53,461 nt of DNA, from UHGV virus genome UHGV-0032033. One strand, 5' to 3'. Source of the DNA: a virus. The notes beneath the pieces were generated by a model. That model was not told the DNA's origin. It worked only from the letters and a program-made list of their open reading frames with translations, and did not search any database. This document shows, in pieces, positions 1-53,461 of the stretch. The translations under genes were made by a program, and so were the position numbers. Each line of letters starts with the position of its first letter. Positions within the stretch are counted from its first letter, which is position 1.

Positions 1-504
1 GATCGACAACAGCAAGTTATTTCAGGGCTACCCTGGCTTTTGTATTCAGGCGGTAGGATCAGGAAATTCCGTCCGGTAGCGCACCTGTTAGGCCGTAAAT
101 TCGTACACGGAACGACAGATTGTTACGCGCTTTTCCGCGACGCATATCACCTTTGCGGCGTGGATCTTCCTGACTTCGAGCGCCTTGATGGGTGGTGGTT
201 GCGTGGTGAAAACCTGTATTTAAAAAACTTGCCGCTAAACGGTTTTTATCAGGTTGACGCGCAAAGCATCCAGCCAGGTGACGTAATAATCAGGCAGCCG
301 TTCAAAGGTGCTGACCCATGCCACGCGATGATTTACCTGGGCGATAACACTGTTTTGCATCATGACAATGCCGGACTGTTAAGCCGCCGCGAGCAAATGC
401 GGCCCGCTTATGTTCGACAAACGAATTCAATATGGAGATCTGATAAATGCTCAAATTTAGATTTACGGGCAATCTTCGAAGATATTACAGCAAAGTGTGT
501 TTAA
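1..504 (+). CDS. tail assembly protein K-like, C-terminal portion (N-terminal portion at 53234..53461; circular permutation)
   Basis: Frame 1 open from base 1, in frame with 53234..53461; NlpC/P60-like Cys/His motifs (TDCYALFRDAYH, PCHAMIYLG); sits between L-like and I-like genes as in lambda. Confidence 0.75.
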   Translation, partial: DRQQQVISGLPWLLYSGGRIRKFRPVAHLLGRKFVHGTTDCYALFRDAYHLCGVDLPDFERLDGWWLRGENLYLKNLPLNGFYQVDAQSIQPGDVIIRQPFKGADPCHAMIYLGDNTVLHHDNAGLLSRREQMRPAYVRQTNSIWRSDKCSNLDLRAIFEDITAKCV

Positions 505-977
505 ACGTTGAAACGCCAGCGCAAGGACTTCGCTTGTTGACCGCGCAGAATCAGGAATTCAAGAAGGCGTTTTTAAATACACCTTTGCGTTTACGAATTT
601 CCGGGAAAGATTACGACGAAAAGACCGCGCCCGCTGCGGTTAATAGCAAATATCCAGATGGGACTACGGTAATTATTGCGCCAATAGTGGAAGGTGGTAT
701 TGCAGGGATCGGTGTGGTCGGTTGGATTATGATCGGAATATCAGTTGTTAGTGTCGCATTTTCTATTTTCATGTCTCGCAACATGAAGGTGAAAACATCA
801 TCAGAAAGCGCACAGGATAACACCATAACAAACAACAGTTACACCAGCATAGAAAACAGGGTGGGCCAGGGAAGACCAGTTCCTATCTTATTGGGTGAAA
901 TGAAAGTTGGTTCAAACGTCGGATCGTTAGGTATAGACACAACCAACAATAAAGACGCCTTAGACGTTGTAAGTTAA
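447..977 (+). CDS. tail assembly protein I-like
   Basis: 176-aa ORF overlapping K 3' end, directly upstream of J-like gene (lambda K-I-J order); hydrophobic C-terminal segment. Confidence 0.6.
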   Translation: MLKFRFTGNLRRYYSKVCLNVETPAQGLRLLTAQNQEFKKAFLNTPLRLRISGKDYDEKTAPAAVNSKYPDGTTVIIAPIVEGGIAGIGVVGWIMIGISVVSVAFSIFMSRNMKVKTSSESAQDNTITNNSYTSIENRVGQGRPVPILLGEMKVGSNVGSLGIDTTNNKDALDVVS

Positions 978-991
978 CAGGAGAAATAACC

Positions 992-3900
992 ATGAGTAGC
1001 GGCGGCGGCAAAGCAAAAACACCAACTTTAATTAACGATAATCTATATCACAAACAGTTTTATCGTGTACTCGACATTATTTCAGAAGGTCCGATTTATG
1101 GTCCTGTGAATACAAAAGCGCCATTAAACAGCGTTATGCTTAATGACACCCCTGTAACTGACGCGAACGGCAATACCAGCATCCCCGGTATTAGCGTAGC
1201 GTGGCGCAATGGTACGATAGATCAATCACCGATTAACGGTTTTAACGCCATTGAATCAACCGTTATTGTTAACGCACAGGTTAAACACGATACACCAATA
1301 ATCAGGACCGTTTCCGATCCTAACGTAAACCGCGTTCGCCTGAATATCGGCGTCGATTCACTTGTACAATCTGACGAGCAAAGCAATCAACATAACACAT
1401 CGGTTATGATGATGATTGACGTGAAGCCTTCGTCTTCTTCTACGTGGACGCTTGTTAAAGACGTTACTATAGGTCCAGGTAAGATCAGCGGAGAATATCT
1501 TGAAGCGCATATTATCAATGCACCAGATGAAAAACCGTTTGATATTCGCGTTCGCCGTGTAACCGCTGATAGCACAAGCGATCTGTTGCAGAATGATACG
1601 CGATGGAGTAGCTACAGCGAAATAATCGACGATAATTTGTCTTATCCTCACACCGCTGTAGCTGGCGCGGTAATTGACCATGATCAGTACGCTGACACGC
1701 CTACCCGCACCTATCACCTTCGCGGGCTGATTGTTGATATTCCTGATAACTACGACCCGGAAAAGCGCACTTATTCCGGTTTGTGGCTTGGCGGCTTCAA
1801 ACAGGCGTACACCAATAACCCAGCATGGATCTTCCGCTATCTGGTTAAAAACGAGCGTTTCGGCCTTGCTCGTCACGCTGGCTATATTGACGTTGACGAC
1901 GGCGCATTATATACGCTCTCCCGATACTGCGACCAGTTGGTTGATGATGGTTACGGTGGCCTTGAGCCTCGTATGACGCTTAATGCTTACATTACTGAGC
2001 AGATGAGCGCCCGCGACTTACTGGACAATATCGCCGGGATGTTCCGGGGCATCGCGTTATGGGACGGACAACGCCTCACCGTGATGATTGATGCACCACA
2101 AGACCCGATCGCCACCATTACAAACGCAAATGTCGTTGATGGGGCGTTCACTCGATCGAGTATCTCACGCGCAGAATGCTACAACGCCGTGATCGTATCC
2201 TGGACTGACCCTGAAAACGGATGGGAACAATCAAAAGAGTATGTGGCAGATGATGAGCTAATCGCCCGTGATGGTTATAACGAAACCACGCTGGAGGCGT
2301 TCGGGTGCACTTCACGCGGGCAAGCGCACCGCGCTGGTAAATGGCTGATAGAAACAGCAAAACGCGAGCCGTCAAAATTCACGTTTAAAATGGCCCGTGA
2401 TGCGATTCACTTTACGCCAGGGGATATAATCGAGATCCTCGACAATAACCGCGCAGGCGCGCGTTTAGGCGGTCGTATCGTGGCGAACAATGGGAAAGTG
2501 ATAACGGTCGATAAGGTCGATTCAGAATACATTGCAGCAGGCGACACCATCAGTTTACTTGATGGCGATGGCAAATTTAAAAAACATCAGATCACTGGTG
2601 TTAACTGGAACAAAATCACACTGGCAGCAGCCCCGGCATGGATTCGGAACGGTACTGTTTTTGCTGTATCAACCGAATCAGCAAAACCCGTTTTATGTCG
2701 AATCATCAGCGTAGCAGAAACTGAAAACAACAGCGTGTACACCATCGAAGCCGCGCAACATGACCCGAACAAACAAGCAGTAGTCGATGAAGGCGCGATA
2801 TTTGAAATCAACAACGACACGCTTAATCACTTCCGCGTTCCGAATATTGAAAATCTGAAGGTGGTAAACATTGGATCTGAAACGGTTCAATGCCGCGCAA
2901 CATGGGAGACACAGACAACAACACATCGCATGACCTTTGAGATCCGCATATATAACGCCGATGGTGCGGTGGTTAAAAGCTACGAAACAACGAAGTACAG
3001 TTATGATTTTTATGGCATTGACGCTGGAGCGTATTCGTTAGGCGTTCGCGGAAGAAATGATACTGGCATGAAGGGCGCTGAAAGTATTGTTGATCTTGTT
3101 ATCGGTGCGCCAGCATCGCCAATAGGCGTTAACTGGGTTCCAGGTGTATTTCAGGCTACAGTGTACCCGATAAGCAAGACAACGCTAACAACTGATACAG
3201 CGTATGAATTCTACTATGCAGGGGAAAACCAGATTACGGATCCTGCAAAAATAACCACGTCTGCGCAGTTTACCGGGCGCGGGTATCAGTGGACGTTTGG
3301 CGGCATGAATACAGGCCACACTTATTACGTTTATGTGCGCACGCGTAACGCTTTTGGCGTGTCTGACTTTGTGGAAGCATCAGGTAAGCCGACAGAAAAT
3401 TTTGATGAAATTAGCGATTACGTCACCAAAGACGTGATGAATTCAGAACAATTTAAGGGAATGGTAAGTGATATTAAGGATCTTGGTGATCGCACTGATA
3501 TTATAGAAAGCGCAACTGCCGACCTTAAAACAGCTACAGACGGCCTTAAAGCTGATACAGATACACTTAAAAAAGATACCGAAGACCTTTATAAAAAAGT
3601 CGAAGAAAACGCCGATGAAATAGGCAAACATGCGGTAAGAATAGACTCATTAGAGGTATCAGACGAAAACGTTAATAACGAACTGGCACAGACAAAAGCA
3701 AGTCTACAAAACGCTTCGCTAGCTCTGATCAACAACTCACTTGCTCAAACTAACACGCGCGTTACTCTTACCGCTCAATATAAAAAAGGGCGCAACGAAA
3801 CGAAAGCGCAGATTGACCGCATAGACAACGTTATCGCAGATGAGAAAAAAGCGACAGCGGAATCACTGGAAACCATTACAGCAGAAATGAACGCAATGGA

Positions 3901-5398
3901 CTCCAGCATCAAAGGGGAAATCGCCCGCGTTGACAAAGCAATCGCAACCGAAACGCAGGCAAGAAGCGACGCAATAACAGAGGTTAAAGCTGATTTAACC
4001 ACGCTTGAAAATAGCACGAACGCCAGTGTTAGACGCCTTGATCAAGCTATCGCTGACGAATCAAGCGCGCGCGCCCAGGCAATATCAGGCATCAGTGCGG
4101 AGCTTGGTTCTGTTGAAAGTGATGTTGATAAAAACAGCGACAAGATAGAACAGGCGAAAGCAAGCCTGCAAAACGCATCGATTGCACTTATCAACAACTC
4201 AATAGCGCAAAGCAAGATGGGCACTGTTATTGAGGCGAAATATAGGAAAAGCCAGATAAAAACAAAAGCGGAAATAGCAAGGATCGACACAGCAATAGCA
4301 GACGAAACCCAGGCACGCGCAGAGGCTATAGCTTCTCTTGAAGCCAATATTAATGAAAACATTTCAGCAAAAATAACAGATATATCAACGGCGCTCGCAA
4401 CTCACGAGGCATCAAGTGCTGAAAAATTTGTTCAAATATCGGCATCTTTCGACGATGTAAACTCAAGCATCACGGAATGGTCACAGGCCATGACAACGGC
4501 AGACGAGGCATTATCAACCAAAATTGATCAGCTGAAAGTGACCGTTAACGGAAACACAACAGCGATCGAGACAACATCGAAAGCGTTAACTGACTTTAAA
4601 GGTAACGTTGATGCGTCATATTCAATCAAGCTCGCCACCGATAACAACGGCATGACATACGCTACAGGTATGTCGCTTGGATTGACTGGAGACGGGACTA
4701 ACTTTCAATCGCAGTGTATTTTTCTGGTTGATCGCTTCGTTTTAATGACTGCGGCAAACGGTACATATCAATCGCCTTTCTATGTCACCAATGGCGCAAT
4801 GTATGTGCGCGAAGCGTTTATTAAAAACGGTTCAATCGACAATGCAAAAATAGGCAATGTCATAACATCCTACAACTGGAACGGTAGCGATCAAGGGTGG
4901 GCAATAGTTAAAGATGGCTGGGCTACATTTAACAACGTTACAGTTCGAGGCACGGTATACGCCACTAACGGCGAGTTTTCAGGGGCCGTTAGAGCCAAAT
5001 CATTTGAGGGTGGCATTAGTTCAGGTACGCAGGGAACAAGGCAATCCAGCGGGACGATCACAATTAACGTAACACCTAATACATCTAATAGTATGCTATT
5101 GCTTTTCGTTTCTGTGTACACGGCTGGTGTGCGCACAGCAAGCGGCGAACATACAGTAACACTACATGCTGGTGGTCGTAGTTTTAACGTTCCTCCGTCT
5201 TATGTTGCAAGTGGTGGCGTACCGTCAACTTACAGATTTGATTCAACTATAATCATCCCGGTAATTGGGACAAATAAGAGGGCTGTTTCGATATATTTGA
5301 GTCATGTTGGACATGTTAGCTTAATTAACACAGACATAAGACTTCTTGGCGCTGTATTACTAAACTCTTCATTTTTAACAGGTACTTTTGATTTTTAA
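992..5398 (+). CDS. tail tip host-specificity protein J-like (central tail fibre), 1468 aa
   Basis: RBS aacaggag; N-terminal ~800 aa carry lambda J hallmarks (ISEGPIYGPV, YHLRG, AFGCTSRGQAHRAGKWLI); then coiled-coil with internal duplication and C-terminal receptor-binding-like region. Confidence 0.9.
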   Translation: MSSGGGKAKTPTLINDNLYHKQFYRVLDIISEGPIYGPVNTKAPLNSVMLNDTPVTDANGNTSIPGISVAWRNGTIDQSPINGFNAIESTVIVNAQVKHDTPIIRTVSDPNVNRVRLNIGVDSLVQSDEQSNQHNTSVMMMIDVKPSSSSTWTLVKDVTIGPGKISGEYLEAHIINAPDEKPFDIRVRRVTADSTSDLLQNDTRWSSYSEIIDDNLSYPHTAVAGAVIDHDQYADTPTRTYHLRGLIVDIPDNYDPEKRTYSGLWLGGFKQAYTNNPAWIFRYLVKNERFGLARHAGYIDVDDGALYTLSRYCDQLVDDGYGGLEPRMTLNAYITEQMSARDLLDNIAGMFRGIALWDGQRLTVMIDAPQDPIATITNANVVDGAFTRSSISRAECYNAVIVSWTDPENGWEQSKEYVADDELIARDGYNETTLEAFGCTSRGQAHRAGKWLIETAKREPSKFTFKMARDAIHFTPGDIIEILDNNRAGARLGGRIVANNGKVITVDKVDSEYIAAGDTISLLDGDGKFKKHQITGVNWNKITLAAAPAWIRNGTVFAVSTESAKPVLCRIISVAETENNSVYTIEAAQHDPNKQAVVDEGAIFEINNDTLNHFRVPNIENLKVVNIGSETVQCRATWETQTTTHRMTFEIRIYNADGAVVKSYETTKYSYDFYGIDAGAYSLGVRGRNDTGMKGAESIVDLVIGAPASPIGVNWVPGVFQATVYPISKTTLTTDTAYEFYYAGENQITDPAKITTSAQFTGRGYQWTFGGMNTGHTYYVYVRTRNAFGVSDFVEASGKPTENFDEISDYVTKDVMNSEQFKGMVSDIKDLGDRTDIIESATADLKTATDGLKADTDTLKKDTEDLYKKVEENADEIGKHAVRIDSLEVSDENVNNELAQTKASLQNASLALINNSLAQTNTRVTLTAQYKKGRNETKAQIDRIDNVIADEKKATAESLETITAEMNAMDSSIKGEIARVDKAIATETQARSDAITEVKADLTTLENSTNASVRRLDQAIADESSARAQAISGISAELGSVESDVDKNSDKIEQAKASLQNASIALINNSIAQSKMGTVIEAKYRKSQIKTKAEIARIDTAIADETQARAEAIASLEANINENISAKITDISTALATHEASSAEKFVQISASFDDVNSSITEWSQAMTTADEALSTKIDQLKVTVNGNTTAIETTSKALTDFKGNVDASYSIKLATDNNGMTYATGMSLGLTGDGTNFQSQCIFLVDRFVLMTAANGTYQSPFYVTNGAMYVREAFIKNGSIDNAKIGNVITSYNWNGSDQGWAIVKDGWATFNNVTVRGTVYATNGEFSGAVRAKSFEGGISSGTQGTRQSSGTITINVTPNTSNSMLLLFVSVYTAGVRTASGEHTVTLHAGGRSFNVPPSYVASGGVPSTYRFDSTIIIPVIGTNKRAVSIYLSHVGHVSLINTDIRLLGAVLLNSSFLTGTFDF

Positions 5399-5402
5399 TA
5401 CC

Positions 5403-5426
5403 AACCCCGCCACGGCGGGGTTTATA
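5403..5426 (+). terminator. rho-independent terminator after J
   Basis: GC hairpin ccccgcc-acg-gcgggg followed by TTTAT, a few nt after J stop. Confidence 0.6.
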
Positions 5427-5506
5427 CATATAGTAAACACATATTCGTCTGCGTAATGATAAAACGTTAAAATAGTATGGTTAATTAACATAATGGAGTC
5501 ATTGCG

Positions 5507-7270
5507 ATGATTTACACAACAGGCACGATAGCCGTTAGCGGAAAAACAGTTACCGGGACAGGGACTGAATTCAACGCCGCATTATCTCTGATCAGGGTTG
5601 GTTGCACTCTTATTGCCATTAGCGATCCGGTGCAGATTTTTTCAATTACAGAGGTAAAAAGCGCAACAAGTTTATCAGTAACCCCCTCGGCAAGTCCTGC
5701 TATTCCTGCTGGCACTAAATTTAGCATCCTGCTTTCAGACTCGATCTCTGTAGATGGTCTTGCTCAGGATGTCGCCGAAACACTGCGTTACTATCAGGGC
5801 AAAGAATCAGAAATAGCTGACGCCGTTGAATTTTTTAGCGACAACAAAGATGTGATTTCAGCCTCAAAATTAGCATCAACATCGGCCACCACTGCAACAA
5901 ACGCGGCAAAAACAGCAACAAGCGCCGCAGATTCAGCTAAGACATACAGAGATGAGGCCCACGAATACGCCAATCAGACCGCGCAGCCTTACGCGTATGT
6001 TTTGCAGCCGCTGCCGGACGTATGGATACCGTTCAACGATTCTCTCGATATGATCACGGGCTACGGCCCTGGCACTAAAAAAGTAACCATTGACGGGGAA
6101 GAAAAAACAATATCATCAGATAAGGTTGTTTCTTTCTCACGCGCAAGTACAGCTACTTACATTAACAAATCAGGTGTTTTAACTGTGGCTGGTATTAATG
6201 AGCCACGTTTTGAACGTGAGGGTTTGCTTATTGAGGGGCAGAGAACTAATTATCTGTTAAACTCAAATAATCCGCAGTCGTGGCCTATACACTCATCACT
6301 AAATAAAGAGTTTGGTAGCGACAACTTTAACTTCAACTACGCAACAGTATCGCCGACTAATGATATTATAGGGACAACAGGAGGCTACGCTATAATCAAT
6401 GTTGCCACCAGAGATAGGTTTAATCTACTTAGCGGTGAAAGTTTTACTTTTTCTTGTCGTGCCAAAGGTAGCAAGTGCAGACTCCGTGCGAGAGTGGCTT
6501 ATGCTGGGGATGGTGGTGCTGACGTTTTTTCATCAGACGCATATCTAGACTTTGATTCAGTAACGGCTTCAGTAAGCGGTCAAGTCAATCTTATTAAAGC
6601 AAAACTCGAGCGGCGCGGAGAATGGCTTTATTTTGAAGTAACATACACGGCAGACGCTGATCGCAACGGCATAAACTGCGCTTTCTTTTTTGCTAACAAG
6701 ATTAGCGAAGAGCCATTTTATGAAGATTCAACGATTACGCTAGCTACACCACAAATTGAGCTTGGATCATGCGCATCATCGTTTATTATTTCTAATGGTA
6801 CGCCAACAACAAGAGCAAGTGATGTCGTAACAGTTACATCACAAAACAACCTTGCCGTTAGACCGTTTACTATTCTTTGCGAGGTTAGCAAAAGCTGGAA
6901 CACGCCGCCAAATGTAGCACCACGTATATTTGATGTTGGTGGTCACATAATTGATGATAATTATTTGTCACTTGGATTTGTTTCAACAGGAAAACTTTCT
7001 GCAAATGTTGGAATGATTCAACCGCAAATTGCCGTTGATGGTAATAGGTTTATTGCTGGCTTGAGAGCTAAATCAGATTTATCAGTTAATGCTATATTAA
7101 ATGGAAACTATACGACTAATACTAACGGGAAAGTATTTGGCATTACTGCAAATTTATACCGTTTTGGTGGTCAAACTTCGTCTGGTACTCGTCACCTGTT
7201 TGGTCACATTAGAAATTTTAGGGTTTGGTTTAAGGAGCTAACAGATTCGCAAATAAGCGAAGTGGTTTAA
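5507..7270 (+). CDS. side tail fibre protein
   Basis: 587-aa ORF with RBS ggag after J; Ala/Ser/Thr-rich N-terminal shaft-like region (ASTSATTATNAAKTATSAADSAKTYRDEA); position typical of lambdoid tail fibre. Confidence 0.7.
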   Translation: MIYTTGTIAVSGKTVTGTGTEFNAALSLIRVGCTLIAISDPVQIFSITEVKSATSLSVTPSASPAIPAGTKFSILLSDSISVDGLAQDVAETLRYYQGKESEIADAVEFFSDNKDVISASKLASTSATTATNAAKTATSAADSAKTYRDEAHEYANQTAQPYAYVLQPLPDVWIPFNDSLDMITGYGPGTKKVTIDGEEKTISSDKVVSFSRASTATYINKSGVLTVAGINEPRFEREGLLIEGQRTNYLLNSNNPQSWPIHSSLNKEFGSDNFNFNYATVSPTNDIIGTTGGYAIINVATRDRFNLLSGESFTFSCRAKGSKCRLRARVAYAGDGGADVFSSDAYLDFDSVTASVSGQVNLIKAKLERRGEWLYFEVTYTADADRNGINCAFFFANKISEEPFYEDSTITLATPQIELGSCASSFIISNGTPTTRASDVVTVTSQNNLAVRPFTILCEVSKSWNTPPNVAPRIFDVGGHIIDDNYLSLGFVSTGKLSANVGMIQPQIAVDGNRFIAGLRAKSDLSVNAILNGNYTTNTNGKVFGITANLYRFGGQTSSGTRHLFGHIRNFRVWFKELTDSQISEVV

Positions 7271-7280
7271 TGGTGATAAT

Positions 7281-7547
7281 ATGATTGATATTACATTAAA
7301 ATTCACAGATAAACAGCAATACAACGACATCGTGATTAACAGCGGCTGGCTGGACGCCAATCAGTCAACCGTGTTTATTGATGATATCGGTTTTGTTCCT
7401 GTATTCGATGATCCAGAAAGCGAGACACCTGTACTGATTGAGAAAAAGGGGTATTACGTCAACATGCGTATAACTGGTGACGATGTTGATATTTCTCAAC
7501 TTGAGCCTTTCATCGTTCCAGATCCCTGCGTCCGCGCATGGGCTTGA
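7281..7547 (+). CDS. hypothetical protein, possible tail fibre assembly/chaperone
   Basis: 88-aa ORF immediately after tail fibre gene, followed by terminator. Confidence 0.35.
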   Translation: MIDITLKFTDKQQYNDIVINSGWLDANQSTVFIDDIGFVPVFDDPESETPVLIEKKGYYVNMRITGDDVDISQLEPFIVPDPCVRAWA

Positions 7548-7589
7548 TGATGCGGCAGTGATAGCATGGTGATGTTGAAAACATCGCCG

Positions 7590-7620
7590 CGAAACGAGGC
7601 TAACGCCTCGTTTCTTTTTG
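7590..7620 (+). terminator. rho-independent terminator closing the tail fibre operon
   Basis: hairpin aaacgaggc-taac-gcctcgttt followed by CTTTTTG. Confidence 0.7.
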
Positions 7621-7860
7621 TGTACCATTGTGTGTACCATATTGTTTTAAGGTTAAATCAAATATGAATAAAACAATGATTTATATATCATTTTTACAAA
7701 TTTGCATAATGTCTCTTTCTAATGCTACATGCCACGCACAAGCGTAAACATACGCACGCAAAATCACACCTAACGCCATGAATTTAGCCGATTTACTGGT
7801 TTTCGCTGTAAACAAGCGCGCTTTTGCGTTATATTGCGTAAACCATGATTTGTGTACCAT
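7620..7860. promoter_or_regulatory. int-proximal region with three GTGTACCAT direct repeats (putative Int arm-type sites / attP region)
   Basis: GTGTACCAT at ~7620, ~7632 and ~7852, flanking the AT-rich stretch upstream of int; attP core cannot be defined without host sequence. Confidence 0.35.
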
Positions 7861-7886
7861 GTTGTGCACCAAATAAGGGGGCAATT

Positions 7887-9107
7887 ATGGCGTTATCAGA
7901 TACTAAATTAAGAAGCATCCACGGTAAAAATTATGATGGCCCGGTCGAGATCCCGGATGGCGGAGGTCTGTCAGTAAGGGTAAGTCCGAAAGGCGTCATT
8001 GCGTTTCAGTATCGATACAGGTATGGCGGGAAGCCTAAAAGGATGAAGCTAGGCAACTATGGCGTAATGACGCTCAAGGAAGCCAGGCTAGCGGTAATTG
8101 AGTGCAAGGCGATATTGGCAGACGGCAAAGATCCCGGACTTGCTAAGAAACAGCGCATTGACGAGGCGATGGCGAGAGCAACCGTTAGCGATATCGTGAA
8201 CAACTATCTTAATAAACAGACGACCAGGGAAATTAAGGGATACAAAGAGATCAAGCAAAACTTACAAAAGCACATAATCAAGAGGTATGGCGATTTTATT
8301 GTGGATGATATTAACGCGAGGGCGTGGGAGGCAATATTCTCAGAGATAACGAAAGCGGGCCATCCGGTGCAGGCTGGCGCGATGTTACGCCGCATGAAAT
8401 CTATTGTCGCTATGGCGCAAAGGAAAGGGATAGTAAAAGACAACGAGATCCGCTTGTTGCGAGTGGAAGACGTTGGCAAACCGCCGCGCAAGATCGACAG
8501 ATATTTATCGGGCGAGGAAGTAGGGGAATTCTGGCGTTTTACGGCTGGCGATTTTATGTCTAAGGCCAATATGACATTCTTCAGACTACTGCTATTAACA
8601 GGATGCAGGACGGTAGAATTGAGGCTAGCAAAGCGTGAACATTTTGATCTCAATCACAGGGTATGGAATATCCCTGCGGAACTATCAAAAAACAAAAAGC
8701 GGTTTACGCGCGGCCTGTCAACGTTAAGCGTAGAGCTATTAAGCATGATGTTTGATTGCCACGGCTTCAACATAGTTTTCCCTGCGGTATTGTCGCTGGA
8801 TGGTAAACCAATGGATAAAGCTGTGTGCACAAGACTAGCGACAAGGCTTAGTAATGAAATTGGATTTAAGGCGGGTTTTACTGCGCATGATTTGCGCCGG
8901 ACGTGCCGCACGCATTTAGCGGCATTAGGCGTGACCGCCCAGGTAGCCGAAAAAATGTTGGGCCATACCCTGGGCGGAGTATTAGGAGTTTATGACAGAT
9001 ATGATTATGTAGAAGAACAGAAAGACGCTGCGGAATTATGGGCTAATTACGTTTTATCAGTATCAGAAAGCAAGCCTACTGACTTAAAGAACTGCATTAC
9101 ATCTTGA
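7887..9107 (+). CDS. int: tyrosine integrase (P4-like, with N-terminal arm-binding domain)
   Basis: RBS aaggggg; N-terminal LSDTKLRS...GLSVRVSPKGVIAFQYRYRYGGKPKRMKLG motif, C-terminal catalytic region with HDLRRT and LGH...VYDRY. Confidence 0.85.
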   Translation: MALSDTKLRSIHGKNYDGPVEIPDGGGLSVRVSPKGVIAFQYRYRYGGKPKRMKLGNYGVMTLKEARLAVIECKAILADGKDPGLAKKQRIDEAMARATVSDIVNNYLNKQTTREIKGYKEIKQNLQKHIIKRYGDFIVDDINARAWEAIFSEITKAGHPVQAGAMLRRMKSIVAMAQRKGIVKDNEIRLLRVEDVGKPPRKIDRYLSGEEVGEFWRFTAGDFMSKANMTFFRLLLLTGCRTVELRLAKREHFDLNHRVWNIPAELSKNKKRFTRGLSTLSVELLSMMFDCHGFNIVFPAVLSLDGKPMDKAVCTRLATRLSNEIGFKAGFTAHDLRRTCRTHLAALGVTAQVAEKMLGHTLGGVLGVYDRYDYVEEQKDAAELWANYVLSVSESKPTDLKNCITS

Positions 9108-9280
9108 TAACGATATACAGGGCGCGACGTAGTTGATAATTCGTGAAGCGGTTCAGGAAATGGTGTACCTGCCGCTTCCCATTTCATTTTCCATACTCTG
9201 AAAGTTGTCCTACTTATTCCGCCGAGCATTTCCCTGATCCGTGCCGTAGTCAATAATAATGTCGCGGTTTTATCCATCAC
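9047..9280 (-). CDS. excisionase / AlpA-like HTH DNA-binding protein
   Basis: 77-aa ORF convergent with and overlapping int 3' end; HTH-like LLTTARIREMLGGISRTTFRVW segment. Confidence 0.5.
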   Translation of the reverse strand: MMDKTATLLLTTARIREMLGGISRTTFRVWKMKWEAAGTPFPEPLHELSTTSRPVYRYQDVMQFFKSVGLLSDTDKT

Positions 9281-9933
9281 TTATCCCCAGTATATTTAGT
9301 TAGCGGGATATCCCCATTAATAATAGATTTTGCCATATCGCGATAATCACGCGAATAATCATTATCAACTCTGAAATTAATCTCAATTGCCGCATCAAAT
9401 CCAATAACCTTAACCGCCAATGCAAACGCGATTTCAGCTACCGCCTTTTCTTTCGGATCAATATACAATTTATGGGCAAAATGCCGCCATTCCCCGGCTT
9501 GTTCAAAATCAGACGTATCCTTTTCTACAAAAAGAGCAAGACGATCGCTTATATATTTGTATTTCAAAACAGGATATCCCGTTACCCGACCATTAACAGG
9601 ATCGAGAAGTTCAAGCCACACGCCGCACGGCGGCTTTTCTCCAGGTTTCCATTCCGTAACTTCCGGCGCATCGCAATCATGCCGCTCATCTTCGATTAAT
9701 TCATCAATAATCTCGCTTTCTTTATTCATGCCGTCATCATCCGTTTCAGAGTAACGCACAAAGCGCCACGTATTAGCCATCACCGTATAAGATTCACCGC
9801 CTACCTTAGATCCGGCGTAATACTCCGTCCCGAAATCGTAATAACTTAAAAACGTGGTTACTTCAAAAGACGGGATGTCATCACGGAAGCGGTGAACTAT
9901 TTTACCTATTGCAAAATGGGTTTTCTTCGTCAT
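9277..9933 (-). CDS. hypothetical protein (218 aa)
   Basis: ORF at distal end of leftward early operon, start coupled to upstream small ORF; no motif recognised. Confidence 0.5.
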   Translation of the reverse strand: MTKKTHFAIGKIVHRFRDDIPSFEVTTFLSYYDFGTEYYAGSKVGGESYTVMANTWRFVRYSETDDDGMNKESEIIDELIEDERHDCDAPEVTEWKPGEKPPCGVWLELLDPVNGRVTGYPVLKYKYISDRLALFVEKDTSDFEQAGEWRHFAHKLYIDPKEKAVAEIAFALAVKVIGFDAAIEINFRVDNDYSRDYRDMAKSIINGDIPLTKYTGDK

Positions 9934-9934
9934 A

Positions 9935-10111
9935 TTACGCCACCGTTACATTGTCAACCTTAATAAAATATTCAGGGTGATTTTCTATTTCGTGCTGAAA
10001 GTGCGCGTGACACAATCGCCACTCCCGCGCCTGGTTGTGAAAGTAATAAACGTATTCGCCATCAACCTTATACAAAATTCCGGTAGGTTTAGCCATGTAA
10101 TAACGCGCCAT
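9935..10111 (-). CDS. hypothetical small protein (58 aa)
   Basis: ATG overlaps ninB stop (TAATG) and stop abuts next ATG; MARYYMAKPTGILYKVDGEYVYYFHNQAREW...; below track length cut-off. Confidence 0.35.
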   Translation of the reverse strand: MARYYMAKPTGILYKVDGEYVYYFHNQAREWRLCHAHFQHEIENHPEYFIKVDNVTVA

Positions 10112-10542
10112 TATTGCCCCCAGCGTTTTATAAATTCCTCATTTAATTTCGTATCACCCGACCATTGAACATCATGTTCAGCACCGAACGAGTAAATCAA
10201 TTCGATTAGTTCACTGAATTCTGATTTACTCATCCGGCTTGTAGACGTTCCCAATACAACGAAGCCGGATTTATCCAGGTTAGGGACGACGCCATATTTT
10301 TTAAGCCCGGCTGTGAATACCGCTTTCCAATCTTCCGGCGACAGCTTCTTGCCGTACCAATTAACCTGATCGCTAATGTCGGTTAACAGCGCCCAAAGCA
10401 ACGCATTTTGGCTTAGCGAGCGGGTTTTCTCCTGGATGGTAATTATCAGCGGGCTTTTGCTATCAGGCTGGATCTCTCTTATCTGCCTGATAGCGTTTTC
10501 TTTCACGGCGTCATTAACTATCTCAAATCTAATTTGTCTCAT
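10111..10542 (-). CDS. ninB: NinB/Orf-family recombination mediator
   Basis: 143 aa, colinear with lambda NinB (EIRSPAHQQNAIHAV.. vs EIVNDAVKENAIRQI.., SLSQNALLWALLTDISDQVNWYGK, VVPNLDKSGFVVLGTSTSRMS). Confidence 0.85.
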   Translation of the reverse strand: MRQIRFEIVNDAVKENAIRQIREIQPDSKSPLIITIQEKTRSLSQNALLWALLTDISDQVNWYGKKLSPEDWKAVFTAGLKKYGVVPNLDKSGFVVLGTSTSRMSKSEFSELIELIYSFGAEHDVQWSGDTKLNEEFIKRWGQ

Positions 10543-10736
10543 GACACACCGTTGCTATTTTTCCATTGCGCCCGCGCATACATGATCGCCCATAAAGAAA
10601 TTAGCCTTGAACTAGACATAAAATCGTTTTTAAGTTTTTTCATATCAATAACTACAGGGCGATCAGGATCATCGCCGCGCATGTATTCCGCAATCGTGCT
10701 CAGGTCTTCAACAGTTAAATCCAGTTCTTTGTCCAT
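10539..10736 (-). CDS. hypothetical protein (65 aa)
   Basis: Translationally coupled small ORF in leftward early operon. Confidence 0.45.
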   Translation of the reverse strand: MDKELDLTVEDLSTIAEYMRGDDPDRPVVIDMKKLKNDFMSSSRLISLWAIMYARAQWKNSNGVS

Positions 10737-10745
10737 AGCGCCACC

Positions 10746-10952
10746 TTACACAATACGCATTATGTTTCTTGATTCACCGCGCAGCGCCTGCAACGCTTCG
10801 CGAACTGGAACAAAAGCTCTGTTAAATTTTACGTGTCTGTACTTGCGCATCAGTGGAGGTGTATAAACCATCGCGCCGCAAGAATTGCATGGGAAACGGA
10901 AATGTGATTCATCAATGAATGTTTCAACTGAATAAAATATTACCCGTCTCAT
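10746..10952 (-). CDS. hypothetical protein (68 aa)
   Basis: Small ORF in leftward early operon, overlapping start of downstream gene. Confidence 0.4.
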   Translation of the reverse strand: MRRVIFYSVETFIDESHFRFPCNSCGAMVYTPPLMRKYRHVKFNRAFVPVREALQALRGESRNIMRIV

Positions 10953-11542
10953 AATTCTAACCCCGTTTCGCTGTTAAGTTTTTCGATTTCAAATACTGGT
11001 TTATCCGGCAGCAGGCCGTTATTTTTCCGGTATTCGTTCAGGCGGCTATCAAAATCAAATGCAAGATCATTAGCGTGACCGAATCGCCCGGGCTTAAACA
11101 GTGAGTAAAAATTAAGGCCGTGTTTATTGGTGTCTATGCAAAGCGTTTCATCCAGTACCATTAAACGCAGCGTGCGCGACAGGTAATTCCACGGAATACC
11201 AGTTTCCGCGCTAATGTCACGCATACGCTTTTTAACGCTGTAGTCACTAAATAACGCCGCCACACGATCGCGCCGTTGCGCATACAAATATTTAATTCGA
11301 TACCCCAACAAGCGGCGGCGCGGTCCAAAATATGTATACACACGCTCAACAATACCAGTATCGATCAGGTGTTTAATTGTCTCAGACAAACATCCTGCTT
11401 CGTCATATTCCGCTGATAATCCTGTTTTCTGGCGTAGCTGGTGCATCGTTGCGATGCCGTCAATTTCAAGGATATTGATAACCTTTGTTTCAAGTTCAAT
11501 GCTCATTGTTTTTCGCCTCGTTTTAAGCACGAAAACAGCCAC
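10949..11542 (-). CDS. hypothetical protein, winged-helix-like N-terminus (start may be internal Met MSIELET)
   Basis: 197-aa ORF directly downstream of DnaB gene; N-terminal segment VINILEIDGIATMHQLRQKTGLS resembles wHTH. Confidence 0.45.
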   Translation of the reverse strand: MAVFVLKTRRKTMSIELETKVINILEIDGIATMHQLRQKTGLSAEYDEAGCLSETIKHLIDTGIVERVYTYFGPRRRLLGYRIKYLYAQRRDRVAALFSDYSVKKRMRDISAETGIPWNYLSRTLRLMVLDETLCIDTNKHGLNFYSLFKPGRFGHANDLAFDFDSRLNEYRKNNGLLPDKPVFEIEKLNSETGLEL

Positions 11543-11585
11543 CAGAAAGCGGTAGACTTTCCGGTAAGCCGTTTGCTCAAGTTAA

Positions 11586-13007
11586 TTAAAAAGATGCGTT
11601 GGTATGGTTATTTCGTTGGGAGAATCGGCTTGTCGCCGGACGTTGTTGCATTGACTGGATGCAAGCGGACGCTGCGCGGGCCTGGTCACAAGGGAGGATA
11701 TTGCCGTTGTCGTCAAATCGCTGGTAAACAGTCCCCGTTTTCCCGTGACGGTTTTTTGAAACGATGATCTCCATGTATTCGCGGGCAACTGATTGTTCGT
11801 TGTAGTAGCCGTCACGGTAAACCATGATGATCCGGTCCGCGTCTTGTTCAAGATTACCGGAATCGCGCAGATCAGAATTGTTCGGGCGCTTGTTCGGTCG
11901 TTCTTCAACGCGGCGGGATAATTGCGCCAGTGCCGCCACTGGCACGCGCAACTCTTTCGCCATCATTTTCAATGACCACGACAATTGCCCTACAGCGAGA
12001 TCATGACGTTCGGCCTTAGCCAGTTTCATTAACCCGATGTAGTCAATCATAACCATCCCCAGGTTAGGATGGTCCTGTTTCATCCGTTCGACGGTGGCGC
12101 GTATTTCCTCGACCGTTAACTGCGATGCGTCAACAATCCACACATCGAGATCGGCAAGGGCGCTCATTCCCTGGGCGACGTGCGCCCAACCTTCGTCATC
12201 CAGTTTTACCGGATTACGAAGGCAATCCGTTGATAAGTTCCCAGCGCCAGCTATAGCGCGTTCAGTCATCTGATCGAGCGACATTTCAAGCGTAAACAGC
12301 AAAACGCCGACCCGTTGACCTTCGCTGCCAGGGTATGGACGTTCAGCCGCCGCGCGGGCAATTGCCAACGCCAACGCAGATTTACCAGACCCTGGGCGTC
12401 CGGCGATAAGCACCAGATCAGTAGCGTTAATGCCTCCTAACATTTCGTCGAGTGGGTCAATCCCTGTTTTGATGTTGTCAGAGTTAACGCCACACTCCAT
12501 GCGCTTACTTAGCACTTCCGTGTATTCCTGTACCGCGTCGCGCAACAGCACCGGAATAATCTTGTCTTTCGTTACTTTTAATTTTGAATACCGGGAATCA
12601 AAATATTTCATCGTCTCCCTGACAACTTCAAGCGTCCCGGTTTCCAGCTTGTAGCGGATATCTTCCATCAGTTCCAACATTTGCCGCCGCTGATATTCCT
12701 CCTGCAATAGCGCGGCGTACCCCTTCAGGTTGGCAGCCGAAGGACACGATCGCGCCGTTTGCATTAGCGGGATGAAGTTTTCGTTACCGATTTCATCACC
12801 GACCATCAGCGCGTCAATAAGGTTTCTGTTTCTAGCTTGCGCCCGGATGATCTCAAACGCTCGTTTATATAGTGGAATGGTGAAGACTTCAGGATCGAGC
12901 GTAGCAAGAACATCTTGCGCGTTAGGAGTAAGCCCGCCTAACAGGAGACCACCTATCACAGCCGCTTCCCGTTCCTGGCGTAATGAATTTACTTGCTCAG
13001 TCACCAT
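11586..13007 (-). CDS. dnaB: replicative DNA helicase, DnaB family
   Basis: 473 aa; Walker A GRPGSGKSALALAIA, N-terminal DnaB-like domain, C-terminal RecA-like core motifs. Confidence 0.85.
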   Translation of the reverse strand: MVTEQVNSLRQEREAAVIGGLLLGGLTPNAQDVLATLDPEVFTIPLYKRAFEIIRAQARNRNLIDALMVGDEIGNENFIPLMQTARSCPSAANLKGYAALLQEEYQRRQMLELMEDIRYKLETGTLEVVRETMKYFDSRYSKLKVTKDKIIPVLLRDAVQEYTEVLSKRMECGVNSDNIKTGIDPLDEMLGGINATDLVLIAGRPGSGKSALALAIARAAAERPYPGSEGQRVGVLLFTLEMSLDQMTERAIAGAGNLSTDCLRNPVKLDDEGWAHVAQGMSALADLDVWIVDASQLTVEEIRATVERMKQDHPNLGMVMIDYIGLMKLAKAERHDLAVGQLSWSLKMMAKELRVPVAALAQLSRRVEERPNKRPNNSDLRDSGNLEQDADRIIMVYRDGYYNEQSVAREYMEIIVSKNRHGKTGTVYQRFDDNGNILPCDQARAASACIQSMQQRPATSRFSQRNNHTNASF

Positions 13008-13025
13008 TATGGTATAGCCTCCGGT

Positions 13026-14144
13026 TTACAAAATGGAATATTCAGGGTAATAAACAAAGCGCCCGATCTCCCCATAATCAGGACTGTAAATTATTACCGC
13101 AGCCAGACGCCGCGACCGCCAGCCGCCATTCGTTGAATAAGCGTCTTTGCCCGCTAACGTGCCGTGATGTTCTACGATCCCTAACGATGTTTCTACAACA
13201 GACTGGTGATGAAGATGGCCCGTATGAGCGTAAACCGCCGCCGACTTGCCGAAATCCTCCCGCCAGTCAGAGATGCAGGCAGCTAACAAATTTTCGGGTT
13301 TTTTGATAGTGTGACCGTGATGATAGGCAAGGAATGTTTTGCCGTACTGTGTGTGGTGGACGATAGCAGGGGACACGTCAACCGTCACGCGCGGTTCATC
13401 TTCGTAAAAAGCAGCCAGCGCCGCACGTAGCCAAATCATCCCTGATTGATCATGATTTCCGCTAAGCACCTGGATCTCGACATCCTTATGATTTAGCAAC
13501 ATCTTCCCGACAGCACGCCGGACCGACCGGATCGCCACGTAAACAAGTTTTGCGTAGCGTGAATCACAATCCAAAACGTGATTACTTGATGGCGTCACTG
13601 GTAACAGTCCGTCAGTGTGGAGCACATCCCCGCCTAACAGCAAAACAGCTTTTTCAGACATCGGTGCAGCGCCTACCGCGTAGTCGAAGAAATCATTTAG
13701 CACGCGCTCAGCGATCCCAGTGTCGTAGCTCTCGCCGCATTCTGCCTTGTGAGCAAGCGCCCCGATATGCAGATCAAATACCGGATAAAGGGCCAGGCTT
13801 TTTTGGAAATCAATTTCCGGCACTGGCACGGCCTCCGCGCGGGGTATTTCTTCCGTGAATGCATCACAAGCCGATTGCATTAGCCTTTCCATTTCATCGC
13901 GATCACGGGCTGTTTTAATCCAGCGCATAATCACATTGCCATCCTTATCGACGAGCAATGACTCACCATTGACGCCAAAACCCGGCGCGCGACGCGTGGA
14001 TATTAAACCGCGTTTCGCCAACCGTGCGCCCAGGCGTTCGACGTTGCGTTTTGCCATGCCATATTTTTCTGCTATTTGCTTGTAAGTTTTCCCCTTGTTG
14101 TACTCAGCGATCAGTTCCTCATCGCTGATCTTTCTTTGTGACAT
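13026..14144 (-). CDS. HTH domain fused to calcineurin-like metallophosphoesterase
   Basis: N-terminal HTH (TYKQIAEKYGMAKRNVERLGARLAKRGLI); C-terminal phosphoesterase motifs DLHIG, GGDVLHTD, LSGNHD, HTGHLHH; occupies helicase-loader position between initiator and DnaB. Confidence 0.6.
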   Translation of the reverse strand: MSQRKISDEELIAEYNKGKTYKQIAEKYGMAKRNVERLGARLAKRGLISTRRAPGFGVNGESLLVDKDGNVIMRWIKTARDRDEMERLMQSACDAFTEEIPRAEAVPVPEIDFQKSLALYPVFDLHIGALAHKAECGESYDTGIAERVLNDFFDYAVGAAPMSEKAVLLLGGDVLHTDGLLPVTPSSNHVLDCDSRYAKLVYVAIRSVRRAVGKMLLNHKDVEIQVLSGNHDQSGMIWLRAALAAFYEDEPRVTVDVSPAIVHHTQYGKTFLAYHHGHTIKKPENLLAACISDWREDFGKSAAVYAHTGHLHHQSVVETSLGIVEHHGTLAGKDAYSTNGGWRSRRLAAVIIYSPDYGEIGRFVYYPEYSIL

Positions 14145-14537
14145 AACGTTACTTCCTCATGTTTACAGAATGTATATTTATTTTCCGTAAAACGCGCTAC
14201 AACGCAAAATTCCACCGCGTAACCCACTTGTAAGGGTGCAGTGTCTTTTTTGCGCCAGAGGCGCTATCAGGTGGCTAATTTTTGATTTACAGACTGGTAG
14301 GTAGGTTATGGATTAACGAGAAGGTACAAGCCGCCGAACAAAGCGACGTTAACAGCGATTGCCGCAGCGATGGCAAGCCAGGGCGAAAACGTGTTTACCG
14401 TCCATTTTAAAATCCTCTCTGTAACGCTCTATAACGAGCTAATCGCAAAAAGGTAAGAAGTGTAGCACCATATGCGATTTAGCTCGCTGGTGAGGTTGTT
14501 TTGTGGGTAATTTTGGATTTTTGCGGATCGTGGTTGG

Positions 14538-15566
14538 TCAAAGAACGCCAGCGCGTGTATCACGTAGCGTTTTTGGTTTAAGCAGGAAATCAAGTGTCGC
14601 AGTAAAGCCATTGCCGAAGTAAAAATCTGAAGCCGTGTTTTTGAACGTTTCGAAGTAGGCGACAAAGCCGTTAATGCTTTTGTCTTTCAGGTAGTCAGTG
14701 AACGCATAGATCTTGCGTTCAAGATCCCGATCCAGTTCGGCAGGTGGTAACAGGCCGTCGAATGTCTGGTTAAATGCTGATACCACGACAGCAGAGTTAA
14801 CCGTAGCTGTAACTCTTCGCCATTGTTCAGCCTTTGCCAGATATTCATCAAAGCGGTTTACCCTTGCGATCTTTATCGGTTCAGGTTTAAACGACCACGT
14901 TTCCGCTATCCAGTCGATAACCATGATCAGATCTTCTTCAGTGTATGCACTGCGTGTTTTTGTCTCCTTCAGCAGCTTGATAAAGTATTTTTTCTCCTTA
15001 TGTTTGCTATTAAACTTGTTGTTATAGTGATCGAGTACGCGCGACGCTGCCAAATCAGCCGCCTGATCTTCTTCGCTGATAGGCCCGTCTTTTTCCAATA
15101 CACGGAGTGTATTGTTTTTAATGTTCTCTTTACTGGTTATATATGACTGATTAGGGTGTCTCTCTGACACCACCCCCGGTGTCACAGTGACACTACCCTG
15201 GTGTCTCTCTGACACTACCCCCGGTGTCACAGTGACACTACCCTGGTGTCTCTCTGACACTACCCCCGGTGTCACAGTGACACTACCCTGCAATGATGGC
15301 AAGACGATGACATAGAAATTACTTGTTTGCTCTTTTCCTCCTATTAGATAACGAGGTTGTTTAATTAATAACCCTTTCTCACAAAGAGCATCAATAGCCC
15401 GCATAGCTGTACTTTTACCTATTTCGCATTGCTTCGCTATGTGCTGGTAAGAAGGGTAACATTCGCCGTTATCGTTAGCGTTATCAGCCAACTTTAACAG
15501 CACCAGTTTGTGCATTGGGTTTCCGACCTCAGTATGGAATACCTCGACCATTAGCCGCATACTCAT
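14538..15566 (-). CDS. replication initiation protein (lambda O-like architecture) containing the iteron origin
   Basis: N-terminal HTH domain (KLVLLKLADNANDNGECYPSYQHIAKQCEIGKSTAMRAIDALCEKGLLIK); central linker encoded by 3 x 45-bp iterons (GSVTVTPGVVSERHQ x3). Confidence 0.65.
   Translation of the reverse strand: MSMRLMVEVFHTEVGNPMHKLVLLKLADNANDNGECYPSYQHIAKQCEIGKSTAMRAIDALCEKGLLIKQPRYLIGGKEQTSNFYVIVLPSLQGSVTVTPGVVSERHQGSVTVTPGVVSERHQGSVTVTPGVVSERHPNQSYITSKENIKNNTLRVLEKDGPISEEDQAADLAASRVLDHYNNKFNSKHKEKKYFIKLLKETKTRSAYTEEDLIMVIDWIAETWSFKPEPIKIARVNRFDEYLAKAEQWRRVTATVNSAVVVSAFNQTFDGLLPPAELDRDLERKIYAFTDYLKDKSINGFVAYFETFKNTASDFYFGNGFTATLDFLLKPKTLRDTRAGVL
15155..15289. repeat. origin iterons: three tandem 45-bp repeats, each with two GGTGTC-N4/5-GACAC palindromes
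   Basis: ggtgtctctctgacac(t/c)acccccggtgtcacagtgacactaccct repeated 3x within initiator ORF, adjacent AT-rich stretch at ~15121-15150. Confidence 0.8.
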
Positions 15567-15587
15567 AAATATTGGCCTCCTGATAAA

Positions 15588-15833
15588 CTAGAACATCAAC
15601 TGATAAACACAGAAGAAACCAGGTAGCTTGCTGATAAGACCATTTCTTTCAAGTTGATGCAGCGCAGAAACAGCATCGTGTAACGTAATTTCACACATTA
15701 CAGAGATCTCTTCCGGTGTGACTTCGCTTTTGCCGTTACATCCAGCCTTTGTTGCCAGCGCAATTAAGATGAGTTTTTGCGCCGGATCATTGTTATTCAG
15801 GCGAATATCAAAAGCCTTGCGCACGTAATACAT
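15588..15833 (-). CDS. small HTH protein, first gene of leftward early operon (Cro/cII position); paralogous to initiator N-domain
   Basis: RBS aggagaaaagaat-ATG; 81 aa from internal Met of track ORF; KLILIALATKAGCNGKSEVTPEEISVMCEITLHDAVSALHQLERNGLISK mirrors initiator N-terminus. Confidence 0.45.
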   Translation of the reverse strand: MYYVRKAFDIRLNNNDPAQKLILIALATKAGCNGKSEVTPEEISVMCEITLHDAVSALHQLERNGLISKLPGFFCVYQLMF

Positions 15834-15911
15834 ATTCTTTTCTCCTATGGTTAGAATGAACGCGCGGGCGGGCATCCCATTAGCATTAGATAGCAGTGAC
15901 TGACCGCTCAA

Positions 15912-16138
15912 CAGATCCCGCCGTTGCGTGATATTTGTTTTTCGCTTCGCAGCGACACCGGATTTTTAAAGAGCTTAAGGTAAGTGCCTTTTTGTGCCTT
16001 CCGTTATCTTTTTCCTTGCGTCTTTGCAAGTATGGCCTTACCTTGTCTGCAAGTTTACAAAATGGAATTTTAAGATCAAGGCTTAAAATACACGTTTTGT
16101 GACTTGCATCAAACTTTTTGAGGTTATAGGGTAGCGAC
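15912..16138. promoter_or_regulatory. divergent immunity-region control region (cI promoter / leftward early promoter, operators)
   Basis: Intergenic between divergent cI and early operon; palindromes CTTGCgtctttGCAAG (~16015-16030) and CTTGtctgCAAG (~16042-16053); 16-mer GTTTACAAAATGGAAT at ~16053; cI ATG lacks SD (leaderless-like). Confidence 0.5.
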
Positions 16139-16786
16139 ATGAAAACAAAATGGTATGACTTAGCAAAGCAGCTCATGCGGGCGCAGGGCATGAGTCAGGA
16201 TTCACTCGCAGATCTCATGGGGATAACTAAAGGCGGCCTGTCACACTGGCTGAATGGTCGCCGCGAGCCTAATCTTGAAGATATTGCGCGGATTATGCGG
16301 GCGCTTGGTCGTCGGCAGTTTACTGTTACACATGACGGCATGGTCATTGATGATTCTGTTTCTAATACACTTCAGGCCGCGCCGCCGCGTGATTTAGGTA
16401 GTTACCCGGTTATTGACTGGAAGGACACAGTAAACAATATGGATGACACAAGGCGATCAGCATTACCACACGTTACGACTAGCGTTATTTGTTCAGATGA
16501 TAGTTACTGGCTGGTTGCCAAAGGTGAATCAATGAACGCGCCGCAGGGGTTGAGCATCCCTGCTGGGACGATGATACTTGTAGACCCGCACGCGCCAGCT
16601 ATTGACGGCAAACTGGTTATAGCCCAGCTTGAGGAAGGGCAGATACCGACGTTTAAACAGTTGATTATTGATGGAGGTCAAAGGCTTTTACGTTCGCTCA
16701 ATCCGCTGTATCCGCCAATCCCTATGAATCCAGAATCAAAAATTATAGGCGTGGTGGTTGATGCGAAGATCGTAAACCTGCCATAA
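16139..16786 (+). CDS. cI: cI-like repressor (XRE HTH + S24/LexA-type autopeptidase)
   Basis: N-terminal HTH (SQDSLADLMGITKGGLSHWLNGRREP), C-terminal S24 motifs (VAKGESMNAP, IPTFKQLIIDGG); divergent from early operon. Confidence 0.85.
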   Translation: MKTKWYDLAKQLMRAQGMSQDSLADLMGITKGGLSHWLNGRREPNLEDIARIMRALGRRQFTVTHDGMVIDDSVSNTLQAAPPRDLGSYPVIDWKDTVNNMDDTRRSALPHVTTSVICSDDSYWLVAKGESMNAPQGLSIPAGTMILVDPHAPAIDGKLVIAQLEEGQIPTFKQLIIDGGQRLLRSLNPLYPPIPMNPESKIIGVVVDAKIVNLP

Positions 16787-16789
16787 ACA

Positions 16790-16818
16790 TTAGCCGCCGG
16801 ATGGCGGCTTTTCTTTGC
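16790..16818 (+). terminator. rho-independent terminator after cI
   Basis: hairpin agccgcc-ggat-ggcggct followed by TTTCTTTG. Confidence 0.7.
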
Positions 16819-16909
16819 CCGGAAAACACCAAAACGTAAACAGAAAACGTTATTTATTGTTTAAATATCAATAGCATATAAAATATTTTAAAAAGGTATA
16901 CAAAATGGA

Positions 16910-16938
16910 TTGACTCGATGTTTTACGGGGCGTATATT
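16910..16938 (+). promoter_or_regulatory. near-consensus sigma70 promoter for rightward early operon (pL-equivalent)
   Basis: TTGACT - 17 nt - TATATT; preceded by motif AGGTATACAAAATGG; followed by ~340-nt leader before first ORF. Confidence 0.6.
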
Positions 16939-17285
16939 GCGAGTCAAAGGAAGGGCGCAGGTAACAAAAGCAACTTCCTGGCACTTTAAAAATCAGGCTT
17001 AACACCTTGTCAACCGTGGAGTAACTCCCCGATGAGGGACTGAAAGCGGCACTGATAACAAGGCGCATGGGGTGTTTAAAGCGTTACATCCCCCACGAAA
17101 CCGCACGCAAGGCGACGAGTCAGCTTGCTTGGAGTGAGCAAGGTCACGCCGGGAACGGCGATGATTGCGGGATTAGTTGAAAGATGTTAGGCCGCTCATT
17201 AACAATCTGGTCAGCCGCTGGAAGTGCGGCAATTAACGAAGATGATTTTTATTAAGTTTCATCAAGGATATACGGAGATCAGATT

Positions 17286-17576
17286 ATGAGCGTTACAATT
17301 ATGTATGGCAAATGTGACAGTAAACTGAATGCCAGGGAACGCAGAAGGATAAAAAGAGAAAACGAAAGAAAATCATCACCTGCAATCAATAAAACAGACA
17401 ATGTGGATAAAGCTATTCGATTTGCAAACGAGGAAAGATGCAAACCAAATAGCATTAAAGAACGTCGCAAAGGATCAGTAAAATGGTATACGGAAAATGA
17501 AAGCGGCAACTACTACCACGCAACGCAACCACGCCATTTAGGGGAAAAACCCCTGGATAAAGTCCGCTACCATTAA
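17286..17576 (+). CDS. hypothetical basic protein (96 aa)
   Basis: RBS ggag; Arg/Lys-rich (ARERRRIKRENERK); first ORF of rightward early operon. Confidence 0.45.
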   Translation: MSVTIMYGKCDSKLNARERRRIKRENERKSSPAINKTDNVDKAIRFANEERCKPNSIKERRKGSVKWYTENESGNYYHATQPRHLGEKPLDKVRYH

Positions 17577-17606
17577 TACAAAATGTAAACATCCGGAGGT
17601 GACATT

Positions 17607-17726
17607 ATGGTTATTCAGGCGCTTCAATTCAAACTGGCGGTAGCGGAAATGCTTCATGATGCCGAAATGTGGAGCGCCGCGAATAAAGCCTTATACGTAG
17701 TGTTAACAGCACGGGAGATTAAATAG
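17607..17726 (+). CDS. hypothetical small protein (39 aa)
   Basis: ATG-initiated mini-ORF whose stop overlaps erf GTG start; MVIQALQFKLAVAEMLHDAEMW... Confidence 0.3.
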   Translation: MVIQALQFKLAVAEMLHDAEMWSAANKALYVVLTAREIK

Positions 17727-18367
17727 TGAAAACAGAGTTACATAAAAAGCTATGGACGATTCAGCAAACGCTGAACGCGCCGAAAAATCAGCGTAATAAT
17801 TTTGGTGGATATAACTACAGGTCGGCGGAGGATATTTTAGAGGCGGTTAAACCACTGCTTCAAAATATCACGCTGACTGTTAGTGATGAAATTGTCCTGA
17901 TCGGCAATCGCTATTATGTGAAAGCTACGGCGACGCTAAGCGATGGTGAAGACGTAATAGCGGTAACTGCTTATGCCAGGGAGGAAGAAAGCAAGAAGGG
18001 TATGGACGCCAGCCAGCTAACAGGAGCAACATCAAGTTACGCGCGTAAATATGCTTTGAACGGTTTATTCTGTATAGATGATGCTCGCGATCCTGATACT
18101 GATGCTTACGCGAAGCAGACAGGCCAGCAGCCGCGACAACAGAAAAACCCACCAAAACAACAACCGCAGCAGAAGAAAGCGCCGCCAAATCCTGATGAAG
18201 TATTAGCACGTTTCTGTGATGCAGCAGCGAAAGCGCAGGACGCTAACAAGCTGCGTGAAATATTTGGCAAATGCTGGAAATTACTACCGGAAGGATCGGA
18301 ACATCGAATCAAGGCAAAAGATGTTTATGACATCCGGGTAGCAGAACTTAACGGGGAGATGGGTTAA
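17726..18367 (+). CDS. erf: Erf-family single-strand annealing protein
   Basis: GTG start with RBS gggag; N-terminal NNFGGYNYRSAEDILEAVKPLL and SSYARKYALNGLF motifs typical of ERF; Gln/Pro-rich C-terminal tail. Confidence 0.7.
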   Translation: MKTELHKKLWTIQQTLNAPKNQRNNFGGYNYRSAEDILEAVKPLLQNITLTVSDEIVLIGNRYYVKATATLSDGEDVIAVTAYAREEESKKGMDASQLTGATSSYARKYALNGLFCIDDARDPDTDAYAKQTGQQPRQQKNPPKQQPQQKKAPPNPDEVLARFCDAAAKAQDANKLREIFGKCWKLLPEGSEHRIKAKDVYDIRVAELNGEMG

Positions 18368-18831
18368 TGAGTTTAAATTCAATCACGCTGGGCGGGAATA
18401 TCGGTAATGATATGGAGGTTCGCTACACACAAAACGGGAAAGCGATTGGTAGTTTTCCGTTAGCTGTAACGAATGGCTACGGCGATAATAAGCGGACAAT
18501 GTGGATCACTTGCATGGTATTCGGTGAGCGCGCGGAAAAATTAGCGCCGCATATCCGCAAGGGTGGAAAAATAGTGGTAAGCGGTCGCCTGGATGTTCGG
18601 CAATATGACCGGAACGACGGCACGAAGGGGACGGCGGTAGAAGTGGCGGTTAACGAATTTGAATTCCTTAGCAGGAATGATCAGCAGCCGCAGCAGCAAC
18701 AGCAACAACCACAGCAACAGCAGAATCATAGCGGTGGATATAAAGAGCCGCCAATGGATTTTGATGACGACATCCCATTCGCTCCTGTGGGTTTACAATA
18801 TGGCAAAAGCAGAATCTACGCACTATCTTGA
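18367..18831 (+). CDS. ssb: single-stranded DNA-binding protein
   Basis: OB-fold N-terminus (LGGNIGNDMEVRYTQNGKAIGSFPLAV...WITCMVFGERAE), Gln/Pro-rich linker, acidic tip DFDDDIPF. Confidence 0.85.
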   Translation: MSLNSITLGGNIGNDMEVRYTQNGKAIGSFPLAVTNGYGDNKRTMWITCMVFGERAEKLAPHIRKGGKIVVSGRLDVRQYDRNDGTKGTAVEVAVNEFEFLSRNDQQPQQQQQQPQQQQNHSGGYKEPPMDFDDDIPFAPVGLQYGKSRIYALS

Positions 18832-19093
18832 TGCGCCGCAGATTCCGCGAACAAAAGAGCAAGTTCTAAAAGAAGCCCGTGATCAAATCGATCGCGGGCT
18901 TTTTTTATGCGGCACGGCAGCGGATCGGATGGCAAAAAGATTTAGTGACCTGTACGCAAAGCAAATATGGTTCGACAACTGGCAGGCAAGTTTTTACCCA
19001 CTGCAAAGAAAACCGGATATGCATTGGCCTGAATATGTCGATCCACGTATGCGCAAATATCGCGGGCGTATGGGCCAGGTTATTAACGATTAA
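18800..19093 (+). CDS. hypothetical protein (97 aa)
   Basis: Internal ATG of track ORF 18659..19093 preceded by gtttacaatatgg; overlaps ssb 3' end. Confidence 0.45.
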   Translation: MAKAESTHYLDAPQIPRTKEQVLKEARDQIDRGLFLCGTAADRMAKRFSDLYAKQIWFDNWQASFYPLQRKPDMHWPEYVDPRMRKYRGRMGQVIND

Positions 19094-19106
19094 TGAGGTG
19101 TTAATC

Positions 19107-19358
19107 ATGACAGCTACAACATTAAGCGAAAATAACGGTAGAGGTTTTCAGAGAACTGCGGAAAGCCTTGATGATAGTGATGTATTTGTTGATTTCGGCG
19201 GCGGAAACTACGAATTCGAGACGTCTGCGGGCTGGGTTGATAAATGGCCTTTCCCTACTCGACAGGAATTAAGCGAACGTAAATCATTTGGCGAAGATGC
19301 CGAACGCCTGGCGAATAATAAATGGTTGGATAAATTTATTGCGGAGGCTGATAAATGA
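19107..19358 (+). CDS. hypothetical protein (83 aa)
   Basis: RBS gaggtg; internal Met of track ORF 18879..19358. Confidence 0.5.
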   Translation: MTATTLSENNGRGFQRTAESLDDSDVFVDFGGGNYEFETSAGWVDKWPFPTRQELSERKSFGEDAERLANNKWLDKFIAEADK

Positions 19359-19474
19359 GCATGGTAAAAATTGCGGCATTAGCCGCCGCCTTCGTTATTG
19401 GGGTGATTTATATCACAGCTTCTTTTTATGTCGCCGTTTTTATTGCTGAATTAATTGTTGCATTGTTGGGGTGA
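19355..19474 (+). CDS. small hydrophobic membrane peptide (39 aa)
   Basis: ATGA-coupled to upstream gene; MSMVKIAALAAAFVIGVIYITASFYVAVFIAELIVALLG; below track cut-off. Confidence 0.4.
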   Translation: MSMVKIAALAAAFVIGVIYITASFYVAVFIAELIVALLG

Positions 19475-19477
19475 GTT

Positions 19478-19597
19478 ATGAAGGTTTGCAAGAATATTGT
19501 AAGGGTCGCTTTTTGCGTTATTTGTTTCCTGTTTACGATTGTGTTTTGCGGCGCACTTGCGGCGGTAATTAGCTTTATTTGTAAAGGGGCGATGTGA
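19478..19597 (+). CDS. small hydrophobic membrane peptide (39 aa)
   Basis: MKVCKNIVRVAFCVICFLFTIVFCGALAAVISFICKGAM; stop overlaps next ATG. Confidence 0.4.
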   Translation: MKVCKNIVRVAFCVICFLFTIVFCGALAAVISFICKGAM

Positions 19598-19869
19598 TGG
19601 TTACTTGGAATGCAAAAGAGGGCGATCTTGTTGTTTTGCCAGAATATCGTAGCGATCCTGGTCTGGTTGTGCTGAACAAGACATATAACGATCTTGAGCG
19701 CCCGATCCTGGTTAAATATCTGGATGGAACAATTATAGAGCCGCGTTTCTTCGACAAGATTGAACTGAAGGCCCGCAATGTTCGCGTTAAGCCGTTCCGG
19801 GCTTATGTTGAAAACCACTGGCGGAAATTGTTCGCCGGACTGAATGGGATGTTTGGCGTATGGCTATAA
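19594..19869 (+). CDS. hypothetical protein (91 aa)
   Basis: Track ORF, translationally coupled in early operon. Confidence 0.5.
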   Translation: MMVTWNAKEGDLVVLPEYRSDPGLVVLNKTYNDLERPILVKYLDGTIIEPRFFDKIELKARNVRVKPFRAYVENHWRKLFAGLNGMFGVWL

Positions 19870-20051
19870 AAGAAGTAAAGGTTAAACACCTGAAAGGTGG
19901 GGAGCGCTTAAAGGCGTGGTGGGGCCGTGAATTTACAGCTACTGCTTTCAGATTCAGGCAAGGCGGAGAGGTCATTATATACGACGAAAACATGGATGAA
20001 GTTGGTAAATGGCATCTTGAGCAATACGTCGAGGTGTTAAATGAAAATTAA
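19860..20051 (+). CDS. hypothetical protein (63 aa)
   Basis: Track ORF, coupled. Confidence 0.45.
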   Translation: MAIKEVKVKHLKGGERLKAWWGREFTATAFRFRQGGEVIIYDENMDEVGKWHLEQYVEVLNEN

Positions 20052-20373
20052 ATTCCATAAAGCATATGATAGCGAAACAAACAAGCTATCACTATTTATC
20101 GAATTCGAACGCAGGATCGTGGTTGTGCCCTGGGCACGGCGCTTTAATGACGCCGCCGGACGTAGACAATTCGCGGTCGATATGCTGTTACGCGGTTGCG
20201 GCCTTATGCGTCCGCTATCTGATTTAAAAAGAATGATGCCGGGATCGTTCGGTCAGATTGATGAAATAGAAATAAGCCCGGAAGAACTGAAACGGGAGCG
20301 TGATTTATTCCTTTCAAGCGAAGGAAACCCGTTTAATTCAGAAACAGAAATGAAATGGCATCACCCACTATAA
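20041..20373 (+). CDS. hypothetical protein (110 aa)
   Basis: Track ORF, coupled. Confidence 0.5.
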   Translation: MKIKFHKAYDSETNKLSLFIEFERRIVVVPWARRFNDAAGRRQFAVDMLLRGCGLMRPLSDLKRMMPGSFGQIDEIEISPEELKRERDLFLSSEGNPFNSETEMKWHHPL

Positions 20374-20386
20374 AAGGATAAATATC

Positions 20387-21007
20387 ATGAACGACATCAA
20401 AACAGCTTACTCTCTCGGTAATGAAGGCATGTTGATCACTCGCTATACAGATGATGCAAACTTTCACGAAGTGGAAATTAAAGATTATCACGAAGTATTG
20501 AAAGATATGGAAGCTGGCGCGTATGACGCTGATTTGAATCTGGCGCTACAGGTTGTTGATATTGTGATGGAGGCGTCAATCCGAGATTACGTGTCTTTAA
20601 GTATGGAAGAAAAAACATCGGTAGCGCGTTATGTATTCTCTCTTACTTTTGTGAAGCGCATGGAGGAAGAATTCGGACGCGTACCAGTGCCGGAAGAGGT
20701 TGATCCGCTCGCGTTCGGAAGTGCTGTTATTTTCCCGTTGAACAAGGATCAGCTTGGTAGTGTTTCACTGCATTCTATGCGCGGCCTGATGAAAAATATC
20801 TTTGAGGTTAAGATGTTGCAGAAATGTATTGAGGAAGGCCACAAAGAGGAAGAAGTAAAAGCGTTCATGCCATTGTTTTACGGTGAAATGGTTGGCAATG
20901 ATATGCGCGCAAATGATTTCGGTGTACAGGCGGCTATCGCTGTGCTTAATGATGCACGGAAAAACGCACAGCCGACGCCTGAACAGGGAAAACGTGTACT
21001 GCATTAA
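20387..21007 (+). CDS. hypothetical protein (206 aa)
   Basis: Track ORF with RBS; no recognised motif. Confidence 0.55.
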   Translation: MNDIKTAYSLGNEGMLITRYTDDANFHEVEIKDYHEVLKDMEAGAYDADLNLALQVVDIVMEASIRDYVSLSMEEKTSVARYVFSLTFVKRMEEEFGRVPVPEEVDPLAFGSAVIFPLNKDQLGSVSLHSMRGLMKNIFEVKMLQKCIEEGHKEEEVKAFMPLFYGEMVGNDMRANDFGVQAAIAVLNDARKNAQPTPEQGKRVLH

Positions 21008-21106
21008 CAGAGTAATTCCGATCACATAAATATACATTTTGTATTGTGATTGCATATCCGTTTTGTAAGCCGAAATCAAAAGGTTTACGGTGCGGAGGAA
21101 GCAAAA

Positions 21107-21325
21107 ATGGAACGCGAATTGATGCTTTATTGCGTAGAAGGTGGCGTAGGTCACGATGCCTACGTCGCCGGGAAAGGCTATCCAGCCGATGAAGTGCTTT
21201 CTAATATGCACTTCAGAGAAAATGAAAGCCAGGTGTCTGTGTGGAAACGATGCATTGATGGTATTGAGGTTGTAAGTATAGAACGGTATTTAGGTACGTT
21301 TGATTACGGTGTTATTGAGGCTTAA
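21107..21325 (+). CDS. hypothetical protein (72 aa)
   Basis: RBS gaggaag upstream of internal ATG of track ORF 21050..21325. Confidence 0.45.
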   Translation: MERELMLYCVEGGVGHDAYVAGKGYPADEVLSNMHFRENESQVSVWKRCIDGIEVVSIERYLGTFDYGVIEA

Positions 21326-21327
21326 TT

Positions 21328-21420
21328 ATGGACGACACATTGTTTTATATGTGCTGTTGCTGGGGTTTTATTGCCTTATGCCTGTTTATCAGGTGGTTTA
21401 TTGAATACCATATGAGGTAA
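21328..21420 (+). CDS. small hydrophobic peptide (30 aa)
   Basis: MDDTLFYMCCCWGFIALCLFIRWFIEYHMR; below track cut-off. Confidence 0.3.
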   Translation: MDDTLFYMCCCWGFIALCLFIRWFIEYHMR

Positions 21421-21423
21421 TGT

Positions 21424-21618
21424 ATGGAACAAGAAACTGATTATCGAATACCTGATAGCCTAAAATTAGTTGGCATTGGTTTCGGGTGTAGATTTGTATC
21501 TGACGCAAAAGGAGCGATTTATTTAATACGTCTTATTGATGGCGTTCAACATATAAGGAGATTAGGAATTTACATCAAAGCATTCAGAAGAGGTTATTTA
21601 AAAACTCATGAAATTTAA
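21424..21618 (+). CDS. hypothetical protein (64 aa)
   Basis: Track ORF. Confidence 0.4.
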   Translation: MEQETDYRIPDSLKLVGIGFGCRFVSDAKGAIYLIRLIDGVQHIRRLGIYIKAFRRGYLKTHEI

Positions 21619-21811
21619 ACATTACATGGAATGGAAAATTCCAGAAGCAGCAACAAAGGCAGCGCCAGGAAATTTTTCTGGCGTTTATTTTTATATGGAT
21701 GGCAAATGGTATTTCGGCAGCAGGCCGGATCACTATTATCAGGAAATATGCAAGCCTCACGTATGGGATATTAAAGAGCGCGTGAAAGGCGGGGTAATTG
21801 AGGACGTTTAA
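21608..21811 (+). CDS. hypothetical protein (67 aa)
   Basis: Track ORF. Confidence 0.45.
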   Translation: MKFKHYMEWKIPEAATKAAPGNFSGVYFYMDGKWYFGSRPDHYYQEICKPHVWDIKERVKGGVIEDV

Positions 21812-21812
21812 A

Positions 21813-22049
21813 ATGTTTAAGAGCTTTTTTAACTGGTTGGGGGCGTGGCTTTTGGCTACGCTTTTTGTTTTCCTGGCGGCCCTGACTGTTATCGGTGTTA
21901 TTATGCTGGGGGCTATGTTTATTACGTGGTCGCTTCCTGAATTTAACGACATTGGGAATATTCTTTTTGCAGCCCGCGCTTTATTGGCTGTTAGCGCATT
22001 CATTGGTTTTTGCTGGACTGCCGCGCCTGATTGGGCTGACACATGGTGA
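21813..22049 (+). CDS. hypothetical membrane protein (78 aa)
   Basis: Two hydrophobic helices (WLLATLFVFLAALTVIGVIMLGAMFITW; LLAVSAFIGFCW). Confidence 0.45.
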   Translation: MFKSFFNWLGAWLLATLFVFLAALTVIGVIMLGAMFITWSLPEFNDIGNILFAARALLAVSAFIGFCWTAAPDWADTW

Positions 22050-22295
22050 TCCTATGGCTTTATTCAATATGTCAGAGCCGCAATTTAACGCCGTAAAGAC
22101 TGCCCCCGCGCCGCGCTTTCGGCCTGCAAGGCGGAGGTAGAAAAGAACGGATACAGCGATAAAGCCACGCGGCTGATATTAGATAAGCATTATCGCAAGG
22201 TCGCCCCGCTAATCAGTATTGAGCGTTTTGTGTGGTTGGTGGGGTATCTGAATAACCGCTGGGGAACGGAACAGGATTATTTCTAAGGGGGCGTA

Positions 22296-22835
22296 ATGAA
22301 AAATGATTACGGCGGCAGCCATACGCCGAAAGAAATAAAAGACTTATGGCAAACGCCAAAACCAGTTTTTAGAGGAATGGATCGGGAATTCGAATTCGTC
22401 GCGGATGTGGCGGCAAACAAGGCAAACGCATTAATCCCGCGATATATAACCGAAGAAATGGACACGCTTCATTATCCGTGGGGTGCGGTGGCGATGCCTG
22501 GTGAGTATGTCTGGATGAATCCGCCATATTCTAATCCGGGGCCATTCGTTGATAAGGCGGCGCTTGAACATCAACGAAATCACATTGGCTGTGTAATGCT
22601 ATTGCCCGCTGACATTTCTGTTAGCTGGTTTATGAACGGCGTGGAGACGGCAAACGAATGCCGATTAATCACGCGCGGGCGGCTGGCGTTTATCAATGCT
22701 GCAACAGGGAAACCAGTAAGCGGGAACAATAAGGGGAGCTTGTTCTTGATCTGGCATCCACGATGCAGACATGAATGTATTTTCACGCAGATAACACGTA
22801 AAGAGCTATATGCAAGAGGTGCAGAAAATGAGTAA
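22296..22835 (+). CDS. dam: DNA N6-adenine methyltransferase (phage Dam-type)
   Basis: 179 aa; catalytic NPPY motif (YVWMNPPYSNPGPFVDKA), size and context typical of phage Dam. Confidence 0.8.
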   Translation: MKNDYGGSHTPKEIKDLWQTPKPVFRGMDREFEFVADVAANKANALIPRYITEEMDTLHYPWGAVAMPGEYVWMNPPYSNPGPFVDKAALEHQRNHIGCVMLLPADISVSWFMNGVETANECRLITRGRLAFINAATGKPVSGNNKGSLFLIWHPRCRHECIFTQITRKELYARGAENE

Positions 22836-23340
22836 AGCGGCTAAATTGCTGAGACTTGCGGCTGAAACTATCGAGGCAAGAGGGGAACAAAACGGATACG
22901 ATCGAAAAGAAGAAAAATCAGCGCCAAAAATAGCGGCTATTTTCAACGCTAAGATGAATGCAAATTTGACCCCGCTTGATGTATGGGATCTAATGATTTG
23001 CCTCAAGGAAGCGCGTTTAGGGGCTATTCTCGCTAATGGAACTGATCCGCTCGACACTCTTATAGACCTTATTGCTTATAACGCGCTTAAGGCCGAACAA
23101 ATATTAACGGAGCGGGAGGAAGAGCAAAAGAAAAAACAGGGCGTTTTTGATCTCCCTATCGGTGGATTGAAGAAAACTTTTGCTGACCTTGCCGGACCAG
23201 AACCATCTATTGTACCGGGGACAATCCCACCTGTGATGTTTAACGGTGGTGAGATTACTAATCGGCTTGATGTGAAGTTTGACAACGAATCGCTATTACG
23301 CGCGGCGGGGTATCATAAAAATGGAAAGGGTGACAATTGA
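22828..23340 (+). CDS. hypothetical protein (170 aa)
   Basis: RBS; ORF between the two methyltransferase-like genes. Confidence 0.5.
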   Translation: MSKAAKLLRLAAETIEARGEQNGYDRKEEKSAPKIAAIFNAKMNANLTPLDVWDLMICLKEARLGAILANGTDPLDTLIDLIAYNALKAEQILTEREEEQKKKQGVFDLPIGGLKKTFADLAGPEPSIVPGTIPPVMFNGGEITNRLDVKFDNESLLRAAGYHKNGKGDN

Positions 23341-23824
23341 CAGGTTATTAGCCTGCGTTTATGTCGCCGTTTTTGTGATCATCAATCTTATTGTTAATCA
23401 TTGCGGCCCGTGGATAATTCCGATCACCACGGTAGCCGCCGTGTGTGTCAATATGATGATCCGTGACCTCCTGTTATATGACGGCGGCCTGAAATGGTCG
23501 GCTACAACATGCGCCGCCGCTGGCGCAATCACGGTGCTGATAAATTACGACGCCGGAATGGTGGCGATCGCGTCATTCGTTGCGGTTGTTTCCGGTGCAC
23601 TTATTTCTGGCGGCGTTTACCGGGTTTTGCCTGGTGGCTTTGATTCTAAACGTTGGCCTGCAAATATAGCGTCCGCCATTGGTGATGCGTTAATTTTTCC
23701 TACGCTATCGTTTATGGCGTTTATGCCGGAAATATCAGCTATGCAATTCATCTCAAAAATGGCAGCGGTAACGGTGATTACTATCATCATGCGACGCTAT
23801 TTCACGTTTGAGGGTAGAAAATGA
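23321..23824 (+). CDS. multi-pass membrane protein, possibly VUT/YhhQ-like transporter (tentative)
   Basis: ~4 predicted TM helices; recalled resemblance to YhhQ segments (MIRDLLLYDG, IASAIGDALIFPTLSF); start uncertain. Confidence 0.35.
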   Translation: MERVTIDRLLACVYVAVFVIINLIVNHCGPWIIPITTVAAVCVNMMIRDLLLYDGGLKWSATTCAAAGAITVLINYDAGMVAIASFVAVVSGALISGGVYRVLPGGFDSKRWPANIASAIGDALIFPTLSFMAFMPEISAMQFISKMAAVTVITIIMRRYFTFEGRK

Positions 23825-24585
23825 GCGGGCTTAGAAATTGGGTTATCTGGTCGCTGTATGACGGCAGCGGGTACGCCGTTAAAGATTGGGCGGACGCTGG
23901 TTATAAATGTTATTGCTTCAACTATGACGGCGCTAATCACGGGGATTATGACGGGGTAAAAATAATTCATCCAAATATTGAATATGTCAATGTCTGGATT
24001 GACAGCCATTTCCTGGTAATGTTCTCCCCTGAATTGTCTGTTTATCCAGATCCTGACATTATCCTGGCCTTTCCGCCATGCGACCATCTCGCCGTGTCAG
24101 GCGCTCGTTGGTTTGCCAGCAAGCGTGAAAAAGATCCTGATTTTCAGGTGAAAGCGGCATACAACGCAAAACTGGTAGAAACGCTGGCTGATATGTATCA
24201 CGTCCCGTGGATGGTGGAAAATCCGGTAGGCGCACTGTCAACGTTATGGCGTAAACCGGATTTCATCTTCAATCCGTGCGCTTACGGTGGCTACCTGCCG
24301 GAAGATGATGAACATCCCGCTTTCCCGGAATACATAGCCGCCCGCGACGCTTACACGAAGAAAACATGTATCTGGTGCGGGAATGGATTTAAGCAGCCGC
24401 TATTCCGGCCTGTACCGATGCCGGATGAATGGGAAAACAGCAAACAGTACGCGAAATTGGGCGGGAAGTCGAAACGCACTAAGATGATCCGCTCACTAAC
24501 GCCGCGCGGCTTTGCCCGTGCTGTATTCATGGCTAACGACCGGGCCATCACTCGTACTACGCTTAACCGCGTTTTACCGGACTAA
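23821..24585 (+). CDS. compact DNA cytosine-C5 methyltransferase-like protein (254 aa)
   Basis: Motif I-like IWSLYDGSGYA, PC motif ILAFPPCDHLAVSGARW, ENV-like WMVENPVGAL, C-terminal TPRGFARAVFMAND; much shorter than canonical C5-MTases. Confidence 0.5.
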   Translation: MSGLRNWVIWSLYDGSGYAVKDWADAGYKCYCFNYDGANHGDYDGVKIIHPNIEYVNVWIDSHFLVMFSPELSVYPDPDIILAFPPCDHLAVSGARWFASKREKDPDFQVKAAYNAKLVETLADMYHVPWMVENPVGALSTLWRKPDFIFNPCAYGGYLPEDDEHPAFPEYIAARDAYTKKTCIWCGNGFKQPLFRPVPMPDEWENSKQYAKLGGKSKRTKMIRSLTPRGFARAVFMANDRAITRTTLNRVLPD

Positions 24586-24744
24586 AGTTTACAAAATGGC
24601 GTCATTGCGTGATGCGGATCACATAATGGCGCTTTTTGCCTTGTTTGGGGGTATCCATTTTGTATACTTCAAGCAAACAAAATGCTCTTTAAAAATCCGG
24701 CAGCGCTGAAATGCGTAGAAATCACCTGAAAAGGAGAGAGCATT

Positions 24745-24921
24745 ATGTCTTTTGATGATTACCAATGGCATGACGACTATGAACGAGAAAGCGTCATGCG
24801 TGCAATGTGCAATGTATGCAGCACGAAGAAAGGAGGCTGTAACGAGTGCAACGAATGCTTAGATCATTGGCTAAGGGCCGGACACGCCGAAAGGCTGAAC
24901 GAAACAGAGAATCAAAAATAA
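24745..24921 (+). CDS. small Cys-rich (zinc-ribbon-like) protein (58 aa)
   Basis: RBS aaaggagag; MSFDDYQWHDDYERESVMRAMCNVCSTKKGGCNECNECLDHW...; below track cut-off. Confidence 0.4.
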   Translation: MSFDDYQWHDDYERESVMRAMCNVCSTKKGGCNECNECLDHWLRAGHAERLNETENQK

Positions 24922-24935
24922 TCGGGGTGGTTTTT

Positions 24936-25541
24936 ATGCAAAACCCTAAAAAACCCATAAGACGCCGTTGCAAATGCTGCGGCGTTTTTTTTGAGCCTAA
25001 ATATCACAATCAAACGTGGTGCAGCGATGAATGTCTGGAAGAACTGAAGTTTGATCAGCTATGTCGCGACCGTGAGAAGGCTATGAAGGCTATGGAGCGG
25101 AAGAAACGCCGTGATAGCCAGCGTGAAGAACGCAACCGGAAGCGTAAACAGTTAAATCCGCGTAGTTATTGGTTAAAGCAGGCGCAAGCGGTATTTAATG
25201 CATATATCCGCGAACGCGACGCGGGTCAGCCGTGTATATCTTGCGGGACTTATTACGGCGATCAGTGTTCCTGGGATGCCGGGCACTATAGAACGGTTGC
25301 TGCCGCAGGGCACCTTCGTTTTAACGAAGATAACTGCCATCGCCAATGCAGGCACTGCAACCAGACATTAGACGGCAACATAGCAGCTTATCGCCCTGCA
25401 CTGATTAGAAAAATTGGCCTCGCCAGGGTGGAAGCGCTGGAGAACAACAACGATACGCATAAATGGACGATCGAAGAATGTAAAGAGATTATAAAAATCT
25501 ATCAGGCGAAATTGGACGCCTTAAGGAGAAAGGCAGCATGA
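24936..25541 (+). CDS. ninG: NinG/Rap-like recombination protein
   Basis: 201 aa from internal Met; Cys-rich clusters (RRCKCCGVFFEPKYHNQTWCSDEC; CISCGTYYGDQC; CHRQCRHCN); precedes rusA as in lambda nin region. Confidence 0.7.
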   Translation: MQNPKKPIRRRCKCCGVFFEPKYHNQTWCSDECLEELKFDQLCRDREKAMKAMERKKRRDSQREERNRKRKQLNPRSYWLKQAQAVFNAYIRERDAGQPCISCGTYYGDQCSWDAGHYRTVAAAGHLRFNEDNCHRQCRHCNQTLDGNIAAYRPALIRKIGLARVEALENNNDTHKWTIEECKEIIKIYQAKLDALRRKAA

Positions 25542-25945
25542 ATGAATATTCTTTTAGCCTGCCTTACCCGCCATCGAATAACCGCTATTACCGACATTCG
25601 CGCGGTTTTCACTATATCAGCAAAGTGGGGAAGGAATACCGGGAACAAGTAAAAGACATCATCGAATTATTAAATTTAGACATTAACCTATCTTGCCGAC
25701 TGGCAATCGCCATTTATGCCGCGCCGCCGGATAACCGGATCAGAGATCTGGATAATATCCCAAAATGCCTTTTTGACAGCCTTACTTACGCCGGATTCTG
25801 GACTGACGACGGACAAATCGACTCAATAAAAATTGTACGCTGCCGGAAGGTAAAAGGCGGGCGATTGTTTATCAAGGTACGCGAAAGCGGCGACCTGCTA
25901 CCGGATATTGACGAATACGCGACCAATATGTGGAGTGAGCAATGA
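25538..25945 (+). CDS. rusA: RusA-family Holliday junction resolvase
   Basis: LPYPPSNNRYYRHSRG, DLDNIPKCLFDSLTYAGFWTDDGQIDSIKIVR motifs. Confidence 0.85.
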   Translation: MNEYSFSLPYPPSNNRYYRHSRGFHYISKVGKEYREQVKDIIELLNLDINLSCRLAIAIYAAPPDNRIRDLDNIPKCLFDSLTYAGFWTDDGQIDSIKIVRCRKVKGGRLFIKVRESGDLLPDIDEYATNMWSEQ

Positions 25946-26124
25946 AAAACGAAGTTAAAGATCTGCAAATAGATATTCAGCGCGACGAACGTGATTTAGA
26001 GACGGTCCGACAAATCCAGGCTTTCCACATGAGCGAATTACTTGCGCTGAAAGAGTTTGAAAGAAAGCTGGTGCAATCCATTTCTGATCGTAAATGCCTT
26101 ATTGCTCGTTACGGGGGGAAATAA
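25942..26124 (+). CDS. hypothetical protein (60 aa)
   Basis: Track ORF, coupled. Confidence 0.4.
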   Translation: MKNEVKDLQIDIQRDERDLETVRQIQAFHMSELLALKEFERKLVQSISDRKCLIARYGGK

Positions 26125-26846
26125 TGAATTTAGAATCCATTCTGAAATTCCACTTCCCAAAATCACCGCGATTATCAGACGAAAGCCGGGGAACATCACC
26201 TGATGCACTTAATACTACTGATGCGCTTACCGCCGCTGGTATGGCGCAATCGCGCGTAGAGCTTGGTTATAGCGCTTTTCTAGGGAAGATGGAACTATCA
26301 CAAGCCGAAAAACACAGGGCCGTAGTTTTGCTTACAGAGCGTTTAAGAGCTATGGCAAAAGATTACGAATACGTCATGGAACTGGAGGAGAGCCAGCGCA
26401 ATGATTTTATTATTCTTGTTGCCGTTTTCGCGTTTCGGGATTATTGCCAAAGCGCCGCGACGGAAAAAACTTGTATGGAGTGCGGCGGATATAAATTTAC
26501 GTTTGACGAATACGGAGAAAAACACCTTTGCAAAAAATGCAAGGGGCACGGGAAAGTTCGCAATCATTGTAAACAATGCAAGGGGCGCGGCGAGATACCG
26601 GATAAAACAGCCAGCAATGCGGCAGAAATGCCAGTCTTCAAAACGTGCCAGCACTGTGGCGGGCGCGGGTACTCGCGTTTCCCGGTAGATCTCGTCCGGC
26701 AGGCTGTTAACCAGCTTGTTTTCCCGGTAAGCCGATCAACATGGTGGAAGAAATACAGGGTTTTCTATGAGGACGCCATAGCGGAGCTATTCAAAGAAGA
26801 AGCCCGCGCGGAAAGCGAAATCAAGCGAGTGACACGGGGTGAATAA
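26124..26846 (+). CDS. Cys-rich zinc-finger protein, candidate late antiterminator (Q-like)
   Basis: Position after ninG-rusA as for lambda Q; repeated CxxCxGxG motifs (CMECGGYKF, CKKCKGHGK, CKQCKGRGE, CQHCGGRGY); assignment tentative. Confidence 0.45.
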   Translation: MNLESILKFHFPKSPRLSDESRGTSPDALNTTDALTAAGMAQSRVELGYSAFLGKMELSQAEKHRAVVLLTERLRAMAKDYEYVMELEESQRNDFIILVAVFAFRDYCQSAATEKTCMECGGYKFTFDEYGEKHLCKKCKGHGKVRNHCKQCKGRGEIPDKTASNAAEMPVFKTCQHCGGRGYSRFPVDLVRQAVNQLVFPVSRSTWWKKYRVFYEDAIAELFKEEARAESEIKRVTRGE

Positions 26847-27046
26847 TGGATAAGTTAGAAATAAACGATCAGTTTGCCGTTATCTTATTTGAAGATAAAA
26901 CAGGCGGCGCATGGTGTAAGAAAGTCACTGGTGCGGAAGCGCGTTTAATATTGGGTATGGCGAGCGCGTTAAACGAGGGCGAATTGCCCGCCATCCCTGT
27001 TAAGCCTGTCAAAATTTACAAGCGGGGTGACGATGATGAAGCCTAA
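26846..27046 (+). CDS. hypothetical protein (66 aa)
   Basis: Track ORF, start abuts upstream stop. Confidence 0.45.
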   Translation: MDKLEINDQFAVILFEDKTGGAWCKKVTGAEARLILGMASALNEGELPAIPVKPVKIYKRGDDDEA

Positions 27047-27308
27047 ATTAAAAGAACATATTTACCGCCAGTTGATTAACGAGCTTGCTGATACGGCCCG
27101 ATATTACGCCGGAACACAACAGCTACGCGGGCGGATATCTTCGGTTGTTAACCGCTATATTGATGCCGGATGTCATCGCAAAGGTGAAATTACGATGGAC
27201 GAGGCCATCAAACGCCGTTCGGCTGAATGGTCAGTGAGTAATACCGGATTAACCGGATACATCGAAGGCTATAACGACTGTTTACAGGATCATAATGATG
27301 GCAAGTAA
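27027..27308 (+). CDS. hypothetical protein (start uncertain, probably ATG a few codons in)
   Basis: Track ORF begins at a GTG; in-frame ATGs 2-3 codons downstream with ggggtga SD. Confidence 0.45.
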   Translation: MTMMKPKLKEHIYRQLINELADTARYYAGTQQLRGRISSVVNRYIDAGCHRKGEITMDEAIKRRSAEWSVSNTGLTGYIEGYNDCLQDHNDGK

Positions 27309-27606
27309 AGACCTACATTTGAACCTGAAAGGGGAATATTTTCACGCCATCCGGGCGGGAAAGAAGGTGGAGGAATACCGGCTTTACAATGACTATTGGC
27401 GGAAACGCCTGGAAGGTCGGGAATATGAACGCCTGATAATCAAGCTTGGTTATCCAGCCAGCCACGAAACACACCGGATCATAAACCTGCCTTATTTCGG
27501 GTACGAAGTAAAAACTATCACGCATCCATTATTCGGCCCTGATCCTGTTAAGGTATTCGCAATTAAATGTGATGTGAATTGGATGTTAAGGTGGGGTGAG
27601 CAATGA
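27295..27606 (+). CDS. ASCH-domain-like protein
   Basis: N-terminal LNLKGEYFHAIRAGKKVEEYR resembles ASCH/PUA-like beta-barrel signature. Confidence 0.45.
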   Translation: MMASKDLHLNLKGEYFHAIRAGKKVEEYRLYNDYWRKRLEGREYERLIIKLGYPASHETHRIINLPYFGYEVKTITHPLFGPDPVKVFAIKCDVNWMLRWGEQ

Positions 27607-27818
27607 AAAAAGCTGGCCTATCAATTAGCCGTGTATTGTGCGGTGACGAAAACGAGATCCGCATAGAAATTAAATTTAGCACAGGTAAAGAGATAATCCT
27701 TTACACGACACCTGAAAACCTGGCGCTGGTGCTTACTGGTAAATCTGAAACGCCGTGCGACGTCCGCTTACGCAATATTGAGATCAGGGAAATAGGAGAG
27801 GCGAAAAATGAAAAGTAA
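27603..27818 (+). CDS. hypothetical protein (71 aa)
   Basis: Track ORF, coupled. Confidence 0.45.
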   Translation: MKKAGLSISRVLCGDENEIRIEIKFSTGKEIILYTTPENLALVLTGKSETPCDVRLRNIEIREIGEAKNEK

Positions 27819-28020
27819 CCGTAAACGCCTGGTAAGAGCATATGATAAAGCGTTAAAGGCTTTTGATGATCTGCGACACAATAAGCGCCAGCGCCGCAAA
27901 TGGGCGCGAATGCTTGTTGGTGAATGGCATAACGAAGATTTCTTTCTGGAAGCGCGGCACATGACGCAAGAAGACGCGGACCAATTAGCTTACGATAATG
28001 TTTATTATATGATGTGGTGA
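27808..28020 (+). CDS. hypothetical protein (70 aa)
   Basis: Track ORF, coupled. Confidence 0.45.
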   Translation: MKSNRKRLVRAYDKALKAFDDLRHNKRQRRKWARMLVGEWHNEDFFLEARHMTQEDADQLAYDNVYYMMW

Positions 28021-28024
28021 CAAT

Positions 28025-28390
28025 ATGCAAATAATCCTTGATTACCTTTGCCACGCTGCAAATACAATTTTTGGCATGTATCAGCAACAATTCCTCAAAG
28101 AATGGGACGACATGCTGAATGATATCCTCGATAAAGGATTAATAATGGAGGTTGACGAGCTTACAATCAAATTTAATTATGAGGGTGAAATTTATCTAAT
28201 TTGGGTCGGGAATAGATGGTATTCATACGGTCATATTTATTCAATTGGCGATAAATACATTAAACGAAGCCAGGAATTCAGACCGCGCTTCCGAACAATG
28301 CGCCGCCTGCATGATCTGCATATGAAGTTATTCGAAGATCAGGAAGCACGGGAATTATTCAAAATTTACGGGGATATATCATGGAGCTAA
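28025..28390 (+). CDS. hypothetical protein (121 aa)
   Basis: Track ORF. Confidence 0.5.
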   Translation: MQIILDYLCHAANTIFGMYQQQFLKEWDDMLNDILDKGLIMEVDELTIKFNYEGEIYLIWVGNRWYSYGHIYSIGDKYIKRSQEFRPRFRTMRRLHDLHMKLFEDQEARELFKIYGDISWS

Positions 28391-28611
28391 AAATATGGCA
28401 GGCTATCGACGTGGTTGATAACGAATTATCTATGTTTGCCACTGACGGAAAGCGCGTGGTGATCGCCACATGGACGCGCAACCATGATGATATTACTTTT
28501 CGTCGCAAGGCGGCGGAGTGGCTTTTCTCTGATGGCGGCTACACGATGAACATCGCACAGCTTGCCAGAATGAAGGATGAAAAGCTGGTAGACAGCTACA
28601 CAACTGCATAA
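28381..28611 (+). CDS. hypothetical protein (76 aa)
   Basis: Track ORF, coupled. Confidence 0.45.
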   Translation: MELKIWQAIDVVDNELSMFATDGKRVVIATWTRNHDDITFRRKAAEWLFSDGGYTMNIAQLARMKDEKLVDSYTTA

Positions 28612-28621
28612 CGGGGTAAAT

Positions 28622-28855
28622 ATGCGTATTTATGAACACAAGCGGGATAAAACCCGCTTTTTTGTTCGTGCTGGCGTGGCGTACCAGTATCACGAATGCG
28701 GATACATTGAAGCGCTTGCTTACGATCTGGATTTCGAACAAGAAAAGGAATGGTTCGATTTCAAGATTTACCGGAAGCGCAAGCCAACGCGCGACGAGCG
28801 ACACGCTATCCGGGACTTTTTAATCAGCATAGACCGCTGGGAGACAGAGGAATGA
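28622..28855 (+). CDS. hypothetical protein (77 aa)
   Basis: Track ORF. Confidence 0.45.
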   Translation: MRIYEHKRDKTRFFVRAGVAYQYHECGYIEALAYDLDFEQEKEWFDFKIYRKRKPTRDERHAIRDFLISIDRWETEE

Positions 28856-29079
28856 AAGTTAAATTCTTGCACGATCACGGCTACCCATCATTAAAACGCG
28901 TGGTAGGGGAAATGGTAGACGTTGTTCATTCTGATGATGTGACCTGCGTCGTTATGGGTAAAGACCTTATCGCTCACGGTGCTGATAAAAATTATATCAA
29001 TCCGGCGTGGTCGTATACGTTCAGCCTGGGCGACTTCGTGGGCGATAAGGGGCGCGGGCTGCAAGTAGTCGAGGGTTAA
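28852..29079 (+). CDS. hypothetical protein (75 aa)
   Basis: ATGA-coupled; RBS ggagacagagg. Confidence 0.45.
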   Translation: MKVKFLHDHGYPSLKRVVGEMVDVVHSDDVTCVVMGKDLIAHGADKNYINPAWSYTFSLGDFVGDKGRGLQVVEG

Positions 29080-29083
29080 TATT

Positions 29084-29299
29084 ATGGACGTTTACGAGGA
29101 TGTTTACCTGGCACCTTCATCTTATAGCTTTTATTTTCTGATAAATGGAAAGGCTTATAGATGCGATTCTGACGGGGTGAGAGAAGAAAAGCTGTTTTGC
29201 ACTAAAGGATACCTGGATGATTTGGTTTTTGCCGGGATATTTCGCAAACGTCCGGCTAACCTGGAAGAAGAAATGCTGATCGACGAGGTGTTAAAATGA
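29084..29299 (+). CDS. hypothetical protein (71 aa)
   Basis: Track ORF. Confidence 0.45.
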   Translation: MDVYEDVYLAPSSYSFYFLINGKAYRCDSDGVREEKLFCTKGYLDDLVFAGIFRKRPANLEEEMLIDEVLK

Positions 29300-29541
29300 A
29301 AGTGAATTATTTCAGGGCAAAAGACAAGGCAACAGGAAAGCGGGTGGCTATCCTGGTTAATGAAGCAAATTATATGTTTGTTCTCCAGCCGTGGTGCATA
29401 GCTGACTATAACGATGATTATCGCCGTCACGCTGCGCGGCGGGCGGTCGGGATGAAAGGCTGGCAGCCTCGCGACATGCTTAATTATTGCGACTGGAATC
29501 TGATAGCGAAATACACGGTCGATTATAAGGGGATTTTCTGA
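29296..29541 (+). CDS. hypothetical protein (81 aa)
   Basis: Track ORF, coupled. Confidence 0.45.
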   Translation: MKVNYFRAKDKATGKRVAILVNEANYMFVLQPWCIADYNDDYRRHAARRAVGMKGWQPRDMLNYCDWNLIAKYTVDYKGIF

Positions 29542-29747
29542 TGTATGTTCGATGCACTGAATCAAAATCATCATGCTTTGAGGTTGGCGGGATATATACC
29601 GTATCTCACCTGACTGGCGATGAAAATAACATACAATACATTAAAGACGATCACGGCGACGCGTGGCGCTATTGGGATTGTTACGCACGGGGACATGTTA
29701 CCAGTCAATTCGGCACGGAAGCGATCGCGCGATTCATTAAATGGTGA
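29541..29747 (+). CDS. small protein, paralog family A member 1
   Basis: VRCTESKSSCFEVGGIYTV ... KDDHGDAWRYW; shared pattern C.(Y/E)S....F..G.IY / DD.G..W(R/Y)(F/Y). Confidence 0.55.
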   Translation: MYVRCTESKSSCFEVGGIYTVSHLTGDENNIQYIKDDHGDAWRYWDCYARGHVTSQFGTEAIARFIKW

Positions 29748-29758
29748 GAGAGGCGTTT

Positions 29759-29971
29759 ATGCAAGTTAAATGCTCATATTCAAGCAATGACAGTGTTTTC
29801 ACGATTGGGCGAGTTTATGACGTTCACATCGTTTATGGCAATGAAAATCACACAATGAATAATTGCCTTGCCTTGATTGATAATCATGACGAAATATGGG
29901 TATTCAGGCCGAGTTATGAAGGCGGTGAAATATCCGGCGTAGGTTTTGCTGCCAGCTTCGAACGTTATTAA
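29759..29971 (+). CDS. small protein, paralog family A member 2
   Basis: RBS gagagagg; VKCSYSSNDSVFTIGRVYDV ... DNHDEIWVF. Confidence 0.55.
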   Translation: MQVKCSYSSNDSVFTIGRVYDVHIVYGNENHTMNNCLALIDNHDEIWVFRPSYEGGEISGVGFAASFERY

Positions 29972-29981
29972 AGGGGCAATC

Positions 29982-30239
29982 ATGAAACATTTATATTTTG
30001 AGGTATTGCAGACGCGCGACCGCAATATATTTGAAGAAGGGAAGATCTATTGCGGCGTTCAACTCCACGGCGCACCTGGCGGTAATGGTGCAATGGCGAT
30101 AACTGGCGATGATGATAAAGTTTATTTCGCTTATGTTAGCCATATCAATAACGCCGCTGGTTTGTATATTTATCGCATAGTCCATGATTTTCGTGAGATC
30201 GCGGAGTTTTGCGCCCGCGAAGGCAGTAAACCGGAATAA
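29982..30239 (+). CDS. small protein, probable divergent family A member 3
   Basis: RBS aaagggg; FEEGKIYCGV ... ITGDDDKVYFAYV. Confidence 0.45.
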   Translation: MKHLYFEVLQTRDRNIFEEGKIYCGVQLHGAPGGNGAMAITGDDDKVYFAYVSHINNAAGLYIYRIVHDFREIAEFCAREGSKPE

Positions 30240-30249
30240 GTGAGGTGTT

Positions 30250-30486
30250 ATGAATCGGAAACATAGATACCAGTGCACATACTCACGATGCAGCGCGTTT
30301 TTTAAGAATGGCAAGATCTACGAGGTTGGCGCAGCATTGGTTGACGAAAAGGATCAGGAATATATTCACGCCATTACTGACGACCAGGGCCAGTTATGGC
30401 GCTTTTATAAAATGGGGTGTGGCACGGCGCTTGTTTATGCGCGTGCTGGTGGTGCTTTTGCTGCGTTTTCGTGTGTAGGGGTATGA
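30250..30486 (+). CDS. small protein, paralog family A member 4
   Basis: YQCTYSRCSAFFKNGKIYEV ... TDDQGQLWRFY. Confidence 0.55.
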   Translation: MNRKHRYQCTYSRCSAFFKNGKIYEVGAALVDEKDQEYIHAITDDQGQLWRFYKMGCGTALVYARAGGAFAAFSCVGV

Positions 30487-30707
30487 AAATGATTTTAACG
30501 TGTAACGAGTCGGAATTAGGCTGTTTTGAGGAAGGCGCACAGTATACGGCTGAAAAACCGATGGGATTGTCGCCTAAGTTGCCGTTTATCGTCGTGACTG
30601 ACACTTACGGGCATTTATGGTATGCGGAACCGCGCCGGGGGATTGGTCGTTATGTTGTCCGTAGTTCGGACGGGATGATGATGGTTACTCTCACAGAAGA
30701 AACATAA
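30483..30707 (+). CDS. small protein, paralog family A member 5
   Basis: RBS agggg; LTCNESELGCFEEGAQYTA ... TDTYGHLWYA. Confidence 0.55.
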   Translation: MKMILTCNESELGCFEEGAQYTAEKPMGLSPKLPFIVVTDTYGHLWYAEPRRGIGRYVVRSSDGMMMVTLTEET

Positions 30708-30804
30708 TGTGATCTGCATCACGAGGTATACAAAATGGCATTGTTTTGGCAGTGCCATTTTGTTATAAAGAGGCTGAAGAGAGAACGATACGGAGGGTAG
30801 AAAA

Positions 30805-31077
30805 ATGAAACGCTGGATTAACGAAGAAACAGAAGCCCGCTTCAATGCCATTTGGGATCTGATTGAAAAAGAGGACGGCGTTTCTAGTCCCTACCTGAAC
30901 AATCTTGAGTTCCACTATGTAGAAGCGATGAACGCAGAGCATGACCACGAAGGAGGTGCTGATGAATTCGCCAAAAAATACGGCTTCGATGATGCAAACC
31001 ATATGATTAACAACGTGGTGATGCAGGCAGAGGAAGACTACGAATACAAATCACTTGAATTCGCACGCATGGCATAA
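30805..31077 (+). CDS. hypothetical acidic protein (90 aa)
   Basis: Track ORF with RBS ggaggg. Confidence 0.5.
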   Translation: MKRWINEETEARFNAIWDLIEKEDGVSSPYLNNLEFHYVEAMNAEHDHEGGADEFAKKYGFDDANHMINNVVMQAEEDYEYKSLEFARMA

Positions 31078-31087
31078 GGGGGAAACC

Positions 31088-31228
31088 ATGAACGCTAACG
31101 CTAAATATCCGGCCTGGGTTTTCGAACTATACGCCCGCTACTTTGACGCATTAGCACCAGGTGAAGAAGCATTAAGCATTGACGAATACGCGGAGTGCTT
31201 AGGATTTAGAGGAGGAGAAGAAGAATAA
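31088..31228 (+). CDS. hypothetical small protein (46 aa)
   Basis: RBS ggggga; MNANAKYPAWVFELYARYFDALAPGEEALSIDEYAECLGFRGGEEE; below track cut-off. Confidence 0.35.
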   Translation: MNANAKYPAWVFELYARYFDALAPGEEALSIDEYAECLGFRGGEEE

Positions 31229-31267
31229 ACACGGGGCCGGATGGCCCCATCAAACGGAGTAGAAATT

Positions 31268-31522
31268 ATGGTTGTGATCAGACTATGGCGCGGAGTCAGT
31301 AGGCTTGATGGCACATACAGCCGCGTAATTGAGGATGTTAATAATGGTCGGTTTTTTGAACTGGCATACAGTGAGAAAAGAGAGAGTGAATACCTGAACG
31401 AATCTACACCTATGTGGTGCAAAGTGGCGGGCCTTACTTCACTTTTGCGTCGCGGGTTTAGTACAGACTATAACACCTTAATTGACGCCGAACTGGTGGC
31501 TACTCTTTACGAAGCAGAATGA
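31268..31522 (+). CDS. small protein, paralog family B member 1 (84 aa)
   Basis: RBS ggag; IRLWRGVSRLDGTYSRVIEDVNNGRFFELAY...LLRRGF...ELVATLYEAE. Confidence 0.55.
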   Translation: MVVIRLWRGVSRLDGTYSRVIEDVNNGRFFELAYSEKRESEYLNESTPMWCKVAGLTSLLRRGFSTDYNTLIDAELVATLYEAE

Positions 31523-31551
31523 GGAATCAAATAATATTAAATAGGTGTGAT

Positions 31552-31806
31552 ATGGAAATAATAAAACTGTGGCGCGGCAATAGTAAGGCTGATGGTGAGT
31601 TTTGCCGCGTCGTTCAATTCGTCAATTATGGTAGGTTTTACGAGCTACCTTATAACAAAAGGAAGGGTGATTTCTATTTAAGCGAATCAATCCCGGTGCG
31701 CAGAAAAATGAAAGCGCTTAGAGGATTATTGCGAAGTGGTTTTTATTCTTGCCCTAACCCATTAAACAATCCTGAATTGGTGGCTGTTTTTTACGAAGGA
31801 GAATGA
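31552..31806 (+). CDS. small protein, paralog family B member 2 (84 aa)
   Basis: RBS aggtg; IKLWRGNSKADGEFCRVVQFVNYGRFYELPY...LLRSGF...ELVAVFYEGE; same length as member 1. Confidence 0.55.
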   Translation: MEIIKLWRGNSKADGEFCRVVQFVNYGRFYELPYNKRKGDFYLSESIPVRRKMKALRGLLRSGFYSCPNPLNNPELVAVFYEGE

Positions 31807-32132
31807 AAATGACTAAATTTATCAGCGTTAAAGTTTTCCGTGGTACTTTACCGAACGAAGAAGGATTAGGACAATTTGCCAGGCAACCTGGTGCATGTTT
31901 CCGTGTAGCCACTGAAGACGATGCGCATGTTAAATGCTTCCACGTATCGGAACCGCCTTTTAATGCAGACCATCTTGAAGACCCGGATAGAATTAAAAGC
32001 CTAGTTTCTGCCTATCTGATGTTCCAGGGTATCGCTGATATGGAAGTGGAATTGCTTGGCGCTGAACTGGTGGCAGAATACAAAATTACTGAAGCAGAAA
32101 GCGGAGAATCAAAAATTGAGCGCATCAAATAA
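31803..32132 (+). CDS. small protein, divergent family B member 3
   Basis: VKVFRGTLPNEEGLGQFARQ ... GAELVAEYKITEAE. Confidence 0.45.
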   Translation: MKMTKFISVKVFRGTLPNEEGLGQFARQPGACFRVATEDDAHVKCFHVSEPPFNADHLEDPDRIKSLVSAYLMFQGIADMEVELLGAELVAEYKITEAESGESKIERIK

Positions 32133-32367
32133 ACCTTACAAAATCCGTTGTAAAGGTGAGTACCCTGGCTTTACGACTGGTTGCGAATACCTGGGCCACA
32201 TTGGGTACGGCCCTTTCGGTGAGTTAGGGATGAACACGATGGACGACGACGGCGACAGCAGGACGCTTGATCTTGATTCTGATGATTTCGAATACATCCC
32301 GCCAGTCACTTACCGTGACGTCGATGATTTCCTGGCTGAACAAGAAGACGATGAAGAGGATGATTAA
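32056..32367 (+). CDS. acidic small protein with family-A-like N-terminal motif (start uncertain, possibly TTG ~32116)
   Basis: KIRCKGEYPGFTTGCEY ... MDDDGDSRT; C-terminal Asp/Glu-rich tail. Confidence 0.4.
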   Translation: MALNWWQNTKLLKQKAENQKLSASNKPYKIRCKGEYPGFTTGCEYLGHIGYGPFGELGMNTMDDDGDSRTLDLDSDDFEYIPPVTYRDVDDFLAEQEDDEEDD

Positions 32368-32369
32368 CT

Positions 32370-32510
32370 ATGGATGACGAATACGTTAACAATTTTATTG
32401 TTATGTTTCTTAGTGAAAACTGGCGCATGTTTGAACATTATTGTTTTGAGCGCGGGGAAAATGCTGAAGAAATATATCAATATTTAGGCGGGGAGAAAGA
32501 GGATGATTGA
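32370..32510 (+). CDS. hypothetical small protein (46 aa)
   Basis: MDDEYVNNFIVMFLSENWRMFEHYCFERGENAEEIYQYLGGEKEDD; stop overlaps next ATG. Confidence 0.35.
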   Translation: MDDEYVNNFIVMFLSENWRMFEHYCFERGENAEEIYQYLGGEKEDD

Positions 32511-32703
32511 ATGCCTTATCATTGCTGCGTTTCTCCTTTATATCGCTGGCGCTATCCTGATGTCTTGTTTTATCAGAAGTAACGATCTCAATCGTGGTGG
32601 CCTTGAGGTTCCTTTCTGGCCTGTAGCGGTGTTTATCGCTTTCGTCGATGCTACGCGCACGCAGATCAAAAGAGCTATTAAGGAGCGTAAAAATGGGAAA
32701 TAG
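32503..32703 (+). CDS. small membrane protein (66 aa)
   Basis: Two hydrophobic segments (IIAAFLLYIAGAILMSCFI; FWPVAVFIAFV). Confidence 0.45.
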   Translation: MIECLIIAAFLLYIAGAILMSCFIRSNDLNRGGLEVPFWPVAVFIAFVDATRTQIKRAIKERKNGK

Positions 32704-32917
32704 CGACCATCAATATGACGGCGTTTATCAGTCATTGGTGTCACGCGCTTATTATCGCCTTGAAGGTGAACACGTAATGATGCGATTACGCCAGTTTGAT
32801 CCGTGGCATGAAACGATTCTACCTGTGACAGCGAAAGAAGTTATCACGATGTTTAATCACGGGCACTGGCGCAAGGTTGGTGATATTAAATTCAGGATGT
32901 TTAAAGAGGGTAATTAA
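32693..32917 (+). CDS. hypothetical protein (74 aa)
   Basis: Internal Met of track ORF 32648..32917. Confidence 0.45.
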   Translation: MGNSDHQYDGVYQSLVSRAYYRLEGEHVMMRLRQFDPWHETILPVTAKEVITMFNHGHWRKVGDIKFRMFKEGN

Positions 32918-33085
32918 ATGATCGAAGATGGTATCTATGTGCATAACTTATTTGATATTGCTTACTTGCTGAAAGAGGAAAAGGTTTTTGTTATGTCGAG
33001 TGAGCATCCTTTCTGGACTGGCGTAAACATGGATCGTGAACAGATGCAAATATTGCTTGATAATGGCCTGATAAAGAAGAAATAG
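32918..33085 (+). CDS. hypothetical small protein (55 aa)
   Basis: ATG abuts previous stop; below track cut-off. Confidence 0.35.
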   Translation: MIEDGIYVHNLFDIAYLLKEEKVFVMSSEHPFWTGVNMDREQMQILLDNGLIKKK

Positions 33086-33152
33086 AAGCCATAATCGCGC
33101 ATAAAAAACAAATAGATTAAAATACTTCCTAACAATGCGAAATTGTAATTAC

Positions 33153-33179
33153 CCGGCCCAGCGCCGGGTTTTTGCTTTG
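33153..33179 (+). terminator. hairpin terminator immediately upstream of lysis cassette (tR'-like)
   Basis: cccggc-ccagc-gccggg followed by TTTTTGCTTTG, ~15 nt before holin RBS. Confidence 0.6.
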
Positions 33180-33193
33180 TTGGAGGTAAATCT

Positions 33194-33394
33194 ATGCTCG
33201 ACAAAATACGGGAGGCATGTGCGTATGCAGTAGGGGCCGTAACGGCCTTTTTTGGTGCGATAACCATTAATGATGTTGCTGTCTTTGTTGGTATCTTATC
33301 AACCGCAGGCACATTTGCCGTTAACTATTACTTCAAATCACAGGAGAACAAGCGAGCGCAAGAGGAACACGACGCGCGAATGGGGAATAAGTAA
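33194..33394 (+). CDS. pinholin (phage 21 S-like holin)
   Basis: 66 aa, two TM segments, C-terminal NYYFKSQENKRAQEEH resembles S21 NLYFKIREDRRKAARGE. Confidence 0.75.
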   Translation: MLDKIREACAYAVGAVTAFFGAITINDVAVFVGILSTAGTFAVNYYFKSQENKRAQEEHDARMGNK

Positions 33395-33886
33395 ATGATT
33401 AGCCAATCGCTGAAGAACAAGATTATTGCTGCGGCGGCTGGTGGGGCGATCGCTATTGCGGCTGTGATGGTTAAACCATTAGAAGGCGTGGAGTACGATC
33501 CTTATCGTGATGTTATCGGTGTATGGACTGTGTGTTATGGTCACACCGGAAAGGACATTATGCTGGGTAAGACTTACACGCAATCAGAATGCGATGCTTT
33601 GTTAAACAAAGATCTCCACAAAACCGCAAAAGCGATTGACCCATATATTAAAGTCGAAATATCAGATTTTACCCGCGCGGCGCTTTATTCATTCGCCTAT
33701 AACGTAGGCGCTACCAACTTCAAAACATCAACCTTATTGAAGCTACTCAATGACGGCAAGAAATCGGAGGCATGTGCACAGCTTAAACGCTGGATATATG
33801 CTGGCGGCAAGCCGTGGCAAGGGTTAATAAACCGCCGTGATGTTGAATATGCCGTTTGCGAATGGGGTGAAACATGGAAAAGGTGA
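33395..33886 (+). CDS. SAR endolysin (lysozyme, phage 21 R-like)
   Basis: N-terminal Gly/Ala-rich SAR segment [17 protein letters not shown]; catalytic region [41 protein letters not shown] close to R21. Confidence 0.9.
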
Positions 33887-34344
33887 AGACGTTAATTATC
33901 GCCGTTGTTGTTTGCATTATTGCCGGGCTGACCGCCGTAACATGTTATTACCAGGGTGAAGCAGCGAGATTGCAGGAAGAGGTCACGACCACGCAAGGCG
34001 CACTGAAAACAGCAAGTAACACTATTCAGCAGATGAAGGAGCGAAACGCAGAGCTATCAAAACTTGATAAGAGGTATCACGATGAAATTAAAGCTATCAG
34101 ATCTGACATTGCCGATCTGCGCACTGGCATTGATAGCGGCGCTATCAGGTTGCACGTCAACGCCGAACCAGTGCGATTACTCGACAATACGGGAACCGCC
34201 AGCCGCATTGATGGAGCCACCTGTAGACTCACTCCCGACGCTGAATCGGCTTATCTATCCCTCAGAGAACAACTAAAAGAGAAAGATGCGAAGATCGCCG
34301 GACTTCAGAGCTATATCAAAACGCAGTGCTTACGCAAAAAATAA
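33874..34344 (+). CDS. Rz: i-spanin (Rz)
   Basis: N-terminal TM helix, coiled-coil periplasmic domain; overlaps endolysin 3' end. Confidence 0.8.
34082..34276 (+). CDS. Rz1: o-spanin (Rz1), embedded in Rz in +1 frame
   Basis: RBS aagagg; lipoprotein signal with lipobox LSGC, Pro-rich mature part. Confidence 0.75.
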   Translation: MKLKLSDLTLPICALALIAALSGCTSTPNQCDYSTIREPPAALMEPPVDSLPTLNRLIYPSENN

Positions 34345-34622
34345 CAGCGCGTGGACGTGTCGCCGTTTCCGCCAGCCAGCCATAACCGGGTCAATCCTTC
34401 CCGCGAGCGACGGCGGAATAGTCAAAAACACGTAATACCGGATCATCCATCCCATTAACAGGTCGGCGCTACCTGGGTAGAAGAAAGCGCCATTCTCCAG
34501 TTTTATAAAATTCTGGAAACGGTACTGATGAAGCGCCGTTTTCAGTGTTTTATGGCTGTTTTCACTCCCTGCGGTGTCGAGTTTTGCGGGGGTTATATTT
34601 TTCAGAATAGGAGATTATTCTG

Positions 34623-35165
34623 ATGGCTAAGGCTAAAGGCATTAAGTTGCCTCAATTCAAAGTCCCGCTCTTTGAGCATACCACTGTTTTCTTTTGCCCG
34701 ACCCGCGAGATGTTCTATGAATTTTGCGAAAAGGCAGGTGTCCCGATCGATCCTGGTTTCGAGCTTTGCGGAGGGTTAACGCTAACCTGTTCTGGTGAAA
34801 GCGGCGGCAACTTTTATGTTGTGGCTGTATTTGACCATGAATTATCAACCCTGGTCCATGAAGTCGCGCACGCCACCTTCCATTGTTTAAGTGATGTTGG
34901 TGTATTAGCTACCACTGATGACAGTCACCCGGCGAATGAGACTTATGCTTACCTGATTGGACGTATGTTTGATGCATTCTTCCCGATCCTGGCTGAATCA
35001 AACGAAGCGGAGGTTGCAGCAATGCAGGCGGCTGAAGTCGTCGAGCAGGCGCTGGAACAGGCAGAACAGCCGAAGGAAGAAGAAAAAACCGCGAAGAAAG
35101 GCAAACGTAAGCCTAAAGCAAAAGAAGCGTATGTGCCGCGCGTAATGAGCTTTAAACGAGGCTGA
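34623..35165 (+). CDS. HExxH-motif protein with Lys-rich C-terminal tail (putative small zinc metallopeptidase-like)
   Basis: LVHEVAHATFH motif; C-terminal KKGKRKPKAK; RBS aggag. Confidence 0.45.
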   Translation: MAKAKGIKLPQFKVPLFEHTTVFFCPTREMFYEFCEKAGVPIDPGFELCGGLTLTCSGESGGNFYVVAVFDHELSTLVHEVAHATFHCLSDVGVLATTDDSHPANETYAYLIGRMFDAFFPILAESNEAEVAAMQAAEVVEQALEQAEQPKEEEKTAKKGKRKPKAKEAYVPRVMSFKRG

Positions 35166-35167
35166 TT

Positions 35168-35257
35168 ATGATTGCGTCAATATTAACGTTTATGGGTGGC
35201 GTGGCGTTCGGATTCATTATTTGCCTGTTTATGGTGATTATGTCTATGCGAGGCTGA
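35168..35257 (+). CDS. micro-ORF 1, hydrophobic peptide (29 aa)
   Basis: RBS gagg in repeated unit gaggctgattATG; MIASILTFMGGVAFGFIICLFMVIMSMRG. Confidence 0.4.
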   Translation: MIASILTFMGGVAFGFIICLFMVIMSMRG

Positions 35258-35259
35258 TT

Positions 35260-35355
35260 ATGGACGCTTACATCATCGCCGGATTAATCGGTATTTCTGT
35301 ATTTATGGTGAGTTTTATTATAGCCGTGCTGATAACCGTAAAGAGTAAATTATGA
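35260..35355 (+). CDS. micro-ORF 2, hydrophobic peptide (31 aa)
   Basis: Same gaggctgattATG unit; MDAYIIAGLIGISVFMVSFIIAVLITVKSKL. Confidence 0.4.
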   Translation: MDAYIIAGLIGISVFMVSFIIAVLITVKSKL

Positions 35356-35426
35356 ACACCTACGATCTCATCTGGTTATTGGTGCTCATCATAGGTATTG
35401 GCGTGAACATTTACATGCTATGGTAA
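35352..35426 (+). CDS. micro-ORF 3, hydrophobic peptide (24 aa)
   Basis: ATGA-coupled; MNTYDLIWLLVLIIGIGVNIYMLW; paralog of micro-ORF 5. Confidence 0.4.
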   Translation: MNTYDLIWLLVLIIGIGVNIYMLW

Positions 35427-35430
35427 AAAT

Positions 35431-35505
35431 ATGATTGACCCGCTAATTATCCTTTCTGCCTGCGTCGCTGTATGGCTGGCGATCATGATATTCATTGAAA
35501 GCTGA
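35431..35505 (+). CDS. micro-ORF 4, hydrophobic peptide (24 aa)
   Basis: MIDPLIILSACVAVWLAIMIFIES. Confidence 0.35.
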   Translation: MIDPLIILSACVAVWLAIMIFIES

Positions 35506-35516
35506 AGGTATTCACC

Positions 35517-35591
35517 ATGAATATTTACGATCTCATCTGGTGGTCGTTGGTCGCCGTCATTATCTATTTCTGGTGGAAGAATGTTGTATAG
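35517..35591 (+). CDS. micro-ORF 5, hydrophobic peptide (24 aa)
   Basis: RBS gaagg; MNIYDLIWWSLVAVIIYFWWKNVV; shares tacgatctcatctgg with micro-ORF 3. Confidence 0.4.
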   Translation: MNIYDLIWWSLVAVIIYFWWKNVV

Positions 35592-35599
35592 GTGAAAGC

Positions 35600-35680
35600 A
35601 TGAACGCATACGAAATGCTATTGCTGGTGGCTGTAGTTGTAGTCATTGCCGTAGATGTTTATCGGGAGTTTAAAAAATGA
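35600..35680 (+). CDS. micro-ORF 6, hydrophobic peptide (26 aa)
   Basis: RBS aggtga; MNAYEMLLLVAVVVVIAVDVYREFKK. Confidence 0.4.
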   Translation: MNAYEMLLLVAVVVVIAVDVYREFKK

Positions 35681-35745
35681 AATGGCTTGATTTCCTTTTC
35701 CTGATCGTTGCGATTGTCCTTACCATGACCGCGCTGACTCAATAG
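35677..35745 (+). CDS. micro-ORF 7, hydrophobic peptide (22 aa)
   Basis: ATGA-coupled, RBS ggag; MKWLDFLFLIVAIVLTMTALTQ. Confidence 0.4.
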   Translation: MKWLDFLFLIVAIVLTMTALTQ

Positions 35746-35753
35746 GTGAGCAA

Positions 35754-35828
35754 ATGGATGTTATCGAAGCCGTATTATTCGTATGTATAGCTGCGTTAAT
35801 TATTGTTGGAGTGATTATCAATGTCTGA
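35754..35828 (+). CDS. micro-ORF 8, hydrophobic peptide (24 aa)
   Basis: RBS aggtgag; MDVIEAVLFVCIAALIIVGVIINV. Confidence 0.4.
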   Translation: MDVIEAVLFVCIAALIIVGVIINV

Positions 35829-45474: not shown

Positions 45475-45951
45475 ATGTCTCAGACTTGCGAAAAAGGCAC
45501 GTTTACAGGCCGTGACGTTGCTGTATTCTTCGCTATCGCTTGTCCAAATGCGAAGCCGGAAGCTGAAGCGTACAAAGCGTTAGGCATGATGCGTGGTAAA
45601 ACACTTTCCGTTGAATGGGAAACCGCTGACGCCACCGCCGATAAATCAGCCGATTACACGAAAGAATCAATGGTTACTTACAAATCCGTTTCTTTCTCCG
45701 GCGACGGTGTGTCCCGCACTGAAGAAATCCATAATCAGAAAGCGCTGAAACGCCACGTAATTACACCAGGTGAAACCACTGGATCACAACCTTATGTATG
45801 GCTAAAGATCGTTTCTCCTGTAGACGTAACCGAAGGCCCATTCCTTTGCACTTCCTTTAAAGAAGAAGATCCGCACGATGATGTTTCTACCTGGTCTATT
45901 GAGTGCGAAAGCGCTGGACAGGTAACGGTAGGCGATATCCCATCGGAATAA
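45475..45951 (+). CDS. major tail (tube) protein (putative)
   Basis: RBS agaggtaa; followed by terminator and chaperone/tape-measure genes. Confidence 0.55.
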   Translation: MSQTCEKGTFTGRDVAVFFAIACPNAKPEAEAYKALGMMRGKTLSVEWETADATADKSADYTKESMVTYKSVSFSGDGVSRTEEIHNQKALKRHVITPGETTGSQPYVWLKIVSPVDVTEGPFLCTSFKEEDPHDDVSTWSIECESAGQVTVGDIPSE

Positions 45952-45967
45952 CAACTCAGATTAACAA

Positions 45968-45994
45968 TCGGGGCCATTTGGCCCCTTTCTTTTA
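45968..45994 (+). terminator. rho-independent terminator after major tail gene
   Basis: ggggcc-attt-ggcccc followed by TTTCTTTT. Confidence 0.75.
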
Positions 45995-46005
45995 GGGTGA
46001 TAACT

Positions 46006-46683
46006 ATGATTCATGTTCGGACCGGGCAATTTGCGGCGGTGGTAGACGGTAGGCGGTATGTGTTTAATCCCTGCTTCGCCGCGATGGCAAAAATAGGCAG
46101 TGACAGAGAACTGGTCGAATATTTCGCAACAATCCACGGCGGCAAATATCCATCACGCTTGCCAGCAGACCAAGACTTACGCAATCGCATTCTGGCGCGG
46201 TGTTATGGTGAAATAGTGCAGACATCAATGCACATCCTGAAATGTTGCTCAGACGATGAAATAGGCCCGTTATTGGGCGAGTGTAGGTTTACTCCTTCGG
46301 GCAAGTTGCGACTAAAACCAGGCTTGATGCCTACTGACGACGTTATCACGCTGGCGCAGCATTGCGTGTACCACGGCTTAATCGGTGATGGGCCGGAAGA
46401 AGATGCCGGAGAAATCCCGGAAGGGGAATATAAGCCGACTTTTAACGTCCTTGAATTCGTCTATTCTGCCGTTGCTCACCTGGGCTTGTCAGAATCGGAA
46501 GCATGGAATATGACAATGACCGGATATAGGGCCACTGTACGCGCTAAAACGCCGCCAGACGAAAGAAGCGAAAGAAGTAAGCCAAACGTTCACATAAATA
46601 AACGTGCTTATGACGAGCAAATGGAGGCCGCTAAAAAGGCGCTAAAAAGAATGGAAAATCGCAAGCAAGAAAAAGCCCGGTAG
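46006..46683 (+). CDS. tail assembly chaperone (lambda G-like position)
   Basis: ORF between major tail and tape measure genes; basic C-terminal tail; no frameshift site verified. Confidence 0.45.
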   Translation: MIHVRTGQFAAVVDGRRYVFNPCFAAMAKIGSDRELVEYFATIHGGKYPSRLPADQDLRNRILARCYGEIVQTSMHILKCCSDDEIGPLLGECRFTPSGKLRLKPGLMPTDDVITLAQHCVYHGLIGDGPEEDAGEIPEGEYKPTFNVLEFVYSAVAHLGLSESEAWNMTMTGYRATVRAKTPPDERSERSKPNVHINKRAYDEQMEAAKKALKRMENRKQEKAR

Positions 46684-46692
46684 ATCCGGGCG
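46660..46692 (-). terminator. hairpin terminator for reverse-strand accessory gene 46699..47112
   Basis: cccgg-taga-tccggg with T-run (gcttttt) on minus strand. Confidence 0.55.
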
Positions 46693-46698
46693 TTTGTC

Positions 46699-47112
46699 TT
46701 ATTTGATTCTAACAATATCAATAAAACCGTTACCTAAATCGACAATTGCGTGATTTTTTGCGCCAGCGCCGCCTTCATTAAAAATTCTTTCAGCGAAAGC
46801 AACTTTATTTGCTTTACACTCGTTAGCTATCCTGTTTTTTATTTCGCTATTGTTTTCAAAGACTACGCTTACAGCAGCCTCGTTTACAAGGCCATAATTA
46901 AACCAACGAGCATAAACTGGTTTACCTTCAAAAATTTTATCAATTGCCTTAAAAAGAATTGTGGGTGCGGCTGGTTCTTTTTTGATCATGTCGTGATATG
47001 CGGCTACATGGTTTGCCACTTCTTCACAGTTAATGTTTATGGCCTCGTTAGCGTTCGCGTTAAATGCCAGTGCAGTAATCACAGCAAGTACCATTTTTGC
47101 TAACCGTTTCAT
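46699..47112 (-). CDS. secreted (signal-peptide) protein, reverse-strand moron between tail chaperone and tape measure
   Basis: N-terminal signal peptide MKRLAKMVLAVITALAFNANA; two Cys; AT-rich flanks; opposite orientation to tail genes. Confidence 0.6.
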   Translation of the reverse strand: MKRLAKMVLAVITALAFNANANEAININCEEVANHVAAYHDMIKKEPAAPTILFKAIDKIFEGKPVYARWFNYGLVNEAAVSVVFENNSEIKNRIANECKANKVAFAERIFNEGGAGAKNHAIVDLGNGFIDIVRIK

Positions 47113-47414
47113 AATTAACCCCTGTAATTATTCTGATTTGCTAAATGCTTCCTTTAACTTAGTTATACACGCATATTGTTTATTTTTTAAGTGCTTTTAA
47201 CATTTCTTCGATAAGGTCCGCATAGCGTTCATATTCGTTGGGACGGTAGTTTACGTTTCTCATTTTCTTATCCTCTTTCACTTCCTCCGGGACATCCGGC
47301 CTTCCTGCATCTCTTCTATCTTTCTCTACATCATCTATACAAAACGGCATCGTTAAAATAAAGACATTTTGTATAAAATAGATACATAGATCACATTTTG
47401 CATGAGGTTAAATC

Positions 47415-49757
47415 ATGGCTACCAGTGTAGGCACAATTTATTACGAAGTTGACGCAAAAACAGGACAACTTCTTGTAGCACAACGACAGGCAGACCAAGC
47501 CTTTGACCGTATAGAGCGCGGTGCTAAACAGGCCGATCGCCAGGTAAACACACTGAAAACATCAATCAAAGCACTGACCAGGGTTATCCATCTGCTAATT
47601 GCTGCCGAGGCCGTTAGACAGTTTATGGAAATGGCAGAGCAGGCCAAAATGCTACGCGTCAAAATCAAAATGCTGACAGGCGACGCGGAATCTGCCGGGC
47701 GGGTTTTTGATGGTCTGAAAGAAATATCCAGGGAGACGGGGCAGAGCCTGAAAGATACTGGCGAATTATGGCAAGGCCTGGCTATCTCACTAAAAAACAC
47801 CTCCGCTACGGAAGGGCAATTGCTTAACCTGGTTGGCACCATTCAGAAGATGGGCGCGTTAGGGGGCGCGTCAGCAGAGCAAATGTCAAACTCTATGCGC
47901 CAGTTCCGACAGTCTATTGACGGCGGCGTACTTCGCGCAGAAGAATTCAACAGCTTGCTTGAAAATACGCCGACCATCGTACAAACAATGGCCCGCAAGA
48001 TGGGATTATCAATGGGCCAGTTCCGCGCCGAAATGCTGGACGGCAAGATCACAGCGGAAAGGATGGTTAACGCAATCCAGGCGGCTACGCAGGAAACAAA
48101 CGAGCAGTTCGCACAGTTGCCGCGCACATCCGGCATGGCTATCAATGAACTAAAAGTCGAGGTAATGGGTCTGGTGGAACAACTGGACGATCTTTTCGGT
48201 GTATCAGATGGCGTAGTCTCAGCTATCGACTTGATCACAAAAGGAGTTAATGGGTTAGGTGAGGGCGCTAAATTCGCTAAAACCTGCTTTGATACGCTCA
48301 AAACGGCTGGTAGCGAATTCATCGACATGTTTGATGATGTGGCTGTGAAGGCTGGCGAGGTGGCAGAGAAGATCATCGCAATGGTGACGCCAATCAAGGC
48401 GCTAATGGATGGCTATAAATGGATGAAGGAGGTAGTAGGAGAGCAAACCGACGAATATAACAGCAACTACGAGAAGAAATACGGGAAGACCGTTGGCAAG
48501 GTCATGCAACTACAGGATGATCTGACCGCAGCAATCCAGGCTACAGAAGAAGCAAGGAAAAATGAACAGAATGCTGCCAATGACGGAGCGATTACCGGAT
48601 TCGACAAGCCAGTAGACAAGCCGAAAAAACAAAAAAAAGAGAAGAAATCGGAAGCCGATCGGCTTGGTGATAAAGGCATTAGCGTTTCTGACCAGTACAA
48701 TAAAGACGCAGCAGCTATGCGCAAAGCATTAGAGAACGGCAAGGCCATTGATGCTGCATTCGCCCAGGGTAAAATCACACTCCTTGAGTACCGCGCCGCG
48801 CAAAAAGGGATCGGCAAAGAACTGAAAGAAGAATTAGCGCAGATCCCGGCAGATGAACTGCGTGATAAATGGTCGCAAATAGTTAGCCCGATGGACCAGC
48901 TAAAAGGAGAGGTTGACCCCATCCAGCAGGCGCAAAATGAATGGGCCATCCGTAAGCAAATGTTGTTAGATCTGAACGCATCAGAGACACAAATCAGGGC
49001 CGAACAACTACAGCATGAACGGACCATTACTAACCTTAAGTGGGAGCAATGGCAGGCGCAAAGCGATACCAACGGCCTTATAGGTGATTGCGTGAATGGC
49101 CTCAAAGGCGGTATGAGCAATGCGCTTGTCGGCCTGCTTAACGGTACTCAATCATTGAGCGATGTTTTTGCTAACTTAGGGAGCAATATACTAGGGAACA
49201 TCGGCAACAGGCTTTCTGACATAGCAGCCGACTGGATAGCAGATCAGATCATGATGGAGACGCAAAGCAAGGCAACGCAGGCCAGCACAACGGCAAGCGC
49301 GGTAGCCGCTCAGGGTAGCATCGCTGCGGCAGCGGCCCCGGCAGCGGCGGCGACAGCGGCATCAACTGGCGGTAGCTGGGCGGCGGCTGGCTCGGCGGCG
49401 CTTACTGCGATCATGTCGCTGGCAACATCCATTTTCGGCGGCGGGCGCTTTAATGGTGGTAGCGTAATTGGTGGCAATATGTACCGCGTCGGGGAACATA
49501 ACAGGCCGGAGCTATTCCAGACGTCTAACGGCAACCAATACATGATCCCCGGCGAGAATGGCAGGGTTATCCCGGGGCGTGATATTGGCGGCGGCGGCGG
49601 TATCAGTATGCCTGTTTACATCGACATTCAAACCACAAACGGATTTAGTGACGAAGACACACGCAGACTTGAACAGACAATGGAACGTGTAGCCATGAAA
49701 ATGATAACAAGGGAATCGCAAAGACCTGGCGGGATGTTGCAACCGCGCCGCAAATAA
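47415..49757 (+). CDS. tail tape measure protein
   Basis: 780 aa, alpha-helical N-terminal two thirds, Gly/Ala-rich C-terminal region; position between chaperone and M. Confidence 0.85.
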   Translation: MATSVGTIYYEVDAKTGQLLVAQRQADQAFDRIERGAKQADRQVNTLKTSIKALTRVIHLLIAAEAVRQFMEMAEQAKMLRVKIKMLTGDAESAGRVFDGLKEISRETGQSLKDTGELWQGLAISLKNTSATEGQLLNLVGTIQKMGALGGASAEQMSNSMRQFRQSIDGGVLRAEEFNSLLENTPTIVQTMARKMGLSMGQFRAEMLDGKITAERMVNAIQAATQETNEQFAQLPRTSGMAINELKVEVMGLVEQLDDLFGVSDGVVSAIDLITKGVNGLGEGAKFAKTCFDTLKTAGSEFIDMFDDVAVKAGEVAEKIIAMVTPIKALMDGYKWMKEVVGEQTDEYNSNYEKKYGKTVGKVMQLQDDLTAAIQATEEARKNEQNAANDGAITGFDKPVDKPKKQKKEKKSEADRLGDKGISVSDQYNKDAAAMRKALENGKAIDAAFAQGKITLLEYRAAQKGIGKELKEELAQIPADELRDKWSQIVSPMDQLKGEVDPIQQAQNEWAIRKQMLLDLNASETQIRAEQLQHERTITNLKWEQWQAQSDTNGLIGDCVNGLKGGMSNALVGLLNGTQSLSDVFANLGSNILGNIGNRLSDIAADWIADQIMMETQSKATQASTTASAVAAQGSIAAAAAPAAAATAASTGGSWAAAGSAALTAIMSLATSIFGGGRFNGGSVIGGNMYRVGEHNRPELFQTSNGNQYMIPGENGRVIPGRDIGGGGGISMPVYIDIQTTNGFSDEDTRRLEQTMERVAMKMITRESQRPGGMLQPRRK

Positions 49758-49759
49758 CA

Positions 49760-49790
49760 CTAAGGCCGCTATAAGCGGCCTTTATTTTAC
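49760..49790. terminator. bidirectional hairpin terminator after tape measure gene
   Basis: aggccgct-ataa-gcggcct followed by TTATTTT; convergent gene ends on both sides. Confidence 0.7.
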
Positions 49791-50074
49791 ATGGTAAGGA
49801 TATAAATTAAACAGCACAGGAATGCGGGCGCGGCGAAGTCGCAAACGCTAGCCATATTCCATGCTTTTGGTAAAAAACCACCATACCACGGCATTCTTTC
49901 TCGTTTCCCTCCGCAAAATTCCGCTATGTAACGATATTCAGCCTGTGTGTGTTCCCGCGCAAAAAAGAATGTACATCCAATCAGGCCGCCAGTGAGATAA
50001 TCACCAGTAAGCAGGCCGATAACAACCTGTATAGTCGCCGCAGCCAGTGCGTGACCAATAACGGTTAAATCCAT
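49787..50074 (-). CDS. reverse-strand moron: small membrane protein (95 aa)
   Basis: Three hydrophobic segments; last gene of 4-gene minus-strand operon. Confidence 0.5.
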   Translation of the reverse strand: MDLTVIGHALAAATIQVVIGLLTGDYLTGGLIGCTFFFAREHTQAEYRYIAEFCGGKRERMPWYGGFLPKAWNMASVCDFAAPAFLCCLIYILTM

Positions 50075-50076
50075 CG

Positions 50077-50262
50077 TTAATCCTCCCGATCGTTCTCAAA
50101 TGTGCCATCTACAAATTTTTGCAGCCCGGCGATAAGTTGTGTTGCCTGCGATTTTTCAATTACTATGGTTTCAGTCCCCATAAGTTCGGTTATCCACAGC
50201 CGACCATCCTCATCAAGATCTAACCTAACTCCGTAACATAACTCTGTTTCGTCAATAATCAT
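50077..50262 (-). CDS. reverse-strand moron: small acidic protein (61 aa)
   Basis: MIIDETELCYGVRLDLDEDGRLWITEL...; stop abuts next ATG. Confidence 0.45.
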   Translation of the reverse strand: MIIDETELCYGVRLDLDEDGRLWITELMGTETIVIEKSQATQLIAGLQKFVDGTFENDRED

Positions 50263-50371
50263 TTTTCCTCCTATAATCTTCCGTTACGTGCGACGTAACC
50301 CCTGCCGAACATCACTAACCAGATGTTCCAGATCTCCCGCTAAGTATATTTCTCCTCCTCCATATTCCACC

Positions 50372-50626
50372 TCACTTATGAGCGCCTTTCACTCCGCAAT
50401 GACGGTTGTATTCCAGGTGATCGATAATTAACCAAATATTCAAATCTTCACTGAACAGCCGCCAGTCAGGATTGATATCGAATTTAAAGCCATAACCATC
50501 ACGTAATTTTTTGGGGCGGGCTTCTTTTTTCAGGAAGGCGTTAAGCAACTTCTTGCCTTTCTTGATTACCCGTTCCTGTGCATTCTTTTGTGCTTTCAGG
50601 TTTTTTTCGATAGTTACCAGTTTCAT
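50372..50626 (-). CDS. reverse-strand moron: Lys-rich small protein (84 aa)
   Basis: RBS ggggtgag; basic N-terminal half (KAQKNAQERVIKKGKKLLNAFLKKEARPKK). Confidence 0.5.
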   Translation of the reverse strand: MKLVTIEKNLKAQKNAQERVIKKGKKLLNAFLKKEARPKKLRDGYGFKFDINPDWRLFSEDLNIWLIIDHLEYNRHCGVKGAHK

Positions 50627-50643
50627 AACTCACCCCATCGTCC

Positions 50644-50799
50644 TTAGTTAAGCGCCCTCAGGAAGAAATCCCGGTATTCATCATCCTTCGCGTTCATCAT
50701 GAATTGACCGTATTTGAATGCGTCGTCGAAACCCTTAACAATTGCTACTTCCACTTGCTCGAATGCGTTGTTTAGCATCACTACTACATAGCTACTCAT
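50644..50799 (-). CDS. reverse-strand moron: small protein (51 aa), first gene of minus-strand operon
   Basis: RBS gtgagg; MSSYVVVMLNNAFEQVEVAIVKGFDDAFKYGQFMMNAKDDEYRDFFLRALN; below track cut-off. Confidence 0.4.
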   Translation of the reverse strand: MSSYVVVMLNNAFEQVEVAIVKGFDDAFKYGQFMMNAKDDEYRDFFLRALN

Positions 50800-50969
50800 T
50801 TTTGGGCCTCACTTGCTGGTACCGCTTTTCTTCTTGCTTCCTGTATACAGCTTGTTGCTTCATGTGTGAATCCATATTGTAAACTAGCTATAATTCTTGT
50901 GACGAATATCTCATTTTTCGCGTAGAAGCGCGTAAAGATATATACAAAATGTAACTTACAGGAGGGGGT

Positions 50970-51323
50970 ATGCCGGAAGTGTTCAGATGGACACCACAGA
51001 GAAGCTACAGCGTAAACAGTGAGCCTAACGTGTCCGTTATCAAGCTGGGCGATGGCTATGAACAGCGCCAGACAAAAGGGATTAATCCACTACTTGACAG
51101 CTATACGCTGGTCTTTAAAGGTACGAGCGCCGGATGCGGTGACGCCGGAAACGTGGCGCTCCAGGTTGACGCATTTTTAAGAGCACGTTGCGCGGTCGAG
51201 GCGTTTTACTGGACGCCATCTACAGACGGAGTGAAAAGGCTTTTTGTATGCCGAAAGTGGAGCATGGCGAAAGACGGCCCGGTATGCACTCTGAATGCAA
51301 CGTTTGAACAAGTTATCAATTAA
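50970..51323 (+). CDS. minor tail protein M-like
   Basis: 117 aa; FRWTPQRSYSV...KLGDGYEQRQ...FYWTP...CRKWS...ATFEQVIN colinear with lambda gpM (FRWKV...RFGDGYSQR...FLWTP...CAKWS...AEFEQVVN). Confidence 0.85.
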   Translation: MPEVFRWTPQRSYSVNSEPNVSVIKLGDGYEQRQTKGINPLLDSYTLVFKGTSAGCGDAGNVALQVDAFLRARCAVEAFYWTPSTDGVKRLFVCRKWSMAKDGPVCTLNATFEQVIN

Positions 51324-51336
51324 TGGAGAAGTCAAT

Positions 51337-51522
51337 ATGTATGCTATTTGTGTAGTTGACCGCACGGGCGCTTTTACATTATTTGACGACTATGAAATCA
51401 AAGATCTTACCGTAAAGGCTGACAATGGCGAGATCTGGTATCTTCATGACGTTGGTGACGGGTATGTTGGGTGCAGGTCGAGAGAGGGAAGGGAAGTTTT
51501 ATTTTTGGTTGATAGCGTATAA
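51337..51522 (+). CDS. hypothetical small protein (61 aa) inserted after M
   Basis: RBS ggag; MYAICVVDRTGAFTLFDDYEIKDLTVKADNGEIWYLHDVGDG... Confidence 0.4.
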   Translation: MYAICVVDRTGAFTLFDDYEIKDLTVKADNGEIWYLHDVGDGYVGCRSREGREVLFLVDSV

Positions 51523-51526
51523 ACAC

Positions 51527-51550
51527 GACCCCGCGCGAAGCGGGGTTTAT
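51527..51550. terminator. hairpin terminator after M / small ORF
   Basis: ccccgc-gcgaa-gcgggg followed by TTTAT; near-copy of the J terminator hairpin. Confidence 0.65.
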
Positions 51551-51622
51551 AGTGTCGATAGCAGAATGCATAACAATCCAATAATGATAATAATCATCTC
51601 CAGAACGTAATGTTCGCACATC

Positions 51623-51871
51623 TCATAACGCCCCCTTCAAATATGTCAATCCCTTATCAGTGACGAATGAATGGTTTACCTGGTTTTCATCCGTCATGAT
51701 GATGAATAGCTTTTCCTGTAGGTATTTCGCTTTTGGGTACAGCGTTAAACAGACCTGGTACAAAACCCCGCGCTCAATCAGCAAATCAATAAATTCGTGC
51801 TCATGATAACCGATAAGGCGGGCGGCCTGTTTCAACGTGTACACATAGTCACCGTGATTGCGCCGCGTCAT
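51623..51871 (-). CDS. reverse-strand moron: small putative DNA-binding protein (82 aa)
   Basis: HTH-like segment YTLKQAARLIGYHEHEFIDLLIERGVLY. Confidence 0.45.
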   Translation of the reverse strand: MTRRNHGDYVYTLKQAARLIGYHEHEFIDLLIERGVLYQVCLTLYPKAKYLQEKLFIIMTDENQVNHSFVTDKGLTYLKGAL

Positions 51872-51880
51872 ATTGCCACC

Positions 51881-52228
51881 TTATTTGCCGAACGCTCCCA
51901 GGTTGTCGATACAGAAATCTTTTGCCGCTTTTTCGTATTCACGTTTTGCTTGCGGATCATCTGCCGGGAAACCTTTTGCGTGTATTTCACCAGGACAAGC
52001 CTGATCCATAGAGTTGGCAAAATTAACATTGAAGTTAACATTAATATCTTTCGGGTTCATATCTTCCACCTCATCAACTATCTGTACCGGATTAGCAGCA
52101 TATTTCACTGGATGGCCTAAACTACATTCAAGAATCCTGCCTTCTTCCAGGGCTACTTCTTCGCTATCAAATAATCCGAAACACTCCTTGCTACCACTTA
52201 ACCACACATCAAGACTGTATTTTTTCAT
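51881..52228 (-). CDS. reverse-strand moron: acidic protein (116 aa)
   Basis: RBS gagg; N-terminus paralogous to 52209..52397 (ECFGLFDSEEVALEEG vs KVIALYDDEGEALVDA). Confidence 0.5.
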   Translation of the reverse strand: MKKYSLDVWLSGSKECFGLFDSEEVALEEGRILECSLGHPVKYAANPVQIVDEVEDMNPKDINVNFNVNFANSMDQACPGEIHAKGFPADDPQAKREYEKAAKDFCIDNLGAFGK

Positions 52229-52397
52229 TTTTGTTAGCCTCATATTTGACAGGTTCGATCTGGTATCCCAAAAGGCGGTCATCCTCAACAAGTAAAAGCG
52301 CGTCAACCAATGCTTCCCCCTCGTCGTCATACAGGGCGATAACCTTTTCCCTACCGTCTGTCATGAATACCGTCAACTTCCATAGCTTTTCAGTCAT
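52209..52397 (-). CDS. reverse-strand moron: small acidic protein (63 aa)
   Basis: RBS ggaggtg; MTEKLWKLTVFMTDGREKVIALYDDEGEALVDALLLVEDDRLLGYQIEP... Confidence 0.5.
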   Translation of the reverse strand: MTEKLWKLTVFMTDGREKVIALYDDEGEALVDALLLVEDDRLLGYQIEPVKYEANKNEKIQS

Positions 52398-52526
52398 AAC
52401 ACACCTCCGCGCCATTTTGTTAACTGTGCTTCCGTTTGAGTAAAATATACATATTGTAAAAACCGCGATCAATCCATTTTGGTATGATTTAGCGTGACTT
52501 AGATCACAAAATGACAAGGTGAGAAA

Positions 52527-53231
52527 ATGCGCAATATACCCACAGAAATGATTATTGATTCCGTCGACGCAGGAGTTGGCGCGGTAATTGACTTATTCGA
52601 ACTGGATCTAACTCCCCTGGGAGGCGAGGTTATCCGCTTCCATTCCGGCGCGAATGGCTATTACGGTCCGGTTATCTGGAAGGGTGTGGCTTACAACAGC
52701 TACCCGATCGAGGCTACTGGCTTCGAAATGAAAAACGAAGGCGTTTATTCGCGCCCTCAAATGGTTGTAGCCAACATCGGCGGACTCATTACGGGGATGA
52801 ATAACGATTTCAACGACCTAAGAGGCATGAAGGTTACGCGCCGCCAGGTGGAGGTTAAATACCTGGACGCCGTTAACTTCCCTAACGGCAATCCAGACGC
52901 AGATCCATCTATTGAGGCTGTATCTTTTTACGTCGTTGAAGCAATGAGCGAAGAAACAGCGGATCAGGTGCAATATGAATTGTCAACGCCAATTGATGCA
53001 GATAAAGCCGTTATCCCAGGGCGCACCATCCTTGCTGACGTTTGCCAGTGGCAATACAGAGGCGACGGGTGCATGTATTCTGGCGGCCCGGTCGCAACTG
53101 ATAAAGATACACCAACAAGTGACCCAACGTTAGACAAATGCAGCCACCGCCTTAGCGGTTGCCGTTTGCGTTTTCCGCGTCCGGCAGCACTGCCGATCTC
53201 CTGTTTCCCTGGTTCCAGCAAGGTAGGTTAA
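52527..53231 (+). CDS. minor tail protein L-like
   Basis: 234 aa; C-terminal CQWQYRGDGCMYSGGPVA...DKCSHRLSGCRLRF matches lambda gpL Cys cluster (CTWTYRGDECGYSGP...DKCSKCLSGCKFR). Confidence 0.85.
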   Translation: MRNIPTEMIIDSVDAGVGAVIDLFELDLTPLGGEVIRFHSGANGYYGPVIWKGVAYNSYPIEATGFEMKNEGVYSRPQMVVANIGGLITGMNNDFNDLRGMKVTRRQVEVKYLDAVNFPNGNPDADPSIEAVSFYVVEAMSEETADQVQYELSTPIDADKAVIPGRTILADVCQWQYRGDGCMYSGGPVATDKDTPTSDPTLDKCSHRLSGCRLRFPRPAALPISCFPGSSKVG

Positions 53232-53233
53232 TC

Positions 53234-53461: not shown

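Follow-up and report, generated by a model that had tools for sequence, protein, structure and literature searches.

Our findings identify, between the tail genes M and L of a complete mEp021-like (mEpimmI) temperate coliphage, a reverse-strand operon that is an autonomous transcription unit and not part of tail assembly. It consists of real genes in a fixed order, it contains paralogous domains that can be fused, and its promoter, terminator and palindrome are conserved. We tentatively read this operon as an early-type set of small protein binders for host interference or regulation, and more specifically as a host-interference unit built like anti-defence loci, an interpretation that we favor while giving it somewhat less than even confidence. 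The window, that is the whole 53,461-nucleotide stretch of DNA analysed, carries the following features in and around the unit.

M (PF05939, 99 bits) and L (PF05100, 239 bits): flanks of the unit, by profile match
51337..51522, forward strand: f61, a 61-aa ORF with the Shine-Dalgarno sequence GGAG
51528..51546, both strands: bidirectional intrinsic-terminator hairpin of 7-8 G+C-rich pairs, from a scan and folding
51623..51871, reverse strand: ANT82, an 82-aa ORF, last gene of the reverse operon
51881..52228, reverse strand: p115, a 115-aa ORF
51881-52060, reverse strand: C-module of p115 (residues 57-115), highly conserved
52058..52072, reverse strand: internal Shine-Dalgarno GAGGTGGA and ATG (Met57) in p115, with conserved nucleotides
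52079-52228, reverse strand: N-domain of p115 (residues 1-50), hypervariable, predicted beta-beta-alpha-beta, followed by an acidic linker
52209..52397, reverse strand: p62, a 62-aa ORF, first gene of the reverse operon
52245-52397, reverse strand: 51-aa core of p62, predicted beta-beta-alpha-beta, paralogous to p115 residues 1-50

An earlier note, made from the sequence alone, had placed these four ORFs between M and L at these positions and on these strands. Its lengths of 61 and 82 aa were correct, whereas the proteins that it gave as 116 and 63 aa have 115 and 62 residues, and the acidity that it ascribed to the 61-, 115- and 62-aa proteins agrees with predicted pI values of 4.35 (f61), 4.58 (p115) and 4.43 (p62); that of ANT82 is 7.9. 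M and L are adjacent in lambda, and the description of the genes as an accessory insertion is apt relative to lambda but not within the phage family, where the order L / p62-p115-ANT82 / terminator / f61-M is kept in 51 of the 51 related loci examined. The unit is thus a fixed family feature rather than a strain-specific insert. It occupies the same place in seven deposited phages too, and 51623-52397 corresponds to gp71-74 of mEp021; gp70-74 go unmentioned in the mEpimmI paper and its supplements. Only optional extras vary between loci (a gp72-like gene, a 67-aa ORF, a 45-aa membrane peptide and an HNH gene), and the alleles of p62 and of the p115 N-domain assort independently of each other and of the flanks. 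Purifying selection acts on every gene (dN/dS 0.05-0.23 in 34-42 distinct alleles), which rules out chance ORFs. The reverse unit has a G+C content of 0.41-0.45 and a reversed GC skew, and M and L have a G+C content of 0.51. That these are tail-assembly accessories, or ORFs that are not genes, might be suggested by their location between M and L; we regard this as very improbable, given the opposite strand, the sigma-70 promoter and terminator of their own, the selection on their alleles, the lack of any tail-family match and the occurrence of the f61 family outside tail modules in Rtp-like phages.

f61 is appended to M and belongs to the forward M transcription unit, not to the reverse operon. 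It falls in phrog_3249 (E 1.7e-21), has a dN/dS of 0.13 in 35 distinct alleles, and has homologues of 40-49% identity among the early small genes of virulent Rtp/T1-like phages, where rtp57 sits between VRR-NUC and exonuclease genes. The hairpin terminator described earlier was recovered as terminator-like in the scan and as a stable fold on both strands (-18.9 kcal/mol forward and -16.8 reverse; z -2.8 and -2.6). The mEp021 annotation lists a terminator here on either strand, ARNold calls one in mEp515, mEp044 and mEp013, and the hairpin stem is conserved with the loop inverted between phages. This one hairpin is predicted to end both convergent transcripts, that of M-f61 and that of the reverse operon. 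An Rfam search of 49700-53461 returned zero families. The looser (L/F)(F/Y)DD.E..G theme that had been extended to the 61-aa ORFs at 51337 and 50077, and called weak even then, is at chance level (z -0.8 to 1.1), and kinship among the small acidic ORFs (51337, 50077 and a 51-aa ORF at 50644) was rejected as well (shuffle z -1.1 to 2.0).

The proposed paralogy of the two acidic reverse-strand proteins, p62 (phrog_29559) and p115 (phrog_38567), stood up to formal alignment. A BLASTP match of 52 residues has an E of 6e-5, the Smith-Waterman z is 6.75 (2000 shuffles) and the end-to-end hhalign P 0.001, and p62 and the p115 N-domain have an identical predicted strand-strand-helix-strand order; p62 and the first 50 residues of p115 are true paralogues. 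AF2 models p115 with a pLDDT of 88-93 at residues 1-50 and below 60 in the C part, and p62 with 80-89 at residues 1-52 and below 50 at residues 55-62. Both paralogous domains are hypervariable: the dN is 0.34 in the p115 N-domain versus 0.058 in the C-module, and p62 has a dN of 0.17 with a dN/dS of 0.21. All 56 homologues of p115 come from E. coli (pro)phages, and a profile search of 1.8 billion representatives gave only 13 hits for p115; run exhaustively, it returned the family itself and stand-alone C-modules. Two repeat proteins with short matches in this search were treated as chance, and a Big_3_4 match of p62 was disregarded since its 21.9 bits lie below the cut-off of 27.3. In a sister lineage (L060/L061) a single 172-aa protein contains both domains and the C-module; this fused homologue bridges p62 and p115, which further supports their paralogy, and it indicates one function for the three modules. 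The overlap of the p62 and p115 genes that had been pointed out is real, 20 nt in the window, but is owed to an allele-specific indel, which removed the ancestral ...PVK-TGA stop; relatives of p62 end in ...EPVK, and the last 11 residues of p62 are an allele-specific read-through tail. A programmed frameshift joining p62 to p115 in the window was rejected, as p115 reads in the +1/-2 frame relative to p62 and the 0 frame lacks a suitable slippery heptamer.

Within p115, the element RAGGTGGA-N6-ATG is kept at the nucleotide level though the encoded residues differ (DEVED, EKVED, DKVEE, DMVEE, DLVEE, RVGP), and stand-alone homologues of 56-60 aa begin exactly at the equivalent of Met57 (L052 2471-2653, P0075, P0076). 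Met57 is a possible second start, from which a 59-aa C-module protein may be made. Relatives of the C-module occur in early small-gene runs of other phages, strictly virulent ones included.

Searches of Pfam, NCBIfam, PADLOC, PHROGs and PDB sequences found no informative family beyond KilAC, the cassette proteins matched no signal peptide, membrane segment or catalytic family, and none of the four proteins (f61, ANT82, p115, p62) has a homologue with a tested function. The idea that the acidic proteins are DNA mimics is not supported: the combination of a dense negative surface charge with the fold of a known mimic (Ocr, ArdA, Ugi, p56) was not found. The HEPN protein HepS (PDB 9oij) was rejected as a relative (E 0.18, 15 bits), the aligned part of p115 having no conserved R...H (Rx4-6H) motif; HepS is located elsewhere in Gifsy-1 (PMC13043305).

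The M-L unit is one of three reverse-strand blocks that interrupt the mEpimmI tail operon. In another, the H-M cassette, a ParE-like protein of pI 9.95 is encoded behind a 51-aa first gene, and this cassette was present at every locus checked for it. The H-M sister cassette has the same promoter block, and its ParE-like toxin speaks for a module expressed from the prophage to protect the lysogen (abortive infection, toxin-antitoxin-like or exclusion), in which the variable domains would sense and the C-module would be the effector. The variable-N/conserved-C layout does resemble that of sensor-effector defence proteins, the unit has a moron-like autonomy (own promoter, terminator and distinct composition), and the 45-aa membrane peptide, an optional gene in many relatives, adjoins a stand-alone C-module in a 121-kb element. 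We nevertheless consider such a module unlikely. With E values up to 0.1 admitted, the eight cassette proteins matched none of the 5027 models of PADLOC-DB; toxin and nuclease domains are likewise absent, and p115, being acidic and matching no toxin family, does not have the properties of a type II toxin. A mildly acidic module of 59 aa would also make an improbable effector, the window lacks the membrane peptide, and the C-module and f61 have relatives in virulent or early-gene settings.

The divergent region that controls the unit spans 129 bp (52398-52526) and holds the following elements.

52411..52424, reverse strand: leader element GTTAACAAAATGGC (minus-strand letters), between the predicted start site and the p62 Shine-Dalgarno
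52444..52479, reverse strand: P_rev, a predicted sigma-70-type promoter with upstream block AAATGGATTGA, -35 TTGATC at 52472-52467, a 17-nt spacer and -10 TATATT at 52449-52444
52480..52488, forward strand: possible extended -10 for L, TGgTATGAT, read from the sequence
52413-20, 52450-57 and 52475-82 (forward strand) and 52506-13 (reverse strand): four copies of CATWTTGK
52493..52508, no strand assigned: palindrome cGTGA-cttaga-TCACA, with 9 of the 10 CRP core consensus positions

P_rev has 9 of 12 matches in the promoter scan, and its -35 and -10 hardly vary, if at all, among 37 distinct sequences of the family. It resembles the early rightward promoter of the phage, and its region aligns with and is homologous to the promoter TTGACT-17-TATATT (16910-16938), which is flanked by the repressor terminator and, downstream, the N-like antiterminator gene; the genome has exactly three copies of the block AWATGGATTSA, one at the 16910-16938 promoter and one in each of the two reverse tail cassettes. 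The leader element contains one copy of the recurring motif, is near-invariant in the 37 distinct sequences, next to a Shine-Dalgarno region that varies, and is kept in the fusion lineage. Roughly one in four of the distinct family sequences has a different forward -10 hexamer (CATGAT, TGTGAT, CGCGAT, TATGGT), and this argues only weakly for a working forward promoter of L. The earlier note had counted four copies of a recurring motif in this region, and with the motif, which it left unstated, taken as CATWTTGK there are exactly four. CATWTTGK occurs 32 times in the window versus 12.4 expected, and the tighter CCATWTTGT 14 times versus 1.4; they concentrate around the immunity region (16057, 16145, 16434, 16900) and the two reverse tail cassettes.

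A pattern search also confirmed the CRP-like palindrome (cGTGA-N6-TCACA) at 52493-52508. Among the 37 distinct sequences its half-sites GTGA and TCAC are invariant and its central bases free, and in the fusion lineage (L061) the palindrome is perfect (TGTGATCTGCATCACA, 10/10 positions). Its centre lies at -61.5 to -64.5 from plausible predicted starts of P_rev, where class I CRP sites would be expected near -61.5, -71.5 and so on, and close to +5 relative to the possible forward promoter; in half of the family an indel of 1 nt shifts the distance by one. The genome contains seven CRP-type palindromes versus 1.4 expected, which makes a phage-encoded reader of the palindrome a live alternative to CRP. 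Candidate regulators for the motif and the palindrome are the repressor, the Cro-like HTH protein, CRP and a late activator. By coordinate arithmetic, three palindromes are positioned 47.5-48.5 nt upstream of motif-type -10 hexamers, and the two tail cassettes deviate from this spacing.

The HTH-like segment noticed earlier in the 82-aa protein is N-terminal, and the protein matches the Pfam family ANT/KilAC (PF03374). The match scores 27.8 bits against a gathering cut-off of 25.3 and joins ANT82 residues 10-79 to profile positions 23-102 of 108; a precomputed PF03374 match also exists on close homologues, and PGAP names the protein 'phage antirepressor KilAC domain-containing protein'. ANT82 (phrog_5689) is the most conserved gene of the unit (88-100% identity in 51 loci, dN 0.033, dN/dS 0.11), at a level roughly that of the single-immunity repressor. 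Its remoter matches are C-terminal parts of longer Rha/antirepressor proteins, and ANT82 itself has the KilAC match only, with none of the AntA/AntB, Bro-N, KilA-N or pRha domains of two-domain antirepressors.

KilAC being the sole recognised domain of the unit, a secondary lysis-lysogeny control comes into view, with ANT82 as antirepressor or RecA/SOS damper and the acidic three-module protein as its partner, modelled on Gifsy dinI-antirepressor-irsA, 186 Tum or Listeria AriS. We hold this to be possible but doubtful. The conservation of ANT82, near that of the repressor, fits such a role, as do the promoter block and the motif that the control region has in common with the immunity region, though hypervariable domains cannot track a nearly invariant repressor. 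In P22, too, the late part of the genome harbours an additional regulatory region, immI (arc-ant-mnt), whose promoters diverge and which encodes an antirepressor-type protein; unlike it, the M-L unit encodes no ribbon-helix-helix proteins and no P22 Ant domains, and is oriented opposite to late transcription. Although they encode a CI-type S24 repressor, most mEpimmI prophages are reported not to be UV-inducible (PMC11893012). The overexpressed isolated KilAC of Listeria AriS suffices to inhibit SOS, probably via RecA (PMC9043618), and AriS shares PF03374 with ANT82 in its C-terminal ANT/KilAC; ANT82, however, has KilAC only, barely above the Pfam cut-off and very distant from that of Listeria. 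Precedent for small acidic partners beside or fused to antirepressors exists in dinI-gfoA and Tum (PMC3121763). The Gifsy and 186 operons are autonomous, lie away from the immunity region behind a terminator, and pair a small acidic with an antirepressor-type protein; their modules are fused in 186 Tum and split in PSP3/Fels-2 (PMC3121763), as p62/p115 are split here and fused in L060/L061. They differ in being LexA-controlled with DinI homologues: the M-L unit has no LexA box, p62 and p115 match no DinI, Arc/Mnt or other regulator family, ANT82 has no N-terminal domain of the characterised antirepressors, and the unit lies between tail genes on the opposite strand.

Under the host-interference reading that we prefer, the host sigma-70 RNA polymerase would start at the conserved P_rev, with putative CRP dependence through the consensus palindrome, at what may be class I activation distance. 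Leftward transcription would run from p62 through p115 to ANT82 and end at the hairpin common to the M-f61 transcript. The predicted products are small cytoplasmic proteins without an enzyme-sized domain, namely an acidic three-module protein (split into p62 and p115 here, fused elsewhere) and a stand-alone KilAC, which would most likely act outside the late programme, by binding and neutralising a protein of the host or of a rival phage. We infer expression timing, CRP dependence, the internal start, the binding mode and the target alike. The anti-defence interpretation of the earlier note is in this way retained at modest confidence, without its DNA mimicry.

The layout, in which variable genes for small inhibitors precede a conserved HTH-type protein, recalls the acr-aca operons of Mu-like Pseudomonas phages, which are short, have their own strong promoter, lie inside a late or structural block, and comprise small fast-diverging genes, then a conserved small HTH-type protein, with an inverted repeat in the control region. 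Unlike these, the M-L unit shows no sequence or specific fold kinship to any Acr or Aca, its last gene is KilAC and of no known Aca family, its gene set is fixed and not swapped, and its palindrome is of CRP consensus and lies about 62 bp upstream; Aca operators overlie the promoter, a difference that counts against the host-interference reading. Anti-defence genes usually come and go between relatives, whereas the M-L unit is fixed in the family, an objection weakened by the presence of the ParE-like cassette at every locus checked. The variability could also reflect old alleles and relaxed constraint instead of an arms race, which is conceivable because dN/dS is well below 1 even in the variable domains, and the motif common to the immunity region fits a lysis-lysogeny regulator equally well. 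As extra genes between lambda-adjacent tail genes, with their own promoter and terminator and a deviating base composition, the unit is also like lambdoid tail morons such as HK97 gp15. The classic moron definition expects presence/absence among close relatives and expression from the prophage; here the unit is found at 51 of 51 family loci, and its promoter is of the phage early type.

mEpimmI phages are reported to be as common as lambdoid phages in human gut isolates, and their regulation is barely known. One further reading, which we rate as rather improbable, is that of a nutrient-gated (cAMP-CRP) damper of prophage induction, in which KilAC and the split acidic protein would block RecA-dependent CI/S24-type cleavage or SOS. 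If true, it would account for the lack of UV inducibility in most mEpimmI prophages, and would put lysis-lysogeny control inside a tail block, wired by the promoter block and motif of the immunity region. In summary, the M-L unit represents a compact orphan family with a clear modular history, its three modules being split, partly fused or fully fused, and it sets hypervariable domains beside a conserved stand-alone KilAC under a control region that is tied to the early promoter and carries a consensus CRP-type site. Identification of its target would assign a function to several function-less PHROG families and would enlarge the sparse experimental evidence on how KilAC domains act.

Pfam matches firmly identify M (50970-51323, PF05939) and L (52527-53231, PF05100), and our ORF map, together with terminator scanning and folding, bears out the content that the earlier note gave for the gap between them, namely a forward 61-aa ORF, a hairpin terminator and three minus-strand ORFs:

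51337-51522, plus strand: f61, ORF for a 61-aa acidic protein
51528-51546, both strands: G+C-rich, terminator-like hairpin with good folding on either strand
51623-51871, minus strand: ANT82, ORF for a stand-alone KilAC/ANT-domain protein of 82 aa
51881-52228, minus strand: p115, ORF
52209-52397, minus strand: p62, ORF

Each gene is preceded by a Shine-Dalgarno sequence. The two acidic proteins comprise 62 and 115 residues, not the 63 and 116 given earlier; the remaining description stands. The hairpin is annotated as a terminator in the deposited records of four relatives; its stem is kept in the related loci L001, L003 and L005, and its loop is reverse-complemented in some phages (GCGAA versus TTCGC), which suggests inversion of the entire hairpin. 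Between ANT82 and the terminator lies a 16-codon, all-hydrophobic mini-ORF (MIIIIIGLLCILLSTL, 51547-51597, minus strand), whose translation is doubtful because its GGAG directly abuts the ATG; in relatives, this position is occupied by the gene for a membrane peptide of 45 aa (MKIEVLALIIMGLIVFG...), and the mini-ORF may be a remnant.

Seven deposited coliphages (mEp021, mEp010, mEp013, mEp044, mEp515, mEp554 and MagusPhagus) match the region at 82-86% identity. On the ORF map the window opens with K, I and J and closes with L and K; it therefore spans an entire, circularly permuted mEpimmI-group genome. This group has been described as Nus-dependent, non-lambdoid temperate phages from human gut E. 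coli (PMC11893012). The stretch is found in about 35 of 5426 complete E. coli genomes, chromosomally and as a single copy in each. Across 51 related loci, drawn from deposited phages, IMG/VR contigs and assemblies, the order L / p62, p115, ANT82 / terminator / f61, M holds without exception, with pairwise dN/dS of 0.21 for p62, 0.23 for p115, 0.11 for ANT82 (the unit's most conserved gene) and 0.13 for f61, and 0.05-0.08 for L and M. The ORFs between M and L are real genes that form a fixed unit of the family. Its G+C is 0.41-0.45, versus 0.51 in M and L, and its GC skew is flipped; the unit is thus moron-like in build and not in distribution. Some members carry optional extras, namely a 75-aa gp72-like gene, a 67-aa ORF, a split HNH homing endonuclease and the 45-aa membrane peptide, which directly precedes the terminator where present; none of these four is in the window. 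The reverse cassettes of some members contain HNH homing-endonuclease genes, of which one is split (L028 2857-3339; L003 562-1068; L006 6076-6612), and these cassettes therefore tolerate mobile insertions. The gene f61 is part of the forward transcript of M, not of the reverse operon. Since its relatives (40-49% identity) sit among runs of early small genes in virulent Rtp/T1-like phages, far from tail genes, f61 is best read as a portable small gene and not as a tail component.

The proposed paralogy of the two acidic proteins is upheld by several comparisons. BLASTP aligns p115 residues 3-47 with p62 residues 4-55 (E 6e-5), the local alignment scores 6.75 standard deviations above 2000 shuffles, and the family profiles align end to end (P 0.001). 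In AlphaFold2 models, p62 (E3-12, E17-23, H26-37, E42-52; pLDDT 80-89) and residues 1-50 of p115, its N-domain (E2-10, E13-20, H23-37, E42-49; pLDDT 88-93), share a strand-strand-helix-strand order, and the structural neighbours of the two models form generic, largely overlapping sets. Local alignments of either protein with other small ORFs all fell at chance level in the shuffle test, in keeping with the earlier caution that any wider relationship was weak. Both p62 (dN 0.17) and the p115 N-domain (dN 0.34) are hypervariable, and their alleles assort independently of each other and of the flanking genes. The 11-residue C-terminal tail of p62 differs among alleles and is predicted to be disordered; this tail and the p62-p115 gene overlap arose from a small indel that deleted an ancestral TGA. 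PGAP labels some p62 homologues 'transporter' (P0058, P0060, P0061, P0063), a name that neither sequence nor predicted fold supports.

In a sister lineage (L060/L061), a single 172-aa protein replaces p62 and p115 and is accompanied by an ANT82 that is 73% identical. Its last 102 residues match p115 (E 2e-31), the p115 N-domain profile matches it twice, at residues 58-108 (P 1.6e-9) and 2-48 (P 1e-5 to 8e-7), and the p62 profile matches residues 3-55 (P 0.004-0.016). On these matches, the ancestral content comprises domain 1, domain 2 and a C-module. These three modules are arranged as 1 / 2+C in the window and fused as 1+2+C elsewhere, with the C-module also occurring alone. The fusion is good evidence that p62 and p115 work together. 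The C-module (p115 residues 57-115) is highly conserved (dN 0.058), with invariant D, S-M-D, C, G-F-P-A-D, P, E-Y-E and F-C. Stand-alone C-module proteins of 56-60 aa start exactly at the Met equivalent to p115 residue 57; one lies on a 121-kb element beside a homologue of the 45-aa membrane peptide, and the others lie within small-gene runs of unrelated phages. Because the nucleotides of RAGGTGGA-N6-ATG before Met57 are kept although the encoded residues change, a short C-module may also be produced from the p115 message via an internal start. Recombination could instead account for this conservation, since synonymous divergence is low across the whole segment (dS 0.32-0.34).

The 129-bp divergent region between p62 and L is 94% identical among six phages, exceeding its coding flanks, and was footprinted over 37 distinct sequences. 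A predicted minus-strand sigma-70-type promoter of the reverse operon, P_rev (-35 TTGATC, 17-nt spacer, -10 TATATT), has invariant or nearly invariant hexamers and aligns with a TTGACT-17-TATATT promoter at 16910-16938, which lies between the terminator of a CI-type repressor gene (HTH_3 and Peptidase_S24 domains) and an N-like antiterminator gene (counterpart of mEp021 gp17). We infer that P_rev is an early-type promoter because the block AWATGGATTSA has exactly three genome copies, in this early promoter and in the promoters of two reverse tail cassettes. The CRP-like palindrome noticed earlier is confirmed at 52493-52508, about 62 bp upstream of the predicted P_rev start, with 9/10 CRP core positions, invariant half-sites and a variable centre; in the fusion lineage it is perfect (TGTGATCTGCATCACA). 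The genome holds seven such palindromes (TGTGA-N6-TCACA-like; 1.4 expected); one precedes the repressor gene, and another is in the cassette that separates the tape-measure gene from M. They are targets either of CRP, acting at several phage promoters, or of a phage-encoded protein. Positions outside the tail cassettes are 16098-16113, 24608-24623 and 30708-30723, and also 8643 and 19402. By coordinate arithmetic, three palindromes are each followed, 47.5-48.5 nt downstream, by a -10-like hexamer within a CCATTTTGTAWAC motif; as their centres fall near -60, this spacing suggests a set of activator-dependent promoters using CRP or a phage factor. The motif CCATWTTGT has 14 copies in the genome versus 1.4 expected, clusters around the repressor gene (16052-16913) and recurs at 13028, 18795, 24591, 24655, 30730, 30755 and 43671; it may serve the phage's central circuit as an operator or promoter element. 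Four looser copies were counted in the divergent region, matching the earlier count, and four copies in the immunity region; GT(T/A)TACAAAATGGA is common to the repressor upstream region and the early rightward promoter. A candidate forward extended -10 (TGgTATGAT) before L is poorly conserved among the 37 sequences, and by analogy with the antiterminated late transcription of lambda, L may rely on late read-through of the M-L terminator.

The tape-measure gene and M are separated by another reverse cassette (49787-50969), with four protein-coding genes:

49787-50969 (within), reverse strand: 51-aa protein
50372-50626, reverse strand: ParE-like protein, 84 aa (PF24732, pI 9.95)
50077-50262, reverse strand: acidic protein, 61 aa
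49787-50969 (within), reverse strand: 95-aa protein, hydrophobic-looking and putatively membrane-located as read from sequence

It looks like a toxin-antitoxin pair with extras, and its 51-aa and ParE-like genes are present in every related locus whose corresponding region was inspected. Its 61-aa acidic protein aligns locally with the ParE-like protein (z 4.6 versus shuffles), maybe for compositional reasons. The cassette shares the promoter block (ATATGGATTCA, 50867-50877, minus strand), and its CRP-like palindrome is at 50898-50913. AT-rich DNA (46650-47400, 34-39% G+C) between a DUF6246 gene and the tape-measure gene holds a third reverse-strand ORF (46699-47112, minus strand), 137 aa long and unmatched in Pfam, which brings the interruptions of the tail operon to three; a motif copy, CATTTTGTATAAAATAG, lies at 47365, upstream of the tape-measure start.

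Searches of family, structure and defence libraries returned no function for the unit's proteins. Its anatomy makes it an autonomous operon and not a unit for tail assembly; host polymerase would read it from the early-type promoter, and its small cytoplasmic products would most likely work by binding other proteins. Our leading, still tentative reading is a host-interference or anti-defence operon, based by analogy on a gene order in which small variable genes precede a conserved gene of HTH type, on the hypervariable domains of p62 and p115, and on the C-module and f61 relatives found in early regions, including those of virulent phages. We rank this slightly higher than control of lysis and lysogeny, a rather unlikely role to which the promoter and motif wiring shared with the immunity region nonetheless points, as do the reported non-inducibility by UV of most mEpimmI phages (PMC11893012) and ANT82 itself, which lies narrowly above the Pfam KilAC/ANT threshold with no second domain in the Pfam search. 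The precedents are the isolated KilAC domain of Listeria AriS, which blocks SOS (PMC9043618), and the Gifsy dinI-antirepressor operon and Tum fusion (PMC3121763). A defence or abortive-infection role seems improbable, and the earlier idea of DNA mimicry is unsupported, given the modest charge and the lack of any structural match.

In published genomes the unit's genes are annotated as hypothetical or 'putative antirepressor', and the mEpimmI paper lists 'KilAC-like' among core genes, with no other mention of the unit found there (PMC11893012). The paralogy of p62 and p115, the split or fused three-module architecture, the possible internal start in p115 and the link of the control region to the early promoter and a CRP-type site all appear to be new, within what is a well-known kind of element, the autonomous small-gene unit inside a tail operon.

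Follow-up and report, generated by a model that had tools for sequence, protein, structure and literature searches.

A short motif with TACAAAATG at its core recurs throughout the 53,461-bp stretch of viral DNA that was analysed here, which we call the window, and it corresponds to the half that is conserved in a pseudo-palindrome of 17 bp and of the TAC-N5-GTA type, GTWTACA-AAA-TGKMnnn. Comparison of the sequences makes it probable that this 17-bp element is the operator to which dimers of Rep, the lambda-cI-like repressor of this phage, would bind, and that such operators are dispersed genome-wide, which for this type of repressor is unusual.

The phage and the recurrence of the motif

The window is from a temperate siphophage of the mEpimmI group (mEp021-like), the relatives of which are mEp021, mEp010, mEp013, mEp044, mEp515, mEp554, and MagusPhagus and about 35 E. 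coli prophages. The gene order is as in mEp021: the left end has the tail genes K, I, and J, and after them come the integrase gene and the leftward replication operon. To the right of rep (16139-16786, + strand) are the N-like gene for Gp17 (17286-17576) and a long rightward operon with Q, lysis, head, and tail genes, and the tail region is interrupted by three clusters of reverse-strand genes. BoxA-like nut sequences (GCTCTTTAAAAATCCGG) were found at 15958-15974 (- strand), 16981-16997 (+), and 24684-24700 (+), and they match the arrangement of nutL, nutR1, and nutR2 published for the group (PMC11893012). A strong sigma-70 promoter, TTGACT-17-TATATT (16910-16938), is directed at nutR1 and the N-like gene; the preliminary description of this DNA had called it pL-like, but with nutR1 downstream of it, it is the rightward early promoter. 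No HTH_3 Cro-like gene could be recognised in the window. The first leftward gene, which is gp14-like, was considered as Cro and rejected because it has no match to an HTH family and is similar to the N-terminal part of a replication initiator.

When both strands of the window were searched, 10 exact copies of the 9-mer TACAAAATG were found compared to 0.94 expected, on the + strand at 13027, 16056, 16899, 17577, 24590, 30729, and 50943 and on the - strand at 21035, 24656, and 47365, and the highest count in 100 shuffles that preserved the dinucleotides was 3. The preliminary description had put the number of copies at 8 or more against about 0.4 expected by chance; the recurrence is confirmed and the expectation has to be raised to about 0.9. 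The 10-mer TACAAAATGG, which is the top over-represented 10-mer of the window, gave 20 matches with up to one mismatch compared to 5.6 expected. A position weight matrix (PWM) gave 26 sites of at least 12 bits compared to 2.8 in second-order Markov simulations, a count that is not independent of the k-mer test as the matrix was trained on the motif sites themselves. In the complete genomes of the family there were 26 to 29 sites of at least 12 bits each. By inspection, 19 to 21 of the 26 sites in the window are intergenic, the gene context being judged from lists of open reading frames and from annotated relatives, and only about 9% of the window is non-coding.

The longer shared strings that had been pointed out earlier are also present, GTTTACAAAATGGAAT at 13024 and 16053, AGGTATACAAAATGG at 16894 and 30724, and AGTTTACAAAATGG at 24586, and the pairings of near-copies were found within a few bases of where they had been placed (30729/30755 and 47338/47364 inverted, 21034/21058 direct). 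The near-copies between 52411 and 52516 are AACAAAATGG at 52412 (-), TACAATATGT at 52449 (-), ACCAAAATGG at 52474 (-), and a weak CACAAAATGA at 52505 (+). When the orthologous 13-mers of mEp021, MagusPhagus, and mEp013 were compared, they were 94.3% identical compared to 86.6% in the flanks of 40 nt on either side (Fisher p=5e-10), which is a conservative comparison because many of the flanks are coding.

Anatomy and location of the sites

In the aligned sites the information spans from 3 bases upstream of the core to 1 or 2 bases downstream of it, with GTWTACAAAATGG(A/C) as the resulting pattern. Sites with T at core position 10 run on as TGTAAAC or TGTATAT and thereby form a 17-bp dyad, GTWTACA-AAA-TGTAWAC. 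The best example is the near-perfect 17-mer TAATACAAAATGTAAAC (17574-17590, +), which fits the dyad (GTWTACAAAATGTAWAC) at 15 of 17 positions; it lies right behind the N-like gene's stop codon, ahead of the next ribosome binding site (RBS), and its 13-mer is identical in the three relatives. Another palindromic-type site, GTTTACAGAATGTATAT (14161-14177, +), is found in the leftward operon, in the gap that spans 14145-14537, and its orthologues read GTTTAC-AGAAT-GT, GTTTAC-GTTTT-GT, and GTTTAC-ATTTT-GT. Thus, at this site the outer bases are fixed and the central five are free, which is the pattern expected of an HTH dimer. Most of the sites in the window are only half-symmetric and TGG is preferred over TGT.

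In 8 of 21 sites TATA is found 24 (+/-1) nt past the core, and at other offsets it occurs only once, at 33. This offset places the centres of neighbouring sites 24 to 25 bp apart, and besides the early promoter such paired centres are at 21038/21062, 30734/30759, 47343/47368, 50876/50851, and 52478/52453. Since the outer half GTATA is itself -10-like, operator pairs and promoters are inseparable by sequence alone. The preliminary description had argued for a protein-binding site at the DNA level, and we agree; an RNA-level element was rejected. The sites of the two operons are of mixed orientation, those at 13027 and 14164 in the leftward one being on the + strand and those at 21034 and 21058 in the rightward one on the - strand, and they belong to a pseudo-palindromic 17-mer. 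The RNA folding of the pair at 47338 is weak (-5.4 kcal/mol, z=-2.3). Strong RNA folding is confined to the 30729/30755 pair and to the 24582-24672 region that holds the 24590/24655 pair, and with only these two loci folding strongly, a hairpin is no general property of the motif.

At the early promoter, the strong putative operator GTATACAAAATGGATTG (16896-16912, +) abuts the -35 hexamer TTGACT and its centre is at about -41. The core TACAAAATG and TTGACT are invariant in all 27 distinct variants of the 16896-16938 stretch and the promoter spacer varies; within this operator the variation is limited to core position 10 and the next base, which changed from GA to TG in 3 of the 27 variants. 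A weak second site of the TAC-N5-GTA type, TTTTACGGGGCGTATAT (16921-16937, +), lies 25 bp from the strong one in the spacer and -10 of the promoter with its centre at about -16; it is below the PWM threshold and was identified by eye. An inverted repeat at this promoter, TTGACTCG-N22-CGAGTCAA, was also considered as the true operator and was rejected because its right arm varies without compensation among the variants.

Upstream of rep, in the divergent region, there are two further sites. The first, GTTTACAAAATGGAATT (16053-16069, +, 27 bits), overlaps a candidate leftward -10 (TAAACT) and is at about -76 from the putative rep promoter; among 24 variants it changes chiefly at core position 5 (A, G or T). 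The second, TCACAAAACGT (16088-16104, -), is inverted and diverged, it reads ACATTTTGTGA in the relatives, and it is at about -41 from the candidate rep promoter. With their centres at 16061 and 16096, the two sites are contained in a 61-bp imperfect palindrome (16048-16108), and both overlap candidate leftward promoters that read into nutL. The candidate rep promoter is weak, with TATAGG at 16125-16130, and its transcript would start about 2 nt ahead of the rep ATG (16139) and be near-leaderless.

The remaining sites are dispersed over the genome. In the leftward operon, a single site of 25.8 bits (13024-13040, +) follows a stop codon and precedes the RBS from which the DnaB-like helicase would be translated, and its 13-mer is identical in mEp021, MagusPhagus, and mEp013 though the upstream gene of mEp021 is different. 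In a gap of the early right operon, a direct pair with centres 24 bp apart (21030-21070, -; cores at 21034 and 21058) has TATATT at the -10 offset and the pair is kept in the relatives. From the cytosine methylase gene to nutR2 there is a cluster of 3 to 4 sites (24587-24689), at 24590 (+), 24620 (+), 24655 (-), and a weak one at 24676 (+); TATACT comes after the 24655 site, and the nutR2 boxA begins at 24684. This region has strong RNA folding (z=-5.8) and a terminator is predicted there in mEp021. An inverted pair of the form 10-N16-10 with centres 25 bp apart (30726-30767) coincides with an RNA hairpin of -20.6 kcal/mol; it is present in MagusPhagus, but no orthologue of the region was aligned from mEp021 or mEp013.

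In the tail region, a second inverted 10-N16-10 pair (47335-47376), which is the exact palindrome TACAAAATGG-N16-CCATTTTGTA, is in the divergent region that has a reverse-strand gene (47180-47350) on one side and the gene for the tape measure protein (47415) on the other. Two sites, 50872 (-) and 50943 (+), are in the divergent region (50868-50956) that separates the M-like tail gene from a reverse-strand cluster, and the 50872 site overlaps a leftward promoter-like GTCACA-16-TACAAT as well as the spacer of a rightward TATAAT (50889-50894). The sites at 52474, 52449, and 52412 (all -), which with the weak one at 52505 (+) span 52408-52518, are on a candidate leftward promoter, TTGATC-17-TATATT at 52472-52444, which the promoter scan reported independently and relative to which the centres of the three - strand sites are at about -41, -16, and +21. 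This candidate promoter faces the reverse cluster 52397-51623, the last gene of which has a KilAC/ANT antirepressor-type domain, and the sites are conserved in the three relatives. In all, the paired layout recurs at five loci beyond the early promoter, and these include every divergent region beside the reverse-strand clusters of the tail operon, where copies of the motif had been placed earlier. Several sites, at 13027, 17577, 50943, and 52412, touch an RBS. A possible palindromic-type site after the J gene, GTTTACTATATGTATAA (5422-5438, -), is a weak member of the set at 10.5 bits and no aligned orthologue of it was found among the three relatives.

Rep as the proposed binder, and the alternatives

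Rep has an N-terminal HTH_3 domain (E=5e-13) and a C-terminal Peptidase_S24 domain (E=4e-19), and it is homologous to lambda cI (3bdn) over residues 15-208, that is in both domains, with E=1e-19. It is 91-100% identical among 44 IMG/VR contigs of the group, and its recognition helix is identical in every family Rep found, the IMG/VR searches with Rep and with the N-like protein having returned homoimmune relatives only. The repressor of mEp021, Rep021, has been shown to give immunity to all six phages tested, and its operators were left undefined (PMC11893012).

What points to Rep as the binder is that the same type of site was found beside the genes of Rep homologues, 38-55% identical, in six further contexts, five of which are unrelated prophages. 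The closest of these contexts is a phage of the same architecture (L115-L118) in which Rep is 55% identical overall and the recognition helix, GITKGGLSHWLNGRREPN, is identical. The first leftward gene of this phage is HTH_3 Cro-like and unrelated to that of the window, and the motif is retained, with 18 PWM sites in 20 kb; the inverted site upstream of rep has the same position and layout in L115 as in the window. In these loci the same operator pair precedes a replaceable slot, which holds Rha/ANT in L115, no gene in L116, and a 152-aa gene in L117 and L118, and this is consistent with the own promoters of the inserted genes coming under Rep control.

The unrelated prophages, with Rep homologues that are 38-51% identical, are from Citrobacter, Enterobacter, Serratia, Tatumella, and Vibrio, to which two IMG/VR contigs are added, and they have sites of the GTATACA.../TACAAAATGG type in the cro-rep gap and just 3' of rep. 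In Citrobacter, ATACAAAATGGA is in the cro-rep gap, and CCGTTTTGTA-TTGACG and then AATACGTTATGTATT are directly downstream of rep. In Enterobacter, GTATACATTTTGTATTGCGC-N-GATACGTTTTGTATATT is downstream of rep, with its two sites 25 bp apart, around the -35 and over TATATT; the pair with centres at -41 and -16 that is seen at the early promoter of the window is thus found downstream of rep here and also in Serratia. The Serratia and Tatumella prophages and the two IMG/VR contigs have three GTATACA...GTAT sites in each cro-rep gap, the third overlapping a TATAAT located 6-7 nt upstream of the rep start codon, and the layout of the inverted site upstream of rep recurs in Serratia. The Vibrio prophage has TATTACAYAATGGA sites. 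When the PWM was applied at a threshold of 11 bits, both of the two matches in 20.7 kb of one Citrobacter locus (L119) and both of the two matches in 10.9 kb of the Enterobacter locus were beside rep, and matches beside rep were also obtained in Serratia and Vibrio; in Tatumella no match was above the threshold and the sites are visible by eye. Across genera, the proteins with TKGAVSHW and TQGGLGHW as recognition helices have GTATACA...GTAT sites and the Vibrio protein with SQSGIAHW has TATTACAYAATGGA sites, and these few cases are no more than suggestive of a site that changes with the helix. The Citrobacter prophage has two sites only, both beside rep, and therefore the dispersal is a trait of the phage family and not of the repressor family.

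Among the candidates that had been put forward before, a cI-like repressor with dispersed operators is thus supported by the like sites beside Rep homologues in unrelated prophages. The second candidate, an 82-aa moron HTH protein, turned out to have a KilAC/ANT antirepressor-type domain and is no recognisable DNA binder, and the third, a late-gene regulator, is not needed, with the sites flanking rep and the early promoters. It is unlikely that a phage protein other than Rep, be it a small regulator of the Cro or another type or the KilAC-like protein of the moron, binds the sites. Cro proteins normally share operators with their repressor, and in the unrelated prophages an HTH_3 Cro-like gene is opposite rep and so co-occurs with the sites; a Cro-type protein, where it is present in those prophages, would be expected to share them. 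However, the window has the motif and no such gene, and the motif is the same in L115 where the first leftward gene is of another kind. No gene for the 82-aa protein was called in the flanks that were sequenced at the other-genus loci, and this protein cannot account for the motif in those phages and prophages that have Rep alone in common. Rep is the sole gene common to the window and all the contexts that were examined.

An improbable explanation is that the motif is a promoter element which host RNA polymerase itself reads with no dedicated repressor involved, either as a UP-like A-tract upstream of the -35 or, in its reverse complement, with CCATTTTG as spacer and TAWACY as -10. At three of the sites a -35-like hexamer comes 1 nt past the core and TATAxx is 17 bp further on, and the reverse complement yields the -10-like hexamers TAAACT and TATACT, for example before nutR2. 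However, a fixed TATA offset is found in no more than the 8 of 21 sites mentioned above, many of the putative -10s are without the conserved final T, the orientation to the genes is mixed, and the sites that touch an RBS leave no room for a transcript. The second form of this explanation is attractive at 16056, 24655, and 47364, but at 13027 it runs into the RBS and at 16899, 17577, 24590, and 30729 such promoters would fire antisense, and it was rejected. Moreover, the motif tracks Rep homologues in unrelated prophages and the promoter scan showed no overall enrichment of promoter-like matches in the window.

That the motif is the site of a host factor such as CRP, IHF or TyrR is very improbable. 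CRP-like palindromes (TGTGA-N6-TCACA) are more frequent than expected, 7 compared to 1.4, five of them are in the same intergenic cassettes as the motif, and some weak copies of the motif overlap a TCACA half-site. When compared by eye, the motif core fits none of the CRP, IHF, LexA, DnaA, TyrR, and CytR consensus sequences, and the sites follow Rep homologues from Escherichia to Vibrio. In addition, when the 2.9 million viral contigs of IMG/VR were searched for the exact pair TACAAAATGG-N16-CCATTTTGTA, it was present in 18, with the N16 spacer in all of them, and at least 16 of the 18 also carry the Rep of the group; a pair that is nearly confined to contigs of this phage group disfavours a host factor. 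Finally, repeats at module boundaries that serve recombination and the exchange of morons, as in the T4-type promoter-stem-loop cassettes, would account for sites that flank the variable gene slots of L115-L118 and the reverse-strand clusters of the tail region, but they leave the fixed geometry at rep and the early promoter and the 25-bp pairs unexplained, the sites are also beside Rep homologues in prophages without such slots, and there is thus hardly any likelihood that recombination is more than, at most, a secondary consequence.

Predicted regulation by Rep and comparison with known systems

If Rep is the binder, the sites around rep would make up a lambda-like switch. Two sites at the rightward early promoter would flank its -35 and cover its -10, and the two at about -41 and -76 of the near-leaderless rep promoter would overlap the candidate leftward promoter. 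At pairs 24-25 bp apart, which is a cI-type cooperative spacing, Rep dimers may bind cooperatively, and the paired promoter-operator cassettes would then be those of the early right operon, the region before nutR2, the 30.7-kb locus, and the three divergent regions of the tail operon. In a lysogen, one repressor would in this way silence many scattered sigma-70 promoters, including the one for the antirepressor-like gene. The single sites before an RBS (13027, 17577, 50943, and 52412) may block read-through or anchor DNA loops. The -41 position is the activating position at lambda PRM, and at the cassettes that have a strong -41 site only, Rep could activate rather than repress.

The full scheme to which this leads is a tentative one, and we regard it as possible but rather doubtful in its entirety. 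In this scheme, Rep would be a cI-type genome-wide silencer with about 25 operators that combines lambda-style cooperativity with P1/L5-style dispersal; it would shut the early promoters, the scattered sigma-70 promoters of the tail operon, and the antirepressor-like operon, the palindromic double operators (10-N16-10) would be shared by overlapping divergent promoters, the single sites before an RBS would block elongation or anchor multi-site loops, and at some of the -41-only cassettes Rep would activate genes of the lysogen.

The likeness to lambda is in several features. In lambda the operators have one well-conserved half, OR2 is at about -41 of the near-leaderless PRM, and there are six operators in two clusters. 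Rep is homologous to lambda cI over both domains, its putative operators are likewise 17-bp pseudo-palindromes with one good half, neighbours are spaced by 24-25 bp, the repressor gene has sites on both of its sides that are about 840 bp apart, and one of them is at about -41 of the near-leaderless candidate rep promoter, the position that OR2 has at PRM. Unlike in lambda, there are about 20-25 sites, they are genome-wide and occur in the late region as well, the operators have an unrelated sequence, rep is oriented as the N-like operon, and the window has no recognisable Cro gene.

With regard to dispersal, the closest likeness is to other repressors. P1 is a plasmid prophage without N/Q antitermination, and the operators of its C1 repressor, some of them single and some paired, govern a large number of separate operons. 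For C1, 22 dispersed 17-bp operators have been described (PMC8546580). Both systems have one immunity repressor and about 20 scattered 17-bp operators, but C1 is no cI/S24 protein and its operator, ATTGCTCTAATAAATTT, is asymmetric and has a sequence unrelated to the one proposed here. The repressor of mycobacteriophage L5 and cluster A has more than 20 short sites, the stoperators, genome-wide, in promoters and short intergenic gaps (PMC9283540), and several of the single sites in the window are also in short gaps before an RBS. The L5 repressor, however, is a monomer on an asymmetric 13-mer the orientation of which follows transcription, whereas the sites described here are pseudo-palindromic and of mixed orientation. 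Thus, the system is not a member of the P1 C1 or the L5 family, and the repressors of those families are unrelated proteins.

In the literature that could be searched no description of an operator of the mEpimmI group was found, and TACAAAATGG together with 'operator' gave no relevant paper. Dispersed operators of an immunity repressor are a known kind of system, and what is new here is their probable presence in the mEpimmI phages, a coliphage family that was delimited only recently and is common in the human gut. For these phages the analysis provides a specific proposed operator sequence and places about 20-25 candidate sites on the genome, with predicted Rep-controlled promoters at set coordinates that include those of the reverse-strand clusters in the tail operon and of the antirepressor-like gene. 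If Rep binds these sites, the group would provide a tractable E. coli case of a cI-type repressor with dispersed operators, in which roadblocking, looping, and the control of moron genes would be open to lambda-style genetics.

CRP-like palindromes and RNA folding at the proposed operator cassettes

When the window was examined for TGTGA-N6-TCACA palindromes with at most one mismatch, seven were observed compared to 1.4 expected, namely at 16098-16113, 24608-24623, 30708-30723, 50898-50913 and 52493-52508, and also at 8643 and 19402. Five of the seven share intergenic cassettes with operators, the proposed 17-bp sites of the cI-like repressor Rep, and in two cases the centre of the palindrome is some 60 bp upstream of a predicted start (24675 and 30776), which is a class-I CRP position.

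The operator pair 30729/30755 (30721-30772) is also a strong RNA hairpin with a folding energy of -20.6 kcal/mol (z=-5.9), and the operator cluster at 24.6 kb (24582-24672) folds with its two outer motifs paired with each other (z=-5.8). In the annotation of the related phage mEp021 there is a terminator at the place equivalent to this cluster. The two structures, at 30721-30772 and 24582-24672, may represent terminators that lie within operator pairs.

The immunity region and nut sites

In rep and its homologues a -10 sequence, either TATAGG or TATAAT, lies 6-8 nt upstream of the ATG and there is no RBS, as seen at 16125-16141 in the window, at about 2990-3003 in the IMG/VR contig L051, at about 1185-1203 in the Serratia prophage L122 and at 9989-10003 in L115, a phage locus of the same architecture. 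The mRNAs from which these proteins are translated seem to be leaderless or near-leaderless, like that of lambda cI expressed from PRM. No recognisable Cro was found in the window. The first leftward gene (15588-15833, minus strand) is similar to the N-terminal part of a replication initiator (PHROG 4617). In the L115-type phages, which otherwise resemble the window, the equivalent place (9649-9876, minus strand, in L115) is occupied by an HTH_3 Cro-like gene.

A boxA-like sequence, GCTCTTTAAAAATCCGG / GCACTTTAAAAATCAGG, occurs in three copies (15958-15974, minus strand; 16981-16997 and 24684-24700, plus strand) which agree with the published positions of nutL, nutR1 and nutR2 of mEp021 (PMC11893012). 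Because an operator and a TATACT immediately precede nutR2, this site may have its own promoter under Rep control.

Replication gene and other repeats

Within the replication-initiator gene (14538-15566; HTH_36/DnaD_N domains), GGTAGTGTCA is repeated five times with a period of 22-23 bp (15188-15287, minus strand). These repeats look like origin iterons, which in lambda likewise lie inside the O gene. The 8-mer CTGATAAA or its complement is present 20 times in the window compared to about 2.2 expected, dispersed and chiefly in coding sequence (e.g. 15580, 15600, 41536 and 41602). Three minus-strand copies of ATGGTACACA at 7619, 7631 and 7851 (7619-7640 and 7851-7866) lie just upstream of the integrase gene and at its start, and are possible attP or integrase arm-type sites.

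A replaceable gene slot and a possible tail-region promoter

In L115-L118, the same-architecture loci, the replication gene is followed by a slot whose gene is replaceable, and two operator copies 39 bp apart always precede this slot (8530-8620 in L115 and equivalents in the others). A Rha/ANT antirepressor gene occupies it in L115 and a 152-aa gene in L117 and L118, and in L116 it is empty. In the window, a perfect rightward TATAAT (50889-50894) is located in the divergent region upstream of the M-like tail gene and its spacer side is overlapped by the operator at 50872, and this TATAAT hints that the late operon contains a sigma-70 promoter.
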